From the NCBI GenBank assembly GCA_001179505.1, contig CDMY01000708.1, forward strand, positions 226,408 to 290,407: a DNA stretch of 64,000 nt, given 5' to 3'. Positions 1 through 64,000 of the stretch are shown one piece after another. The position numbers and the translations under genes are program-made. The stretch comes from Vitrella brassicaformis CCMP3155. Taxonomy: Eukaryota > Protista > Chromerida. The notes under the pieces are model-generated. The model was given only the letters and a program-made list of their open reading frames with translations. It was not told where the DNA came from and did no database searches. Each line of letters starts with the position of its first letter. Position 1 is the stretch's first letter.

Positions 1-919
1 ACAGGCAGGCCGACAGGCAGACAGACAGACCGGTACAGACACAAGACAGCCCGCCCGAATAGTCGCGTGTCCGCCCTCTGTGCAGCCTATCGAGGGCGAC
101 AGACACGCACACCACACCCTCTCACCGAGTCGACTCGACTCGGCTCGACTCGTACGGTAGACAGACAGACCGACTCGCTCACTCACTCTGCTGGCTCTTG
201 ACGGCGTCTGGTGTAGCTTGCCGACCGACCCACTGACTGACTGACTCGGGCCGGGGTCTTATTCGTTGGTTGACAATGTTCCTTCCTGACTGCCTGGCTG
301 GCTGCCTGGCTGGGCTGCCTGGCTGGCTGGCTGCCTGGGTTTATCCAGCCATCTTTGCGTGTCTGTGTGGACGGACCGGCCCATACCTTACCTTCCCGAA
401 TGTGTGTGAGCGTGGGGGAGGGAGGGTGGCTGGGAATGCAATGCGCCCGTGCGATGAATCAATGAATGAATGCGTTCATGCCTTTATATTATATAACGGT
501 CCGTCATGAGACACACACACACACACACATGGATTGGTTTCACGTAGCAAGCAAGCAGCAACCGTCCGTCTGGTTGTGCAGGTGCCCCTGCCCTCTGTCT
601 GCCCGAGTGCCGAGCTTGTGTGTGTGTGTGCCACCGACACCAGATGTTGGAATGGCGAACGGCAAGGCACTCGGACAGCCACAGGGCAGCGGGACACGAC
701 ACACGCGCAGACAGACGACACACACAGAGATGCTGTGCTGTGCTGCTACCTACCCTACACTCAGACAGACAGACAGACACCTAGCAGCCCCTCGACGGCA
801 GAGCTCAGCTGCACACAGCCGACAGACAGATAGATGAGATGGGTGGCTGGCTGGATGGACACGCACCACTTCACGGAATGCACCAACCGGCCCCGCTGCC
901 TCGGTATGATTGATGTTCG

Positions 920-951
<32 letters not shown>

Positions 952-1350
952 CGTGCGTTGCGCTAAGGACACCGGACACCTCTCTCTGTCGGTCTGTTTC
1001 TATCTACGTGAATGAAATGATGACATGTCTGTCCATCCTGACGGTCCGTGTGGCCCACCCAACACGGACCACCAGCAGCTGAGCTAGCCACGCATGGATC
1101 CGATCCGTCCAGGCAACCAAAACACCAACCAGCGCACACAGGTACAGACAGACAGACAGGCAGGCAGGAAGGTAGCATAGCATACCAGACATACACCCAC
1201 TTCAACACCACTCACTCACGCCACACCACACCCCACCCCGGCTGGCTAAGCACCTCACTCACTCAGGCCCCTCCCCGTCATCCCTCTCTCTATGCTATGC
1301 TACACATCACATCCACCCCCGTCGGTGTGTGAGTCGACCCATCTGTCTAT

Positions 1351-1585
1351 CTATCGCCCCCCATACCCCCGCCCTCTCTGCATGCCGCCCCTGCCGCGCA
1401 TCATCATTCCGCCCCCGCCCCCGCCGCCCCGCTGGTTGCTGTAGGGGTTGCCCGCAGCAGCACTGGCCGCCGTGGCGTGAGTGGGGCGGTCGTCGCCCGA
1501 CCGCTCCCACACATCCTCGTCTGCCGTCTGGTACACGGTGCCGTCACGCTCCAGCGCCTTGAGCACACCCACCACACGACTCCCT

Positions 1586-1620
<35 letters not shown>

Positions 1621-2736
1621 AGAGAGAAAGGAGGGATCCACACACGTGTGCTCAAGCGTGTCCAGTGTTGTGTTGTGTTGTGTAGTGTAGTGTATGTGTT
1701 CAACCTCGCTTAGCTTACGGTTCATGCCGCTGAACTGGCTGGCCAGCTGCTGGACCATGCTGTCGACGTGCACCTGGCCTGCCTCAGGGACCAGGATGTC
1801 CAGCAGGGCCGCCTGCACATCCGGGGGGTTCCCATACGGCAGGCCTCGAGCCGCCCCACCACCCGCTACCCCGCCCCGCCCGCCCGCACCATTCATCTGA
1901 GGGCCCGTACCCATGCCACCGCGGCCACGGCCAGGAGGAGACGGTCCGCCGCGGCCACCACGCTGCTGCTGCTGCATACCGCCTCGCCCGCCCCCGCCCC
2001 CGCCGCCGCCACCCCCTGCTGCTGCTGCCGCAGCTGCCGCTGGCGCTGGGTCTGGTTTCTTGTTGGGGTTGTTTGGGTGTGTCTCCCACTGGGACCGAGT
2101 GATGGCGTGGTCAGGGCATGTCATCTGCACGTGGACGTGGGCGCACTCGACGAGGTGGTAGCCGACGTCGGTGATGTCGTTGTTGGGGACGGGGCGGATG
2201 CTCAGCAGCTGCAGGTAGGTGTTGCCCGCGCCACCGCCCCAGCTCTTGAGTGTCCCCACACACCGTACCAGCATCGTGTCCTCCTCGATCTGCTTGGCCT
2301 CCTCGCCGTCCGACGACACGAAGCGCTTGCCCTGGACGAGGGCGCCCGTGTGGTCGTCGAGGGTGTATGTGATGTGGTTCTGGTCGCGCTTGATCTGCCG
2401 CACCACGCCCACGATCTCGAGGATGGGGTCGCCCTGCACCCCGTTGATCTCGATCGCCTGGTCGGTCGCCTGGGACCGCTCCACCGCCTGGTGCACCATG
2501 GCACACGTCACAGGGATCCACCCCGACTCACGTCCGTCGCCACCACCACCACCACCCCCTCCGCCGCCGCCACCATACCCACTGCTGCGGCCGCCCCCTC
2601 CCCCTCCCCCCTGCTGGTAGCCGCCCTGCTGTGCGCTGTCGTCGTATCCGCCGCCTCCGTAGGCGTCATAGCCGCCTCCTCCTCCGTCACCTTGGTCGTC
2701 GTCATAGCCCCCGTACGTGTCGCCGAAGAAGGCCAT
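1351..2736 (-). CDS. RPA2: Replication protein A 32 kDa subunit (RPA2/RPA32-like): OB fold plus C-terminal winged helix, with Gly/RGG-rich extensions; 2 exons (intron 1584-1718)
   Basis: Gly-rich N-terminus; OB-fold core 'WIPVTCAMV...LEIVGVVRQI...ITYTLDDHTG...VRCVGTLKSW...LQLLSIRPV...YHLVECAHVH'; wH-like 'VVGVLKALERDGTVYQTADED'. An in-frame GTAAGC...TCAG intron with a (GT)n tract is present. Confidence 0.8.
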
Positions 2737-3280
2737 GAGATCTGTGGGTGGGCAGATGGGCGACAGACAAGACGAAGTGGATGCATGGGTTGAACCAGCC
2801 TTGTGCGTGTGGCCAGCCAGATGTGTTCGCCTTACTTTACTGGAGATGCGATGCTGGCGCAGATAACGAGAACGAGTCCTCGTCAACACGCACGCGGCTG
2901 GTGCGCAAAGATCTGTGGGCAAGAGAGAAGCCACAGAATGCAGGATGGATGGATAGATAGATCTGCTGGTGGGTGTCTTGGCTCGCTGCTCATGCATTCC
3001 TTCCTCCTCACCTATGCGGTCGGTATCAGCGAGATGCAGCCAAGTACTTTTGAGCGCAATGGATGCTGCAGCTGCAAGTTCTTGTCTGGCGGTCCCTCTC
3101 TTATCGCCCTGCGACGCACAAGCTACCGGCCTGGGGCCGATCCGGTCGGATTTGCGCGCTACAGATTTGTGTGACGCTACAGGGATGAAGCACATGCAAT
3201 CAAACCTGTACAGGTGTTATGGGTCAGCCTCTTGAGATGGCATAGAGCCATGTCCTCAAGAGCCTTCCCTCGTTAGCGTG

Positions 3281-6057
3281 ATGAGCAAGAGGACCCGAGC
3301 CTCCCCAGCGTCACAGGTAAGCCACGCCGAGGCCTGCTGAACCTACGCATGCTATGCTGCTCTCTCTGTCGCAGGGGCTTGATGATCTCACGGCACGATT
3401 CTCCCAGCTGGCAGGGCTGCAGCAACGCGTCGCCGAGCTTCACCGCAGGGTGAGGTGACTGAACCGACACACACACGAATCCATGCATGGATCTGTGTGT
3501 TGCGCGCAGGTAGAGAGGGTGTTTGAGCTCAGGGCGGCGAGAGATAACTCGTCTGAGTCAGATGTGAGAAAAGGCGAAGCAGCATGACGCCCTGCACACT
3601 CACTCCTCGGATGCTTGCCTTGTCACTTCTCCCATCAGCATCTCAGTGGCCAGTGTGCAGTGCTGCTCAGCCTGCTCAAGACAATCGCTCACACCGATAG
3701 CTGCGCCCAGACGGCATCGCTGATCCGCCTCGCCCACACCAAATGCGACTTCATCTATGCCACGCTGCAGCGACCGGTGCACAGCACACACCCTCACACG
3801 ATGACCTCTCGCACACACACTTGCCTCTTGGCTCTGTGGGTGTGCCAATCAGTCGTTGTCGGCTTCCCCGCTCATCATGCTGCCCGAGTCATGCTTCAGC
3901 GACCACATCTGCCCTTTGATCGGCACACGGTCTACCCTCACCGACCTCGCCCCCTCGTACCCATCCCTCCACACCATCTCCCGCAAACCAACCACACACA
4001 AGATGCTGCACCTGGGCACCGACTCTGCCAGGGTGATCGAGATGACCCAGCGGCAGGTGGCCGTGTGGGGTGCGGCATTCAGCAAGGCCAAGCGAGCCTT
4101 CATGGAGTGTGCTCCTTCCACGGGGGTGGTAGAGCTGCTGGAGCGGGCGAGCATCTCGCTGGAGGAGCTCGAGGCGTGGTCGGATGGCGAATCAGTAGCC
4201 CACCGCCTCGAGCCGAAGCCGCGAGAGGGACGCGGTGAGATCGTCTTCCCCGTGCTGACACGCGTCAAGCTGGCCGGTTGGTGGATCCGTGTCGCCGACA
4301 ACCGACGGTGGATGCCAACGTAAGTGGGGGAGGGCTTGGGCGGAGTAAAGGGCACGCTGCCATGTGTGCATGCCTGTCAGGTCGCTGGTTGACGTCCATC
4401 TTCGCGATATGGTTGTCCAGAATGATGACGTTGGTGCATGGGACGAGCCAGAGAAGTGCTCTGGCCAGCATTCTTCTAGCTGCAAGAGCTGGCTGGCGGG
4501 CACAGGGCCTCATCGTGTGGTGCTCGAGGTCGCACCCGATGAGGATGGGCGGGAGCTGGCGTGGCAGCTGGAGGACCTTCGCTCCCTCGTCAAGCCATCC
4601 ATCAAGTGGGAAGAAAGGAGGCAGGACAATGCCGGCGTACGCATTCATCCCTGAGTCACGGCACTGCTTGTCATTCCAGGCAACTCAAGGGTGTGCGGTG
4701 TCGTCCGGGTGTCCACTCGACCCGGCAGGAGCTTGCACGTGTTGCCAACGTCACCCTGCAGCTGGAGGAGCTTGGCGTTGACACCAACGAAGACGATGAA
4801 GCCACCGATACCGAAATGTTGGAGGTCAGGAAAAGGAAGCCATTCGATGCCTAAACCCTTGATGTGCCACCGGAATGTGCGTCGTATCAGGTTGTAGAGC
4901 GGCTTCGGTCCTCATGGCTGGCGCCAAGCGGAATCATCACCTTCAACTGCCGCCCAGGTGTCTCCTTCGACGTCCTGATCGGGTTGCGGCGGCTGGGGGA
5001 CTGCCCCTCCTGGGCTGGCACCCTCACCCATCTGGCTTCCCTCGTCACACGTGTGCAGTTCCCCTCTGCTCTGGCTGCAAGCTTCTCTGTGTCGTATTTG
5101 CTGCCTCAGCTCGTATTTTCGCGGGCTGAGAAGCTAGTACTGTGCAACGTCGCGGCTTCGGCTGGCTCTGAGCCTCTCCCCCTCCCTGATGTGTTCTTAT
5201 CCCACATATCTGATGCCCACTTCCCTCGGGTGGCCACACTCGACCTGTACCAGGTAGTGGGGATGAGACAGGAGGCAGTGGGCAAGGCGCTAGACTTGAA
5301 GTCGATCAGAGAGGTGCAGTTTGATAAGAGCTTTGATCAGAGGGCACGGCTTTTTGTGCCGTTCTTCTTTCCCCACTGCCTGGCCACGTGCAGCCCGACG
5401 GGCCCGCCTCTTCACATCAAACCCCACTTTTACTCGGGTGATGTGAGCGTGCTTACGGGTGTGTGGTCGCTGTGGGAGGGAGGGACAGGGGCAACTAGCA
5501 ATGGGCATCAGCGAGGCTTAGAAAAGCGCGTTCAGAAGATTAGCGTGAGTGTGCAGTGGTACGACACGAGAAGAACAGTGTACAGGTGCGACAAGAGAAA
5601 GGAATCTGACGAGAGTGAGGATGAAGGCAGCGATCAGGGAGAGGATGGCGGGGTCTTTCCGGTGTGTCTGCACGCCATCGACAAGTGCCCCCTCCTTGAC
5701 TCGATCGTCCTTCAGCGCAGTTTCCGTAGTTTGTCTGTCGACGAGCTAGGAGCCAGCCCTCAGCCAGTGAAGAGCCAGTTGCTGTCAAGTGGTTTCGTGG
5801 CTGTGCAGACAGGCCATGACAAAGTGGAGCTGTATCGCGTGTTTGGCTGCCTGTTCCCCCGATGGCTGGCTGCGCATGTTTCTGCCCTCTCCCCGTGTGC
5901 CATTTTCGCCCCTCGCACGACTATGGATGATGCCGTGTCGCTGCCGGAGGCCCTTTTGGCTCATCTTGGCCTCCGCTTCCCTCGTTTCATAGCCCGTCAC
6001 CTCAGCAGTGAGTGGCAGACTGCCCTGAGACAGGAGGTGTTTTCCAGGTGGCAGTAG
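3281..6057 (+). CDS. Multi-exon hypothetical protein: N-terminal coiled coil, possible F-box-like segment, long terminal exon (4891-6057)
   Basis: In-frame GT-AG joins give MSKRTRASPASQ|GLDDLTARF..|VERVFELR..|HLSGQCAVLL..; the segment 'PLIMLPESCFSDHICPLIG' (about 3866-3925) is F-box-like; 397-aa terminal ORF. Middle junctions are only approximate. Confidence 0.55.
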
Positions 6058-6237
6058 GGGCTGACTAGTGTCTGCGTTCGTGCGTTAGCGCATGCATGAA
6101 TGGATCTGATTAGACAAATGGTGTCTTGTGGTTGGTACACAAACCTGAATGATTCCTTCGTCCATAGCTCTCGAGCGATGAGTTCGATCCGCAACAAAAG
6201 CTCGTGGCCTTAAGGAAGGAGAACGCCTTTTCCGCAG

Positions 6238-7079
6238 ATGCGATGGGTTAGCGGCCTCTTCTGCGCATTCGGCCTCTCAGTGGCGGATGCATTCCTTCCC
6301 GCGCAGCCGCACATCACCACACACCATGTGCAGCATCATGCCAGCCGCCGCCTCGCCGTTGTCAGAGCTGCCACTGGCAGTGGCGACAAGAAGACACTCG
6401 AGAGGGTCCTGATTCGGCAAGGCGATGAGTCAGATCTGTCCAAGATCCGCCTCGTGTTGGCTTCACAACTCATGAAGTGAGCGGATGACAGAGCACAAAG
6501 GCTGCGTGACGTCTGCTGTATAGAATGAATGTGTTTGTACTGTGCAGTCCTTTGTTCTTGCAGGCTGAGAGGTTTGTGTGTGCCGAGATGGATGGGCGGC
6601 TGATTGGCTTTGGTCAGGTACGGCCGCTGGATGGCGGCGGGGGCTCTTTCGAGGTGGCATCGCTGTTTGTCGATGAAGCGGAGAGGGGCAAAGGTACGCC
6701 ATGAGGCCATGCAGCATGAGCCGTGTGTGAATGCTGCTGCGTGTGTGTCATTCACTCACTCACTCGGTCAGGCATCGGCAGCGCCATCGTGAGGCGTCTG
6801 TTGGAGCGGCATGGCGCCAAGGGCACGCTGTACCTACTCACATTATCCAAGACGACGCCATTCTGGTATGTGCTTGCTCGATCACAGAGGACAACAAAAC
6901 GCACGAGTGGCTTGTTATGTGTGTCTGATTCGGCAAGGGAGCGATTTGGTTTTCGCTTGGTGGGGTCAGACGAGGACGCTTCTCTGCCGGCACTTCTTCG
7001 GTTGGAGCGAAGTGCTGGGACTCTCGTGGCTGGGGGACTGCTGGGGCAGACAGTGGTGGTCATGACAAAGGATGAGTAG
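6238..7079 (+). CDS. GNAT-family N-acetyltransferase with bipartite plastid-targeting leader (copy 1); exons 6238-6476, 6548-6693, 6772-6865, 6938-7079
   Basis: Spliced product 'MNPLFLQAERFVCAE..IGFGQVRPL..EVASLFVDEAERGKGIGSAIVRRLL..LYLLTLS..PFWERFGF' contains acetyl-CoA motif A (RGKGIG). Signal peptide ends at 'ADA|F', followed by a transit-like region. Confidence 0.85.
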
Positions 7080-7221
7080 GTGGAAGAGACAGTGAGTAAG
7101 CAACGGTCAGATGCTTGTCGTGGGGGCTTATGTGACGTGTGACTCATTCACCTGCGGTCGTCATGTCTGTGTACGCATGTCACGTCCAGACCTTTCTTAC
7201 TCGTGGCATTCATTCGTTCGA

Positions 7222-7403
7222 CCGTTAACGAGGCGCTTACTGATCCATCCATCCATCCATCATGCACTTGACTTGCAGAGCATCCATGTAGCCTGTCTGT
7301 CAATCGACAACCGCTCACTGTTCGGTTGGCCTCGGCTGCATGTGCCGCGATCGCCCTATCAACCCATCCACACTCACGGAAGCCGAGAATGACCGACCAG
7401 CAA
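7222..7403 (-). repeat. ~180-bp dispersed non-coding repeat, copy 1 (reverse complement of 20452-20625)
   Basis: Long near-identical stretch 'caatcgacaaccgctcactgttcggttggcctcggctgcatgtgccgcgatcgccctat...ggaagccgagaatgaccgaccagca' matches the reverse complement of the 20.5-kb copy. Confidence 0.85.
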
Positions 7404-7840
7404 AAGCCCACCTATAAACACAGCACCTATCTGCCACAATCTCGACACTCGCACCAGAAAAAGGAGTGGTGTCCGATTTGGGATGAGTCAGTTGGAGGGG
7501 TAGCTTGATAGGCAACTTGATAGGCAGAGAGGCCCGATAGACACGGGCCAGCAATCTGACCCTGGCGTGCAATCAACGGATCTGACGGGAGACTCATGAT
7601 AAATACACACACACACACACACACACGCGGACCGACTACGGCTGACCTATGAATCCCTCGCCTCGTCAAGATGCGTCAAAGGCCAAGGGCCACAAGAAAA
7701 ATACACTGACTGCACACTGAACTATTGACTGTACACTGAACTATCACAAGAATCAATCAGTCACAAATGCTACACACCGTGTCGCCTGCCCACAAACTCT
7801 TTCATTGGCCCCCCCCTGATACAACCACCCACCCATTCGC

Positions 7841-8110
7841 TCATGCACATGGTTTGCCCTCGCAGAAGCTTGCACAAATGCCACTGCATTTGAGCCTATC
7901 ATTCTCTGAAGCGCACTCTCCTAACAGCACGAGTGCGTCACACATCTTGCAGTAACCCGCACGGTCCTTCTCGAACTCCGGGCACCCCGTGTTGGTCCGC
8001 TGCTCTGAGTTGGCCTCTGAGAGGGCCACAAAAGAGCCGATCACTTTCGGATTCGCCAGAGTCTCCTTAGCTTTAATGCCTAACACGCGCTCTACATGCG
8101 CGCACGCATG

Positions 8111-8145
<35 letters not shown>

Positions 8146-11100
8146 GGGTGAAAGCATATAATTAGATCCTTCACGCCTTACCACTTCGTACCATGGTTGT
8201 TGTCGTTAGTATGTTGCAGTGCTCGTGGAGAGGCCCCATCTTCAGCCTCTTCTGCCTGTCCTGGTGTTGCGCTGCCAACAGGCGGCCACTGCAATACCTC
8301 GATCATGTCTGCCTCAGGTTCTTCAACTTGACTATCAGAGCCCCACCTGCCACACAGCACCCACACAAATGAGGGACTCGTCCTATCTATGGACTTGCCT
8401 CTCTCCGCCCACGTACATAAATGCCGCACACGATGGCACGTCCAAGTGGATGCTCGCGTCGGAGGCCATATCGTATCGACCCAAGCCGTCGACCGCCGTG
8501 AGATTGACATATGTGTGCAGTGGCTCGATCAGCCCCCAATTCCGTGAAGACACCTCCGCCTCGACGCCGAAGCGATTGGCAGCAAAGAGAGAGAGGCGGC
8601 TCTTGTGGGGACTCTTGACATCATAGTCGATCACCAGCGTGGCGGGACGGGCATCCTTCACGTCGCGCAAAAAGTCGGTGAAGGTGCGATAAAGGCGGGC
8701 GGGGATCTGCAGGGTTCGCAGGGTGGCGCCGTTGCTCTGAGTAGGCGCCAGCGCACTCAGCCACACGCACTGGCGGTTGAATGTGCGGTCGCTGCCCTCA
8801 TTAATGGCCGGGCCCGAACGTGGCGGCACTGCATCGCCAAATGCCGCAGGACACTGTCGGATCCACAAGGGAACATCACAGTCGTCCCGGATCATGACCT
8901 TCTGGATGCCCTTCCAGACGTTCTGATGAAGGATCCAGCTCTCGCCCTCCCACTCGGCCGTCACATGGTCGATCACATAGTCTTCCAGCTCATCCGTCCT
9001 GGGCGACTCTTCCGCAGCCACCACAAACGCCTGCTGAGACTTGGCATTATCCTCGGTCTTGGGCTTGGTCATGATCGTCTTCAGGGCCTGAACGACGATA
9101 GATGCACAATAATGTTCGCGGCTATGTTTCCGGTTTCGCCTGCCTCACTGACCGTGTATGAGGCAGCTCCGCTGGAAGTGTTTCTGAAGACCTCGATACG
9201 GTAGCGCGGCGCCGCCGTAGTGCTGTCGGCCTCCTCCTCGGCACTGCTCATCAGGTAGAGCGTACAGTTAAGCATCATGAACTTCGGCTCAGACCCTGGT
9301 GAACCCCTCTTCCCCCGACACACGTTGCGCTTGGAGTCGTAGATGGGCTCGAGGAAGACCCGCAGGTCGTTCGGTGTTCCGGTTCTCTGCCAGTTCGGGT
9401 CGTCGGTCTGCGCCGCCAGCGAGAAACACGACACAGCAACGGTCAGAAGGTGCTCTCGCTCTCTGTTCAGTGAGGAAATGTGCTGTCTTACAATGGCTGC
9501 CCCCCATTTCGCGGTATCATCCTGCAACCGGCGGGCATCAGATGCAGACGACCCGCTCGTTGTTTCGTCATCTGCCCTGAGCAAGCGAAAAACGGCCTCC
9601 TCCCCTTCCAGAGTCAAATCAGCGTGCAAACCTGACAAACAAGAAGCATGAATGACACACCATATTGTGGTTCATTACATGAGCCCACCCATGTCCACAC
9701 TTTCTTACCGGTCAGGGGGATGTTGCCGAAGTTGTCTGAGCCATTGAAGTAGACGACGCTCTCATTGTACTTCTTGTACGCATCCTGTTTCCATTCATCC
9801 GTTCATCCGTTCATCGTACACTGACTGTGCTTCTTGTACCTTGAAAGAGAAGATCTCGAGCTCGTCAGCCGGAATCACCCGCTCCACCTCGGCCTCCACA
9901 AATCGCAGCAGTGAGCCCATGTCCACCGGATTCGCTATCTCACGGCTGAACAGCGACAATTGGCGTCCTCGCAGACTGTCATCAGTAGCCTTCCGGGTGG
10001 CCGTCCGGATGCGGTCGACCTCCTTTGTTCCGACGCAATCGTGCAGTCGTTTGGTCAGCGTCTTTTGGCTTTGAGAGAAGGAACCGCGGAAGTCCAGTAT
10101 CTTATAGAGATCCACAATGGCTAGAGTCATGAGGCGCTGGTTGCGAACGTAGTAGTCCATCGTCGCCATGGCGATCTTCTTGGCGTACTCGAATGGCGGC
10201 GTCGCCTGGCCGTTTGGCTGTGTGGGTCTGAGCGACGTCCAGTCCCAGCCAGCGCCGCTGATGAGGGTCTCGCTCCCTGCACTCATACATGAAGAGGAGA
10301 ACGATGGTGATGTCAGACGATGTGCTGTGTGACTGTCTGTTTAATGATATACGTGGGAGTTACCCAGAAAGAAGTGTCCGTGGGATGCGAGGGCCGTTGT
10401 GACTTCGTACGACGCCATCAGGCATGCGTCGAATGAAAGCAGGTCGAAGCGAAAGTCTTCCGGCATGCCCGCGTCCTTAACGCCGTTCTGGGACAACAAG
10501 ACAAGTCCAGTGACGGTCTCTGGCGTCGGACGGTCTGTATCGCTTACTCTGATGTTCGTTTCTAGAGCCCAGAGGTTCATCAGCGAATCCCAGTTGCCGT
10601 GGCTAGAATCGCCGCCGAAACTGCACACCATCCACACATGCCTCTCGATACGCGCCTTGCCGTTCACCGTGATTTACCCTTTCCGACCGACGCCATGATC
10701 CCAAAAAGTGAGCGCGTAATGCTCTGCAGGAAAGTCCTTCAACGCATCCGCGATGAAGTCCTTCATATCACACACACAAGCAAGGAAGGAAGGAAGGAAG
10801 GAATGGGCACGTGCCGATGGGTTGTCATCTCGCTCACCCGCAGCACTTTGCCGTCGTCCATGTTGCTTTCGCCCCAGTCCCTTTTGAGCAGCCAGCGACG
10901 CCGGCTGGTGCTGTTCTCGTTCTCGTACGGGTCGCCGATCATCAAGAGCTCGTAAGCCCCGGAAAACTGCTGCCTCACCTGAACGAACCGTCGCCATTCA
11001 AATGCAAAAGATGACAGGCATCCATGTTCGTTTTTCATATGAGGATGGGTGGACGTGCGTGCATACATACCTCTCTGGCATTGACCTCTGGGGTCGCCTC

Positions 11101-12836
11101 TGGACAGATGACCATCTGGTGGATCGCTCTATGAGACGAATCGTCCACCTCAGGGTCGGCGCGGTCGACGAGCACCAGCAGGTTGATGTCGCTCTTGGGG
11201 ATCTGCAGCATCTCCTTTAAGTCACTCATGGCGTAGCCCTCCAAGTTGTTGTCCTGATGGCGCGTGCGCACACACATACGCACACACACACAGACGAAGA
11301 ACGAGCGTCGTCTCCCTGACATGGCGTTGTTGGCGACGTCCGTCTCACTTACCGCGTTCATATACACGAGATGCGTCCAGTGTGCCTTCCTCATGCTGCC
11401 GAGGCGCTCCGCCACCCCCGTACAGAAAGTGGGCGGCCTCAGCTGGTACGCCCATGCGGGACTGTCGCATTCAGGCAATCTATACGAGCCACTTGCCGAC
11501 TGGTCGGCACAATCTTCCTTTGAGTGGATCCGGCACGCGGGCTTATCGTCTGACGACCGCTTCCGGCACTCGTTGGTACACCGGCATCCACCATTGGTGA
11601 AGACCTGCTCGATGCCCCCCTCGACGCACGCATCGTAGTACTGCCCAAAGGTGGGCCCCAGGCACTTGCATGGGCCCTTGTCGCAGTCCTCCTGCAGAAC
11701 GGTGCAGAAGCGCTCCAGACCGGGGATGTCGGCGCCCTCCTTCTGGCAGCTCCTCTCGATGCATACACAGCCGGTGAGGGAGAACAAGACGGTCCGTGCC
11801 GCGCACTCGTCGGGCTCGCACGTCTCCACGCCGAGCTGTGCTGCAGGTGCTGGTGGGTCAGCTGGATCTTGGACTGGTGGGTCAGCTGGATCTTGGACGG
11901 GGGGGAGCTGTGCTGGATCTTGGGGGGGGAGCTGTGCTGGATCTTGGACTGGTGGGTCAGCTGGATCTTGGACGGGGTCCAGTGCTGACGATGGTTGGTA
12001 CCGACCTTGGAAGCACTCGTCGTTGTCTCCGCGGACGTAGTTCTCTGCACACACGCACTTGCCCACCCCGCTGCCGGCGCCCCGCTCGCCCTCGGGGATC
12101 CGCTGAACCTGCACACACACACACACAGACCAACGACACACACAGACGGACATCCATGTGCGCATCTCTTTGTGTGTGTGGTTGGTTTGGTCCTTTACCT
12201 CGCAGACTTCGTTCTCCTCTTCTGAGCATTCGATCGTCGAACACAAAGACTCACAGCGACCGAACCTGCACACAGATAATACACAACACACGGACATGCC
12301 TCCATGCAGTCCATTCATCCATGTGTGGGTATGTGTGAGCTGACCCGTCGTCTTGCGATTGGCAGGTCTCGTTCCATTTGCAATATGCAGCCAGACCAGT
12401 GCACTCTAGACCTGCACACCATCACACAGACACACAATCTCACCCACATCCGAGTGTCCTTTTGTCACACGCACCAGGTTCGCAGTCGCCGCCGTCGAAT
12501 TCGCATTCATAATTGTAGCACTCAAAGTCGCACACCGTGTCATTAAACCACTTCAAATCACGGCAATCCCCAAAGCAGCCGGAGGGAATCGGCGATGCTG
12601 GGGCTGACACACCCAACACACACACACACACACACAGATGCATGAGTACGTGTACTTGCCTGTGGGTCTGTATTTGTGTATTTCGTACCTTGCAGCCGCC
12701 GCCTGCGCTGTGTGATCTTCCTCATGTGACTGCTGCCACCGCCCCGCCTGGCCTGTCTGCCCGGCATGCACACGACCAGCAAGCCGAGCACAGCGATGCC
12801 ACACACAACAACCGAAAAAAGCACCAGTCGCGACAT
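7841..12836 (-). CDS. Multidomain clostripain-family (peptidase C11) cysteine protease: signal/anchor, LNR(Notch)-like, EGF-like/Cys-rich, Pro-rich repeat, C11 domain, long C-terminal region, Cys-rich tail
   Basis: Spliced motifs 'WTHLVYMNA|DNNLEGYAMSDLKEM', 'LLVLVDR', 'PAEHYALTFWDHGVGRKG|FGGD' (His at 10695-10697) and 'FDLLSFDACLMASYEV' (Cys at 10422-10424). LNR-like 'CDFECYNYECEFDGGDC'; hydrophobic N-terminus. Junctions I checked stay in frame to a TGA at 7841. Confidence 0.85.
11845..11985 (-). repeat. Coding tandem repeat (P)VQDPA(D/QL)PP, about 5 units, inside the C11 gene
   Basis: Repeated 'gctggatcttggac/ggg' units translate as PVQDPADPPVQDPAQLPPQDPAQLPPVQDPADPPVQDPADPP. Confidence 0.9.
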
Positions 12837-12984
12837 ATCTGATCTGCGACGAGTGTATCAATGAAGGAAGGAGTGGGTGAACGAGTGATGGACAGAGAAG
12901 AGAAAAAAACACTTGTACGCGCAAGTCCCATCATCACAATACCTAAGCTCGCAAAGATCGTGAGCCGCAGCTGAAACCGCTGCT

Positions 12985-13813
12985 GCGGCCTCTTCTGCGC
13001 ATTCGGCCTCTCAGTGGCGGATGCATTCCTTCCCGCGCAGCCGCACATCACTACTCACCATGTGCAGCATCATGCCAGCCGCCGCCTCGCCGTTGTCAGA
13101 GCTGCCACTGGCAGTGGCGACAAGAAGACACTCGAGAGGGTCCTGATTCGGCAAGGCGATGAGTCAGATCTGTCCAAGATCCGCCTCGTGTTGGCTTCAC
13201 AACTCATGAAGTGAGCGGATGACAGAGCACAAAGGCTGCGTGACGTCTGCTGTATAGAATGAATGTGTTTGTACTGTGCAGTCCTTTGTTCTTGCAGGCT
13301 GAGAGGTTTGTGTGTGCCGAGATGGATGGGCGGCTGATTGGCTTTGGTCAGGTACGGCCGCTGGATGGCGGCGGGGGCTCTTTCGAGGTGGCATCGCTGT
13401 TGGTCGATGAAGCGGAGAGGGGCAAAGGTACGCCATGAGGCCATGCAGCATGAGCCGTGTGTGAATGCTGCTGCGTGTGTGTCATTCACTCACTCACTCG
13501 GTCAGGCATCGGCAGCGCCATCGTGAGGCGTCTGTTGGAGCGGCATGGCACCAAAGGCACTCTGTATCTACTCACATTATCCAAGACGACGCCATTCTGG
13601 TATGTGCTTGCTCGATCACAGAGGACAACAAAACGCACGAGTGGCTTGTTATGTGTGTCTGATTCGGCAAGGGAGCGATTTGGTTTTCGCTTGGTGGGGT
13701 CAGACCAGGACACCTCTCTGCCGGCACTTCTTCGGTTGGAGCGAAGTGCTGGGACTCTCGTGGCTGGCGGACTGCTGGGGCAGACAGTGGTGGTCATGAC
13801 AAAGGATGAGTAG
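12985..13813 (+). pseudogene. GNAT acetyltransferase copy 2: near-identical duplicate lacking the start ATG (pseudogene or re-targeted isoform)
   Basis: Colinear with 6251-7161 at an offset of 6734 bp. The position matching copy-1 ATG is an in-frame TGA (12972). The first in-frame ATG is at the end of exon 1. Splice sites are intact. Confidence 0.65.
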
Positions 13814-14152
13814 GTGGAAGAGACAGTGAGTGAGCAATGGTCAGATGCTTGTCGTGGGGGCTTATGTGACGTGTGACTCATTCACCTACGGTCGTGTTCT
13901 GGCGAGATGTACGACACGGAAGGGGCGGGATGGGACGTGTCGCATGTTGTGTCGCATGTCGTGTGTGTGTGGCCTGGCCACCTCCTCTCGCACTCTCTGC
14001 TGTGCTGTGCACACACAGCTTTCACTTCACACACGGGGTGGAGGGAGGGAGGGATGTCATGAAGTCAAGTGAAGTGGAGTGCACTGACTCATCTACCGAA
14101 AGCTCTTCAGTCTACAAAGGCCCTCACTGATGTCCACGCACTGCCAACCCTC

Positions 14153-15471
14153 TCACAAGCCAGTCACCGCCAGCTCATCCCGGTCAAACACAAGGCTCAT
14201 CTTCACATGCACCCGCCTCGCCGTCCGCGGATTCTCAACAAACACACGCACAACATGTCCCAGCAGATCAAACAGCGCCGTGCACAGGGTGTACCCAGAG
14301 TCTGGCCCTTTCGCCGTCCGGTAGATCGGGTAGCTCCCTTCTGTGTCGCCCAGAACGTCCAGCAGGTCGCCCGCACTCGTAGGGCTGGGCAGCTCGTGAG
14401 CCCTCCTCTCCCTTGCTTTGCTCGACCTGATGGCTGACGGGATCTGCGGCACATCCACCAGGTAATCGTACTTGTTTGCCCTGAAGAAGGCACCGTCAAC
14501 CACATGGTGGCTGTGGAAGAGGTTGGGCCCCTTGCCGTCGAGGGAAGGCGCCACCTCCACCGAGATGATGGTCGGCCGGTCTTGCCCGATAGAGAAGACG
14601 TTGTACCCATGCCCGGTGGCCATTCGTCGGCCGCTGATAATGGCCATGGCCTCGTCGAGCGATCCAGCCTCCAGCAGTTCGCGAGAGATGAAATTCCTGC
14701 CGATGGCGCCTGTCTGGGTGTAGTCGGGGTACAGCCCATTGAGTGTGAAGCCAACACCGTGGTCGTTCCAGCCAAAGCCAACGGTCGGCAGCTCTCCTGG
14801 GTAGACGAAAGCCGAGAATCTGCTGGCCCGGGTGACACCGTCGCCGTACATGGAGGCTGTGAGAAGGAATGCGCGGTTCCTGGCGGCGAGGTCACCGTCC
14901 TCATTGTGGGCGACCCATGCGTGTTTGCCCTGCTCCTTGAGCAAGTAGTCAGAGCAGTCCTCAATGACAGCTGGCGGCTGAATGCCGTGAGCATCGTGAT
15001 TGCCAGAGGCGGCCATCAAGACGGATAGCTCGTTACGCAGGTTGAGAATGAACAGATCCTGACATCAACAGACACACACACACACACATGGAACACCCTG
15101 CACTGTGTGCTGTGTTGCCCCTGTACCATGAAGGCGACTCTCGCTCCCTCGGCTGTGGCTCGGATCTCCTCGATGTACTGAGGATAGGCTGTCTTGTGCG
15201 TCTGCAGGAACTCATCCACAATGCGCGCGCCCTCCGAGGTGGCTGCGAACAGCCGCAGCTGATGGAAAGACGAAAGCTCCTTTAACCGAGCCCTGATCTG
15301 CTCGTCAAATGTCGTCCCGATGGCCATGCCGACTTCTGTGTGGTTCCCGTGGGCAAAGAGGGAGGGCAGGATGCCGAGCGAAGCGGCTCCGGTCGTCATC
15401 GTCCAGATTGCAGCGAAAAGAGAGATTGCAAGGGGTCGCAGACGCTCACAACAACAAGGCGGCGACGCCAT
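14153..15471 (-). CDS. Peptidase C45 / acyl-CoA:6-APA acyltransferase-like Ntn hydrolase (tan-like) with signal peptide; intron 15059-15126
   Basis: 'YPQYIEEIRATAEGA..|DLFILNLRNEL', nucleophile 'EDCSD', 'AHNEDG', 'YPGELP..GFGWN', 'SGYTLCTALFDL'; hydrophobic N-terminus. Confidence 0.85.
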
Positions 15472-15547
15472 CAACGCCTGAGAAAGCTGTGGCGGGGAGG
15501 CTTGAACAAGAACAGCTCGCAGATGCCGATCGAATTCATCGCCCTGG

Positions 15548-16793
15548 ATGATGGCTAACGAGGCAGGAGCCTCCTCCCAGGCCTGCTCAAGTCGACTGGG
15601 TCATAGATCTGACGATAAACGCCCAGATCTCTTCGCTCGCGTGGTGCAGCACCTCAGGAACCATCCAAGTAAGCAGACACGGCCGTGACGTGAATGCCCG
15701 CTGCGTATCTGACACTGTTTGTTTCTTGTGGCACACAGGCGTCGACAAGGTCGAGATCCAAGAGCATAGCCCCGTCACAGGCAAGAGGGGAGAGAAACTG
15801 GACCACCATCCCATCCTTCGTCTTCAGTTGGCGAGGTGGCCGTATGGGAGGGCAGCAACCATCCGTTCCGGCTGCCAGCCGACCTCTGCAACTTCTACCT
15901 CCTCGCGGACGGGTGCAAGCTCTCATGGCGTGTGAGGGCGTCAGCGGGCATAAGCGGCTCAAAGGCCGCCAACTCGCCCTCCAGCCTGCCCCTCGGCTGC
16001 GTCGAGGTGGTGCCGCTCAAGGGACTGAAGAGGGTTAGTGCATGGTGTTGTGTTGTGCTGTGTTGGGTTGAGGGTATCTGTGTGTGTGTGGTGTTTGCAA
16101 TGAAGGTGAGGCTGGAGCCAATGGTTATGGACGATGACGACGACGGAGAAAGCCAAACCAGACCGAAAGAAAGCGGCAGGTAGGAAGCCTTTGCGCACGT
16201 GTGTCTACACCACATGTGTCTGCTTCTGTCGCCGCAGCTGTCGGCCCTCTCCCGCCAGCACGGCAGCTCTGCACCGTGAGGGGTGGGGCGTGTTCGACCT
16301 CAACCCGAACGCAGCTGACGGGCGGGTGGTGCTCATGATGGCGCCACACGCACACACCGCACAAGTGTGGTTCCAGGTATGTGGCATGGGTGGGTCCGTA
16401 CGTACACAAGGCGCATGGGTGTGTGCAGGATATGTCGTGCGATTGGCACTTCCTGGCGGCGTCGTTCACCGACTACTTCCGGCTGGCACTGCTGCACCTG
16501 GGCATCGCTAGATGGTACGTGACGTGACACAGATGTTCCTCATTGCCTGTGTGTGCGTGTGTATGTGTGTGAGTGTCGATTCCCTTCGCCTGTGTGTCAG
16601 GGAGTATGCCTTCACGAGTGTGGGGCTGGACCCCTACACACAGCGGTGGCTCTCCTTCTTCACACACGAACGGTCGGCGAATGATTGACGTGGGTGGATG
16701 GACGGATGCGTTTTGATAGCGACTCTTGTGTGTGTGTGTGTGTGTGATAGGTATCTGCTAGACATGTCAGAGCAGCCCGGCGGTCACAATTAG
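15548..16793 (+). CDS. TPGS2: Tubulin polyglutamylase complex subunit 2-like (SMI1/KNR4-like fold), multi-exon
   Basis: Spliced motifs 'EVAVWEGSNHPFRLPADLCNFYLLADGCKLSW', 'VFDLNPNAADGRVVL', 'QVWFQ|D..CDWHFLAASFTDYFRLALLHLGIARW|EYAFTSVGLDPYTQRWLSFF' follow the TPGS2 family pattern. Confidence 0.75.
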
Positions 16794-16980
16794 AGAGGGA
16801 ACCAGACAACCAGACAAAGAACAGATCGCCTCGGCCGATGAAGATATGATGACGTTTGACTCATCTTGATTCATGGGCAACATAAATACATCTGTGTGCG
16901 TACACCCCGAGGGCACGATCCTCGTCCCGCTGACAACCACCACATAGCCCCATTGCAGGGCCCTGCATGCATTCCGGTCG

Positions 16981-19900
16981 ATGCGAGCTTTTAGAAGAGT
17001 CTTCGGTCTCCATCCCCGAGATCTCCGGTCAGGAATGGCTTTGGAGAGTGTGGAAGAGGTGTGTGTCGTGAGCGATGTCCTTCAAAAGCCACGATATGTC
17101 CGCGTCAAGGTCCAGTCCTCCGGATCTCTTCACACACCTGATGGCGGGTGCCTGGCGCTACCCGAGTACCAACTCTACCGACTGCGGGATGCCCATGGGT
17201 AAGCAGGGCACACACTAAGCCCGCACCTGGTGTCACCTTCCGAGCGTCGGTTCGTTTCTCTGCTGTCAGGCTGCAAGCCCTGTGCCTCCAGCGGAGTCGT
17301 CACCTGCGCAAACACGTCGCGTCAGCCTCAACAACTGCTGACGTCCGTGTTGGCGGCGAGCAAGGTGCGCTCGACGATGACTGCGAGTTGCTGCTGCTGC
17401 TGTTCGGCCAGCAGATCTCACACTCACGCGACGACTTGAGGCTCGCTGCAGCCCTCATCGATGACATATCGGCCCTCTCGACCCCGTCTGTAGCGCCCAA
17501 GTGGCGGCTGCCTGAAAAGAGCTCATTTGCTTCATCTGGCGGCCTTGCGGCACCAGAAGGGGGAGTGGAGGATGCTCCGCAAGCCGAGATAGCGGAGAGC
17601 GACGGAATGCCAGGCAGATGGCTGTCCCGACAATCGACCGAGGCCACCATCAAGGACACCGTGCAGCGCGGCAGCCTGGATTGGGCTGGTCCGGACGACG
17701 AGGACCTGCAGCGGTGGGCGTCTATTCTCTTGCAGCACTGCATCCTGACAAGGCTCGATGGCGTCTATGCCGTCAAGAGGACGCTCAGGCAAGGCGACCT
17801 GTTCGACACGCTGTTGGTGGAGCACTCTGGGACAGGCAGGCTGTTCGGTGCCAAGAGATACCAGAAGGCTCTGCTCAAGGTGTGAATGAGACCTGGCAGG
17901 CGCGCAGGCAGCATGGTCCGTTGTGTGCGTTCGGTCTTTGTTTGCCTGCAGGAGTTTGATGCGGAGGAGTCTCCGCAGCGCATTGAGTGGCTGCCCTACG
18001 AGATAGCCACCTGGAGGGCGTTGCAGCATCCCCGCATACTGCGGCTCGTCGCTGTCTACGAGACGGCCGACCACATCACTGTGGTGAGAAGCACACCACC
18101 ATGTCACCCTGAATGTCCTCACAGTAGTCATGGGTTCCCTGCTTTCTGTCAGATTCACGAGCATGGTGCGTCGTCGGACGTGTTTCGGTACATCGATCAG
18201 CTGCCGACCTACAGCGAGGCGGACTGCCGGCGTCTCGTCCGTGGGCTCATCGAGGCCATCGCCTTCCTCCATGAGAAGCGCATCGCCCACCGCAACATCA
18301 AACCCACCGCACTAACGCCATGCGGTCAGTCTGTCGGTCACACCACACCAGCACGCCCTGCCATATGTTTACTTTGTCGTATGTATGGGGCTGTGTGCAG
18401 AGAGCGGCGAGGGCGTGTGCCTAAAGCTGGGTCAGTTCGACGTGGCTGCGTGCCTGGATGAGTGCAGCTGGTACTCCCGGATGCAGTGCGGGACGCCCGG
18501 CTACGTGGCGCCGGAGATGCTGCAGGGCAGACCATACGACGAGAAGGTCGACGTCTTCTCCGCAGGTGAGAGGGAGGAGAGGGAGGAGCACCAGGAATGA
18601 ACAGCATAGCATGTGCATCACATCAATCAGCATCCACAGCACAGCACAGCCTCTTCTGCCCTTTCTCCCGGCAGGTGTGGTGCTGTATGCGCTGCTGGTG
18701 GGGTCGCTGCCCTTCAATGAGCACCCCACGCCACTCGGCCGCTCTGAAATCAGCAGGGCGCCGCGGGAGGACGTCCGGCAGGTGCTGCTCCGGAACCTCC
18801 GTTGCGAGTGGGACCTCCAGAGCGACGCTGCGTGGCAGCACGTGTCAGAGGAGGGGAAGGACCTCGTCACTCGGATGATGGCGGTGAGAGATACCGATGC
18901 ACACAACTGGACGGATAAGTGCTGGATGGCTTTCTGTCGTGTGTCTTGTCAGGAGTCTCCTGAGGATCGGCCGTTGGCTGCTGAGTGTCTGCAAGACCCA
19001 TGGTTCACATCTGTGGATGGCGATCGGCTCCAGCGCGAGCGGGCGGGCCCTGTCCACTTGTGGAAGGTCAAGGAAGCCGCTGCTGCCGCCACATCAGAGT
19101 CGTCAGCAAGCCCCCTGCCGACAGAGGACACTCACAAAGAGCCCCTACCCTCTGCTCTTTCTGCCAACTTGGACTCCATCGAGTGCATCAAAGTGCCCCG
19201 CATTCTCGTCAGCAAGGATCTGCCGGCGGCCATATCGTCACCCGCCACCCCCGCCCCGCCCCTCCTGTCCGTCCCCTACAGCACATCGTCACTCAGCTCA
19301 GGTCGCCCCTCCCCATCCGCCCCCGCCTCCACACACAGACACGGCTCACAGCGACGTCGGCCAAGGTTCGCCGCGACGCTGCATGTGCCTGATCGTCGGC
19401 CGTCCTTCCGGTCGCCCCCCTCTGGCTCATCTGGGCGCAAGAGTGTCAGCTCTCGGCATGCGTCAGACTCAGAGAACGATACGGTGGCCTCGCGGCTGAG
19501 GCGATTCGTGGGCACCCCAAAGGGGCCCCGACGGGGGATGAGGAGGCTGCTGCAGTCCAGCGAGATCGGTTCTCCGGGATCGCCGAGGCGGTCGCCAAGT
19601 ATCCCCTCTTCACTTCGCCGCCGTGTCCGGCCTGAGTTCTTCGTCAGCATGGCCAAGCACGTCACAAACCCAGACCATGGGCCGTCTACGACCGTCCCAG
19701 TCGCCCAACCAGCTGCAGAGCCTCAAATCGAGCTTGCCTCACAGCCACAGGCAGCGGACGGCGAGGTCGGGTCACAGCAACCAAGGTGCCCCATGAGCCC
19801 CTGCATCTTGCCGCGGAGCCGTCATGTGCCGTGCGACCCCCAGATGCGCCGCAGCTACTCAGCTGACGACGTCGCGACCATGGCACGAAGCCGCTCATCG

Positions 19901-20392
19901 AGCAGCGACTCCATCGTTGAGCGGGAGCCATCATCGGAGCGATTCCTCCAGTGGATCGAAGGCAGAGGCAGCGCGCCCACAGAGCCGGCCGCCCCGTCCA
20001 AGAGTGAGCCACATATCTGTCAGCGGCCCCAGGACGCCGCGACCCGGCAGCAGCAGGTCGGCGTGCGGCACAACAGGAAACGTTTGAGCGCCGCGAGCCA
20101 GCGTGAGCTGAGCAAGACGGTGGCGCGCCTCCGCTCTAAGATGCAGCTCGAGTATGGGGAAGACTGGTGGGCAGGGGGGCAGATGCCAACACCTGACGCA
20201 GCGGACGAGAAGGCCAATGATGGGAGAGGGGCCAGCGGCGAGGGGCTGGCCACTAAGGCCGTCGAGAGTGGGAAAGCGGCCGCCAGGTCCGGTGGCCTGG
20301 AGGTCAGTTACTGGTTTTTATGTCTGGCGGTGGTTGTTCTGGCGGCGCTGTTGGTCTGGTGGATGGGGACGGCGCAGTCAGCTGCGGTCTAA
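16981..20392 (+). CDS. CAMK-like protein kinase-fold protein (predicted pseudokinase) with long Ser/Pro/Arg-rich tail and C-terminal transmembrane helix
   Basis: Subdomains 'FGAKRY', 'LQHPRILRLVAVYET', 'HRNIKP', 'KLGQFDVA', 'CGTPGYVAPEML', 'VDVFSAG|VVLYALLVGSLPF', 'VSEEGKDLVTRMM', 'DRPLAAECLQDPWF'; terminal 'YWFLCLAVVVLAALLVWWMG'. The 5' exon assignment is less certain. Confidence 0.78.
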
Positions 20393-20451
20393 CACCTTTT
20401 TCTGTTGCGAGTACTGAGATTGTGGCAGATAGGTGCTGTGCTTGGCTGTGT

Positions 20452-20625
20452 TTTGTGCTGGTCGGTCATTCTCGGCTTCCGTGAGTGTGGATGGGTTGAT
20501 CATAGGGCGATCGCGGCACATGCAGCCGAGGCCAACCGAACAGTGAGCGGTTGTCGATTGACAGACAGCCTACATGGATGCCCTGGAAGTGCATGGTGGA
20601 TGGATGGATGGATCAGTAAGTGGCT
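20452..20625 (+). repeat. ~180-bp dispersed non-coding repeat, copy 2
   Basis: Reverse-complement match to 7222-7403; begins about 60 bp after the kinase stop codon. Confidence 0.85.
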
Positions 20626-21126
20626 TGTTAGCGGCCAGCCAGAAAACGAAAAAATGCCATAGCATGAATCGAATGATAGGCCGTCAGACAAAGTCGCCCT
20701 GCCAATGGCTGTCTGTCTCTCTGTGTTCACCATGGCCACACCGCACCACACATCGTGACACAAACCAACTGTGCCGCCCACCGCACACAGAAAGCTGCCC
20801 TCATGTGTATAATGCAATGTCTGTGATCGGCTTCTCAACAGACATACCACCTCGACGTCATATCTCTATAGCCTACTGACAAGGAGAGAGAGTGTCATAG
20901 GACGTATGAATGACTACGAAGGGAGCGCTCTGACGCGTGTGCAGAGCAGAGCAGACAGACATATGTAAAGTACGGACGTACGTACACACCTGCACGGACC
21001 CTCCCACAGCCCCACAGCCCGCCCTGACTGCAAAAGACACACATGTGGGTCTCACTCACCACACAGACGCGCACACAATACAATGGTGCGTCGCTCTCTC
21101 CATCTTTTGCGCCACGTTCAGACGGG

Positions 21127-21160
<34 letters not shown>

Positions 21161-21988
21161 AGCAGTACGCATGCACGCCGCACAGATAGCAGAAAGGCAC
21201 ACCATGAACGTGTACGTACGCACGTATGTGATCATATTGGCACGCCACGCGCAGGTAGACAAGTACATGCTCACCACCACCACTGCACAGCCGACTGGAA
21301 GCCGAGCAGCATCAAAAAAGGGCTGCTCATGGTGGGTCCGTCTGTCAGAGGCACGTGCACAGGCGGCCAGCGTCACATGCATACAGATCGAAGGAAAAAA
21401 CACAACACATCATGCTCCTCCCTCCCTCCCTGTTTGTATGTATGCTCAGCAATGAAACACGGTGATGTGGGGTGTGGGGTAAGGTGTGGTGACTTGTGAA
21501 GGAAAGACAGTCAGCCGACAGACAAGTAGCCCACGAACAGCATACGCAATTCAGCACAAGACAGACACGAGTGAGTTGAAAGTTCGGCGCCATGTGAGTC
21601 CCCCGTGATGTGTTTGTCTGTGCTGCAACAATAACGACATCCGCCTCTCTCTGTCTGTCCTCCCTCCTACACATAGACATCAGCCGCTTTATGGATACGC
21701 TCTCATCATGATCGATCACCACACACAGGAAGGGACACACACAGGTCACAGACAGACCGACCGACCGACAGACAGCGAGAGAGACGAAACCTACACACAT
21801 ACGTATCTCTGTGTGTGGTGGTGCGCTCCCTCCGTTTCCATGTCAGCACCGCGGTACGTACACATCACACACGCAGCACTTGGCAATACAAATCCACTGG
21901 CCCGAGTGACACACAAGCACTTGCCCCCCCACACAAACCGTGCGGCCATCTATCCATCAGCCGTTGAGTCAGGGAGAGTGAGTGGGCA

Positions 21989-22110
21989 CTAAGATGCCTT
22001 CTGGCCATTCCACCCTCCGCCGCACTCGGCGGCCGTCGAATGCATCCGAGCGCCGGAGCGCCGCTTGCGTGACATCTGCCTGTCTTGCTTCGCTCTCTCC
22101 CTCCTCTTCC
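21989..22110 (-). pseudogene. Relic 3' end of a third ApiAP2 paralog
   Basis: The minus strand reads '..ERAKQDRQMSRKR..' and, in a shifted frame, 'DGRRVRRRVE'. This matches the C-termini of both AP2 genes (KQDRLVSSRKRP..GRRVRRK; KQDRQVSSRKRP..SRRVRRRVK), and the same 3' flank follows. Confidence 0.6.
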
Positions 22111-22844
22111 CGCCTGTGTGTGTGTGTGTGTGTGTAGGGATGGATGGATGGACGTCATCATTGCGGTATGCATACACACATCCACACATGCCGTGAGACG
22201 ACACACAGTCAGTCAGAGAGACGAAACATAAGAGAGCAAGGCAGACACACCACAGACTACAAAAGATAGCAGTGAGGGCACACGACCGACCAGAGAAATG
22301 AGGGCCGCACCAACTCCATGGAGCCAAGCAGACAGACAGACAGACAGCCAAACAGACGATAGGCAGGCAGGCGTGTGCACATCCACACATCCATCCATCC
22401 ATCCATCGAATTGGCATACGACGGCCGGCACCTGACAATGCCCACCTGACCGGCCTGTCTCACTCCGCCAGCGCTGCACAGCCCACTGGGACAAAAACAC
22501 CGGCTGGGCGGCCGGGCGAAAAAACACCGGCTGGACGGCTGGGCGGGGACACACCAGGCATGCGATGGACACAGATCGAAGGAAGAAATACATCACAGCA
22601 AATCCTCCCTCCCTCCCTCCCTCCCTGTGTGTATGCTCAGCAATGCAGCACGGGGGACACCACACACGGCATCACATCACGATCGATACAAATCCACTGG
22701 CCCCCGACCAATACACAAAAACTTGCCCCTCACACACACACACATGAACATCGTACCGCTATGAACCCACCGGCCGACCCCACCACCCCCCGAATGCAGA
22801 GCGAGTGAGTGAGTGAGTGGGTGGGCAGCAAAAGGTCCCGACGG

Positions 22845-24870
22845 CTACTTGTTGGTCTTCCGTCGCACTCTGCGGCCCTCTGGCGCCTCTGAGGGCCGCT
22901 TGCGTGACGATACCAGCCTGTCTTGCTTCTCTCTCTCAGTCTGCGCCACCATCGTCTTCCGACAGTGAATCGCTTCTGCCTTGGCCTCACTGTCACCCCC
23001 ATACTCAGACAGAGAGAAGTTGCGGCTCCGTCGCTTTCCAGACGCATCAACCCAGTTGGCCACCCATGCCTTGCTCTTCTTGCACCACCTCACACCCCTG
23101 TGGCCGCTCTGCTTCTCGACTGGCTGCCGGAGGCTCGCCGCACCGCTCGCTTCCGCCTCCTTGCGGCACGCGACGGCCTTGTCGTAGGCCTCCTCGATGT
23201 CGCCGTGTGTGCTGATGGTGAAGGTCTTCAAGTGCTTCCTGCCGCCCTGCTCCCAGTACGCCCCCCATGCCTTGTTGCCTTTGTCGAAGTAGACGCCCTT
23301 GACATTCTTGGCGAGCAGCTGGTCGATGAGCTTCCAGCGACCGCGGCCGAGACTGGGGACACTCTGAGCAGAGAGGGAAGGGACACACAGAAAACCATTA
23401 TCGAAAAGGGCCACACATCGCATTTCGTGCACTCGCGTACCTTGCGCTGATCCGGCCAGATCTTCTCCATGTCCTTGCGCCGCTTGATGGCCGTCTCCTT
23501 GGCGCGCTTCTCGCCCATCTTGGCCACAGAGAAGTACTCCTGCTTCTGCTTGCCGTTCTCGTACCATGACGCGATCCAATAGCCGTTCTCGTCATCGTGG
23601 TACACACCGGTGATCTCGTTCTTGTTGCGGCTCATGATGGGACGGCCAGCCTTCTCGTTGTCTTGCTCGTTCTGCCGGCGACACGCCTCTGCCTCGGCCT
23701 TGGCCTCGTCGTAGCCCCCATGCTTGCTCACGGAGAAGCTCTTGGGTTTCCACTTGCCGTCCATCTTGACCATGGCACTCCACGTTTGGCGCTTGTCGTC
23801 GAAGCGCACGCCTCGGACGGTCGACTGGTGGGTGGGGGCTGTCGGCCCGGCCGCCTTGCCGGCCGCCTTGGGCTGCTTGAAGGTGGAGTCGCTCAGATGG
23901 TCACCACCACTCCCTGACACACACACACAGCACACAAAGCAGTCTGGTGTAGGTCGCGCCATCGGCATGTGTGCGAATGTGGGTGTGTCTGCGTACCTGA
24001 GCTCTCGGGCTCATCGTCCTCATCCTCGTCGTCATCATCATTGTCTGCAACAGGAAAGCACACCAGAGATGTGCTCGACGCGCTCTCTCTCTCTCTCCCT
24101 CTGTGTGTGTGTGTGTGTGTGTGTGTGGCTGACCATCGGGTGGGTTGTAGTCCTCGTCGTTGTCGTCATCGCTGCTGCCCTGGTCGTCGCTCGAGCCGCC
24201 CTCGTCGTCAGGCGGGTCGCCACCCACACGGCCACGAGCAGCACCCTTGCGAGCCTGCCGCTTCCGGCCGAGGCGATCTGCCGCAGCAAACACGGATAGC
24301 ATCCCCATGCAGTGGTTCGCGTTGTGCCGTGAATGTGTGTGCATCGGCATACCGTTGAGGGGCATCACCTCGCTGCGGGCAGCGGCGAAACGGTCTGCAG
24401 CGGCAAAAGAAATCCCTGACCATGATCGCCACCCACACCCACACCGCCAGCGGCACCACCTGAGCCCGACACCTGGGTCGCAGCACCCTGACACATCACA
24501 CACCACACCACACCAGAGGATGGTCTCTCCATGGGGCAGCCGTCTGTGCGTGTGTGGTGTTGTCCTCACCACATGGGTCATGTTGTCGAGATCGTCGCTT
24601 GCACCTGAGCCGGTCGGCGCCCGGGTCGATAAAGCACCCATAGTGGAGTCGGTCTGAGCACACACAAGAGGGAGAGGCAGGAAATGAGACGACCTGCGAG
24701 AACTGCCCGTGGCCTCCGCACGCACGGCGGCATGACAGACACGGGGCGTGCAGTGGTGTGCGTATTCCTGTCTGACTGTTTGTCTCACATCATAGTCAGC
24801 ACGAGAAACCGAAGCCGACGCGCCTGCAGCTTTCTCCCCCTTGCCCTTGCCCTTGCCGCCCGACACAATG
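22845..24870 (-). CDS. ApiAP2-type transcription factor with four AP2 domains (paralog A); true start probably further upstream (candidate ATG 25302)
   Basis: AP2 domains: 'VRGVRFDDKRQTWSA..SFSVSKHGGYDEAKAEAEACR', 'ITGVYHDDENGYWIASW..YFSVAKMGEKRAKETAIKRR', 'VKGVYFDKGNKAWGAYW', 'GHRGVRWCKKSKAWVANW..FSLSEYGGDSEAKAEAIHCR'. An acidic low-complexity N-terminal region precedes them. Confidence 0.88.
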
Positions 24871-26206
24871 CTGACACACAAAACTTGAACAACACACACA
24901 CATACAGAGAACAGGTGACACAAACAAATGAGCAAGAGTCGCCAATTTCAGCCTGCCCACATCGCTGCCCACCCGTCAGCCCAGCCCTCACCTGTCAGCC
25001 TCCACGCCTCCGACGCCGCAGCCACTCCAAAATTGAGTCACTCCTCGAAGCACGCCGCCTCTGTTTGCTGAGACCGCCGTTTGCGCGAAGATCTACGTAT
25101 CCCCTGGTGTCACCCTGCAGAGCACAATAGACAGGCCGCGAGGAAAAAAACTGACGAACGAACGAACGGGCCGACCCTTGCAAGCTCGCGATCCACTCGG
25201 CGTGACAGAGAGGGTGTCTTTTGCCTCCTTTGCGGAGCGCACTGATTCATCCGTTCGCGGCGCTGCCGACAGCCTGGCGGCCTCGTATCTCTCAGAAGAC
25301 ATGATCAACACATTCGTTCACACGACAGAATGAGCAGAGTGATAGTATCACACGGTCCACACACACACTCACAGCACCACGGCATCAACACAGGATGCCG
25401 CTTGGTGGGGCTCTTCGAGCTGATGGAGAACCGAGGACCCTCAGCTGAGGGTCGCAGCACACCCATCCGCTTGAAGGACCCGACAACGCATCAGGCAGCG
25501 AGTAGTGAGTCCTGAGCAGCGAGCAGTGGGCCGGTAGGAAACTGCTGCATGCCAAGCACGCCAACTCGGCCGGGTGACGGCTCACCTCCCCTCACCGCGA
25601 CCGCCGACCGTGCCGTTCCTTGTCCACACCAGGGAACGCACAGACGGCGGACGCCGTGGTGCCAAGCGACCCGTCACCCGGGTGTCCGTGTGTTGTTTCA
25701 TTGTAAAACGTGAGCCAGTCAGTGAGTCATTGCAAAACCACCATTGTGCATTGAGGCGAGCGAGAAGCAGGTAGGAAGAGAGATAGTGTCTGTCCACTGA
25801 GATAGTGTCTGTCCGCTGATCAGATCACACACACGTACGCACACACCAAGACAGACAAGAGAGGTTAAAAAGGCAGACAGGCACCGCACGCACACCACAG
25901 CACAGCAAGTGTCTGTGTCTGTCTGTCTAGAAAGAAGGAAGGGTGATATTTACACTCAACACCGGATGGCTGGATGGCCTGCCTGCCGGTTTATCGTGAT
26001 GTGCACACGCACGACCTCTCCCTGGCTCACGCGTGCAAAGGCTACCTTCGTAGCTTGCTTGACGGGCCGGGGCTGGACTGACCAACATGACAGAGAGAAA
26101 GGGGTAGACACCATGCCATTGCCATCAATCCATCCGTTCGTTGTCATTGTTCCGTCCATCACGTAACGGACAAAGTAAACGAGCACGCGCACACGCCCGC
26201 CCCCCC

Positions 26207-26506
26207 NNNNNNNNNNNNNNNNNNNNNNNNNNNNNNNNNNNNNNNNNNNNNNNNNNNNNNNNNNNNNNNNNNNNNNNNNNNNNNNNNNNNNNNNNNNNNN
26301 NNNNNNNNNNNNNNNNNNNNNNNNNNNNNNNNNNNNNNNNNNNNNNNNNNNNNNNNNNNNNNNNNNNNNNNNNNNNNNNNNNNNNNNNNNNNNNNNNNNN
26401 NNNNNNNNNNNNNNNNNNNNNNNNNNNNNNNNNNNNNNNNNNNNNNNNNNNNNNNNNNNNNNNNNNNNNNNNNNNNNNNNNNNNNNNNNNNNNNNNNNNN
26501 NNNNNN
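26207..26506. other. Assembly gap (300 N) flanked by poly-C
   Basis: Run of n in the sequence. Confidence 1.
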
Positions 26507-27125
26507 CCCCCCCCCCCCCCCCACACACACACACATACACAGCCAGCATGACCATGCATGTGTGGTGTCAGTCGATCACGTGTAGAGTCCTTCCCATAAA
26601 ACAAACGAACAAACGAGCAGTGAGTCAGTCAGACGGTCCATTTCATTACACACGTGTGCATTGAATGCATGTCCCTTCCTGTACAGACAGACAGACAGAC
26701 AGGCAGACAGACAGACAGACAGTCAGGCAGGCAGGGCTGCCGGTGGTGTGGTGTAGAGGACTGCCAGCCATGAGTGACCCTCCACCATGTCAGACAACAC
26801 GTACCCGCCACACACACACAGCCATGGACATGACACCTGTCCGCCCACCAGTCAGTCAGTCAGTCCGCCAACCCATCCAGGCAAAATCGCATGCAGACAC
26901 ATCACATCACATAAACCACACACCATCACCGTCACCAGCACATTCACGCATGTGTCCGTCCGTCCGTCCACCCCCTGCCCCCATCCCCTACACACACACA
27001 AACAAGATGAAACTAGGTGAGGCACCCGTCCGTCTACGGCAACAGGTAGGCAGGCCGGCAGTGAGGCAAGAGCGAGTCAGAGTGAGAGAGACTGAGTGAG
27101 AGAGACTGAGATGGAGGTATCTAGT

Positions 27126-29826
27126 CTAGTCGACTTCCTCCACAGTGGGTCCGCCAGCAGCACCGCCGCCCGCGGCGCCCTCTGCCCCCGCCCCGGGGAA
27201 TCCCGCGCCGCCCGCGCCGGGCATGCCGCCAGCGCCGCCCGACTGGTAGATCTTCATCATGATTGGGTTGCACACGCCCTCAATCTCCTTGGTCTTAGCC
27301 TCGAACTCCTCCTTCTCCGCCAGCTGATTCCGGTCAAGCCAATCCAGCGTCTCCTGCAGACCACACACACACACACACACACGCAGAGAGAGAGAGAGAG
27401 AGATGATTGTGGGTGTGGGGAGAGAGGGGGTGGGTGTAGGCACCTTGATTTTGTCCTCGACGGCTTTCTTGTCGGCTTCGTCGATCTTTTCCTGGATCTT
27501 CTCCTCCTGCATGGTGTTGCGCATGGTGAAGCAGTAGTTTTCGAGGGCGTTCTTGGCCTCGACGCGCTGCCTGTTGGTCTCGTCCTCGCTCTTGTACTTC
27601 TCGGCCTCCTGAACCATACGGTCGATCTCAGCCTGACACACCACACACAATGACGACACACACAGCGACACACAACACACACAGAGAATCAGCATGCAGC
27701 CATGTTTGTGTCCTTCCCCCCTCCCCCCCCCTCTCTCTCTGTGTGTGTGTGTATTGCGTACCTGTGAGAGTCGTCCCTTGTCGTTGGTGATGGTGATCTG
27801 GTTGGACTTGCCGGTGGACTTGTCCTGTGCGGAGACCTGGAGGATGCCGTTGGCGTCGATGTCAAAGGTCACCTCGATCTGCGGCACGCCGCGGGGGGCC
27901 GGTGGGATGCCGTCCAGGTGGAACTTGCCCAGCAGGTTGTTGTCCTTGGTCATCGCACGCTCACCCTCGTAAACCTGCGCACACACACGACACACAACAC
28001 ACAGCACACAGCATCATGAGCACACGAGTCCATGCACTGTGTGTGTGTGTGTGTGTGTGACAGTACCTGAATGAGCACCCCCGGCTGGTTGTCGGCGTAT
28101 GTGGTGAAGGTCTGCGTCTTCTTGGTGGGGATGGTGGTGTTGCGCTCGATGAGCTTGGTCATGACGCCGCCGGCGGTCTCCAGGCCGAGTGACAGGGGCG
28201 TCACATCGAGCAGCAGCAGGTCCTGGACCCCGCTGGACTGCTCGCCCGAGAGGATGGCGGCCTGCACCGCCGCACCGTACGCCACCGCCTCGTCGGGGTT
28301 GATCGAGCGGCACGGCTCCTTGCCGTTGAAGAACTCCTGGTAGACACACAACAGACAGACAGGCAGACAGACAGACATGAGCGTGTGTCGTGTGTGTGTG
28401 GTGTGGTGTGTGGCCAACGTACCGTGATGAGCGACTGGATCTTGGGGATGCGTGTGGATCCGCCGACGAGGACGACCTCGTGGACGGACCGCTTGTCGAT
28501 GCCGCTGTCCTTGAGCACCTTCTCCACCGGCTGCAGCGTGCCGCGGAAGTAGTCCATGCACAGCTCCTCGAATCGCGCCCGCGAGACGGTCACCGAGTAG
28601 TCAATACCCTGACAGACCAAGGGATACACACACCACACACACACAGACACACACCCAAACAGGTCAGCGAGGTGTTGGTGTGGGTGTGTGTGGGCGGGCG
28701 GGGTGCGTACCTCAAAGAGCGAGTCGATCTCGATGGTGGCCTGTGTGGAGGAGGAGAGTGTGCGCTTGGCCCTCTCGCACTGGGTGCGGAGGCGCCTGAG
28801 TGCGCGGCTGTTGGTAGTGAGGTCCTTGCCCCTGTTCTTGCGCTTGAAGTCCTGCACGCAGAAGTCCACCATGCGGTTGTCGAAGTCCTCGCCGCCCAAG
28901 TGGGTGTCGCCCGCCGTCGCCTTGACCTCGAAGATGCCGTCCTCGATGGTCAGCAGAGACACATCGAACGTCCCGCCGCCCAGGTCGAAGATGAGCACGT
29001 TGCGCTCGCCGCCGCCCTTTTTGTCGAGGCCGTAGGCGATGGCCGCGGCGGTGGGCTCGTTGATGATGCGCATGACGTTCATGCCGCTGATGGTGCCGGC
29101 GTCCTTGGTGGCCTGCCGCTGGCTGTCGTTGAAGTAGGCGGGCACAGTGATGACGGCGTTCTTGACGGTCTTGCCGAGGTAGGCCTCGGCGGTCTCCTTC
29201 ATCTTGGTCAGCACCATGGCCGAGACCTCCTCGGCGTGGAACTTCTTGACCTCGCCCTGGTACTCCACCTCAATGACGGGCTTGTCGCCCTGCCCCTTGG
29301 TGACCTTGAAGGGCCAGTGCTTCATGTCGTCCTTGACGCTCGGGTCGTCGAACTTGCGACCGATCAGGCGCTTGGCGTCGAATATGGTGTTCTCGGGGTT
29401 GCGGGCCACCTGGTTCTTGGCCGCATCGCCGATCAGACGCTCGGTGTCGGTGAAGGCGACATAGGAAGGGGTGGTGCGGTTGCCCTGGTCGTTGGCGATG
29501 ATCTCAACCTGCACACACACACACACACATCACACACAGGGAGACATGTGTCTCAGACCGTATGCGGCCACACATGCATGTGCACGGGCACCCACTGGCT
29601 GGTGTCTCCCCTCCCACACGCATCCCGCTCCCTCTCCCCGCCTCCACAGGCCTCTCTCCCACCCCTCCCTGCTCACCGTGTCGTTCTTCCACACCCCGAC
29701 ACACGAGTAGGTCGTGCCCAGATCAATACCGATTGCAGGTCCTGACCAGCGCACAGGCAGACACCCGGCCGTGTCGTATGGGCACTCGCGCAGCCTCCTG
29801 CTCGAGCTCGGCTTACCTTCAGCCAT
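27126..29826 (-). CDS. HSP70: Cytosolic heat shock protein 70, multi-exon
   Basis: 'MAEG|[21 protein letters not shown]|[19 protein letters not shown]', '[14 protein letters not shown]', '[14 protein letters not shown]', C-terminal 'GPTVEEVD'; canonical GT-AG introns. Confidence 0.98.
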
Positions 29827-30110
29827 CGTCGCTTCGCTTCGCTGCTACAGACAGAGGGATGTGAATGTGCGATGTCACGAGAGATGAGTCTTCTCGCAAA
29901 GAACTGGCAGGGAAGATCTCAACGAGACGCAAGATGACTGACGCCGCAGGCCGGACACCTCAAGCGAACCAGCGGGACGCGGGCAGGACTGAAGCAAACC
30001 CTATCTCGAGCTCGCGCTGGTCAACGAGGGTGTGAGATCTGGGAAGGAGTGTGCTGATGAAGCCTGCCTGAAGCCTCCCTCGCCCCGCGTCATCCCTTCC
30101 CTCCGCCATT

Positions 30111-30566
30111 ATGTTGCGCTTGTCGCCCTTGCTGCTCGGCGGTGTGCACCGGCAGACCATCATGCGCTGTGCCGATAACACAGGCGCCATGAAGGTGTGC
30201 ACCTCACACACATCGGAGATACAAACACTTTTCTGCAAGGCTCTCTTGCGGCGCGGATGTTTGTCTGTGTGTCAGGTGTGCGTCTTCGGGCTGGGCCAGA
30301 ACAAGCGCGGCACGGGCAAGCCCGGCCACCTGATCCGTGTGTCCATCCGTGACAAGACGCCGGAGTGCACTCTGGGCAAGACGCACAAGGGGATGATCCT
30401 GCGGACAAAGAAGGAGGTGCGTCGGAAGGACGGCATGAACATCAAGTTCGACGAGAACGCCATGGTGATGATCGCCAAGAACAAGCCGGTGGGGTCCAAG
30501 ATCAAGGGCCCGACCGTCCTCGAGCTGGGCTGGAACGCACGCAACCTCTGCAGATACATCTTCTGA
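30111..30566 (+). CDS. MRPL14: Ribosomal protein uL14, probably mitochondrial; intron 30195-30275
   Basis: 'TIMRCADNTGAMK|VCVFG', 'ILRTKKEVRRKDGMNIKFDENAMVMI..PVGSKIKGPTVLEL'; short presequence-like N-terminus MLRLSPLLLG. Confidence 0.88.
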   Translation: MLRLSPLLLGGVHRQTIMRCADNTGAMKVCTSHTSEIQTLFCKALLRRGCLSVCQVCVFGLGQNKRGTGKPGHLIRVSIRDKTPECTLGKTHKGMILRTKKEVRRKDGMNIKFDENAMVMIAKNKPVGSKIKGPTVLELGWNARNLCRYIF

Positions 30567-30639
30567 CTCGGGGTGGGGACCTGGGATTGTGACTGATGTG
30601 CGTCTCATTCGGTCGGCTTTGTTGCGTCACCATGTGTCG

Positions 30640-31015
30640 ACGTCAACCCGCACGGCTGCGTGGTCCGTCTAGAGAGGGCGGGCCATGCGTCCGTGGGGGG
30701 CGGCGGCGTCACATGTGCGCAAGGAGCCATGGATGAGGACGCAAGGGGGACTCAGACAGATGAGATGACGTGTGTGAAAACGTACGTACGTAAGGAGTCT
30801 GTGTGGGGCTGAATGGCTGACTCACTGTCTTGTGTATCTGTCGTGTCTCAACTGGTCTTCCTGCACACGTCTTGCACACTGTCGCGTCTGTTTATGGCTC
30901 ACTTGGTTGTCATGTGCCCTCGCAGCCTTCGACGGTTGCGTGGTCCGCTTAGACGGGTGCGGCCATGCGTCCGTGGGGGGCGGCGGCGTTACATGTGCCC
31001 AGGAAGCCATGCATG
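30640..31015. repeat. Imperfect ~90-bp direct repeat pair (about 30640-30735 and 30925-31015)
   Basis: Shared core 'gcgtggtccg..ggccatgcgtccgtggggggcggcggcgt(c/t)acatgtgc..agccatg'. Confidence 0.8.
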
Positions 31016-32500
31016 GAAAGACCAGGCCGACAGATAAGGCATCATGATCATCACATCACCACCAGACAGATGGTGGGGGTGTCTGTCTGGTGTTTTCACT
31101 CGAGGGACGGGGGGCGGGCTGGTGTACAGCTGTAGAGATTAAGGAGGCTGACTGACTCGCTGGCTCGTCGTCTTGTGTCATGTGCAAGTGTTGTGCGATT
31201 CATCCGTGGTTGCCTGCCTCCTTCCTCGACTGTCTCTTGCGTTGCCTGGACGGGTCATGAGCTCGCCGTCCTTGGTGATACCCACGGATGGCAAACTCAT
31301 TGCTCGTGAAGTGATTGAAGAGCAGTCAGGCAGTAAGGCAGGCAGGCAGTGGACTCGATGTGTGTATATGCGAGCGCCCCGCTGGGCCGCCATGCCGTGT
31401 GAAACATCAGCAAGGGTCCATCCGAATGAAATTTTCGTAGACGGCTTGCCCACCCGTACACATCCCTTGAGCTAATTCTGTGTCCGTCAGTCTGCATCCA
31501 CTCACACCACATGCACCCAATACAATGAAGGCAATGAATGGCAGTCGTGGCGCCTCGAGGCAGGCATATTCCTTGACACACAGGCAGGTGCACCTTGGCC
31601 ATGAGGTGTCCCGACAGAACGTCACGGCCAAGGTGCACCGCCAATTTGACAAGAGAACATGCCGCAGAGGTGATCAAGGCGACAAGTATGCTCACACAGA
31701 CAGTGAGTTGTGCAAGGACGGATGCACACCAACACGCATGTACCCCTCCCCAATGTCTGCACATCTGTGTGACATTTTCTTCCCCTGTCTCTTCCGTGCC
31801 TGGCAGGTGTCTGCTGGCGTCACCGCATCTTGTATCACCCCACCAGCTCACGCACTCTCAGGACGACAGGGGAATCGTCCTGTGAAGACGTAAGGAAATG
31901 GCGCATGACAAGACGCGACGCTTCCAACGACCTCCCGTCAGTCCATCCATTCATCCAACCATAGTGAGTCAGTCAGTGTCTTTCTTTGGTGCAGGCAGTT
32001 CGGTGTGTATGGTACAATGAAGGAAGCAAGCCCTAGCTAGAAGCCAGACGCACCGGACGGACAGAGAGAGAGAGCCAGCCCGCCATGTGAGGGTGTCTGT
32101 ACGAGTGAATGGGTGTGGTGTGGCGTGGTGTGGCAGCTAAGGTAGGTAGCCACCCGCCCGCTGCATGGCTGGCTGGGAAAAAGACCAGCCACAGGACACT
32201 CCCCCTCCCCCTGCCATGCCATGCCGCATTCATCCACACAACCACCACCATCAGCATCAGCATCAGCTCACACAAACCTTCCTTCCTAGTGCCATCCCAT
32301 CGGTGCATACCAGCCGGTTTGTCAGAGATACAAGCAGAGAGAGAGCCATGACAGCCGAGGCCAGCGGTGGTCACCTGTACACCAGCAGCTGTTCATCTCA
32401 TCTCATCTCATGGCACGCCATCGATTACCATCCATACAATACAATTCCATACATGGACTAAACAAGGTCACACACTGCACACAGCACACAGCAAAACTCC

Positions 32501-32800
32501 NNNNNNNNNNNNNNNNNNNNNNNNNNNNNNNNNNNNNNNNNNNNNNNNNNNNNNNNNNNNNNNNNNNNNNNNNNNNNNNNNNNNNNNNNNNNNNNNNNNN
32601 NNNNNNNNNNNNNNNNNNNNNNNNNNNNNNNNNNNNNNNNNNNNNNNNNNNNNNNNNNNNNNNNNNNNNNNNNNNNNNNNNNNNNNNNNNNNNNNNNNNN
32701 NNNNNNNNNNNNNNNNNNNNNNNNNNNNNNNNNNNNNNNNNNNNNNNNNNNNNNNNNNNNNNNNNNNNNNNNNNNNNNNNNNNNNNNNNNNNNNNNNNNN
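32501..32800. other. Assembly gap (300 N)
   Basis: Run of n in the sequence, with C runs at the borders. Confidence 1.
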
Positions 32801-33280
32801 CCCCCACACACAGCAGGCAACCAGACTGAAAAATGGCCTCGCTGCCACTGCCGCAGCTGCCGGCGAACCGGAGTTGCTTGGTGGGCAGCCGCAGCACACG
32901 TACCTACCTTTCTCACGTTGGTTACACGTAGTATTATGAATACACACATTATGTGGCACATATGATACACACACGGTCACTTCACTCCATTCTCACAGGC
33001 AGGCAGGCAGGCAGGCAGACAGGCATCCTTCTGCACATATCACACACAGCACGAGCAGCATCAGCACGAGCAGCAGCAGCATGAGCAACCTTTGCACACC
33101 CACCAGGCAGCCTCTTGCCCACCCCCACCACCCAATCAGGACTCCACGCAGCCCTTCACTCTCAACAAAACAATATACTTTACAAAACTCACACCACACA
33201 CGTGACACCATTGGCAGCATAGCATCAAAACCATCACAAGCATACATACATACACCATCCCCTCCCCGCCCCCCCGCCAA

Positions 33281-34789
33281 TCACTCCAGTGGCGCCACAC
33301 AGCCGTTCATGGTGAGGTAGATCTCGCCCGAGAAGGAGCTCTCCTGGCTCGCTGCCGTCAGTGTGGGGCTGTCCCCCCCGGCCTCCGTCTCATAGTCGCT
33401 CGACACGGCCCGATTGGGCGGCGTGAGGGTGGAGGTGAGGGCGGGGGACACATGGCGGCTGTGGGTGTGCAGGGGGAGGGGCGTGAGGTGGGTCTGCGTC
33501 TTCTTGAGGTTGGCCAGCAGGTCCACCCCGAGCTGCAGGAACAGATGGGGCAGGTCGATCAACACCCAATTCTCAGTCTGACCGAACACATCACGCCCAA
33601 TACAACACATACAAACGGACTTGACCAATAAATTGTGCCATCTCAGCCCAGCTCGCTCACCAGCAGGTCTCCTTCCCGCTTCCACCAGTCCATGACGCGC
33701 ATCGTGACGCGCCGGCCGGTGGGAGGGGCGCCCAGGTACGCCCCCCTCTGTGTGGCGTAGATGGACGGCCACCCCATGGACGCCACATACGACCCGTCGG
33801 CAAACCGAGCCACGTGATTGCCGCCCTTCCTGTCGGGGAACCCCTCGAGGAACGGCCGCTGATGGCCGGACTGAAAACCGTCGATCCCGCGCTGCGTCCC
33901 GATGCCCGCCGGGCCGTACCACACCATCTCAGGCGACCAGTAGGCCTCCATGCCCATCTTCTTCAGGCACCTGTCACCGTCGCCATCGAATTTTGCCAGG
34001 CCCTCGTAGATCATCCGCTCCACCAGCTGCAGCGAGGCGTCCGTCGACTCGGGGGGTGCGATCTGCTCGACCATCGCGCCGTCCTGCGCTTGGGGGCCGG
34101 GCACTCGGTAGGCGTCTTTGCCTGCACACACACATATGAAGGGCACACACACAGGGGGGATGTCTCTATGTGCGTCATCTGGCCGTGTGTGTGTAGGGGC
34201 TGACCGAGTGCGGGCGGCAGGACGGAGTGGTGCGCCTGGTGGATGAGGTCGATGAGGTCAAGGATGAGGAAGACGGCCGTGATCTTGCCCTCCTGCATGC
34301 GGCAGAATTCGCCATACCGCAGGCGGGCCGGCGCGTGGGTCGCGGGGACGCCGCAGTAGTCAGCACGGAACTGAACACACACACACACACACACACGAGA
34401 GATGGTCACATGAGTGTGCGTCACGTGCACCATGTGCCACTCTCTCTCACCTGTCCGACAAAGTATCCCGTGCTCGCCACCCAGTCGCCCTTTCTTCCCC
34501 CGTCGAACGCACCGCCGATAAGGATATCGGCCTCCCGCGTCAGGCTGCCGAACGCCGCAAACAGGGGCTCATAAAACCTCTCTATCACCTTCTCCGCCCC
34601 GCGTATCTCATTGACAGGATGGCAGCAGCTGAAGGTCACGTCGCTGTGACAGGCTGACCGGACAATATGCCGGAGAGCACCGGGCGGTTGGGTGGGTGCG
34701 GCTCCGAACACGTTGAGCGCCTCATAGTAATCAGACACAAACTGCTTGTTGCTGCGATGACGATGGTCCAGTGGAGAGGAGGCTGACAT
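33281..34789 (-). CDS. Tandem SnoaL-like (NTF2-fold) ester/polyketide cyclase family protein, 4 exons, with Ser/Thr/Pro C-terminal tail
   Basis: Domain 1 'HPVNEIRGAE..FYEPLFAAF..READILIGG..WVASTGYFVGQ|FRADYCGVPAT..RYGEFCRMQEGKI'; domain 2 'WYGPAGIGTQRGIDGF..HQRPFLEGFPDRKGGNH..GWPSIYAT..GAPPTGRRVTMRVMDWWKREGDLL|TENWVLIDLPHLFLQLGVD'. Confidence 0.85.
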
Positions 34790-35088
34790 TCTGCGGCTAC
34801 AGGCTACAGGCAAAGGAGAGGCGAATTCGTGGGTTGCGAGCTCGGAGGGGGGGCTGTGGGCGTCTCATAAAACAGCCTCTGCGTGAGCTTCTTGTCTGTT
34901 CGCTCCCTTCATCTTTGTCAGCTCCTGCGTCATACAACGCACAAACGGCTGCAATGCAGGCTTTGGCGATGCAAGATGCGACGACGAGAGTGAGCCGGCG
35001 TGGTCTTCTTTTCGAGAGGAGCACGGGATTCATTCACTCACTCATTCGTTGAGAGAGACCTTGCCTGTCACGTTATTGGTCCACCACC

Positions 35089-38000
35089 ATGGCTGACAAG
35101 CCGTCAGCGTGGCTCCATCGGTCGTCGCGTGTGGTGCTCATCGTCACTGTGGACATTGGCAAGGACAAGCAGGACAAGATACACGTCAGGAAAGGTGAGA
35201 TGAGATGCCTTTTTGGACAATAAGGCAGCTCACAGCACAGCAGCAGCAGCAGAGAGAGAGAGAGAGAGACTCTGTCCGTCGCTGTGCCTTTGGTGGCAGG
35301 CGATGACCCTCGAACGACCGCCGAGAACTTCATCAAGCTGCATCGGCTCAACCGTGACCTCACTGGTCAGTGAGTAGCACAGACACACACCTTCCCGATG
35401 GCCAGCTCGTTGTCATTTTTCGCAGATCCGCTCACGACCCACATCGAGCAGAACCTGGAGGCCCTCCGGCTGTCCCAGCAACGCAAGCGCGAGCGGCTCG
35501 CACAACGACTGACACAACGACACGAGTCAACCACTCAGACACAGACCCACACGCAGACGGCCGCCGTCCAGGGCTCCCTCCCGCCCACGATGCACCTGCA
35601 CGCCGAGCAGAGTGTGCAGAGCGTCCAGCAGCAGCAGCCGGCCGATGCCCGCGCTGATGCTGATGCTGATGCCAGTCCCGATGCGGCCCACATTCTCGCG
35701 TCTGAGCTGGTGTCGCCCACACGGCCCAGTGCGCGCAAAGGGGCGTCGCGCGAGGAGGTCGAGCCCACACCCACTGACAAGTCCGCCATTCACCGTGGGC
35801 AGAGAGCCAAGACCTCCGAGCGGCCACAGCAGTCAGACAAGCGGCCCCACCGGCCGCCCGACGCAGTCGCCAAGGCGGCCTCCCCCTCCCCATTCCGCCC
35901 CACACAGAAGCGAGCCTCGTCAAGGGCACAGTCGAATCCTCCGCCGGTGCGCGGTCATCCATATGTGGCGAGAGAAGGGGAGAGGGGCCGGCGCGCGCGG
36001 GAGGGCGGCGGGGCGCGGCTGGCTTCGACGTCCCGGGGTGCGTCTGAGGCCAGACTGGCTAGTGGTCATGGGTCGTCTCCCAAGCTGGACAGGGAGGGCA
36101 CCTGCAGGTCGGCTGTGTTCGACAAGCTCTACCAGAGGGCTGAGGCCAAGAGAGTGCAGGTGGGAGGGAGGGAGGGGAGAGCAGACAGACAGACAGATAG
36201 ATAGACAGACAGACGGAGAGGGGATCTGCCTCGTGTGTGTGTATGTGTGTGTGTGTATGTGTGGGCCACATGTGCAGCTTGAGAATCTGAAGGGTAGCGT
36301 TGAGCACGAGTACCAGCACAAGCTGGACTCCACACGATTCAAGCCACACACCGCTAGAGAAGGTGCTCCGGTGTTCTAAAAGACCACAGACAGACAGCAC
36401 GAGCTCATCCATCCATCAGTCGTGTCCTGTGTCGTGTTGCCTTCGTGTGTTGTGTTGTTCCCCTCAGGTGCCGATGTGGTCGGCCGCCGCTTGTATGAGT
36501 GGGGCAGGATCATGCAGGACATCAAGGAGAAGAAAAGACTAGAGGTACTTGAGTAGACAGACAGACAGACACGTGCACCACCTGTGGGTGCCCTCCCTCC
36601 CTCGCTCCCTCCGTCCCTCATGCCTGTCTGTTTGTGTGTACGGTTTGGTTTGTTGTGCGGCAGCGTCTGGTGGAGCTGGAGCGGCAAGAGCTGGAGGAAG
36701 TGACCCTCAAGCCCAACATCACACGCACCGCGCAGAACATGCAGAGAGAGGGGCAGCCGCTCTGGCACAGACGTACGCACACACGACCCCACTCACACAC
36801 ACCGGTGGTGACATGGTCTGTGTGTGTTGTGTGTGTGTCAGTCGACTGCGAGAGCATCGACAAGCGCCGGAGGCTCAGTCGCATCCGCGAAGAGATGGCC
36901 AAGAAGGAGCTGGAGGGATGCACTTTCAAGCCCGACATCTCACGACGGTACTCAACACAACACAACCACCCACACAGACACCACCACCCACCCCTCCGAT
37001 GCAATCCATCAGGTCTCGCCGTCTGGTGGCCGCGCGCATGAGCGAGCTGCAGCTGTCGGGCCCCCTCTATGAGTTCCTCTACTCGGACGCACTCAGGCGG
37101 CACGAACGAGACCGAATGTACAAGACCTTCGTGCCGCCCGAAGCCACCTTCCGGCCACAGACACTGGCCGCCGATAACGGCAGCAGGAGCCCTCCGGCTG
37201 ACGATGGCAGGAGCCCCAGGGAGACACTGGAGGCCATGATGAACAGGTGGGTGGGGGCTGAGGTGGATACACTTGAGGGTGATGTGTGCTGTGTGATGTT
37301 TGTCAGGCTCTGTGGGTCAAGTCGTGTTGGTGGGAGGAGGGGGGAGGAGGCCCCAGAGCTGGCGGATGGTGGGAAGGACCCACACACGGGGCAGGAGCTC
37401 TTCAAGCCAAAGACAGGTGCGCCAGTCAGGCGACGCCACACACAGTGCTTATCGTGCCTTCGCTGTGTGTCTCTATGTGGCTGGATGCAGGTCGGCCCCC
37501 CCTGCACGGTCGCAACAGCGAGAAGCTGCCCATCTGGGAGTTCCTCCACCGCCTCGGCGAACAGAGCAAACAAGCCAAAGTAACTGCACACCCAACCAAC
37601 CAGACACAGCTCGTGTGGATGTGTCTGCATCCGGACATCAGCTGCAGCATGCCACCGAGGAAGAGCAGAAGGTCAAGGCCCTCGCCGAGATGCGCGGCAC
37701 CTCACACACCTCATCGGCCAAGCTGTTCCAGGAGGCCAAAGCGCGGCGTCTTCGGGAGCTCTTCCGAGCGGTCGACGCCGACCGCGACGGCGTCCTGACG
37801 GGCGGCACGGCCGACGCCGACTCGTCTAGGTGGGGGAGCGTGCTGGCCAAGGAGGGGGTGGACCCTCAGCTGCAGAAGATACTCTGGCCTGTCCTAGAGG
37901 TGGGTGGGATGATGAGAAGGAAGACACATAAGAGCGTGTCATCCCACCTGACGGCCTGTGTGTGTGTTGGCGCCCTGTCCGCTGCTCAGTATTTGAAGGA

Positions 38001-38683
38001 CACGGGCAGCAGCGTGCCGTTCGAGCAGTTTGAGCAGGCAGTGGACTACCAGGTCAAGGAGCTCGCCGCCCAAAAGATACCGATCCACGCCCTCTTTGTC
38101 AGACGCGCCACCGTCTCCCAACCCACCACCACCAGCACCTCCACTCGAGCAGCAGCGGCCGGCAAGAAAGGTGGTCGACACACTCTTCCCAGCGGGCCTA
38201 AAGACGGAGCGGTGAAGACGTTTCCTTAATTAAGAAAAGGGCCCTTGATGTACTTCTCAGCACACGGGCATGTGGGCGTATATGCGTGTCTGTGTAGCGT
38301 CCGCGAGGGGCTCATTTCTTCGAGAGCCTGCACAGGGAAGCCCGGGAGCGGCGCGACAAGTAAGACAGACAGCCGGCCGACACGACACACGCACCCAAGA
38401 GGACGTGTGTGTGATGCCCGATGGATGCAGGCGTGACGCTCTCCGCGAGCAGAAGGAGAAGACCGAGCTGGACAACTGCACATTCCAGCCTAATGCGGGG
38501 TGTGCACACCACCACCACCATATACACCGTCCCCAGCCTCGTGTGCCGGGCAGCCGTGGCGATGGCGCAGCGTCTGCACCAGCAGCTGCAGCTGCAGCAG
38601 CAGCAGCAGACAGGGAGGTTAGTGGGGCTGCGGGTGAGGGTGAGGGAGGTGGTGTGGGGGATGACATTGACGAGAGCTTCTGA
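35089..38683 (+). CDS. Large multi-exon coiled-coil protein with repeated (C/A)TFxP motifs and an EF-hand-like loop; probably cytoskeletal/ciliary
   Basis: Start in strong context (ccaccaccATGG); N-terminal 'LIVTVDIGKDKQDKIHVRKG|DDPRTTAENFIKLH'; motifs RFKP, TLKPNI, CTFKPDI, ATFRPQT, LFKPKTG, CTFQPN; 'LFRAVDADRDGVL'. Confidence 0.65.
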
Positions 38684-39006
38684 TGGATGGATGGATGGCT
38701 GCATGCAGTGACTGATAGGAGTGGACTCGTACGCGTGTGTGGACGGGTATGCGTTTGTCAATGATGGAGACCTTCGTTGTCGACGAACAAAATCAGACGA
38801 ACAAATCGGAAAGCAGGTCTGTCTTGACACTTGACATTCGCGTGAAACCGCTCTCTCTCGGGCGCCCACAGAATTCGCCTGGCCAATCCCCAACCCACAG
38901 ATCTCTGCTGGGGCGGCCGTATCACACATCGTGCTCCACTCTGAGACTCACGGGTCACCACGTAAGAGCTGGGAGGAGTGTTGACTCTGCCTCCTTACGC
39001 GTCAGG

Positions 39007-40912
39007 ATGGGTAATAAGTTGTCAAGCAACAGTCCCTCGGACAAGGGCGAGGGGAAGGACAAGAAGGGAGCATATGCATCATCATCGCTTGAGGTCAGAA
39101 AGAACACACCACAAGCATGCCACCGGTTGAGTGTCGTGTGTCATCACATTGCCTCTCCCTCTTCTGCCTTGTGTGTGTGTGTGTGTGTGTGTGCGTGTGT
39201 ATTAGGTGGCTTCCACTATCGGTGCTGCGTCTACGCGGGCGCCAACCACCGGCACGTATAGTGACACTGTCGGCAGCGGAGACGATAATATGACACACGT
39301 GGTGGGAAGAGCACCCCAAGGCACACGCAGCAGCTGCACCAATGGATGGATGGATGGGTGGATCCCTCTGTGGTTTGCTGTGTCAGGGTGGTGCGACTGA
39401 GATGTCCGGATCGGTCAGCGAGATGATGCCCCTCAACCGTATGTGTACACACATGCGGAGATCACATGCGCGCAAGAACGGTTGTGTTGCTTGGCGCTGC
39501 AGACCGCCGTGAGCGGCACCGGCAGGCCCGCCAGGGCGGGGGTGCCGGTGGACGTGTGGGTGGCGACCCGTCGGACGATGAGGGCGGGTCGAGCGACGCC
39601 GAAAGCAGGAGTGACGAGAGCAGCAGCGGCGATAACGATGATGAGAATGATGGTCAGCCACCCGATGGAGACAAACAGACACAGAATGAGAGTGCGTCGA
39701 TCGAACCTTGGGTGCGATTCTCGGTCGCAGACGATGACGATGAAGACGATGAGCCCGAGAGCTCTGGTAGGCGAATGCACACACTTTCACACACATGCCG
39801 ATGGCACGACGCACACCGCACTGCTGTGTGTGCCGTTTGTGTGTCAGGGAGTGGTGGTGACCATCTGAGCGACTCCACCTTCAAGCAGCCCAAGGCGGCC
39901 GGCAAGGCGGCCGGGCCGACAGCCTCCATCCACCAGTCGACCGTCCGAGGCGTGCGCTTTGACGAGCAGCGCCAAACGTGGTTTGCCGGTGTCAAGGAGG
40001 GCGGCAAATGGAAAGAGAAGAGCTTCGCCGTGAGCGTGTATGGCTACGACAAGGCCAAGGCAGAGGCAAAGGCGTGTCGCCGGCAGAACGAGCAAGACAA
40101 CGAGAAGGCCGGCCACCCCATCAAGAGGCTCAGCAAGAACGAGATCACCGGCGTGCGTCGCGACGACAAGAACAGACGGTGGGTCACGGCATGGTACGAG
40201 AATCGCGAGATCAAGCAGGAGTACTTCTATGAGGACAAGTTGGGTGAGGAGGGCGCCAGGCAGGCGGCCATCGCGCGGCGGGAGATGATGGAGAAGATCT
40301 GGCCCAATCAGCGAAAGGTACGCGAGTTTGTATGAATGACATGTGTGTGGCTTGCCTTGCTCATTGGGTCTGTGCGTCCCTTCCCTCTCTGCTCAGACTG
40401 TCCCCAGTCTCGGCCGCGGTAGCCGGAAGCTCATCGACCAGCTGCGTGTCAAGAAGGTCAAGGGCGTCTACTTCGGCGAACGCAACAAAGCGTGGCTTGC
40501 GCAGTGGTACGAGCGCGGAAACCCGCGGTTCAAGAGCTTCCCCATCAACAAGCACGGCGGCATCAAGAAGGCCTACGACAAGGCCGTCGCGTGTCGCAAG
40601 GCGGCGGAGGCGAGCGGTGCGGCGAGCATCCAGCAGCCAGGCGAGAGGCAGAGCGGCCACACGGGTGTGAGCTGGCACAAGCAGAGCAAGGCATGGATGG
40701 CCAGCTGGCGTGATGTGTCTGGCAAGCAACAGTGCCGCTACTTCCCTGTGTCTTCGTGGGGGGGTGACAGCGAGGCCAAGGCAGCTGCGATTCGCTGTCG
40801 GGAGAAGATGGTTGAGCAGACCAAGAGAGAGAAGCAGGACAGGCAGGTGTCGTCACGCAAGCGGCCATCTGGGGCGACAGAGAGCCGCAGGGTTCGACGG
40901 AGGGTGAAATAG
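39007..40912 (+). CDS. ApiAP2-type transcription factor with four AP2 domains (paralog B)
   Basis: 'VRGVRFDEQRQTWFAG', 'ITGVRRDDKNRRWVTAW', 'VKGVYFGERNKAWLAQW', 'GHTGVSWHKQSKAWMASW'; exon structure matches paralog A. An alternative upstream in-frame ATG lies at about 38761. Confidence 0.88.
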
Positions 40913-42029
40913 GTCGGGGGGCATGCTAGTGCCCACTCACTCTCCCTCCGGTCGGACGAAGGGTTTTGTCGTGTCTGTGCATTTGTGTCTTTTTTGTGGA
41001 CGACTGCTTGGTGATAGATGGCCGCACGGTTTGTGTGGGGGGGCAAGTATTTGTGTGTCAGTCGGGCCAGTGGATTTGTATTGCCAAGTGCTGCGTGTGT
41101 GATGTGTACGTACCGCGGTGCTGACATGGAAACGGAGGGAGCGCACCACCACACACAGGTCCCTCTCGCTGTCTTTCTGTCTGTCGGTCGGTCGGTCGGT
41201 CTGTCACCTGTGTGTGTCCCTTCCTGTGTGTGGTGATCGATCATGATGAGAGCGTATCCATCAGCGGCTCATGTCTATGTGTAGGAGGAGGACAGACAGA
41301 GAGAGGCGGATGTCGTTATTGTTACAGCACAGACAAACACATCACGGGCGACTCACATGGCGCCGAACTTTCGACTCACTCGTGTCTGTCTTGTGCTGAA
41401 TTGCGTATGCATCGTATGTTCGTGGGCTATGTAATTGTCCGGCTGAGTGTCTTCCCCTTCACACGTCACCACACCTTACCCCGCACCCCACATCAGACAA
41501 GACACACACACACACATCCCTTCTCATCATGGGTCTGTTCTTTCATATAAGCTCCTCAATCACTGAGAGACGTATGTTCGCAGGCAAGTGGTGTTTTCAT
41601 TCATCGACCCACAGAAAGACAGACAGACAGACAGACAGGCAGGCAGCCGGCAGTCGGGCAGCGAGAGAGCAGTGGAGAGAGCGTTGGTGTCAATGAGTGC
41701 CGTGCGATTTCTCTCTCGCCCTGCAGCCAGCCCTGCCCACACACGCCATTAGCCGGCTAATAAGACGGCAAAACACACGTCAAAACAGACAGACAGACAG
41801 ACAGGCCGACAGAGGGAGGGAGGGAGGGAGGGATGGAGAGAGACCACGCCACGAACCGCACCCGCACAAAGCGCTAAGGAAAAAGACGACGTGTGTGTCG
41901 CTCGGGGCTAGCTTTCGAGCCCGCAGAGACGCGAGCAATCCCCACCCCCACACATACTAGATGGCACACACCGACCGAGCGCCCACCCCGCGCTCACTCG
42001 ACTCACTCGACTCACTCGAGCTTGCCGTT

Positions 42030-43628
42030 TCATGCCTTCTTGTCGTCGGTAATGACTCGTTTGTCGACAGTGTACGTCTCGAGGGCCTCCTCGTCGAGCG
42101 ATATGCCCAGCCCCGGGCCGGTGGGCAGGTGCACCATCAGCAGACCGGACGCTTTCTCTTTCCAGATCAGCGACGAGGCGAACGTCGTGACGTCCTTGAG
42201 ACGCAATGTCGACCTGACACAGAGAGAGGGCAGAGAGTGGTTGCAGGGGTGGGTGGGGGGAGGGGTGACGTGTCTGTGTGCACATGAAGCAGTGTCCAGA
42301 TGGGTAGAGTGTGGGCGTGACGGCGGCCAGGTGGAGGGCGGCTGCCTGGGCCACGCCCGTCTCGAGCATCGAGTTGAACAGAATGGGAATGCCATATAAC
42401 TTGGCGACCCCTACACCCATCCGGCCATCCATCCGGCCATGAGTAAACAGCACATCAGCGGGCTTTCTCGCTCTTGCGTGGACTTTTCTCCTCTCACTCA
42501 CCGATTGTTTCCATGGCCTTGCTGATGCCGCCGTTCTTGACGACTTTGACACTAAACACCCCACACCCTAAACACACAGAGACACACACACAGTGCCCGT
42601 CTGCTCCCGTCCGTCACTTTGCTTCATCTCTTCTATCACCTTGCTGCTGCGCAAAGTGGAGGGCGTCTTTGACAGTGACGAGGGACTCGTCTATCGACAG
42701 GGGGATGGACGTCTGTCTCTGGAGGGAGATCATGTCCTGCGGCCGCTCCTTCGACACGGGCTGCTCCACAAACAGCGGGCCCTTCGACTGCAGCGGCTCC
42801 AACCCACGCAACAGCTGAATCGCCTCGTCCTTCGTGAAAGCTGCATCCATGGAAGAGGAGACACAGAGGGGTGGGAGGGAGGGAGCTGTGGAGGGGGCGC
42901 TGCCTTGGCCGCTTGCCTTGGTTTGCGTCGGGCACGATAACGAGTTCCTTGCCGAGTTTCTTGCCGAAGCTCTCTCTGGCGGTGGCGATGCGCTCTATCT
43001 GCATATCTATGTCCTTGATGGCCCCCATCCTGACACACAGACACACACACAGACGCAGACAGGCAGCCAAGAAGAAATATATACAGGATAAAGATGTGAC
43101 AACCGTGGCGCCCCTTTGCCCACTTGAACATGAAGGTCCTGCACACCAAGGTTCCCCAGACATGCACCAGCACATCCATCTCTCATCGGTGCGTTGTGTT
43201 GGGTTCTTGCGCCACATCTCACACACTCACTTGTAGCCCTCCTCGATCTTCTTCTTCATCTGTGCAGTGGGTGTCACATCGTGTGGTGAGCACATCGATG
43301 GCCGGTGTGCCACCGCGCCCGCCCACCTCCTTTTTGTCCTTTTCAGGCTCCTGGTCGCCCATGGGCCACAGCAGATCCAGAGAGGTGCGGAGCGGCCCGC
43401 CCAGCAGCTGATAGATCGGCGCACCCAACTTCTTCCCTGCACCCATCACACAACAGACACGATGGATGGATGGATGGATGGTGTCGTTGGGTTACCGAGT
43501 ATGTCCCAGCACGCAATGTCGATGGCCGCTTTGGCTTGTGGGTTGCCGGGGATGATGGCGTCCATGATACGGTTGATCTCGTTGACGTGCAGCGGATTCT
43601 GGCCGATCAAACTCGGCGCAAGAATCTC
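42030..43628 (-). CDS. Enolase superfamily, mandelate racemase/muconate lactonizing enzyme (MLE-subgroup) protein; 5' exons not found
   Basis: 'LAPSLIGQNP', 'AKAAIDIACWDILG|KKLGAPIYQLLGG', 'GYK|TFMFK|MG', metal ligands 'DANQG', 'EQPV', 'DESL', then 'SVKVVKNGG', 'NSMLETG', 'GPGLGISLDEE'. Confidence 0.85.
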
Positions 43629-43856
43629 CTGCAGCCCAACACACACCCACGTGGGGGCCAGAAAGCAAGTGAACTGATCAGGCCGTCCTGCCGTCCTGTC
43701 GATGATGGATGAGTGTGATGTGCGTGGGTATCCGTGACTCAGATCGATGACTTTGCAGCACTCACCGATATGACCAAGCACAGCCCCGTTGTGTGTGCTC
43801 CGTCGTGCCGGTGAATGCGTGGATGATATCGATCCGAGTACAGGCATACACGACGA

Positions 43857-45083
43857 ATGAAACAGACAATACATAACGTTGAGGTAGGTGCATGGGATTC
43901 TCATGATCCACCACACCCACCCACACACCCGTCCGCCGCTCCACACATCCATCCATCCGTAAAGAAAGAAAGAAAGAAAGAAAGATGGATGGATGCATGT
44001 GTGTGTGTGCGCACATGTCTGTCTCTATCGTGTGTCTGTCGACCAGGGTGCGCTGTCTCAGTCGGACACGGCCGTGTTGACCGAGCAGTCGCAGAAGCTC
44101 AATGCCACACTGGCCAACACCGAGAGGCGCATCAAGGCCGACCCAGGACACCTCGAAGATGACGAAATCATCACATACGCCTCGGTACCCACGCCAGCCC
44201 ACACCTACCTGTGTCTCATCTCGTCTCGTGCGGTTTGGGCATCCACGTATCTCATCTTTCTCGTGTGTTGGTGCCTGTGTGTCTCGGCAGGCTGCGTTGA
44301 GCTTCAATGCGATTTCCAAGGCCATCGGCAGCGGCGGATTCAACAAGAGGCCTGTCGATGAATCGGCCGTCGTCCGTGCGAGCCAGGAAGGCCACGACGA
44401 CATCGTGGTCATGGTGTGGCCGCAGGAAGCAGTCAAGCTAAGGTAATCAAGTGGGCAGAATCACACACACACATGCAAGAGAGAGAGGGTCCATGTGCTG
44501 TGTGTGTGTGTGTCTCTGCCATGACTGGCTGCAGTAGTCTGGTCCGAGCCGCTCGTGCTGGCCAGGTGTATGAGCTCTCGTACCATTCTGAGATCACGCA
44601 CCGGACCCACCGCATCTTCCTGACAGACAAGGATGTGAACAACACGAGAGGAGTAGCCAACGACCAACAGGTGCGTACGTGAGTATATGCGTGAAATCGT
44701 GTCTCCATCATCTCGTTGTGTGATTCAGGGTCCGCTTCGCCGTGTTGGCCAGCAGGCGGAGAAGCTCGGCGCTTCACTGGCGCAGACCGAACTCGCCATC
44801 CACAAAGATGAGAACCATCTCACAAACAACGATACCAAGAAAAGCGAGTACGCCAAGGTGAGAGCGGATTCGAATCGGGAAGACACCCATGCGCTAACAC
44901 ACGCATATCTGGGTTAGTTTGCAGGCGGCGTTCGAATTGCATTCGTTGTTTGTCGCTCTCGGCATTGACAAGGACTTCAAGCTGACGAGAGTGACCGGCA
45001 GCACCGTCATGGCGGCGGTGCGAGGCGACACACAACACAACGATATTGTGGTCTTCACCTGGCCGCAGGCCGCCATTGCATGA
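43857..45083 (+). CDS. Hypothetical ~250-aa protein built from two copies of an unrecognised ~100-aa domain, 6 exons
   Basis: In-frame GT-AG joins. Repeat 1 'G.L..EQSQKLNATLANTE..I..D..HL..YAS|AA..DDIVVMVWPQEAV'; repeat 2 'GPL..QQAEKLGASLAQTE..I..D..HL..YAK|AA..NDIVVFTWPQAAI'. Confidence 0.65.
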
Positions 45084-45912
45084 CCCAGACAGACGGCCCA
45101 CTTCCGTGTCGGTGTCGGTTAGTGATAGAATTGATGCTGGCTTCCGGCCATGTGGATGTATATAGGCGTAAGACCTAATCACATACGTGAGACAGACATG
45201 TTGGTGTGTTCACGAAGTGATTTATGGCCTGAATTGTTCCTCAGTGCTTCTCGGGAAGCCGCAACACGCCACCAACAGACATATACACAGAACCCACACA
45301 TGCGCCTCATGGATGCGTTTTTCTCGAAGCATCTTCCCTCCTCGCCCATCCCATGCGCCCTAATGCGCCCCTGGCTCACTGTGCCTCTCTGCCTCTCTGA
45401 CTCGCCATGGGGATGGATCAACACCACTCCTACTGGCACGCACGTACCTTGGCTTCAATTTGAAGGGATGTCAGCAGATGTCGTGCTACGATGTGTGTCG
45501 TGTACAAGAGGGATGGTATCACCGTGTGTGAGGCTCTCGTGTCTGTCTGGATGCGATGCGATGCGATGGAAAAACATATCATATGTGGCTGGACCGACCA
45601 CGGTGTGTGCAGTGCAGTGCAGTGCAGGCAAGCAGATATTTTTTACTGCAATTAGCAGGTACACTCACTGGCCGAGGGTCCTTCCGATCCTATCCACACC
45701 ACTGGCGGGCAGGCAGGCAGGCAGGCAGGCTGGCTCTCGTATGACATGCCGCGTCCATGGCATGGATACAACAGCTCTCACATCAAGCCATCAAGCAGAG
45801 AAGAAAGAGCCTCTGTCTGTCATTCATTCATCTAATTGATTGGTCGTCAGTCACATCACTCACTCACCCCAGCGAGCGAGAGAGTCACTCGCCCTCCCTA
45901 CCCTACCCTACC

Positions 45913-46381
45913 CTACGCCTTCTTGGAGCTGTTTTGCTTCTTGGGCTTTTGCCACTGCACGGGGTTCATGTTCCACCATGGCCACGATGGAAGACACACC
46001 TGAATGAATCAATGAATGAATGCCACCATACAGACACACACACACAGACACACAGACAGACAGACACACGCACGCAATGCAGCTGAGGTCACATCATTCC
46101 ATCGCTGGCTCCGCACTAACCGCAGCCGAGAGGACAGTCGCGCCGAGGATGCAGAAGAAGGTGAGGCGGAAGGACTGGTTGACAAAGCCGAGGACGAAGC
46201 CCACGAGACCCACCGTCCATATCAACACACTCTGCACTATCGACGCGCGGTACTGACCCTTGAAATCCTGACACACAAACCAACCAACAAAGAAACAAAG
46301 GCACACAAGAGCAGCGCATCTGCACCAGCGCACTGTGCGTAATCGTCCTTCCCTCCACCCGGCTCTCACCATCGTGTTCAT
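45913..46381 (-). CDS. SPCS1: Signal peptidase complex subunit 1 (SPC12), 3 exons
   Basis: 'MNTM|DFKGQYRASIVQSVLIWTVGLVGFVLGFVNQSFRLTFFCILGATVLSAA|VCLPSWPWWNMNPVQW' follows the SPC12 pattern with two TM helices. Confidence 0.9.
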
Positions 46382-46572
46382 GTAGGCAGCTCGTCAGTCA
46401 AGCGGATAATCTGCTGTCAGCACCTCGTAGACGATGACTTGCGGAGACGCTTCGGCAGCTTGGATCTGTCGGCGGCAACAACAACGACTTGCGACCTTGG
46501 CATTTCTGATCTCGCAGCAGGCGCGAGGCGATGAATTGAGGTTGGAGGAGGGATGTACGAGCAGTGGACGTT

Positions 46573-49500
46573 ATGATTGGTTTCAGCTTTATTGTGGCGC
46601 TTCTTCGCCAGGCAGACGCAGCCATGACGGCATTCAGCAGCCGCGGCGCCCTCCAGCTGCCATCAAAGCTCACAAGAGGCAGAGATCCAGCAGCTGTGAG
46701 ACGGCGGCAACCTCATCGGCTAACCTTGGTGCCATATTATGCTCGGTGTCGTCGGCGTGCATCCGGTGTTGTGCTGCAGATGAGCTCTTCCAGCGACGAA
46801 CGGCTGCCTGACGGTGCAGAGGACGCCATCAAGTACATGCTCGAGTCGACGCCAGGCATGGAGAAAGAGTTCTCGGGCAGCGTCAAGGCCGAACTCCTGG
46901 CGCTCACCGACGTCGACACGGCCAACAAGACGCTGTCATTCAGGACACAGGGGGAGGCGTTGCCATCATCGCCCGTCACTTTAACCTTTGCAAAGGATGC
47001 TAGCGGGGAGCAGCTTACCAAGGAGAATGTCACGATTGTCGGGCGGGCCATGACGGCGACCACTGAGGAGAGGCCTGCGGAGTTCCGGACGGGTCTGGTC
47101 ATCAAGTCAGTGCAGCGGGCGGTGGGGAAACTCGGCCTCGCCATCACCGAGAAGGCAGCTGCCGATATCAAGCTGCTAGTGGTGAGTGAGATAGAGAAGA
47201 TGTGAACGCACACAGTACATCTGTCCTGTCCTCTTCGGCACTGCATGTGTGTGTTCGTGTTGTGTTGTCTTGATTCGATTCGTGTAGTCCATCGGTGAGT
47301 TCATCATGGAGAAGGCCATGACCGACACGCAGCGAGTGTCCAAGCAGGTGGACACGGCCACGCAGGCCCTGCTGCAGCAGATCTTCCCCCAATACGCCAA
47401 CCTCACCGTCAGCCAGGCTCTCATGCTCCTCCCCATCCTCCCGCCGGCCACCAGCGAGCGGCTCCTCCAGACACTCCGCTTCACGGGCAAGCCGCGAGAC
47501 GCCGTGCTGGCCGAGCTGTACCAGAGGGAGGTGGACAGGCGGTTCAACATGCTCAAGGCGGTCTCCAAGGCGCCGACAGGGCTGGCGGGCATCCCAGACT
47601 ACTTCTACAGCATGAGGAAGGAAATGGTCGACGGCCCCGCCGGCCAGAGGCTCGCTAAGCGGTTCCCTGGACTCGCCTCGCTGCGTGACGCCGTGGCGCG
47701 GCGGGGCAGCAAGATACTCCTTGACGACAACCTGCAAGACCTTGTGGAGCTCGCTGAGGAGGAGCAGTGGGGAGGGGCGGCAGATGCAGACCGCTCCGAG
47801 TGGGGGCCTGCCAGCGGTGGTGCTGACGACATGGCCCACAGTGCGGGGAATGCGTCGTCTCCTGGCCGGCCTGCGTCGATGGAGGAGATCATCGCCTACC
47901 AGAGGGGGCGGTGCGAGTCGCTCCAGGCGGGCAGCGAGCTGGAGCGGCGGGCTGTTAACGAGACGCTGCCGACGATTGAGGCGCTGCTCAAGGCTCTCAA
48001 GGCGGTGCAGATGACACCCGTGGGCAACACCACCGTGTCCAGCTCGCCTGAGCGGTCTCTGCAGCTGGTGGACGTCGCAATGAAGGACGCAGAGGCGACA
48101 CTACAGCGCAGCCTGACGAAGGAGCGACATCGGCTGGAGCGCCTGGATGTCTCGGTGGACCACACCATCGCACTGAGGGTGGGCAGGGCACCCACACACA
48201 CAGGAAAGAGATGAAAGATAGCTATATGCATCCGGCGGACTTAAATCTGTCTTCTGTGGATCGGATCTGTGTGCGTGTCAGGATCGGTTGGCGACTCTCG
48301 AGGGTGAGGGAGCCGAGGGTCGGGTGGCGAGCTTTGACGTTGGGGAGGAGCTGGACAAGAGGCAGCTGCCTCGGCTCACGTCAGCACTGGACCAAGAGGC
48401 CGCCGCTAGGAAGAAAGAGCTCAAGGCAAGCAACCCCGAGAACCATACACCCACATCTGCCCACCCCTATCTGTGCTTGCGTGACCCCCTCCCATTTGTG
48501 CAGGCTACTCTTGAGGCTCTTCAGAGTCTCCAGAAGAGTTTTGAGGACTTCTTGGAGCCTCGTCCAGCCAATGAGGAGGCATCCCTCGTCCAGGGCGTCG
48601 GCGGCGGCACAGACCCCATGGTGCCTCCCCGACCGACCCCTGTCAACGACAGCCCCCCTCCACCGAGGACGGTGCGGCCTCAGCCAACCCCTGTCTCATC
48701 TGCAGCCACACAACCGTCAAACCCCTTCCCATACCAGGACGGCAGACCGGCAGTGGTCCCATCGCCGTCGCAGCCCTCCTCGCCTCTAGGGGTCCTGGTG
48801 CCTGCAGCCGACGCACACGAAGGCCTGAATCCACATCTTCTCCAAAGGGCAGATGCTCTCCCTGCCGCCGTCCCACCAGCAGCAGCGGCCGATCCGGCCG
48901 TCGTGTCGGCGCTGCAGAGCCTGAATGCCTTCACCGGCCGTGCAGTGGAGGCCCTCGAGCGGTATGACGTCGATCTGCAGTCGAAGCGTCGCGAGTACGA
49001 GGAAGGCAAGAGGCCGGTGCTGCTCAACGTGGCGGGCAAGCTGGAGGTCACCAAGAGGCGGGCTCTAGAGGTCACACTCGACAGGCAGCTGAGTGCAACA
49101 GCGGCACCAGCAGCCGGTGGCGAGGAGACCGAGTCGGATCGGAAGCAACGGAGCGCTATGAAGGCCGGCGATGTCAACCTGCAAAGTTCGTGACCTCAGG
49201 GAGCGGAGCGGAAGGACTGATGGGTGTGGCGTCGTCTATGGTGTGGTGGCATTCTCTGTTGCCTGCAGGTCTAGCGGCAGCATTGGTGTGGTCCGAGGTG
49301 ACCAAGAGTCATCCCTCGGTCAACGAGACCGCCAAGCCAGTGGTGTCCCAGGTGGTGGTCAGCGAGCTGGGGTACTCGGCAGCTGAGGTCTTTCTGAGGA
49401 CGGGCGACGCCGCCCTCTTCCTATTCGAGACCGCCCTGGACGTCACCAGCAGGACACTCAGAGCCGTCTTCGTGAGAAGCACCTTAACACATGCCGTCAT

Positions 49501-49694
49501 CCATGCAGCCATGTATCGGTATGTGTGTGTCTGTGTGTATGCAGTCCTTTGAGGCGCTGTTTCGGTCTCGGTTCACGTCAGCCTTCTCTGACCCCCTTCG
49601 GAGTGACGGCGAGAGGCGCGGGTGGCGGCTGCTGCGGTCAGTGCGGTCACAGCTGGGCGTGGACGATGACGACCTCACCAACTATGCGGACTGA
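46573..49694 (+). CDS. Large hypothetical protein with bipartite plastid-targeting-like leader, helical/coiled-coil regions and a Pro-rich linker
   Basis: Signal-like 'MIGFSFIVALLRQADA..TAF' followed by an Arg/Ser-rich transit-like segment; long ORFs 46780-47190, 47290-48180, 48280-49160 and 49270-49694 joinable by GT-AG introns. Confidence 0.6.
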
Positions 49695-50199
49695 CTGACG
49701 AGGCAGTGGGCGGCCTCGCTTCAGCTCCCTTATTTGTACAGATGGCGGGGCAGGGGGGATGTGTGGCTAAGGTGGCTAGTTGGGTTGGGTAGTGGAGTCA
49801 TGTGTATGTATCTGTACAAGACAGAAGAGAGCCAAAAAGATTTTTGAAGGAGAGGGCGAGTGGAGAGCAAGAGGGTCAGCGAGAGGGAGCTTTAAGATGT
49901 GAGTGAGGGCCCTCAGTTTTCGGTGTACGGCCGGCCTTCTAAATGACGAACTGAAGAGAGTTTTCGCGTTTAGTGGTGGCTCGGCCGACCAGGTCTTCCG
50001 TGGATTTCGGAAGCCTGTTAGCCATCGCGCCCCGCATCCCATCCATTTTTGTGTCGATAGCCGTACGTACGTACATGTGCATTGCTTTGATTGGAGCAGA
50101 GCAGACGAGGTATGAATGACATCGGAAATCGATCGTCTTCTTCTTGTTCAGCAAAGAACAAGTCAACGTACATGTCCATCATTGCAATGAGATGAGCAA

Positions 50200-51527
50200 T
50201 CACAGCATAGTAAGAGCAACGAGGCTGCATCGATGAAGCGGCACGTGCATGCCAAACCGAAGCGCGACGCTCCCTCGCAAAGCCCCTCCATCTGCCAGCG
50301 ACGCTGGAGACACGTCATGGACACCAATCACCACAAACTGCAGACGATGACACACGGGAAACCCCTCAGCGGACGGAGGGGGCGGGGCTTCCTCCCCTGA
50401 GGCCTCTTGAGGCTCCTTCGCCTCTGTGGGCTCTTCAGCAGCTGTCTCATCAGCCTTGTTCTCGCCCTCTCTGTCCGCCACTGCATTCCCAAACTGCTCA
50501 CTCAGACCCCGTCCATGGAATTTGTTGGGGTCAAAGAGCTCACACGGGAGGCCGCCAGCCTCGCCCCAGAATTCCTTCACGCTCCATTCAGCAGGGAGGG
50601 GCTCTGAGGGGTCGTACGCGTCAAAGACAATTGCGAGAGGTCTCGCCTCCTCGAGAGCTGCCGTGATGCTTTTGCGGAAGAGCCCCTTCCAGTCGTGAAG
50701 CCGGGCCTTCATCTTCGCCGCATACTTCATGTGCACTGGCAGCGGCTCTTCGCCTGTCGCCTCATGGAGGGCCGTGAGCGCCGCGTCAGTGTCAGAGGAG
50801 ATGACGAACGGGATCTGGTTGGCCTGGTAGCTCCCCATCAAGGAGTCTAGCAGTTCATTGGGGCCGCTGGCGACAGAGACGGGCAAGAGAGCGTCAGGTG
50901 TCAGGCGGGCGCCCAGATGCATCATGCCCCTCTTCTCGGCCTCGTGCTCGGCTTTCAGGAAGTTGCGCCATTTGCCCTTGTGGTCCTTCATCCAGTTCTG
51001 ATAGAAGACTCCTGTGTGGAGGTCGCCGCTGCTCTCGACCATCTTGCCGTGGCCGTGCATCTTGCCGTCCTTCCACATGCCCTCGTAAGTCGACTGCCCG
51101 TTGGGCCACCTGAAAACCCCCAGGCCATCGATTCTGTCCGCGGCAAACTCGCCCTCATACCTGACCAACCAAAACACCACACAAGGACACACACACGGTG
51201 CGAAGTGCGATCTCTTCCTGCATGAACCACGTGCGTGCCGCCTCACCGTGAGCCATCCACGAAGTGCATGACGCCATTCCCCTGCATCGTGTCTTCGAAG
51301 AACTGGCCCTCGTAGCGACTGATGACGACCGGTTCTTGGCCATCCTTTGGCTGACCCACCTGCAGCAGCACGCCGCTCCCATGCTTGATAACCTTGCCGT
51401 CCACCAACTTGGACTCCCCCTCGAACACAGCACCTCCCTCTCGTACTACGCGTATGGCGATTTCTGGCGGTGGGGGCTCTTCTTCTTGTGGAGGGGCCTC
51501 CTCCAAGACCTCCTTCTTCGGGCCCAT
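50200..51527 (-). CDS. MORN-repeat protein with C-terminal alpha/beta domain, 2 exons
   Basis: 'RYEGQFFEDTMQGNGVMHFVDGSR|YEGEFAADRIDGLGVFRWPNGQSTYEGMWKDGKMHGHGKM' are canonical MORN repeats. Confidence 0.85.
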
Positions 51528-51776
51528 CCTGAAGTTTAGGACATCGGCGACCCAGAAGAGTTGGGGCAAGGATTTGGGTTACACGAACGGAATTGCGAGC
51601 TTTCTCCTTTCCGAGAGGGTGTCATGTGCCTGTGACGTCGCCATTGCCGCATTACCAGAGCTGACCGCGTGTTTCGCGTCGCTGAGAAGACTCCCTCTTG
51701 GTGTTGTGCCTCGTGAGTTCGTCTGTCAGTAGCCACGGTGTCGTCGACGGAGACCTTTGTCCACCCTGGCGTCCGC

Positions 51777-52561
51777 ATGGGGGCCCATTGCTCCAAGAAA
51801 GACGGCAACGAGGAACTGGTACACCATAGAGCCTGCATAGAGTACTCGCGAGTGGTAAGGACGGCACGGGTGGGAGGGAGGGAGGGGTGAGGGATACGAT
51901 GCAGGCGGTAGGAGAGGGTGGTCACCATGGCCTGGCTTGGCTTGGCTTGGCTGTGCGTGTTGCGTGTTGTGTTGTGTTGTGTTGTGCAGCACCACCGACC
52001 GATTCAGGATGACTACGCGTTTTGTGACAAGGTGCTGGGCACGGGATTCTCAGGTACGTGCCGCACGCACACTGCCACACACTGCCGCACACACACAATG
52101 GGCGCGGCGCGCACTCGCGCTTTCTCATTTGGGCCTCCATGTCTGTCTATGTGGTTGGATTGTGTGTGTAGGTCCCGTTCGCCTGGCTGTCAATCGCACG
52201 ACCAACAAGCGCTACGCTGTCAAGCCCTTCAACAAGAAGGCCGCCAACAAGGAAAGGGTCAGCAAGCGTGCCTGCCTGCACGTGACACGGTCTGTGCCCA
52301 CCGCTGCCCGTGTTGCGTTCGTGTCTCTGTGAATAGATTGACTTGTTGAAGAACGAGGCCGAGATCTATTTGCACCTGGACCACCCCAACATAGCCCGCC
52401 TGATCGACATCTATGAGGACAGCAAAAACGTGTGGATGGTCATGGAATACTGCTCGGGTACGTTGCGCTGACGGACACAGCAAACAGCCACAGCCACAGC
52501 CACACACTGTGGAGGTCTGCCGTGTCGCAAGACAAGACGTCCATCGGTTCCTCCCTCCCTC

Positions 52562-52604
<43 letters not shown>

Positions 52605-55600
52605 GGAAGGAGCTGTACCAGCGGTTGAACGAGAAGCACGTGTACAAGGAGCAGGACGCCGCCGAGGTCACCTTCCAGATGCTGGAGGCCGTCCACTACC
52701 TACACGCACACAACGTTGTCCACAGGTGCGTGGCGTACATTGCATCCACAATCACATCACGGACATGGCATGGCCCCATCCCATCCATGTGTGTCTGTCT
52801 GTCTGTCTGTGTGTCTGTCTGTCGGTGTGTGGTGATGGTGACTGACGATCCATCAGAGATTTGAAGTTGGAGAATTGGTTGTATGAGGACCCTTCGGAGC
52901 ACGCGAGGCTCAAGCTCATCGACTTCGGCTTCTCCAAGATATGGAACCCCAGGAACTCCAAAAAGATGCACGCAACCTGCGGGTCGCTCGCCTACGTCAG
53001 CCCTGGTCAGTGAGGGAAAGGATGGATGATGACGGGTCGATTCGATTGGCACTCAGGCACTGCACTTAGTGGCCTGGCCCTGTGTCTGGTGTGATTGTGT
53101 CGATCAGATACGTTGTCCGGTTCCTACACCAATGCGTGCGACATGTGGTCGCTGGGGGTCATCGGTCAGTCAACGACACACGCCCATCCCATCCATCCAT
53201 CAGATCAGACCAACACTACAGACAAGTGAAAGTGCATTCATTGTTGCGTGTCGTGTCGTGTCGTGTCGTGTTGTCTTGACGCATCGCATCCATCCATCAG
53301 TGTACATGTTGCTGGTGGGTTACCCGCCCTTCTACGGCACGGAGGCCCAGATCCTCGACAGAATAGCCAAGGCACAGTACTCCATGTCGGGATCAAGGTG
53401 CGCTCCACTCCACACACAGAACACTTGAATCGATCATCCGTCGGTCTCCGTGTGTTGGGTGATGTGGTGTGATGTTGGTCCATTAACTCAATTAGGTGGG
53501 AGCGCGTGTCGCCTCAGGCGAAGAACTTCGTCAGCCGTCTGCTCCAGAGGAACCCACAGTGAGTCGAGTGCATCAGTGAAGGGAAGGAAGTAGAGCATGT
53601 CATCGTTCCCTGCCTGTCCTGTGGGTGATGGACTGTGTGTGATGTGTGTCAGGAAGCGCATGTCTGCCAAGGAGGCTCTCGAACACGTAGGCGGGCGGGA
53701 GGGAGGGCAGCGCGCCGGTATGTCGGCATGCATGTCTTCGTTCCCCTCCGGTGCGTGTGTATGTGTGCAGCCGTGGATCACGCATCGCGTGCGTCTGCCC
53801 GAGGTGCACATGGACAGAAACGTCCTCAAGAGGTCTGTAGCTCACTGGCCAAGACACTCAGCCACACACACGGGGGGTGGAGCACAGCACGTGTGGATGT
53901 ATGTGTGTATATGTATTGTGTCGATCGGATCGATCAGCATGAAGTCGTTTGCCGTGGCGACTCATCTGAAGCGGGCCGCTCTCACCATGATGGCCTACTG
54001 CCTCACGTCGGCGGAGATTCACGGTATGTCAGTCGGTGGAATGGAACAACAGACACACACCCCACCGTCAGTCCAGTCACCACACAAAGCTCCGCTCCTT
54101 GTCCATGTGATTGATTGATGCCCCTGTGCTGTGTGTGTCGGTTGTTCAGAGTTGACTGACATGTTTTTGCAGTTCGACAAGAGCCAGGCAGGTTCGATAA
54201 CGCTGCGTGACTTCATGGACGTCATGACATCCAACTTCGACCTCTCCAGCGAAGAGGTGCGGCACACGCCACACACACACACACACACTCAGAGAGACGG
54301 CAACATGTGTCTGCTCTGGTGTGGTGTGCAGATAGAGAAGTTGTTTCATTCGCTGGAGACGCAGCACGATAAGGTCAACGACGGCGACGCCGAACACCCA
54401 CACGAAGTCTGCTATAGCGGTACGGATGCATCAGTCCCATCTACAACACACACAGAGCCACATAGACAGACAGACATGTGTGTGTTGTGTGTTGTGTGTT
54501 GTCGATGGGTTCAGATTTCATCGCAGCGATGCTTCAGCAGCGCGTCAAGCTCCACGAGGACCTCATCCGCGAGGCCTTCCACAGATTCGATACCGACCAG
54601 TCTGGTAAACTAAACGAGACCACCAACCGCCCCCTGCCTGCAGGCACACACGCACCGCACGCGTGACGTCTCTTTATTCATTGTGTGTCAGGTTACATTA
54701 CGTCCGACAACTTGCGTGAGGTGCTGGGTCTCTCATACGAGGGCGAGGAGATCGAGGCCATCATCCGAGTGGCTGACAAAGACGGAGACGGACAAATCGG
54801 TACGTAACACGCACGCGCACCTGCAAGCAAGCCGCCCACCGACGACTCGTATGGGTGGTTGCTTGGTTGGTTGGCTGTATGTGTGCATTGCATTGCATTG
54901 GATGCCATGCAGACTATGAGGAGTTCCTGGCTGCGGTGGTTCACGAGCCTGACCTCTTCTCCGAGGCGGGAGATGAGAGCCCAGCAAAAAGCGTAAGCCA
55001 CGCCCTCACCATACCCCACCCACACGAGCGTCCAATCCGACCCCACTCATGTCTGTATGTTTGATCCCATCTGGTCGATCAGTTGCGCGGGTCTGTGGAT
55101 GACGCGAAGAAGCTCAAGACTCTGGTGAACCTGGTGGACGTGCAGGTGGCCCAGGTGCCCGGCGACACGAGGCTGCAGAACCTCGCCGCCATGCTGAGGT
55201 TAGCACAGCACGACCAGACAGTCGACAAGAGCAGGCCAGTCAGAGCTAGGACCCAGCCGCTTCCCGCTTTGCATGGGAGCAGTAGTAGCGATAAGTCTGG
55301 CAGTGCTGGTGGTGGTGGTGGCTTGGGGGGGAGAAGGGGGGAGGGGGATAGTCAGAGGAGGGTGTCGTCGCTCGGCGAGGGGTACGTCTGCTTCCCTCCT
55401 CCTCCTGAGAGAGAGATCGAGCCAAAGTTTCAGAAGTTTAAAGATGAGAGTGCTGACGACGACAGCAACTCCGAGTGACAGACAGACAGACAGGCAGACA
55501 GCGTCTTTCTCGTGAGTGATTTTGGTTTTGGTTGTACCCTCCCTAGCAAGGCAGGGACGAGGACGTGTGTGTTTGTGGTCCGATCCGTCAATGCGACGAT

Positions 55601-56460
55601 GCATTGCACTTCATGGACACACACATACATGCGTGTGTGCATGTCGGAACGAACACGTCTCTTGACCACCCTCTCCCCGGGGCTCTGGCTGGCTGGGGGT
55701 GTCACCTCTCCTCGCTCTCTCCTTTCCCTGTCTCACGCTTCGCATCTTGTCCACGCACACACTCTTTCTCCATCCATCCATCCATCCCGCTCGGTGAGTC
55801 CGTCGTGTTGTCACTCACCAACGGGATGTGATAGGATGAGATAGGCCTGCCTGCCTGCTTTTAGCTATGCCTGCTCTGTTGCCTGCCTGCCTCACTGCCT
55901 GTGTTTTTGCCCCAATTGGCCATCCCCTTCTCTCTCCCTCTGCTGCCGTGTGTGTGTGTCTGTTGTGTCTCAGGAACTCCACCCGCTCATCTCCCGAGAT
56001 CCTCAAGCGGCCCCTCAACCGCCGCACATCCTACTCGGCGCGCGAGCTGCCCTTCCCCCTGGCCATCATGGCCAACCGGAGCCGCAACGCCCTCAACAGC
56101 GTCCGGTCGCCGTCCACCACGGCCAGCTCCAAGGACAACAAGGCGGCCGAGAAGGACACCACCCCCCTCACCAAGGCGGCACGCACCCCTCTCACCTCGA
56201 CCCTGGCGCCCTTCCCCGAGCACCCCCCCGTCGGCCCATCGCGCGGCACATCTCAGACGACGGACCGCACCCACCATGTCGGCGGCAGCAACGGGTCGGC
56301 GAGCGGATCGGAGAAGTCCTTTGAGTGCTCGGCTTCGGCTTCGGCCACTGCTGCCGCCAATGGTGGTGGTTGCGGGAGTGGTGCAAAGGAGCGGTGTTAC
56401 GATGACATGGTGCACAGCTATGTGGAGAAGTACGAGGAGCAGCAGCGGCTGAAGAGTTGA
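51777..56460 (+). CDS. CDPK: Calcium-dependent protein kinase (CDPK) with N-acylation motif, four EF-hand positions and long C-terminal extension; many exons
   Basis: MGAHCSK start; 'LGTGFSG|PV', 'YAVK', 'HR|DLKLENW', 'LIDFGFSK', 'CGSLAYVSP', 'DMWSLGVI'; junction 'LKRAALTMMAY'; EF loops DKSQAGSI, DTDQSG|YI, DKDGDGQI|DYEEF. Confidence 0.93.
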
Positions 56461-59377
56461 CGGCTGGCTGACACAAGACTTGATGATACAGTGTTGTGTC
56501 GTTCTAGTAGTAGTGGGGCAGGGGGGAGGGGAGGGGGTGGGGCAGTGAGGGCGGGCGGGCTACTCTTGTTGTCTATATGTCCGTGTGTATGCCTATGCCT
56601 ATGTGGGCGTGGTGGATGGTTTTGGAGGGGTGCCTGACGGACGGCTGACTGGTGGGCGGGCCGGGCCTAGGGCTGCCTGCCTTCCTCCGTGCATGTGTGT
56701 GTGTGTGTAAGGTGTGTGGATTCACTCATCCATTCACGCCCTATCCATCGTAGGCTCTACGCCGCCTGTCTGCCTTCGCGTGGGCGGTGATGGGGGCGGT
56801 GGTGATATGGCGCTGCTGCCATCTCTCCCTCCCTGTCGACCTGTCACGTGATGATGATGCCTGCTGTTCGGAATTGACGGGTCGCTCATGCACCGGCTGA
56901 CTCCAGTCCCCACTCGCTTATTGCGGCAGACACGCGTCACTCTTTTTTCTTCGTTTGTTTGTGAAGCCTTTCCTTCATTCATGTGCCTCCCTCCCTCCGT
57001 CTGTGTGCGTGCGGTGCGGTGTGTGTCTGACGGTCTACTGACCAAGCCGTGCATCGCGGGGGCGGGTTGGGGGCGGGGGTGGGTGAGATGAGGGGGGGAC
57101 TAGCTAACGCTCCTCGCATACATCCAATGCGTGTGGTGTGCGTGAGTGTGGTGCACGTGTGTTGTGTGGGCCTTTTAACCGAAGTTTCTTGCTGTCTGCC
57201 TGCCTGACTGACTGACTCACTCACTCACTGCCAGACATATCCGCCGTTGAGTTGTCAAGACGACATCGACATCATGATGCCCTTCCTCTCTGTCTGTCTG
57301 TCGGTCCGCGTCTGAATGCCTTTTTATTTTTCCCGTCACCCGCCACCGCTTTGCCGTGGCCGGGGGATTTTTCGGTTTCCACTTCACTGACTGACTCGCA
57401 TACACACATACGTACGATCTTCCAATTGGGCCAGCCGACCAGTCAGCTGAACGATGGACGGATGGAGTGGAATACTTGATGGGGTGTGCCGTGACCCCAT
57501 CAAGTAGTCTTCTCCATCCATCCATCGCCCAGCTGAGTGCGCGACCACTTTTTGCTGTTTGCGTGAGTTCGTTTTGCCTGGCCGCCAGCATTCATTGGAG
57601 TGTTTGAGAGTGGGTGAGAGTGTTGTGGATGGAGGGAGGGAGAGAGGTACCAAGGGAGCCCTGCCCGTCCAAGATGGGCCGACCATGAACACCTGCATCC
57701 GTGTCCGTGCTGTGCAGTTGTCAACGCGCCTGTCTCTCCGTCTGTCCGTCTGCTTGATCCACATGACCGACAGAGACAGCCGACCGACCGACCGACTGAT
57801 TTGATTGGTTTGCATGCTGGCGGTTGATGGACTGACTGGTGGAGTCACGGCGCTGAAGGATGGAACAGAGAGCGTTATGGCTACGCAGACTTGCAGACAG
57901 GCACACAGGGAGGGAGGGAGGGAGGGAGACAAGTTTGTTGTCACTGGCCCTGGGTGCACTCACACACATGCACACACTGCGGCTGAGCCGGCAGCTAGAC
58001 ACGCAGGCAGGCACATGACCGACACACACACACACAGCCACGTCACGCGCGCCCGTCGATACGATACGAGGCGAGATGATTTTTCTCACCCATGGGAGCT
58101 TGCCTGGCTTTGTGCTGCCCCTCTGCACACACTTCGTGTGACGCATCCATCATGGCGACTGACTGTTATGTCTGGCTATCGACTCGCTATACGAGACATG
58201 TGCTGGGGCTCCCCTTGTCTGGCCGGTGCTGCACGGCGTTCGGGTGGCCATGCCAATGGCCCACCAGATTCGACGTGGGGGACCGGCACGAAGAGAGAAG
58301 CACAGCACGTGTCGACGTGTAGGTGTACCGTTTCTTGCGATACGCGAGCATGCGTGTGACGTGTGTGTGTCTGTGTGTGACGTCTGTGATGGCTGTGGAT
58401 GGCTTATTGAACAGCGGAGTGGGTGGCCACCGTCCGTCGCTGCTGCATCGTCCGTCACTGATGACGTACGTCCTCGAGAGAGTGACCGCTTTTTTGGACT
58501 TCATCCATTGCGATGCGCCCACATGATCGTGTCGTGACTGACTGTTGGTGGATCGATGATTGACTGTCGGTGTCCATTCGCACTCACACACCACAGGGGG
58601 TGGGGTGGCTCCCATGCCAAGCCATCCATGCCATCCCATTGCACCACGAGGGAGGGCTTATTTCCCCTCCCTGCTGTGCTGTGCCCTCGGTGCGGAGGGC
58701 GATCCGGGGGGGGGGACCTTTTGTTTTTTTGTGTTGTGTGAAAGGCGGGCGGGGAGGGGAGGGGAGAGGCGCCATGTGTGTGAACTACTGCACGTGTGAT
58801 ATGATGCGCGTGTGTGCCTGCTTGTTTGCTTGCTGTGCTTCATTCAATGCAACATTGATACCGACGACTTGCTTCCTACCTACTTTACACTTCACAGTGC
58901 TGCGTTCGCGCGTCGACAGACAGATGGAGGGAGGGGCGAGGGGACGGCAGGGCTGCACTGACTGACTGGGGCTGGGCTACCTACCGGCCAGCAGGGCAGC
59001 AGACAAGGGAGGGAATTTGCTGACAGGCGCGGCGGCACGCATCATCTGAGAACAGGGAGTGAGTGAGTGATCCATCTTTGTGTGTGGAAAGATACTTCGT
59101 AAGGAATGACTGCGTGTCTGTCGGTATGCGTGAGCAGATGGATGTCCCGGACGTGTCTGTGGAGTGGATGTGTCTGAGGATGTTGGTTGGTACTTACGTG
59201 GATGTCAGTCAATTGAAACTTTGTCGATGTCAGTCGCTTGACAGTTAAGCTATCCCCTCACACACACATACGACAGTCTGTACACCATACGTGCATCAAG
59301 CGTCATCCATCGTACAAAGCTCTTCAGCACCCATCCACCCACCCATCCATCCATCCATCCCACATCCATCCATCTAT

Positions 59378-60136
59378 CTATCTGTCGGTCCACACACTGC
59401 TCATGGGTGGCCGCACCCCCGCCTGCCTTGTTTTCGCCTGCTCCTCCGCCCTCACTTGCTGCAGCCTCAGCTTGTGCTGCCGCAACCTCTCGGCCTGCAC
59501 AGCTTCCTTGGCCTCTTTCTCCTGCTTCCGCTTCTCCGCTTTCAGCTTGTTCTTCCGCTGACGCTCTGTAAGGCCGGATGACTCGCCCCTACCCCTCCCT
59601 CTACCGGGCGCTGTTTCCCACTCTGCCTCTTCCGCGGCCCTCAGGCGGCCCCCCAGCCGCCTCATCTGCTCGAGTGGCGTCTCGTCATCGGGTATGTAGT
59701 AGGGATTGCGTGTTGAAGCAGCGGCAGTCAGCTCATCGTTGTCTGAAACCGACTCATGGCCGTGGTCATCCGCATCTCCGTCGTCTTGCTCTGCTCCAGC
59801 GTCTTGCGGCAGGCGTCCTGGGTGAGCTGCTGCAGCAGCTGCATCTGCAGGAGCGGCGGCCGCTGGTACTGTGCTGTTCTCGTGATGTTGCCCATCAGCA
59901 GGATGACCCGTGGCGTCCGGCGGAGCGACGTTCTTGGTCCTTGCTGCTCTCTTGGTCTTCTTCTTGGCCTTGCGGCCTTGTTCACCGAACTCCTTCAAGA
60001 TCTCCTCATCCGTCAGCTGCTGCGGCGCATGTTGCTCGCCGAACAGGGTTGTGGCCAACCGGCTCAGCAAGTGACGGTATCGGTAGCACAGATAAGACAG
60101 CACAGTCACCAACACAAGAAGCCAAGAAACAGACAT
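59378..60136 (-). CDS. Single-exon hypothetical protein: N-terminal TM anchor, low-complexity linker, basic C-terminal coiled coil
   Basis: 'MSVSWLLVLVTVLSYLCYRY', Lys-rich patch, acidic linker, 'LTERQRKNKLKAEKRKQEKEAKEAVQAERLRQHK'. Confidence 0.7.
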   Translation of the reverse strand: MSVSWLLVLVTVLSYLCYRYRHLLSRLATTLFGEQHAPQQLTDEEILKEFGEQGRKAKKKTKRAARTKNVAPPDATGHPADGQHHENSTVPAAAAPADAAAAAAHPGRLPQDAGAEQDDGDADDHGHESVSDNDELTAAASTRNPYYIPDDETPLEQMRRLGGRLRAAEEAEWETAPGRGRGRGESSGLTERQRKNKLKAEKRKQEKEAKEAVQAERLRQHKLRLQQVRAEEQAKTRQAGVRPPMSSVWTDR

Positions 60137-60643
60137 TCGCTCCGCTTTGGGTTTAGGGCTAGACGAGAAACAGAAGCTCGCATCTCGACGGTCGACCCTC
60201 TCCTGCGAACCACACGTTCTCAAGCAACAACAGCACCACCGACTCGTGGCCTCACAGACAGAGATCATGATTCTTGGTTTTGCTGACCCATTTTCGCTCA
60301 TCAACGCCGGCCTCGTGGTGGGGGGAGAGAGGGAGAAAGGACCAGGGAAGGGGTAGAATGTGGGTATGTGGGTCGTCTTGTGTGCAGGTGTACTGCGTTT
60401 TGGGGATAGTGCACTTCTTTTGCTCCTTCATCCATCGCTGCATCGTGCTCGTCGCCACTGGCCAGTGGGAAGTTCACCTTCGTCGGCCTACCCGGGAGAG
60501 ATCGATTTAATTGCTGTGTGTTACATCGGTATATACAAAAAATGCACTGAAAGCGACACACCAGATTCTCCTTCGCTTCTCCTCCCGTCTCCTATCCCCT
60601 TCAGTTGCTGGCTGTCGTCACTTCCCCGTATATCAGCCGCCAC

Positions 60644-61700
60644 AATGCTGCTCACATTCCAGGCCGTGCTCACCGGGTGCTGCCTCTTCTTCATCGTCTT
60701 GAATTACACCTTCATCTTCCTCTGGATGATGACGGTGACTGCTTGTGGCCAAGACCCACGGAGAGACGACTTGTCCATTGATCTCTGGGGTATTTGAAGC
60801 TCCAAGCCACCTGCCTCCCCGCTCGTCCCACTTCCCCCATATCCCCCATCTATAGTCGTCTATCGCGCCCTGCTGCAGCACACACAAAAGACTTGCTCGA
60901 GGATCTCATCAACGTTGCTCTCATGGTGTACCTCATCCACCGCATGATCGACTACGTCCTGTCGGTGATCGACGTGTCCGTTGTGATGTTTGAGAGTGAG
61001 AGGTGGCGCTACAGCCCCTTCTACAGTGCTGCTCACTGACTTGCTTCCGGTTACGCTCCCGTCGCACCTGCTGGCCCTCTGTCGAGAGTTGGCCTTCGCC
61101 CCTTCTACGGACCATGGTTTTTCCGCCGGATGGATTTCTTTTCGGGCTTGCGGTAGCCTTCAACATCGTGGGCTGGGCCTCAATCGTTGCCTGGTTCTTC
61201 AGCATCTTCGCCTGGCCCCCCGTCAACGACCCGTCAAGACGAGGGCTGGAAAGAGATCGGAGTATCTTTGGCGTTTTGTGAAGCTCAGCCCACCAAACCG
61301 ACGTAACCACGTACGCTCGTTAATAAGGTCGCACCAGATGGGAAGTCCCGTTCTGTTGTGCTGTGTTCAGAAACCTGTCTCCCCTGTCCTCCCCTCCCGC
61401 GTCCGCTCCCCGCCCCTCCGCGCCCCGGCTCGATCGCCGACACGGATCATGGTTGTTGGTTTATTGGCCCACCTTCTATCATCAAGATTTTCGTGGTCGT
61501 GTACGCCATCCTGGGCTACATCGACTCCACCGGGGCATTCTTGAACCGCTCTCCATGCTGACTGTGAGTGGCGTGTGGGACTTCAGCCCCGCCTTTCAGT
61601 GGTTTTCCTTGGCTTGCTGTCGGACAAGAAATGCACTACAACCTCGTCGCTTATGTCTCAGCCGCCGTCTGGATCTTCAGCAGTCGTGAACACGAGCTCA
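60644..61700 (+). other. Fragmented hydrophobic ORFs: possible multi-pass membrane protein gene or pseudogene
   Basis: Several TM-like segments in different frames. One plausible intron (GTATTT..CTGCAG, about 60789-60878); the other joins are unresolved. Confidence 0.3.
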
Positions 61701-64000
61701 ACATCCTCGTTATCCATGTCAGCGGATGCCACTGGCAAACCATCAGCCGATACCCGGAAGCTCAGACGGCTGTGTCTCCATCGCAGAGCCAGCAGAAGCC
61801 CATCATCTTCAACGGAGCTTCTGTCACCCGCCATGTGCAGCCAGGGAATCTCATATCTGGTGCCTTGTGCGCCCAATCCAGGACTGAACCACCGGAAAAC
61901 GGCCATGTCATTTCGCCAGTTTGGTCATCGTGGATCAAACATCAGCAACACTCCCGAGCAAAGCCAGCTTGTCTATGCCAGCGGAGTGCTCCAGCAGCGG
62001 CACCCTCCCCCCTTTTCCAGATCCCCCACCCTTTGGGCCGCAGTCGAGACGCACACACAGCCGGAGATAGGAGCTATGCCCGAGACGTGAGACGGACCAT
62101 ACAGCCGCACCTGACAGCCTTACCCACAGATGGGTGTGGATGGAATTGACAACACAGCGACGTCACTCACGTTATTATCAGATGGCTTCTTGCCCGCCCC
62201 AACAGCGGCCTTGCCCTTCTGACAAGAGGTGTCGTTGCGCGTGGTGGTTTTTGTCGTTCTGAGGGACAGTGGATGATTATCTGATGCATTTGGTAGGGGC
62301 GTTTCATTTTGAGGCATTCATGGTGAAATGCAGCGCATGGTGCGTGTTTGCCATTCATCCATGCGTACGGGTCGCTGTTTTGCTGCAATCCCTGTGCGGG
62401 TTGTGGGGGAGGGGTGGGATCTTCTGCTGCTTTAGCCGGTGGACGGCATGAAGGACACACCCCTGCTTAGACACTCCCATAGGTGTGTGCGTCTTTGCAG
62501 TAAGTGTCGTCATTCCGCTGGCTCATTTTTACTCCCGTTGATCATACTGTCCCGTTTTGTTGGACCATTGTGAGAAGATGCCACGGATGCGTGCGTGTAA
62601 GGGAGGGGCGAACGATCGGTCGGTCGCTGTGTCCGTCGCTTGCGAAGGCTACCATGGATGTCTCGCGTGGCGGGGGCCTCTTTTTTTGCAGTCAGGGAGA
62701 GACGAGACATACACGCCATGCGACACATCGCGCCGTCTCTGGTCGTGCCAGCTACTGCGTGTGGCCTTCTTTGCGGTGATTGTCGATTTCTTGCTGGCCC
62801 TCTCTGTTCATGCAGTGATTCTCTATAGAGGGGCATGGTAAGTGGGCGCATGTTCTGGAAACTTTTCTGTGTGCCTGGCTTGTCGGGGTGGGCCGACGCA
62901 AGGACAGTGACCGCAATTGAATGTGTCACCTCTCGAGAGATGGCGTGGTGAGCTATGACGGTAGCGTGTGTTTTGTTCCCTCCTCTACCGTCTGACTGAG
63001 GGCGAGTATATGTGTGTGCCTTCTACTGGAGTACATGTGAGAGCCCACACGTCGTTTTCCGTAAGTGAGACATGTCAATTCCCTGTTGTCGGAGTGGGTG
63101 TACATGTCTGTCTGTCTGTATTGCTTGGATATCTCACTGTTCTGTCCGTGTGGCCTTCATCCAGATATCCCTCATCATTTGAGCTCTCACCCATGCAGTT
63201 GTGACCGTCTTCGCAGTGAGTGTCGATTGATGATTTCAATCCCGTATGCGACCATAGGAGGAACGATGCCATGCAACTTTTCTTTTTCGCGGTCAGGATA
63301 TTGACAGGTCGCGGCATCGGATATTGACACGTCGCGGCAGCTAGTCGAGAACATGTCAATGCCCGTGCGCCATGCATAGATGGAGGGATGTTGTTCATCG
63401 CCATTTCTCGGTACAGACGCGGCGATAACGAGAGAGGCGAGTGTTTCAAGCAAACGTTCATGCCAAGAGATGTATCAGTGGACGTTTAAATGCGGCTTGT
63501 GCTATGCATCAATGTATCATTTTACGCATCGCTGGCTGGACTTGATGACGATGAAAGACAATTGATGATGAATCGAAAGAGACGGTAGCATGAGGCCACA
63601 CTCTTTGCAGCCACCATCTCACGCAGAAGTGCACACACTCACAGAAGCAGCACACACACGCACACACCCATCCACACACGTGTACACCGTCCGTTCAATC
63701 AGCTGACACACAGAGAGCGACCACACACGTACTGTCTGTGTGCCCGCCGCCGACCCTCATGGTCGGTCAATCATGTCTGTCACACCCGGGAAGGCAGCAA
63801 ATACGAACACATGACAGACAGGCAGAGAGAGGGCCCGGGACGAGAAGACGTACGCGTACGATCGATTACCACACACAAATGTATACATATGTATATATTT
63901 GTACGTACAGAACAGTACAGACTTACGTACATATGATGATCGCATATATATGTGAGCCACAAACGGACATACATATTCATGGCCAATGTGTTTGTCAGTC

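What the first reader, a model, noticed from the sequence alone, without database searches (positions are those of the whole stretch)
7841..12836. Eukaryotic multidomain clostripain (C11) protease fused to LNR/EGF-like extracellular modules
Seen: an intact C11 signature once introns are removed (YMNA|DNNLE, WDHG His, FDAC Cys). It is preceded by a hydrophobic leader, an LNR-like module, EGF-like Cys-rich units and a Pro repeat, and followed by about 600 aa of unknown sequence ending in an 8-Cys module. Known: C11 is mostly a bacterial/archaeal secreted protease family with a His-Cys dyad; LNR modules bind Ca2+ and regulate proteolysis in Notch and pappalysins, and also occur in apicomplexan secreted proteins. 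Inference: a horizontally acquired, intronised protease rebuilt into a secreted or surface enzyme with possible LNR-based autoinhibition. This is the best candidate for an undescribed system in the window.
Basis: partly seen in the sequence, partly recalled or inferred. Interest (0 to 1): 0.75.

Follow-up and report, generated by a model that had tools for sequence, protein, structure and literature searches.

The report
Secreted clostripain-type protease with Notch-type module
This is a real, transcribed 17-exon gene of the alga Vitrella brassicaformis for a secretory clostripain-type (C11) cysteine protease with a Notch-type calcium-binding module at its front, but it is already in public databases and belongs to a known, still unstudied protease family of apicomplexans and their algal relatives.

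Summary
Observation confirmed. Window 12836->7841 (minus strand) holds one gene of 17 exons, all with GT..AG introns of 55-100 nt, coding 1251 aa. It equals the public Vitrella brassicaformis protein CEM31013.1 / A0A0G4GLL7 ("LNR domain-containing protein") for residues 1-1227. Pfam gives Peptidase_C11 at 104.6 bits and one LNR just above threshold. His519, Cys571 and the S1 Asp569 are intact. An AlphaFold model of the protease part matches only solved C11 proteases. RNA contigs confirm four introns.

"EGF-like" and ShK labels get no HMM support. About 480 C-terminal residues stay unassigned.

The C11 domain sits in a eukaryotic clade. It is sister to the apicomplexan "calcium-binding EGF domain" C11 proteins of Cryptosporidium, Eimeria, Besnoitia, Cystoisospora and Cardiosporidium (the last also carries an LNR). 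The best prokaryotic matches are only 26-34% identical. Any gene transfer was therefore ancient, as a 2016 paper already proposed.

Vitrella has at least five paralogous protease units whose N-terminal modules are swapped (LNR, or Kelch plus TSP1). A single LNR about 290 residues upstream, beyond a proline-rich linker, gives no support for Notch-style autoinhibition.

The scan found this family before on other DNA of this genome. Verdict: new member of a known kind, low to moderate interest.

The parts
7841..12836 (-). Whole coding region: 17 exons, CDS 3756 nt, 1251 aa plus stop. Exons run 12836-12689, 12603-12475, 12411-12345, 12265-12199, 12108-11353, 11253-11071, 10978-10838, 10760-10678, 10620-10548, 10487-10364, 10276-9840, 9784-9709, 9631-9492, 9407-9153, 9087-8417, 8346-8192 and 8091-7841.
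   Evidence: All introns are GT..AG, the phases are consistent and there are no internal stops. The model is identical codon by codon to public protein P0006 for residues 1-1227. RNA contigs confirm introns 12109-12198, 9408-9491, 8347-8416 and 8092-8191. The spliced homologue P0001 confirms the junctions from YMNA|DNNLE to FSFK|DAYKKY, including the 60-nt intron 10488-10547.
12768..12836 (-). Hydrophobic leader (aa 1-23): a signal peptide or signal anchor.
   Evidence: It is the only Kyte-Doolittle window above 1.6 in the protein. The leader is conserved in paralog P0003.
12690..12767 (-). Acid-free basic stretch (aa 24-49) ending in RRRRLQ. Together with the leader, aa 1-50 hold 10 K/R and no D/E.
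   Evidence: Composition count. Any role, such as a convertase site or juxtamembrane segment, is inference only.
12482..12577 (-). LNR (Lin12/Notch repeat) module, Cys59-Cys90, with six Cys and the FDGGDC calcium-binding motif.
   Evidence: Pfam PF00066 scores 27.8 bits on the exon and 21.7 bits on the whole protein, against a cutoff of 21.2. It aligns to the LNR-A/B/C repeats of the human Notch1 NRR structures 3i08 and 3eto.
12013..12403 (-). Cys-rich region A (Cys96-Cys169, spread over exons 3-5), containing an RGD tripeptide.
   Evidence: The Cys pattern is read directly from the sequence. No EGF family hit appears at E<=0.05. The same cassette is 86% identical in paralog P0003 and also occurs in P0004/P0005.
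11824..11994 (-). Pro-rich repeat linker (aa 176-232; DPxQDPA(D/Q)(P/L)PP units).
   Evidence: Direct reading. Composition is 18 Pro in 60 residues.
11422..11820 (-). Cys-rich region B (Cys234-Cys366, 16 Cys), directly ahead of the protease domain.
   Evidence: Conserved in paralogs on L002 (70-81%) and in the transcript contig L003 (56%). No Pfam family hit.
9591..11397 (-). C11 (clostripain-family) protease domain, aa 375-775. His519 is at 10697-10695, Asp569 at 10430-10428, Cys571 at 10424-10422, and Arg523-Lys524 at 10685-10680.
   Evidence: Pfam PF03415 scores 104.6 bits. H, D and C fall in near-invariant columns of a 100-sequence alignment. HMMER alignment to clostripain 9cip and thetapain 6n9j. 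AlphaFold pLDDT is mostly 80-98 over aa 375-775. The Foldseek top hits are all C11 proteases, E 5e-18 with TM up to 0.74.
8193..9590 (-). Lineage-specific C-terminal extension (aa 776-1168), fold unknown.
   Evidence: It is 70-75% identical in Vitrella paralogs P0156, P0157 and P0158, and 45-48% identical in transcript L003. Pfam, NCBIfam, a PDB profile search and the Atlas gave no hit. AlphaFold pLDDT is about 30.
7844..8089 (-). Last exon with the 8-Cys C-terminal module (Cys1205 to Cys1249, ending GKPCA-stop).
   Evidence: RNA contigs of run X1 read through 7832-8091 and 7400-7843. Paralog P0158 ends with the same eight Cys and GKPCA. The public model instead splices out 7816-7916. No ShK or other family hit.

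Best explanation
This is the Vitrella brassicaformis gene for CEM31013.1 / A0A0G4GLL7, a secretory-pathway clan CD, family C11 (clostripain-type) cysteine endopeptidase.

Shown here: one 17-exon gene; an intact His519/Cys571 dyad with Asp569 two residues before the Cys; a C11 fold; one bona fide LNR module; transcription with correct splicing.

Inferred:
- The N-terminal hydrophobic leader takes the protein into the ER. There the LNR (loaded with Ca2+), the two Cys-rich regions and the 8-Cys tail become disulfide-bonded.
- The enzyme is exported, or held at the cell surface by an uncleaved signal anchor, as a zymogen.
- It activates itself by cleavage in the loop just after the catalytic His. 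Arg523-Lys524 lie at +4/+5 from the His, where the HMMER alignment places Arg and Glu of clostripain's HGGGAREK stretch. From my own knowledge, clostripain is cut in this stretch.
- It then cleaves after Arg/Lys.
- The LNR/Cys-rich/Pro-rich front and the conserved C-terminal extension serve to target or bind substrate (cell-wall or matrix proteins) rather than to gate the active site. Paralogs keep the protease and the C-terminal extension but replace the front by a Kelch propeller plus TSP1 repeats.

In evolutionary terms it is one copy of a Vitrella-specific expansion. That expansion is sister to the apicomplexan C11 proteins with EGF (and LNR) modules.
For: - Gene model. RNA splice support. 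Identity to the public protein.
- C11 membership: HMM 104.6 bits. Alignment to clostripain shows DHG/NHG and an identical FDACLM motif. H, D and C fall in columns that are at least 90% invariant. The fold match is exclusively to C11 structures.
- LNR.
- There is a single N-terminal hydrophobic segment and 47 Cys, 32 of them in aa 51-384 ahead of the protease domain.
- Paralogs with swapped N-termini and a conserved C-terminus.
- Sister relation to the apicomplexan C11-EGF clade (SH-aLRT 97), with named eukaryotes on one side of a branch (92) against 30 prokaryotic loci.
- Identities of the apicomplexan members.
- Literature: PMC4850289 and PMC8710574.
Against: - No enzymatic, localisation or processing data exist for this protein or any close relative.
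- No RNA contig of this gene's own sequence covers 9575-11887 or exons 1-4. The contigs lying on 12013-12577 carry 1-5 mismatches and may come from paralogs. Linkage of the LNR front to the protease therefore rests on the uninterrupted 756-nt exon 5, the splice logic and the public annotation.
- The leader is about 20 residues long and is followed by a strongly basic stretch. Cleaved signal, type II anchor or another topology cannot be told apart here.
- The Arg-Lys activation site is an analogy from alignment only.
- The fold and function of about 480 C-terminal residues are unknown.
Confidence: 0.8

Rival explanations
1. One reading: the LNR module docks on the protease or on its activation loop and keeps it latent until Ca2+ loss or a mechanical or proteolytic trigger. 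This would be analogous to the Notch negative regulatory region.
For: The LNR is genuine and keeps its Ca2+-ligand motif. LNRs are linked to control of proteolysis in Notch and pappalysins (my own knowledge, not tested here). An environmental protein, P0025, also has two LNRs ahead of a C11 domain, and Cardiosporidium P0011 carries an LNR after its C11 domain. The pairing therefore recurs.
Against: - There is only one LNR, whereas the Notch NRR uses three plus an HD domain. No such partner domain is detected.
- The LNR lies about 290 residues before the protease, beyond a Pro-rich linker and a second Cys-rich region.
- The closest paralogs have the same protease and tail with no LNR at all: Kelch/TSP1 in P0156 and P0157, neither in P0158.
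- In Cardiosporidium the LNR lies on the other side of the protease.
- Docking could not be assessed with the tools available.
Confidence: 0.1
2. There are two genes: a short secreted LNR/Cys-rich protein (like the 255-aa paralog P0003) and a separate C11 protease. They are merged only by gene prediction.
For: Vitrella annotations do contain short LNR-only (P0003) and C11-only (P0002, P0158) models. No RNA contig with this gene's own sequence spans exons 1-5. Other public models in this family look merged, for example P0156 with a GST tail.
Against: - Exon 5 is one stop-free 756-nt exon. It starts with the Cys-rich A end, which is 97% identical to the P0003 locus L001 over 37 aa, and it ends with the first C11 strand HLVYMNA.
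- There is no in-frame stop from 12405 to 11038.
- The paralog and L003 transcripts keep Cys-rich B, the C11 domain and the tail on one RNA.
- P0002 and P0003 lie on short contigs or at contig ends, so they look truncated.
Confidence: 0.05
3. The product is not extracellular. The hydrophobic core followed by an acid-free, Arg/Ser/Gly-rich stretch (aa 24-49) acts as a bipartite leader to the complex plastid or another internal compartment, or as a reverse signal anchor that leaves the enzyme in the cytosol.
For: Residues 1-50 hold 10 K/R and no D/E. The published idea that the eukaryotic C11 clade came in with a plastid-bearing ancestor (PMC4850289) fits an organellar history. The trypanosome C11 protease PNT1 is organellar (same paper).
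Against: LNR modules, 47 Cys, TSP1 repeats in the paralogs and EGF in the apicomplexan sisters are all hallmarks of extracellular or luminal disulfide-bonded proteins. No targeting predictor was available, so this remains a reading of composition only.
Confidence: 0.05

Closest known systems
Apicomplexan 'calcium-binding EGF domain-containing' C11 proteins: Cryptosporidium muris B6ABJ5 / C. andersoni OII76856.1 (C. parvum cgd6_670 is described the same way in PMC8710574), Cardiosporidium cionae KAF8819695.1, Cystoisospora suis PHJ18833.1, Besnoitia besnoiti PFH35659.1, Eimeria intestinalis KAL8434321.1
   Same: The C11 domain is the sister clade in the tree (SH-aLRT 97). These are large multidomain proteins that mix C11 with Cys-rich extracellular modules, and Cardiosporidium also has an LNR. 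None has a demonstrated activity.
   Different: In the apicomplexan proteins scanned here, the C11 domain comes first and the EGF_CA/EGF/LNR modules follow. Here the LNR and Cys-rich modules precede the protease, no EGF HMM is matched, there is no second hydrophobic segment, and a 480-aa Vitrella-specific tail with an 8-Cys end follows. C11 domain identity is only 31-35%.
Clostripain (Hathewaya histolytica; PDB 9cip) and the Bacteroidales C11 proteases PmC11 (3uws/4yec), thetapain and iotapain (6n9j, 6nag) and the P. distasonis C11 zymogen (6mzo)
   Same: Same family by HMM and fold. The protein shares the His-Gly and F-D-A-C-L-M motifs, the Asp two residues before the Cys, and a C-terminal subdomain. 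Basic residues follow the His in the stretch where clostripain is processed.
   Different: Sequence identity is 14-19% in the structural alignments. The bacterial enzymes have 350-530 residues without LNR, Cys-rich or Pro-rich modules and without the long tail. This gene has 16 spliceosomal introns.
Vitrella paralogs CEM-series P0156 (1759 aa), P0157 (1452 aa, contig CDMY01000955.1) and P0158 (1068 aa)
   Same: Identity is 72-81% over the protease plus C-terminal extension, with the same Cys-rich B region and the same 8-Cys end in P0158.
   Different: P0156 and P0157 have an N-terminus made of a Kelch-type propeller plus TSP1 repeats instead of LNR and Cys-rich A. On L002, two protease units follow each other in one open frame.
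Notch negative regulatory region / pappalysin LNR modules
   Same: One module has the six-Cys LNR pattern and the D-G-G-D-C calcium motif. It aligns to Notch1 LNR-A, B and C.
   Different: This is a single copy rather than three. No HD/SEA-like partner is detected by Pfam, and the neighbouring protease is a cysteine protease rather than a metalloprotease.

Membership tests
Peptidase family C11 (clostripain family, clan CD; Pfam PF03415) | Profile HMM match above the curated threshold | tested here: met
   104.6 bits, E 1.1e-29, against a cutoff of 25.8 on P0006 residues 385-712. Three colinear exon hits. The spliced homologue P0001 scores 99.5 bits.
Peptidase family C11 (clostripain family, clan CD; Pfam PF03415) | Catalytic His-Cys dyad in the H-G and D-A-C motifs | tested here: met
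   His519 (WDHG) and Cys571 (FDACLM) fall in columns that are at least 90% invariant across 100 homologues. They align to the NHG and FDACLM motifs of clostripain 9cip. Positions.
Peptidase family C11 (clostripain family, clan CD; Pfam PF03415) | Acidic S1 residue (Asp two residues before the Cys) that gives Arg/Lys specificity | tested here: met
   Asp569 is present and near-invariant. PMC4850289 names the equivalent Asp134/Cys136 pair in PNT1. The specificity itself was not assayed.
Peptidase family C11 (clostripain family, clan CD; Pfam PF03415) | Caspase-like alpha/beta fold with the C11 C-terminal subdomain | tested here: met
   AlphaFold pLDDT is mostly 80-98 for residues 375-775. Foldseek ranks 1-14 are all C11 structures, E down to 5e-18, TM 0.60-0.78 normalised by target length.
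Peptidase family C11 (clostripain family, clan CD; Pfam PF03415) | Autoprocessing and thiol-dependent Arg/Lys endopeptidase activity | not testable with these tools
   Needs recombinant protein. Arg523-Lys524 after the His is only a positional analogy to clostripain.
LNR / Lin12-Notch repeat (Pfam PF00066) | Profile HMM match above the curated threshold | tested here: met
   27.8 bits on the exon ORF and 21.7 bits on the whole protein, against a cutoff of 21.2, so marginal there. Paralogs with the same cassette score 45 and 54.7 bits.
LNR / Lin12-Notch repeat (Pfam PF00066) | Six Cys and the Asp/Asn calcium ligands (D-G-x-D-C end) | tested here: met
   The module runs from C59 (CFGDC) through NDTVC, DFEC, YNYEC and EFDGGDC to C90, read directly. 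It aligns to Notch1 NRR LNR-A/B/C. Ca2+ binding itself was not tested.
EGF-like domains (Pfam EGF, EGF_CA, EGF_3, hEGF, cEGF) | Profile HMM match | tested here: not met
   No EGF-type family at E<=1 on the exon ORFs, or at E<=0.05 on P0006 residues 90-180 and 230-384. The apicomplexan sisters match strongly.
ShK toxin-like (ShKT) domain | Profile HMM match for the 8-Cys C-terminal module | tested here: not met
   No Pfam hit at E<=1 on window:7844-8125. No PDB sequence hit at E<=10.
Notch-NRR-type autoinhibitory unit | Three tandem LNRs packed on a heterodimerisation (HD/SEA-like) domain that hides a cleavage site | tested here: not met
   There is one LNR only, no further Pfam family is detected, and a Pro-rich linker and a second Cys-rich region separate it from the protease. 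Physical docking was not testable.
Apicomplexan C11 + calcium-binding-EGF protein group | C11 domain within that clade, and EGF_CA modules C-terminal to the protease | tested here: not met
   The C11 domain is sister to that clade, not inside it. There are no EGF_CA modules, and the domain order is reversed.

The most novel reading that the evidence does not exclude
The Vitrella C11 expansion could be a modular system of extracellular proteases. Interchangeable front modules (LNR, or Kelch/TSP1) would set the target or the trigger. Some members would be made as tandem multi-protease polyproteins that cut themselves apart at the 8-Cys/TSP1 junctions. In this copy the Ca2+-loaded LNR would gate activation. 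That would be a cysteine-protease counterpart of LNR-controlled proteolysis, otherwise known only from animals.
Probability: 0.1. Interest if true: 0.55.

Novelty: new member of a known kind. Interest (0 to 1): 0.27.

Why it matters
C11 proteases are well studied in gut bacteria and in one trypanosome. The apicomplexan and chromerid branch has no known activity, substrate or role, even though it is conserved in Cryptosporidium, Eimeria, Toxoplasma-like coccidia and their free-living algal relatives. Vitrella keeps at least five protease units with swapped adhesive front ends. This gives a natural series for asking what the non-catalytic modules do, and a non-pathogenic organism in which to study the family. 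The finding itself adds an improved gene model (the 3' end) and a catalogue of the paralogs. It does not add a new kind of system.

Tried and rejected
- Fold of the C-terminal extension: two AlphaFold runs failed. In the 791-residue run pLDDT was about 20-58 beyond residue 400 of the model. In the 390-residue run with a 7-sequence alignment, mean pLDDT was 30.
- Other searches on that extension also failed. The PDB profile search gave only a chance hit at E 0.12. Pfam and NCBIfam found nothing. Atlas feature searches gave noise or nothing.
- Word search restricted to residues 761-1241: only Vitrella paralogs were found.
- EGF and ShK labels: rejected for lack of any HMM hit.
- Recent bacterial donor: rejected. 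The 80 best loci from 185,579 prokaryotic species genomes are 25-39% identical (best aligned segment) and come from many phyla. None falls inside the eukaryotic clade.
- A second copy of the gene in the window: none.
- The public annotation's last intron (7816-7916): not adopted. RNA contigs read through both of its ends, and paralog P0158 keeps the 8-Cys ending encoded there.
- Runs X2 and X3 are DNA-like contigs and say nothing on expression. X1 and X8 were only guessed to be RNA, but X1 and X8 contigs lack four GT..AG introns, so they derive from spliced RNA.

Full report
**What is there**

The window has about 58% G+C, with (TG)n-rich short introns. On the minus strand between 12836 and 7841 I built a gene model from open frames, splice signals and phase bookkeeping. 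A later correction added a 60-nt in-frame intron at 10488-10547, which spliced homologues revealed.

The final model has these properties:
- 17 exons and 16 GT..AG introns of 55-100 nt.
- A CDS of 3756 nt, coding 1251 codons plus a stop at 7841-7843.
- Four introns (12109-12198, 11254-11352, 10488-10547, 9408-9491) are in frame and stop-free. An ORF scan alone hides them.

**Independent support for the model**

- RNA-derived contigs. Run X1 carries contigs with no mismatch that join 7832-8091 | 8192-8344 | 8415-8619 and 9274-9407 | 9492-9574. X1 and X8 carry contigs that join 12013-12106 | 12197-12266. All four gaps are exact GT..AG introns on the minus strand.
- A transcript-derived relative. 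The JGI contig L003 is an uninterrupted ORF coding P0001 (479 aa). P0001 reproduces my junctions from HLVYMNA|DN.LE through WDHGVGRKG|FGGD and FLG|SET..SGAGWDW to the exon ending in YNES.VYFNGS.
- The public protein. The exhaustive protein search returned P0006 (1241 aa), which is NCBI CEM31013.1 and UniProt A0A0G4GLL7, "LNR domain-containing protein", from Vitrella brassicaformis CCMP3155, on a 290-kb contig. A codon-by-codon comparison shows my model equals P0006 for residues 1-1227.
- The one difference. The public model splices out 7816-7916 and ends GGPMKEFVGRRHGV. X1 contigs instead read through both ends of that "intron". Paralog P0158 ends ...CSGICARFCDGKPCA, exactly like the read-through.

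Whole-protein analyses used the public P0006.

**Domains**

- *C11 protease.* Pfam on P0006 gives Peptidase_C11 at 104.6 bits (residues 385-712) and LNR at 21.7 bits (residues 67-91, cutoff 21.2). On the exon ORF alone the LNR scores 27.8 bits.
- *Catalytic residues.* The PDB sequence search hits only C11 proteases. It aligns WDHG with clostripain's NHG, and the FDACLM motif is identical. In a 100-sequence alignment, His519, Asp569 and Cys571 fall in near-invariant columns.
- *Fold.* An AlphaFold model of residues 375-1165 is confident for 375-775. Its Foldseek hits 1-14 are all C11 structures: thetapain 6n9j, clostripain 9cip, the P. distasonis zymogen 6mzo, iotapain 6nag and PmC11 3uws.
- *LNR.* It aligns to the three LNRs of the Notch1 NRR and keeps the DGGDC end.
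- *Cys-rich regions.* Two regions (C96-C169 and C234-C366) and the 8-Cys tail match no EGF, ShK or other family.
- *Hydrophobic segments.* The only one is residues 4-23. The next 26 residues are basic and acid-free.
- *C-terminal extension.* Residues 776-1168 are conserved only in Vitrella paralogs and in L003. Every attempt to assign them failed.

**Relatives**

Vitrella has several paralogs:
- P0156 and P0157 carry a Kelch-type propeller plus TSP1 repeats, then C11 and the same tail.
- P0158 carries C11 and the tail.
- A second tandem unit lies on contig L002.
- P0003, P0004 and P0005 share this gene's leader/LNR/Cys-rich-A cassette but continue into TSP1 repeats.

The front end is therefore a shuffled cassette, while the protease plus tail is the conserved core.

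Outside Vitrella, the nearest C11 domains are about 31-35% identical. They belong to large proteins that combine C11 with EGF_CA/EGF modules, and in Cardiosporidium with an LNR as well. They are named "calcium binding EGF domain-containing protein" in Cryptosporidium, Cystoisospora and Cardiosporidium. The Eimeria protein is annotated as hypothetical. The Besnoitia protein is annotated as hypothetical at NCBI and as EGF-like domain-containing at UniProt. A Mesostigma (green alga) protein is also near. An environmental protein, P0025, has two LNRs ahead of its C11 domain.

**Origin**

A scan of one genome per prokaryotic species found hundreds of C11 genes. The 80 best are only 25-39% identical (best aligned segment) and come from many phyla.
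- In a FastTree of 231 domains, a 20-row clade holding the Vitrella family contains no prokaryotic locus.
- In an IQ-TREE (PMSF, quick search) of 60 domains, the Vitrella family (support 100) is sister to the apicomplexan clade (99), with support 97 for the pair.
- In the same tree, all named eukaryotes lie on one side of a branch (92) against 30 prokaryotic loci.

The gene was therefore not freshly acquired by Vitrella. If there was a transfer, it predates the chromerid-apicomplexan split. This picture was published in 2016. Grewal et al. listed C11 members in Chromerida (including a Vitrella entry), Coccidia and Chlorophyta, and proposed a lateral transfer into a plastid-bearing ancestor (PMC4850289). 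The C. parvum protein cgd6_670, described as carrying EGF-type hydroxylation-site and C11 (clostripain) domains, has been localised by immunofluorescence as non-micronemal (PMC8710574). Two earlier notes of this scan, on other pieces of the same genome, reached the same reading.

**Mechanism**

Shown here: an intact catalytic apparatus and fold, a real LNR, many Cys, one N-terminal hydrophobic segment, and transcription.

Inferred: entry into the secretory pathway; disulfide and Ca2+ loading; export or surface anchoring as a zymogen; self-cleavage after the His loop at Arg523-Lys524; and Arg/Lys-directed cleavage of extracellular substrates. The His-loop site is placed by analogy. In the HMMER alignment these residues fall on clostripain's HGGGAREK stretch, where, to my knowledge, clostripain is processed. 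I read the front modules and the tail as targeting parts.

There is a single LNR, a long linker, and no HD-like partner detected by Pfam. Paralogs lack the LNR, and Cardiosporidium has the reverse domain order. I give it about 0.1.

**Limits**

- No RNA contig of this gene's own sequence covers exons 1-4, or the stretch 9575-11887.
- Contigs lying on the LNR and Cys-rich-A exons carry 1-5 mismatches and may come from paralogs.
- The single-gene status therefore rests on the stop-free 756-nt exon 5, which contains both the Cys-rich-A end and the first C11 strand, on conserved splice logic, and on the public annotation.
- Topology (cleaved signal or anchor) and the role of the tail are open.

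**Verdict**

This is a new member (an N-terminal-LNR variant) of a known but functionally unstudied family. Interest is low to moderate.

Noticed in passing
window 6251-7161 and 12985-13895: A 911-bp direct repeat (98.5% identical, spacing 6734 bp) brackets the protease gene. Each copy carries part of a plus-strand GNAT acetyltransferase gene (Pfam Acetyltransf_1, 27.5 bits on 13259-13435). The arrangement is repeat, unique gene, repeat. It may be a segmental duplication or an insertion footprint, or possibly an assembly effect.
   Followed up: partly
window 7816-7916: The public model CEM31013.1 removes this 101-nt GT..AG 'intron' and so loses the last five of the eight Cys. RNA contigs read through both ends, and paralog P0158 keeps the full 8-Cys ending. 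The deposited 3' end looks mispredicted, or is a minor isoform.
   Followed up: yes
L002 4869-5800 (Vitrella contig CDMY01000955.1) and L003 1-520: On L002 the first protease unit has no stop after its 8-Cys module. The frame runs on through a TSP1 repeat into the Cys-rich B region of a second C11 unit. The transcript contig L003 likewise runs from the tail of one unit straight into the Cys-rich region of the next. Some family members may therefore be tandem multi-protease polyproteins.
   Followed up: partly
L001 10001-11575 (Vitrella contig CDMY01000593.1); P0004, P0005: The leader, LNR and Cys-rich-A cassette of this gene recurs at 72-97% amino-acid identity (exon by exon) at the start of other Vitrella genes that continue into TSP1 repeats instead of a protease. 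This points to exon or cassette shuffling among extracellular proteins.
   Followed up: partly
window 12013-12403 (protein residues about 160-165): An RGD tripeptide (YVRGDNDEC) sits in the last loop of Cys-rich region A and is conserved in paralog P0003. It could be an adhesion motif or chance.
   Followed up: no
window 21463-24033 versus 39730-41495; 7222-7467 versus 20392-20634: There are inverted repeats of 1179 bp (83%) and 502 bp (90%) about 17 kb apart. There is also a 250-bp inverted repeat (89%) just downstream of the protease gene's 3' UTR.
   Followed up: no
window 11140-11326 and 12075-12261: The (TG)n/(CA)n microsatellites inside introns 4 and 5 attract hundreds of unrelated contigs in the DNA runs. 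This gives depth spikes and many false joints, so joints between about 11291 and 12112 in the read-laying table are artefacts.
   Followed up: yes
window 7400-7843: An RNA contig of run X1 is contiguous for at least 440 nt below the stop codon. The transcript therefore has a long 3' UTR, or overlaps a neighbouring transcript.
   Followed up: no
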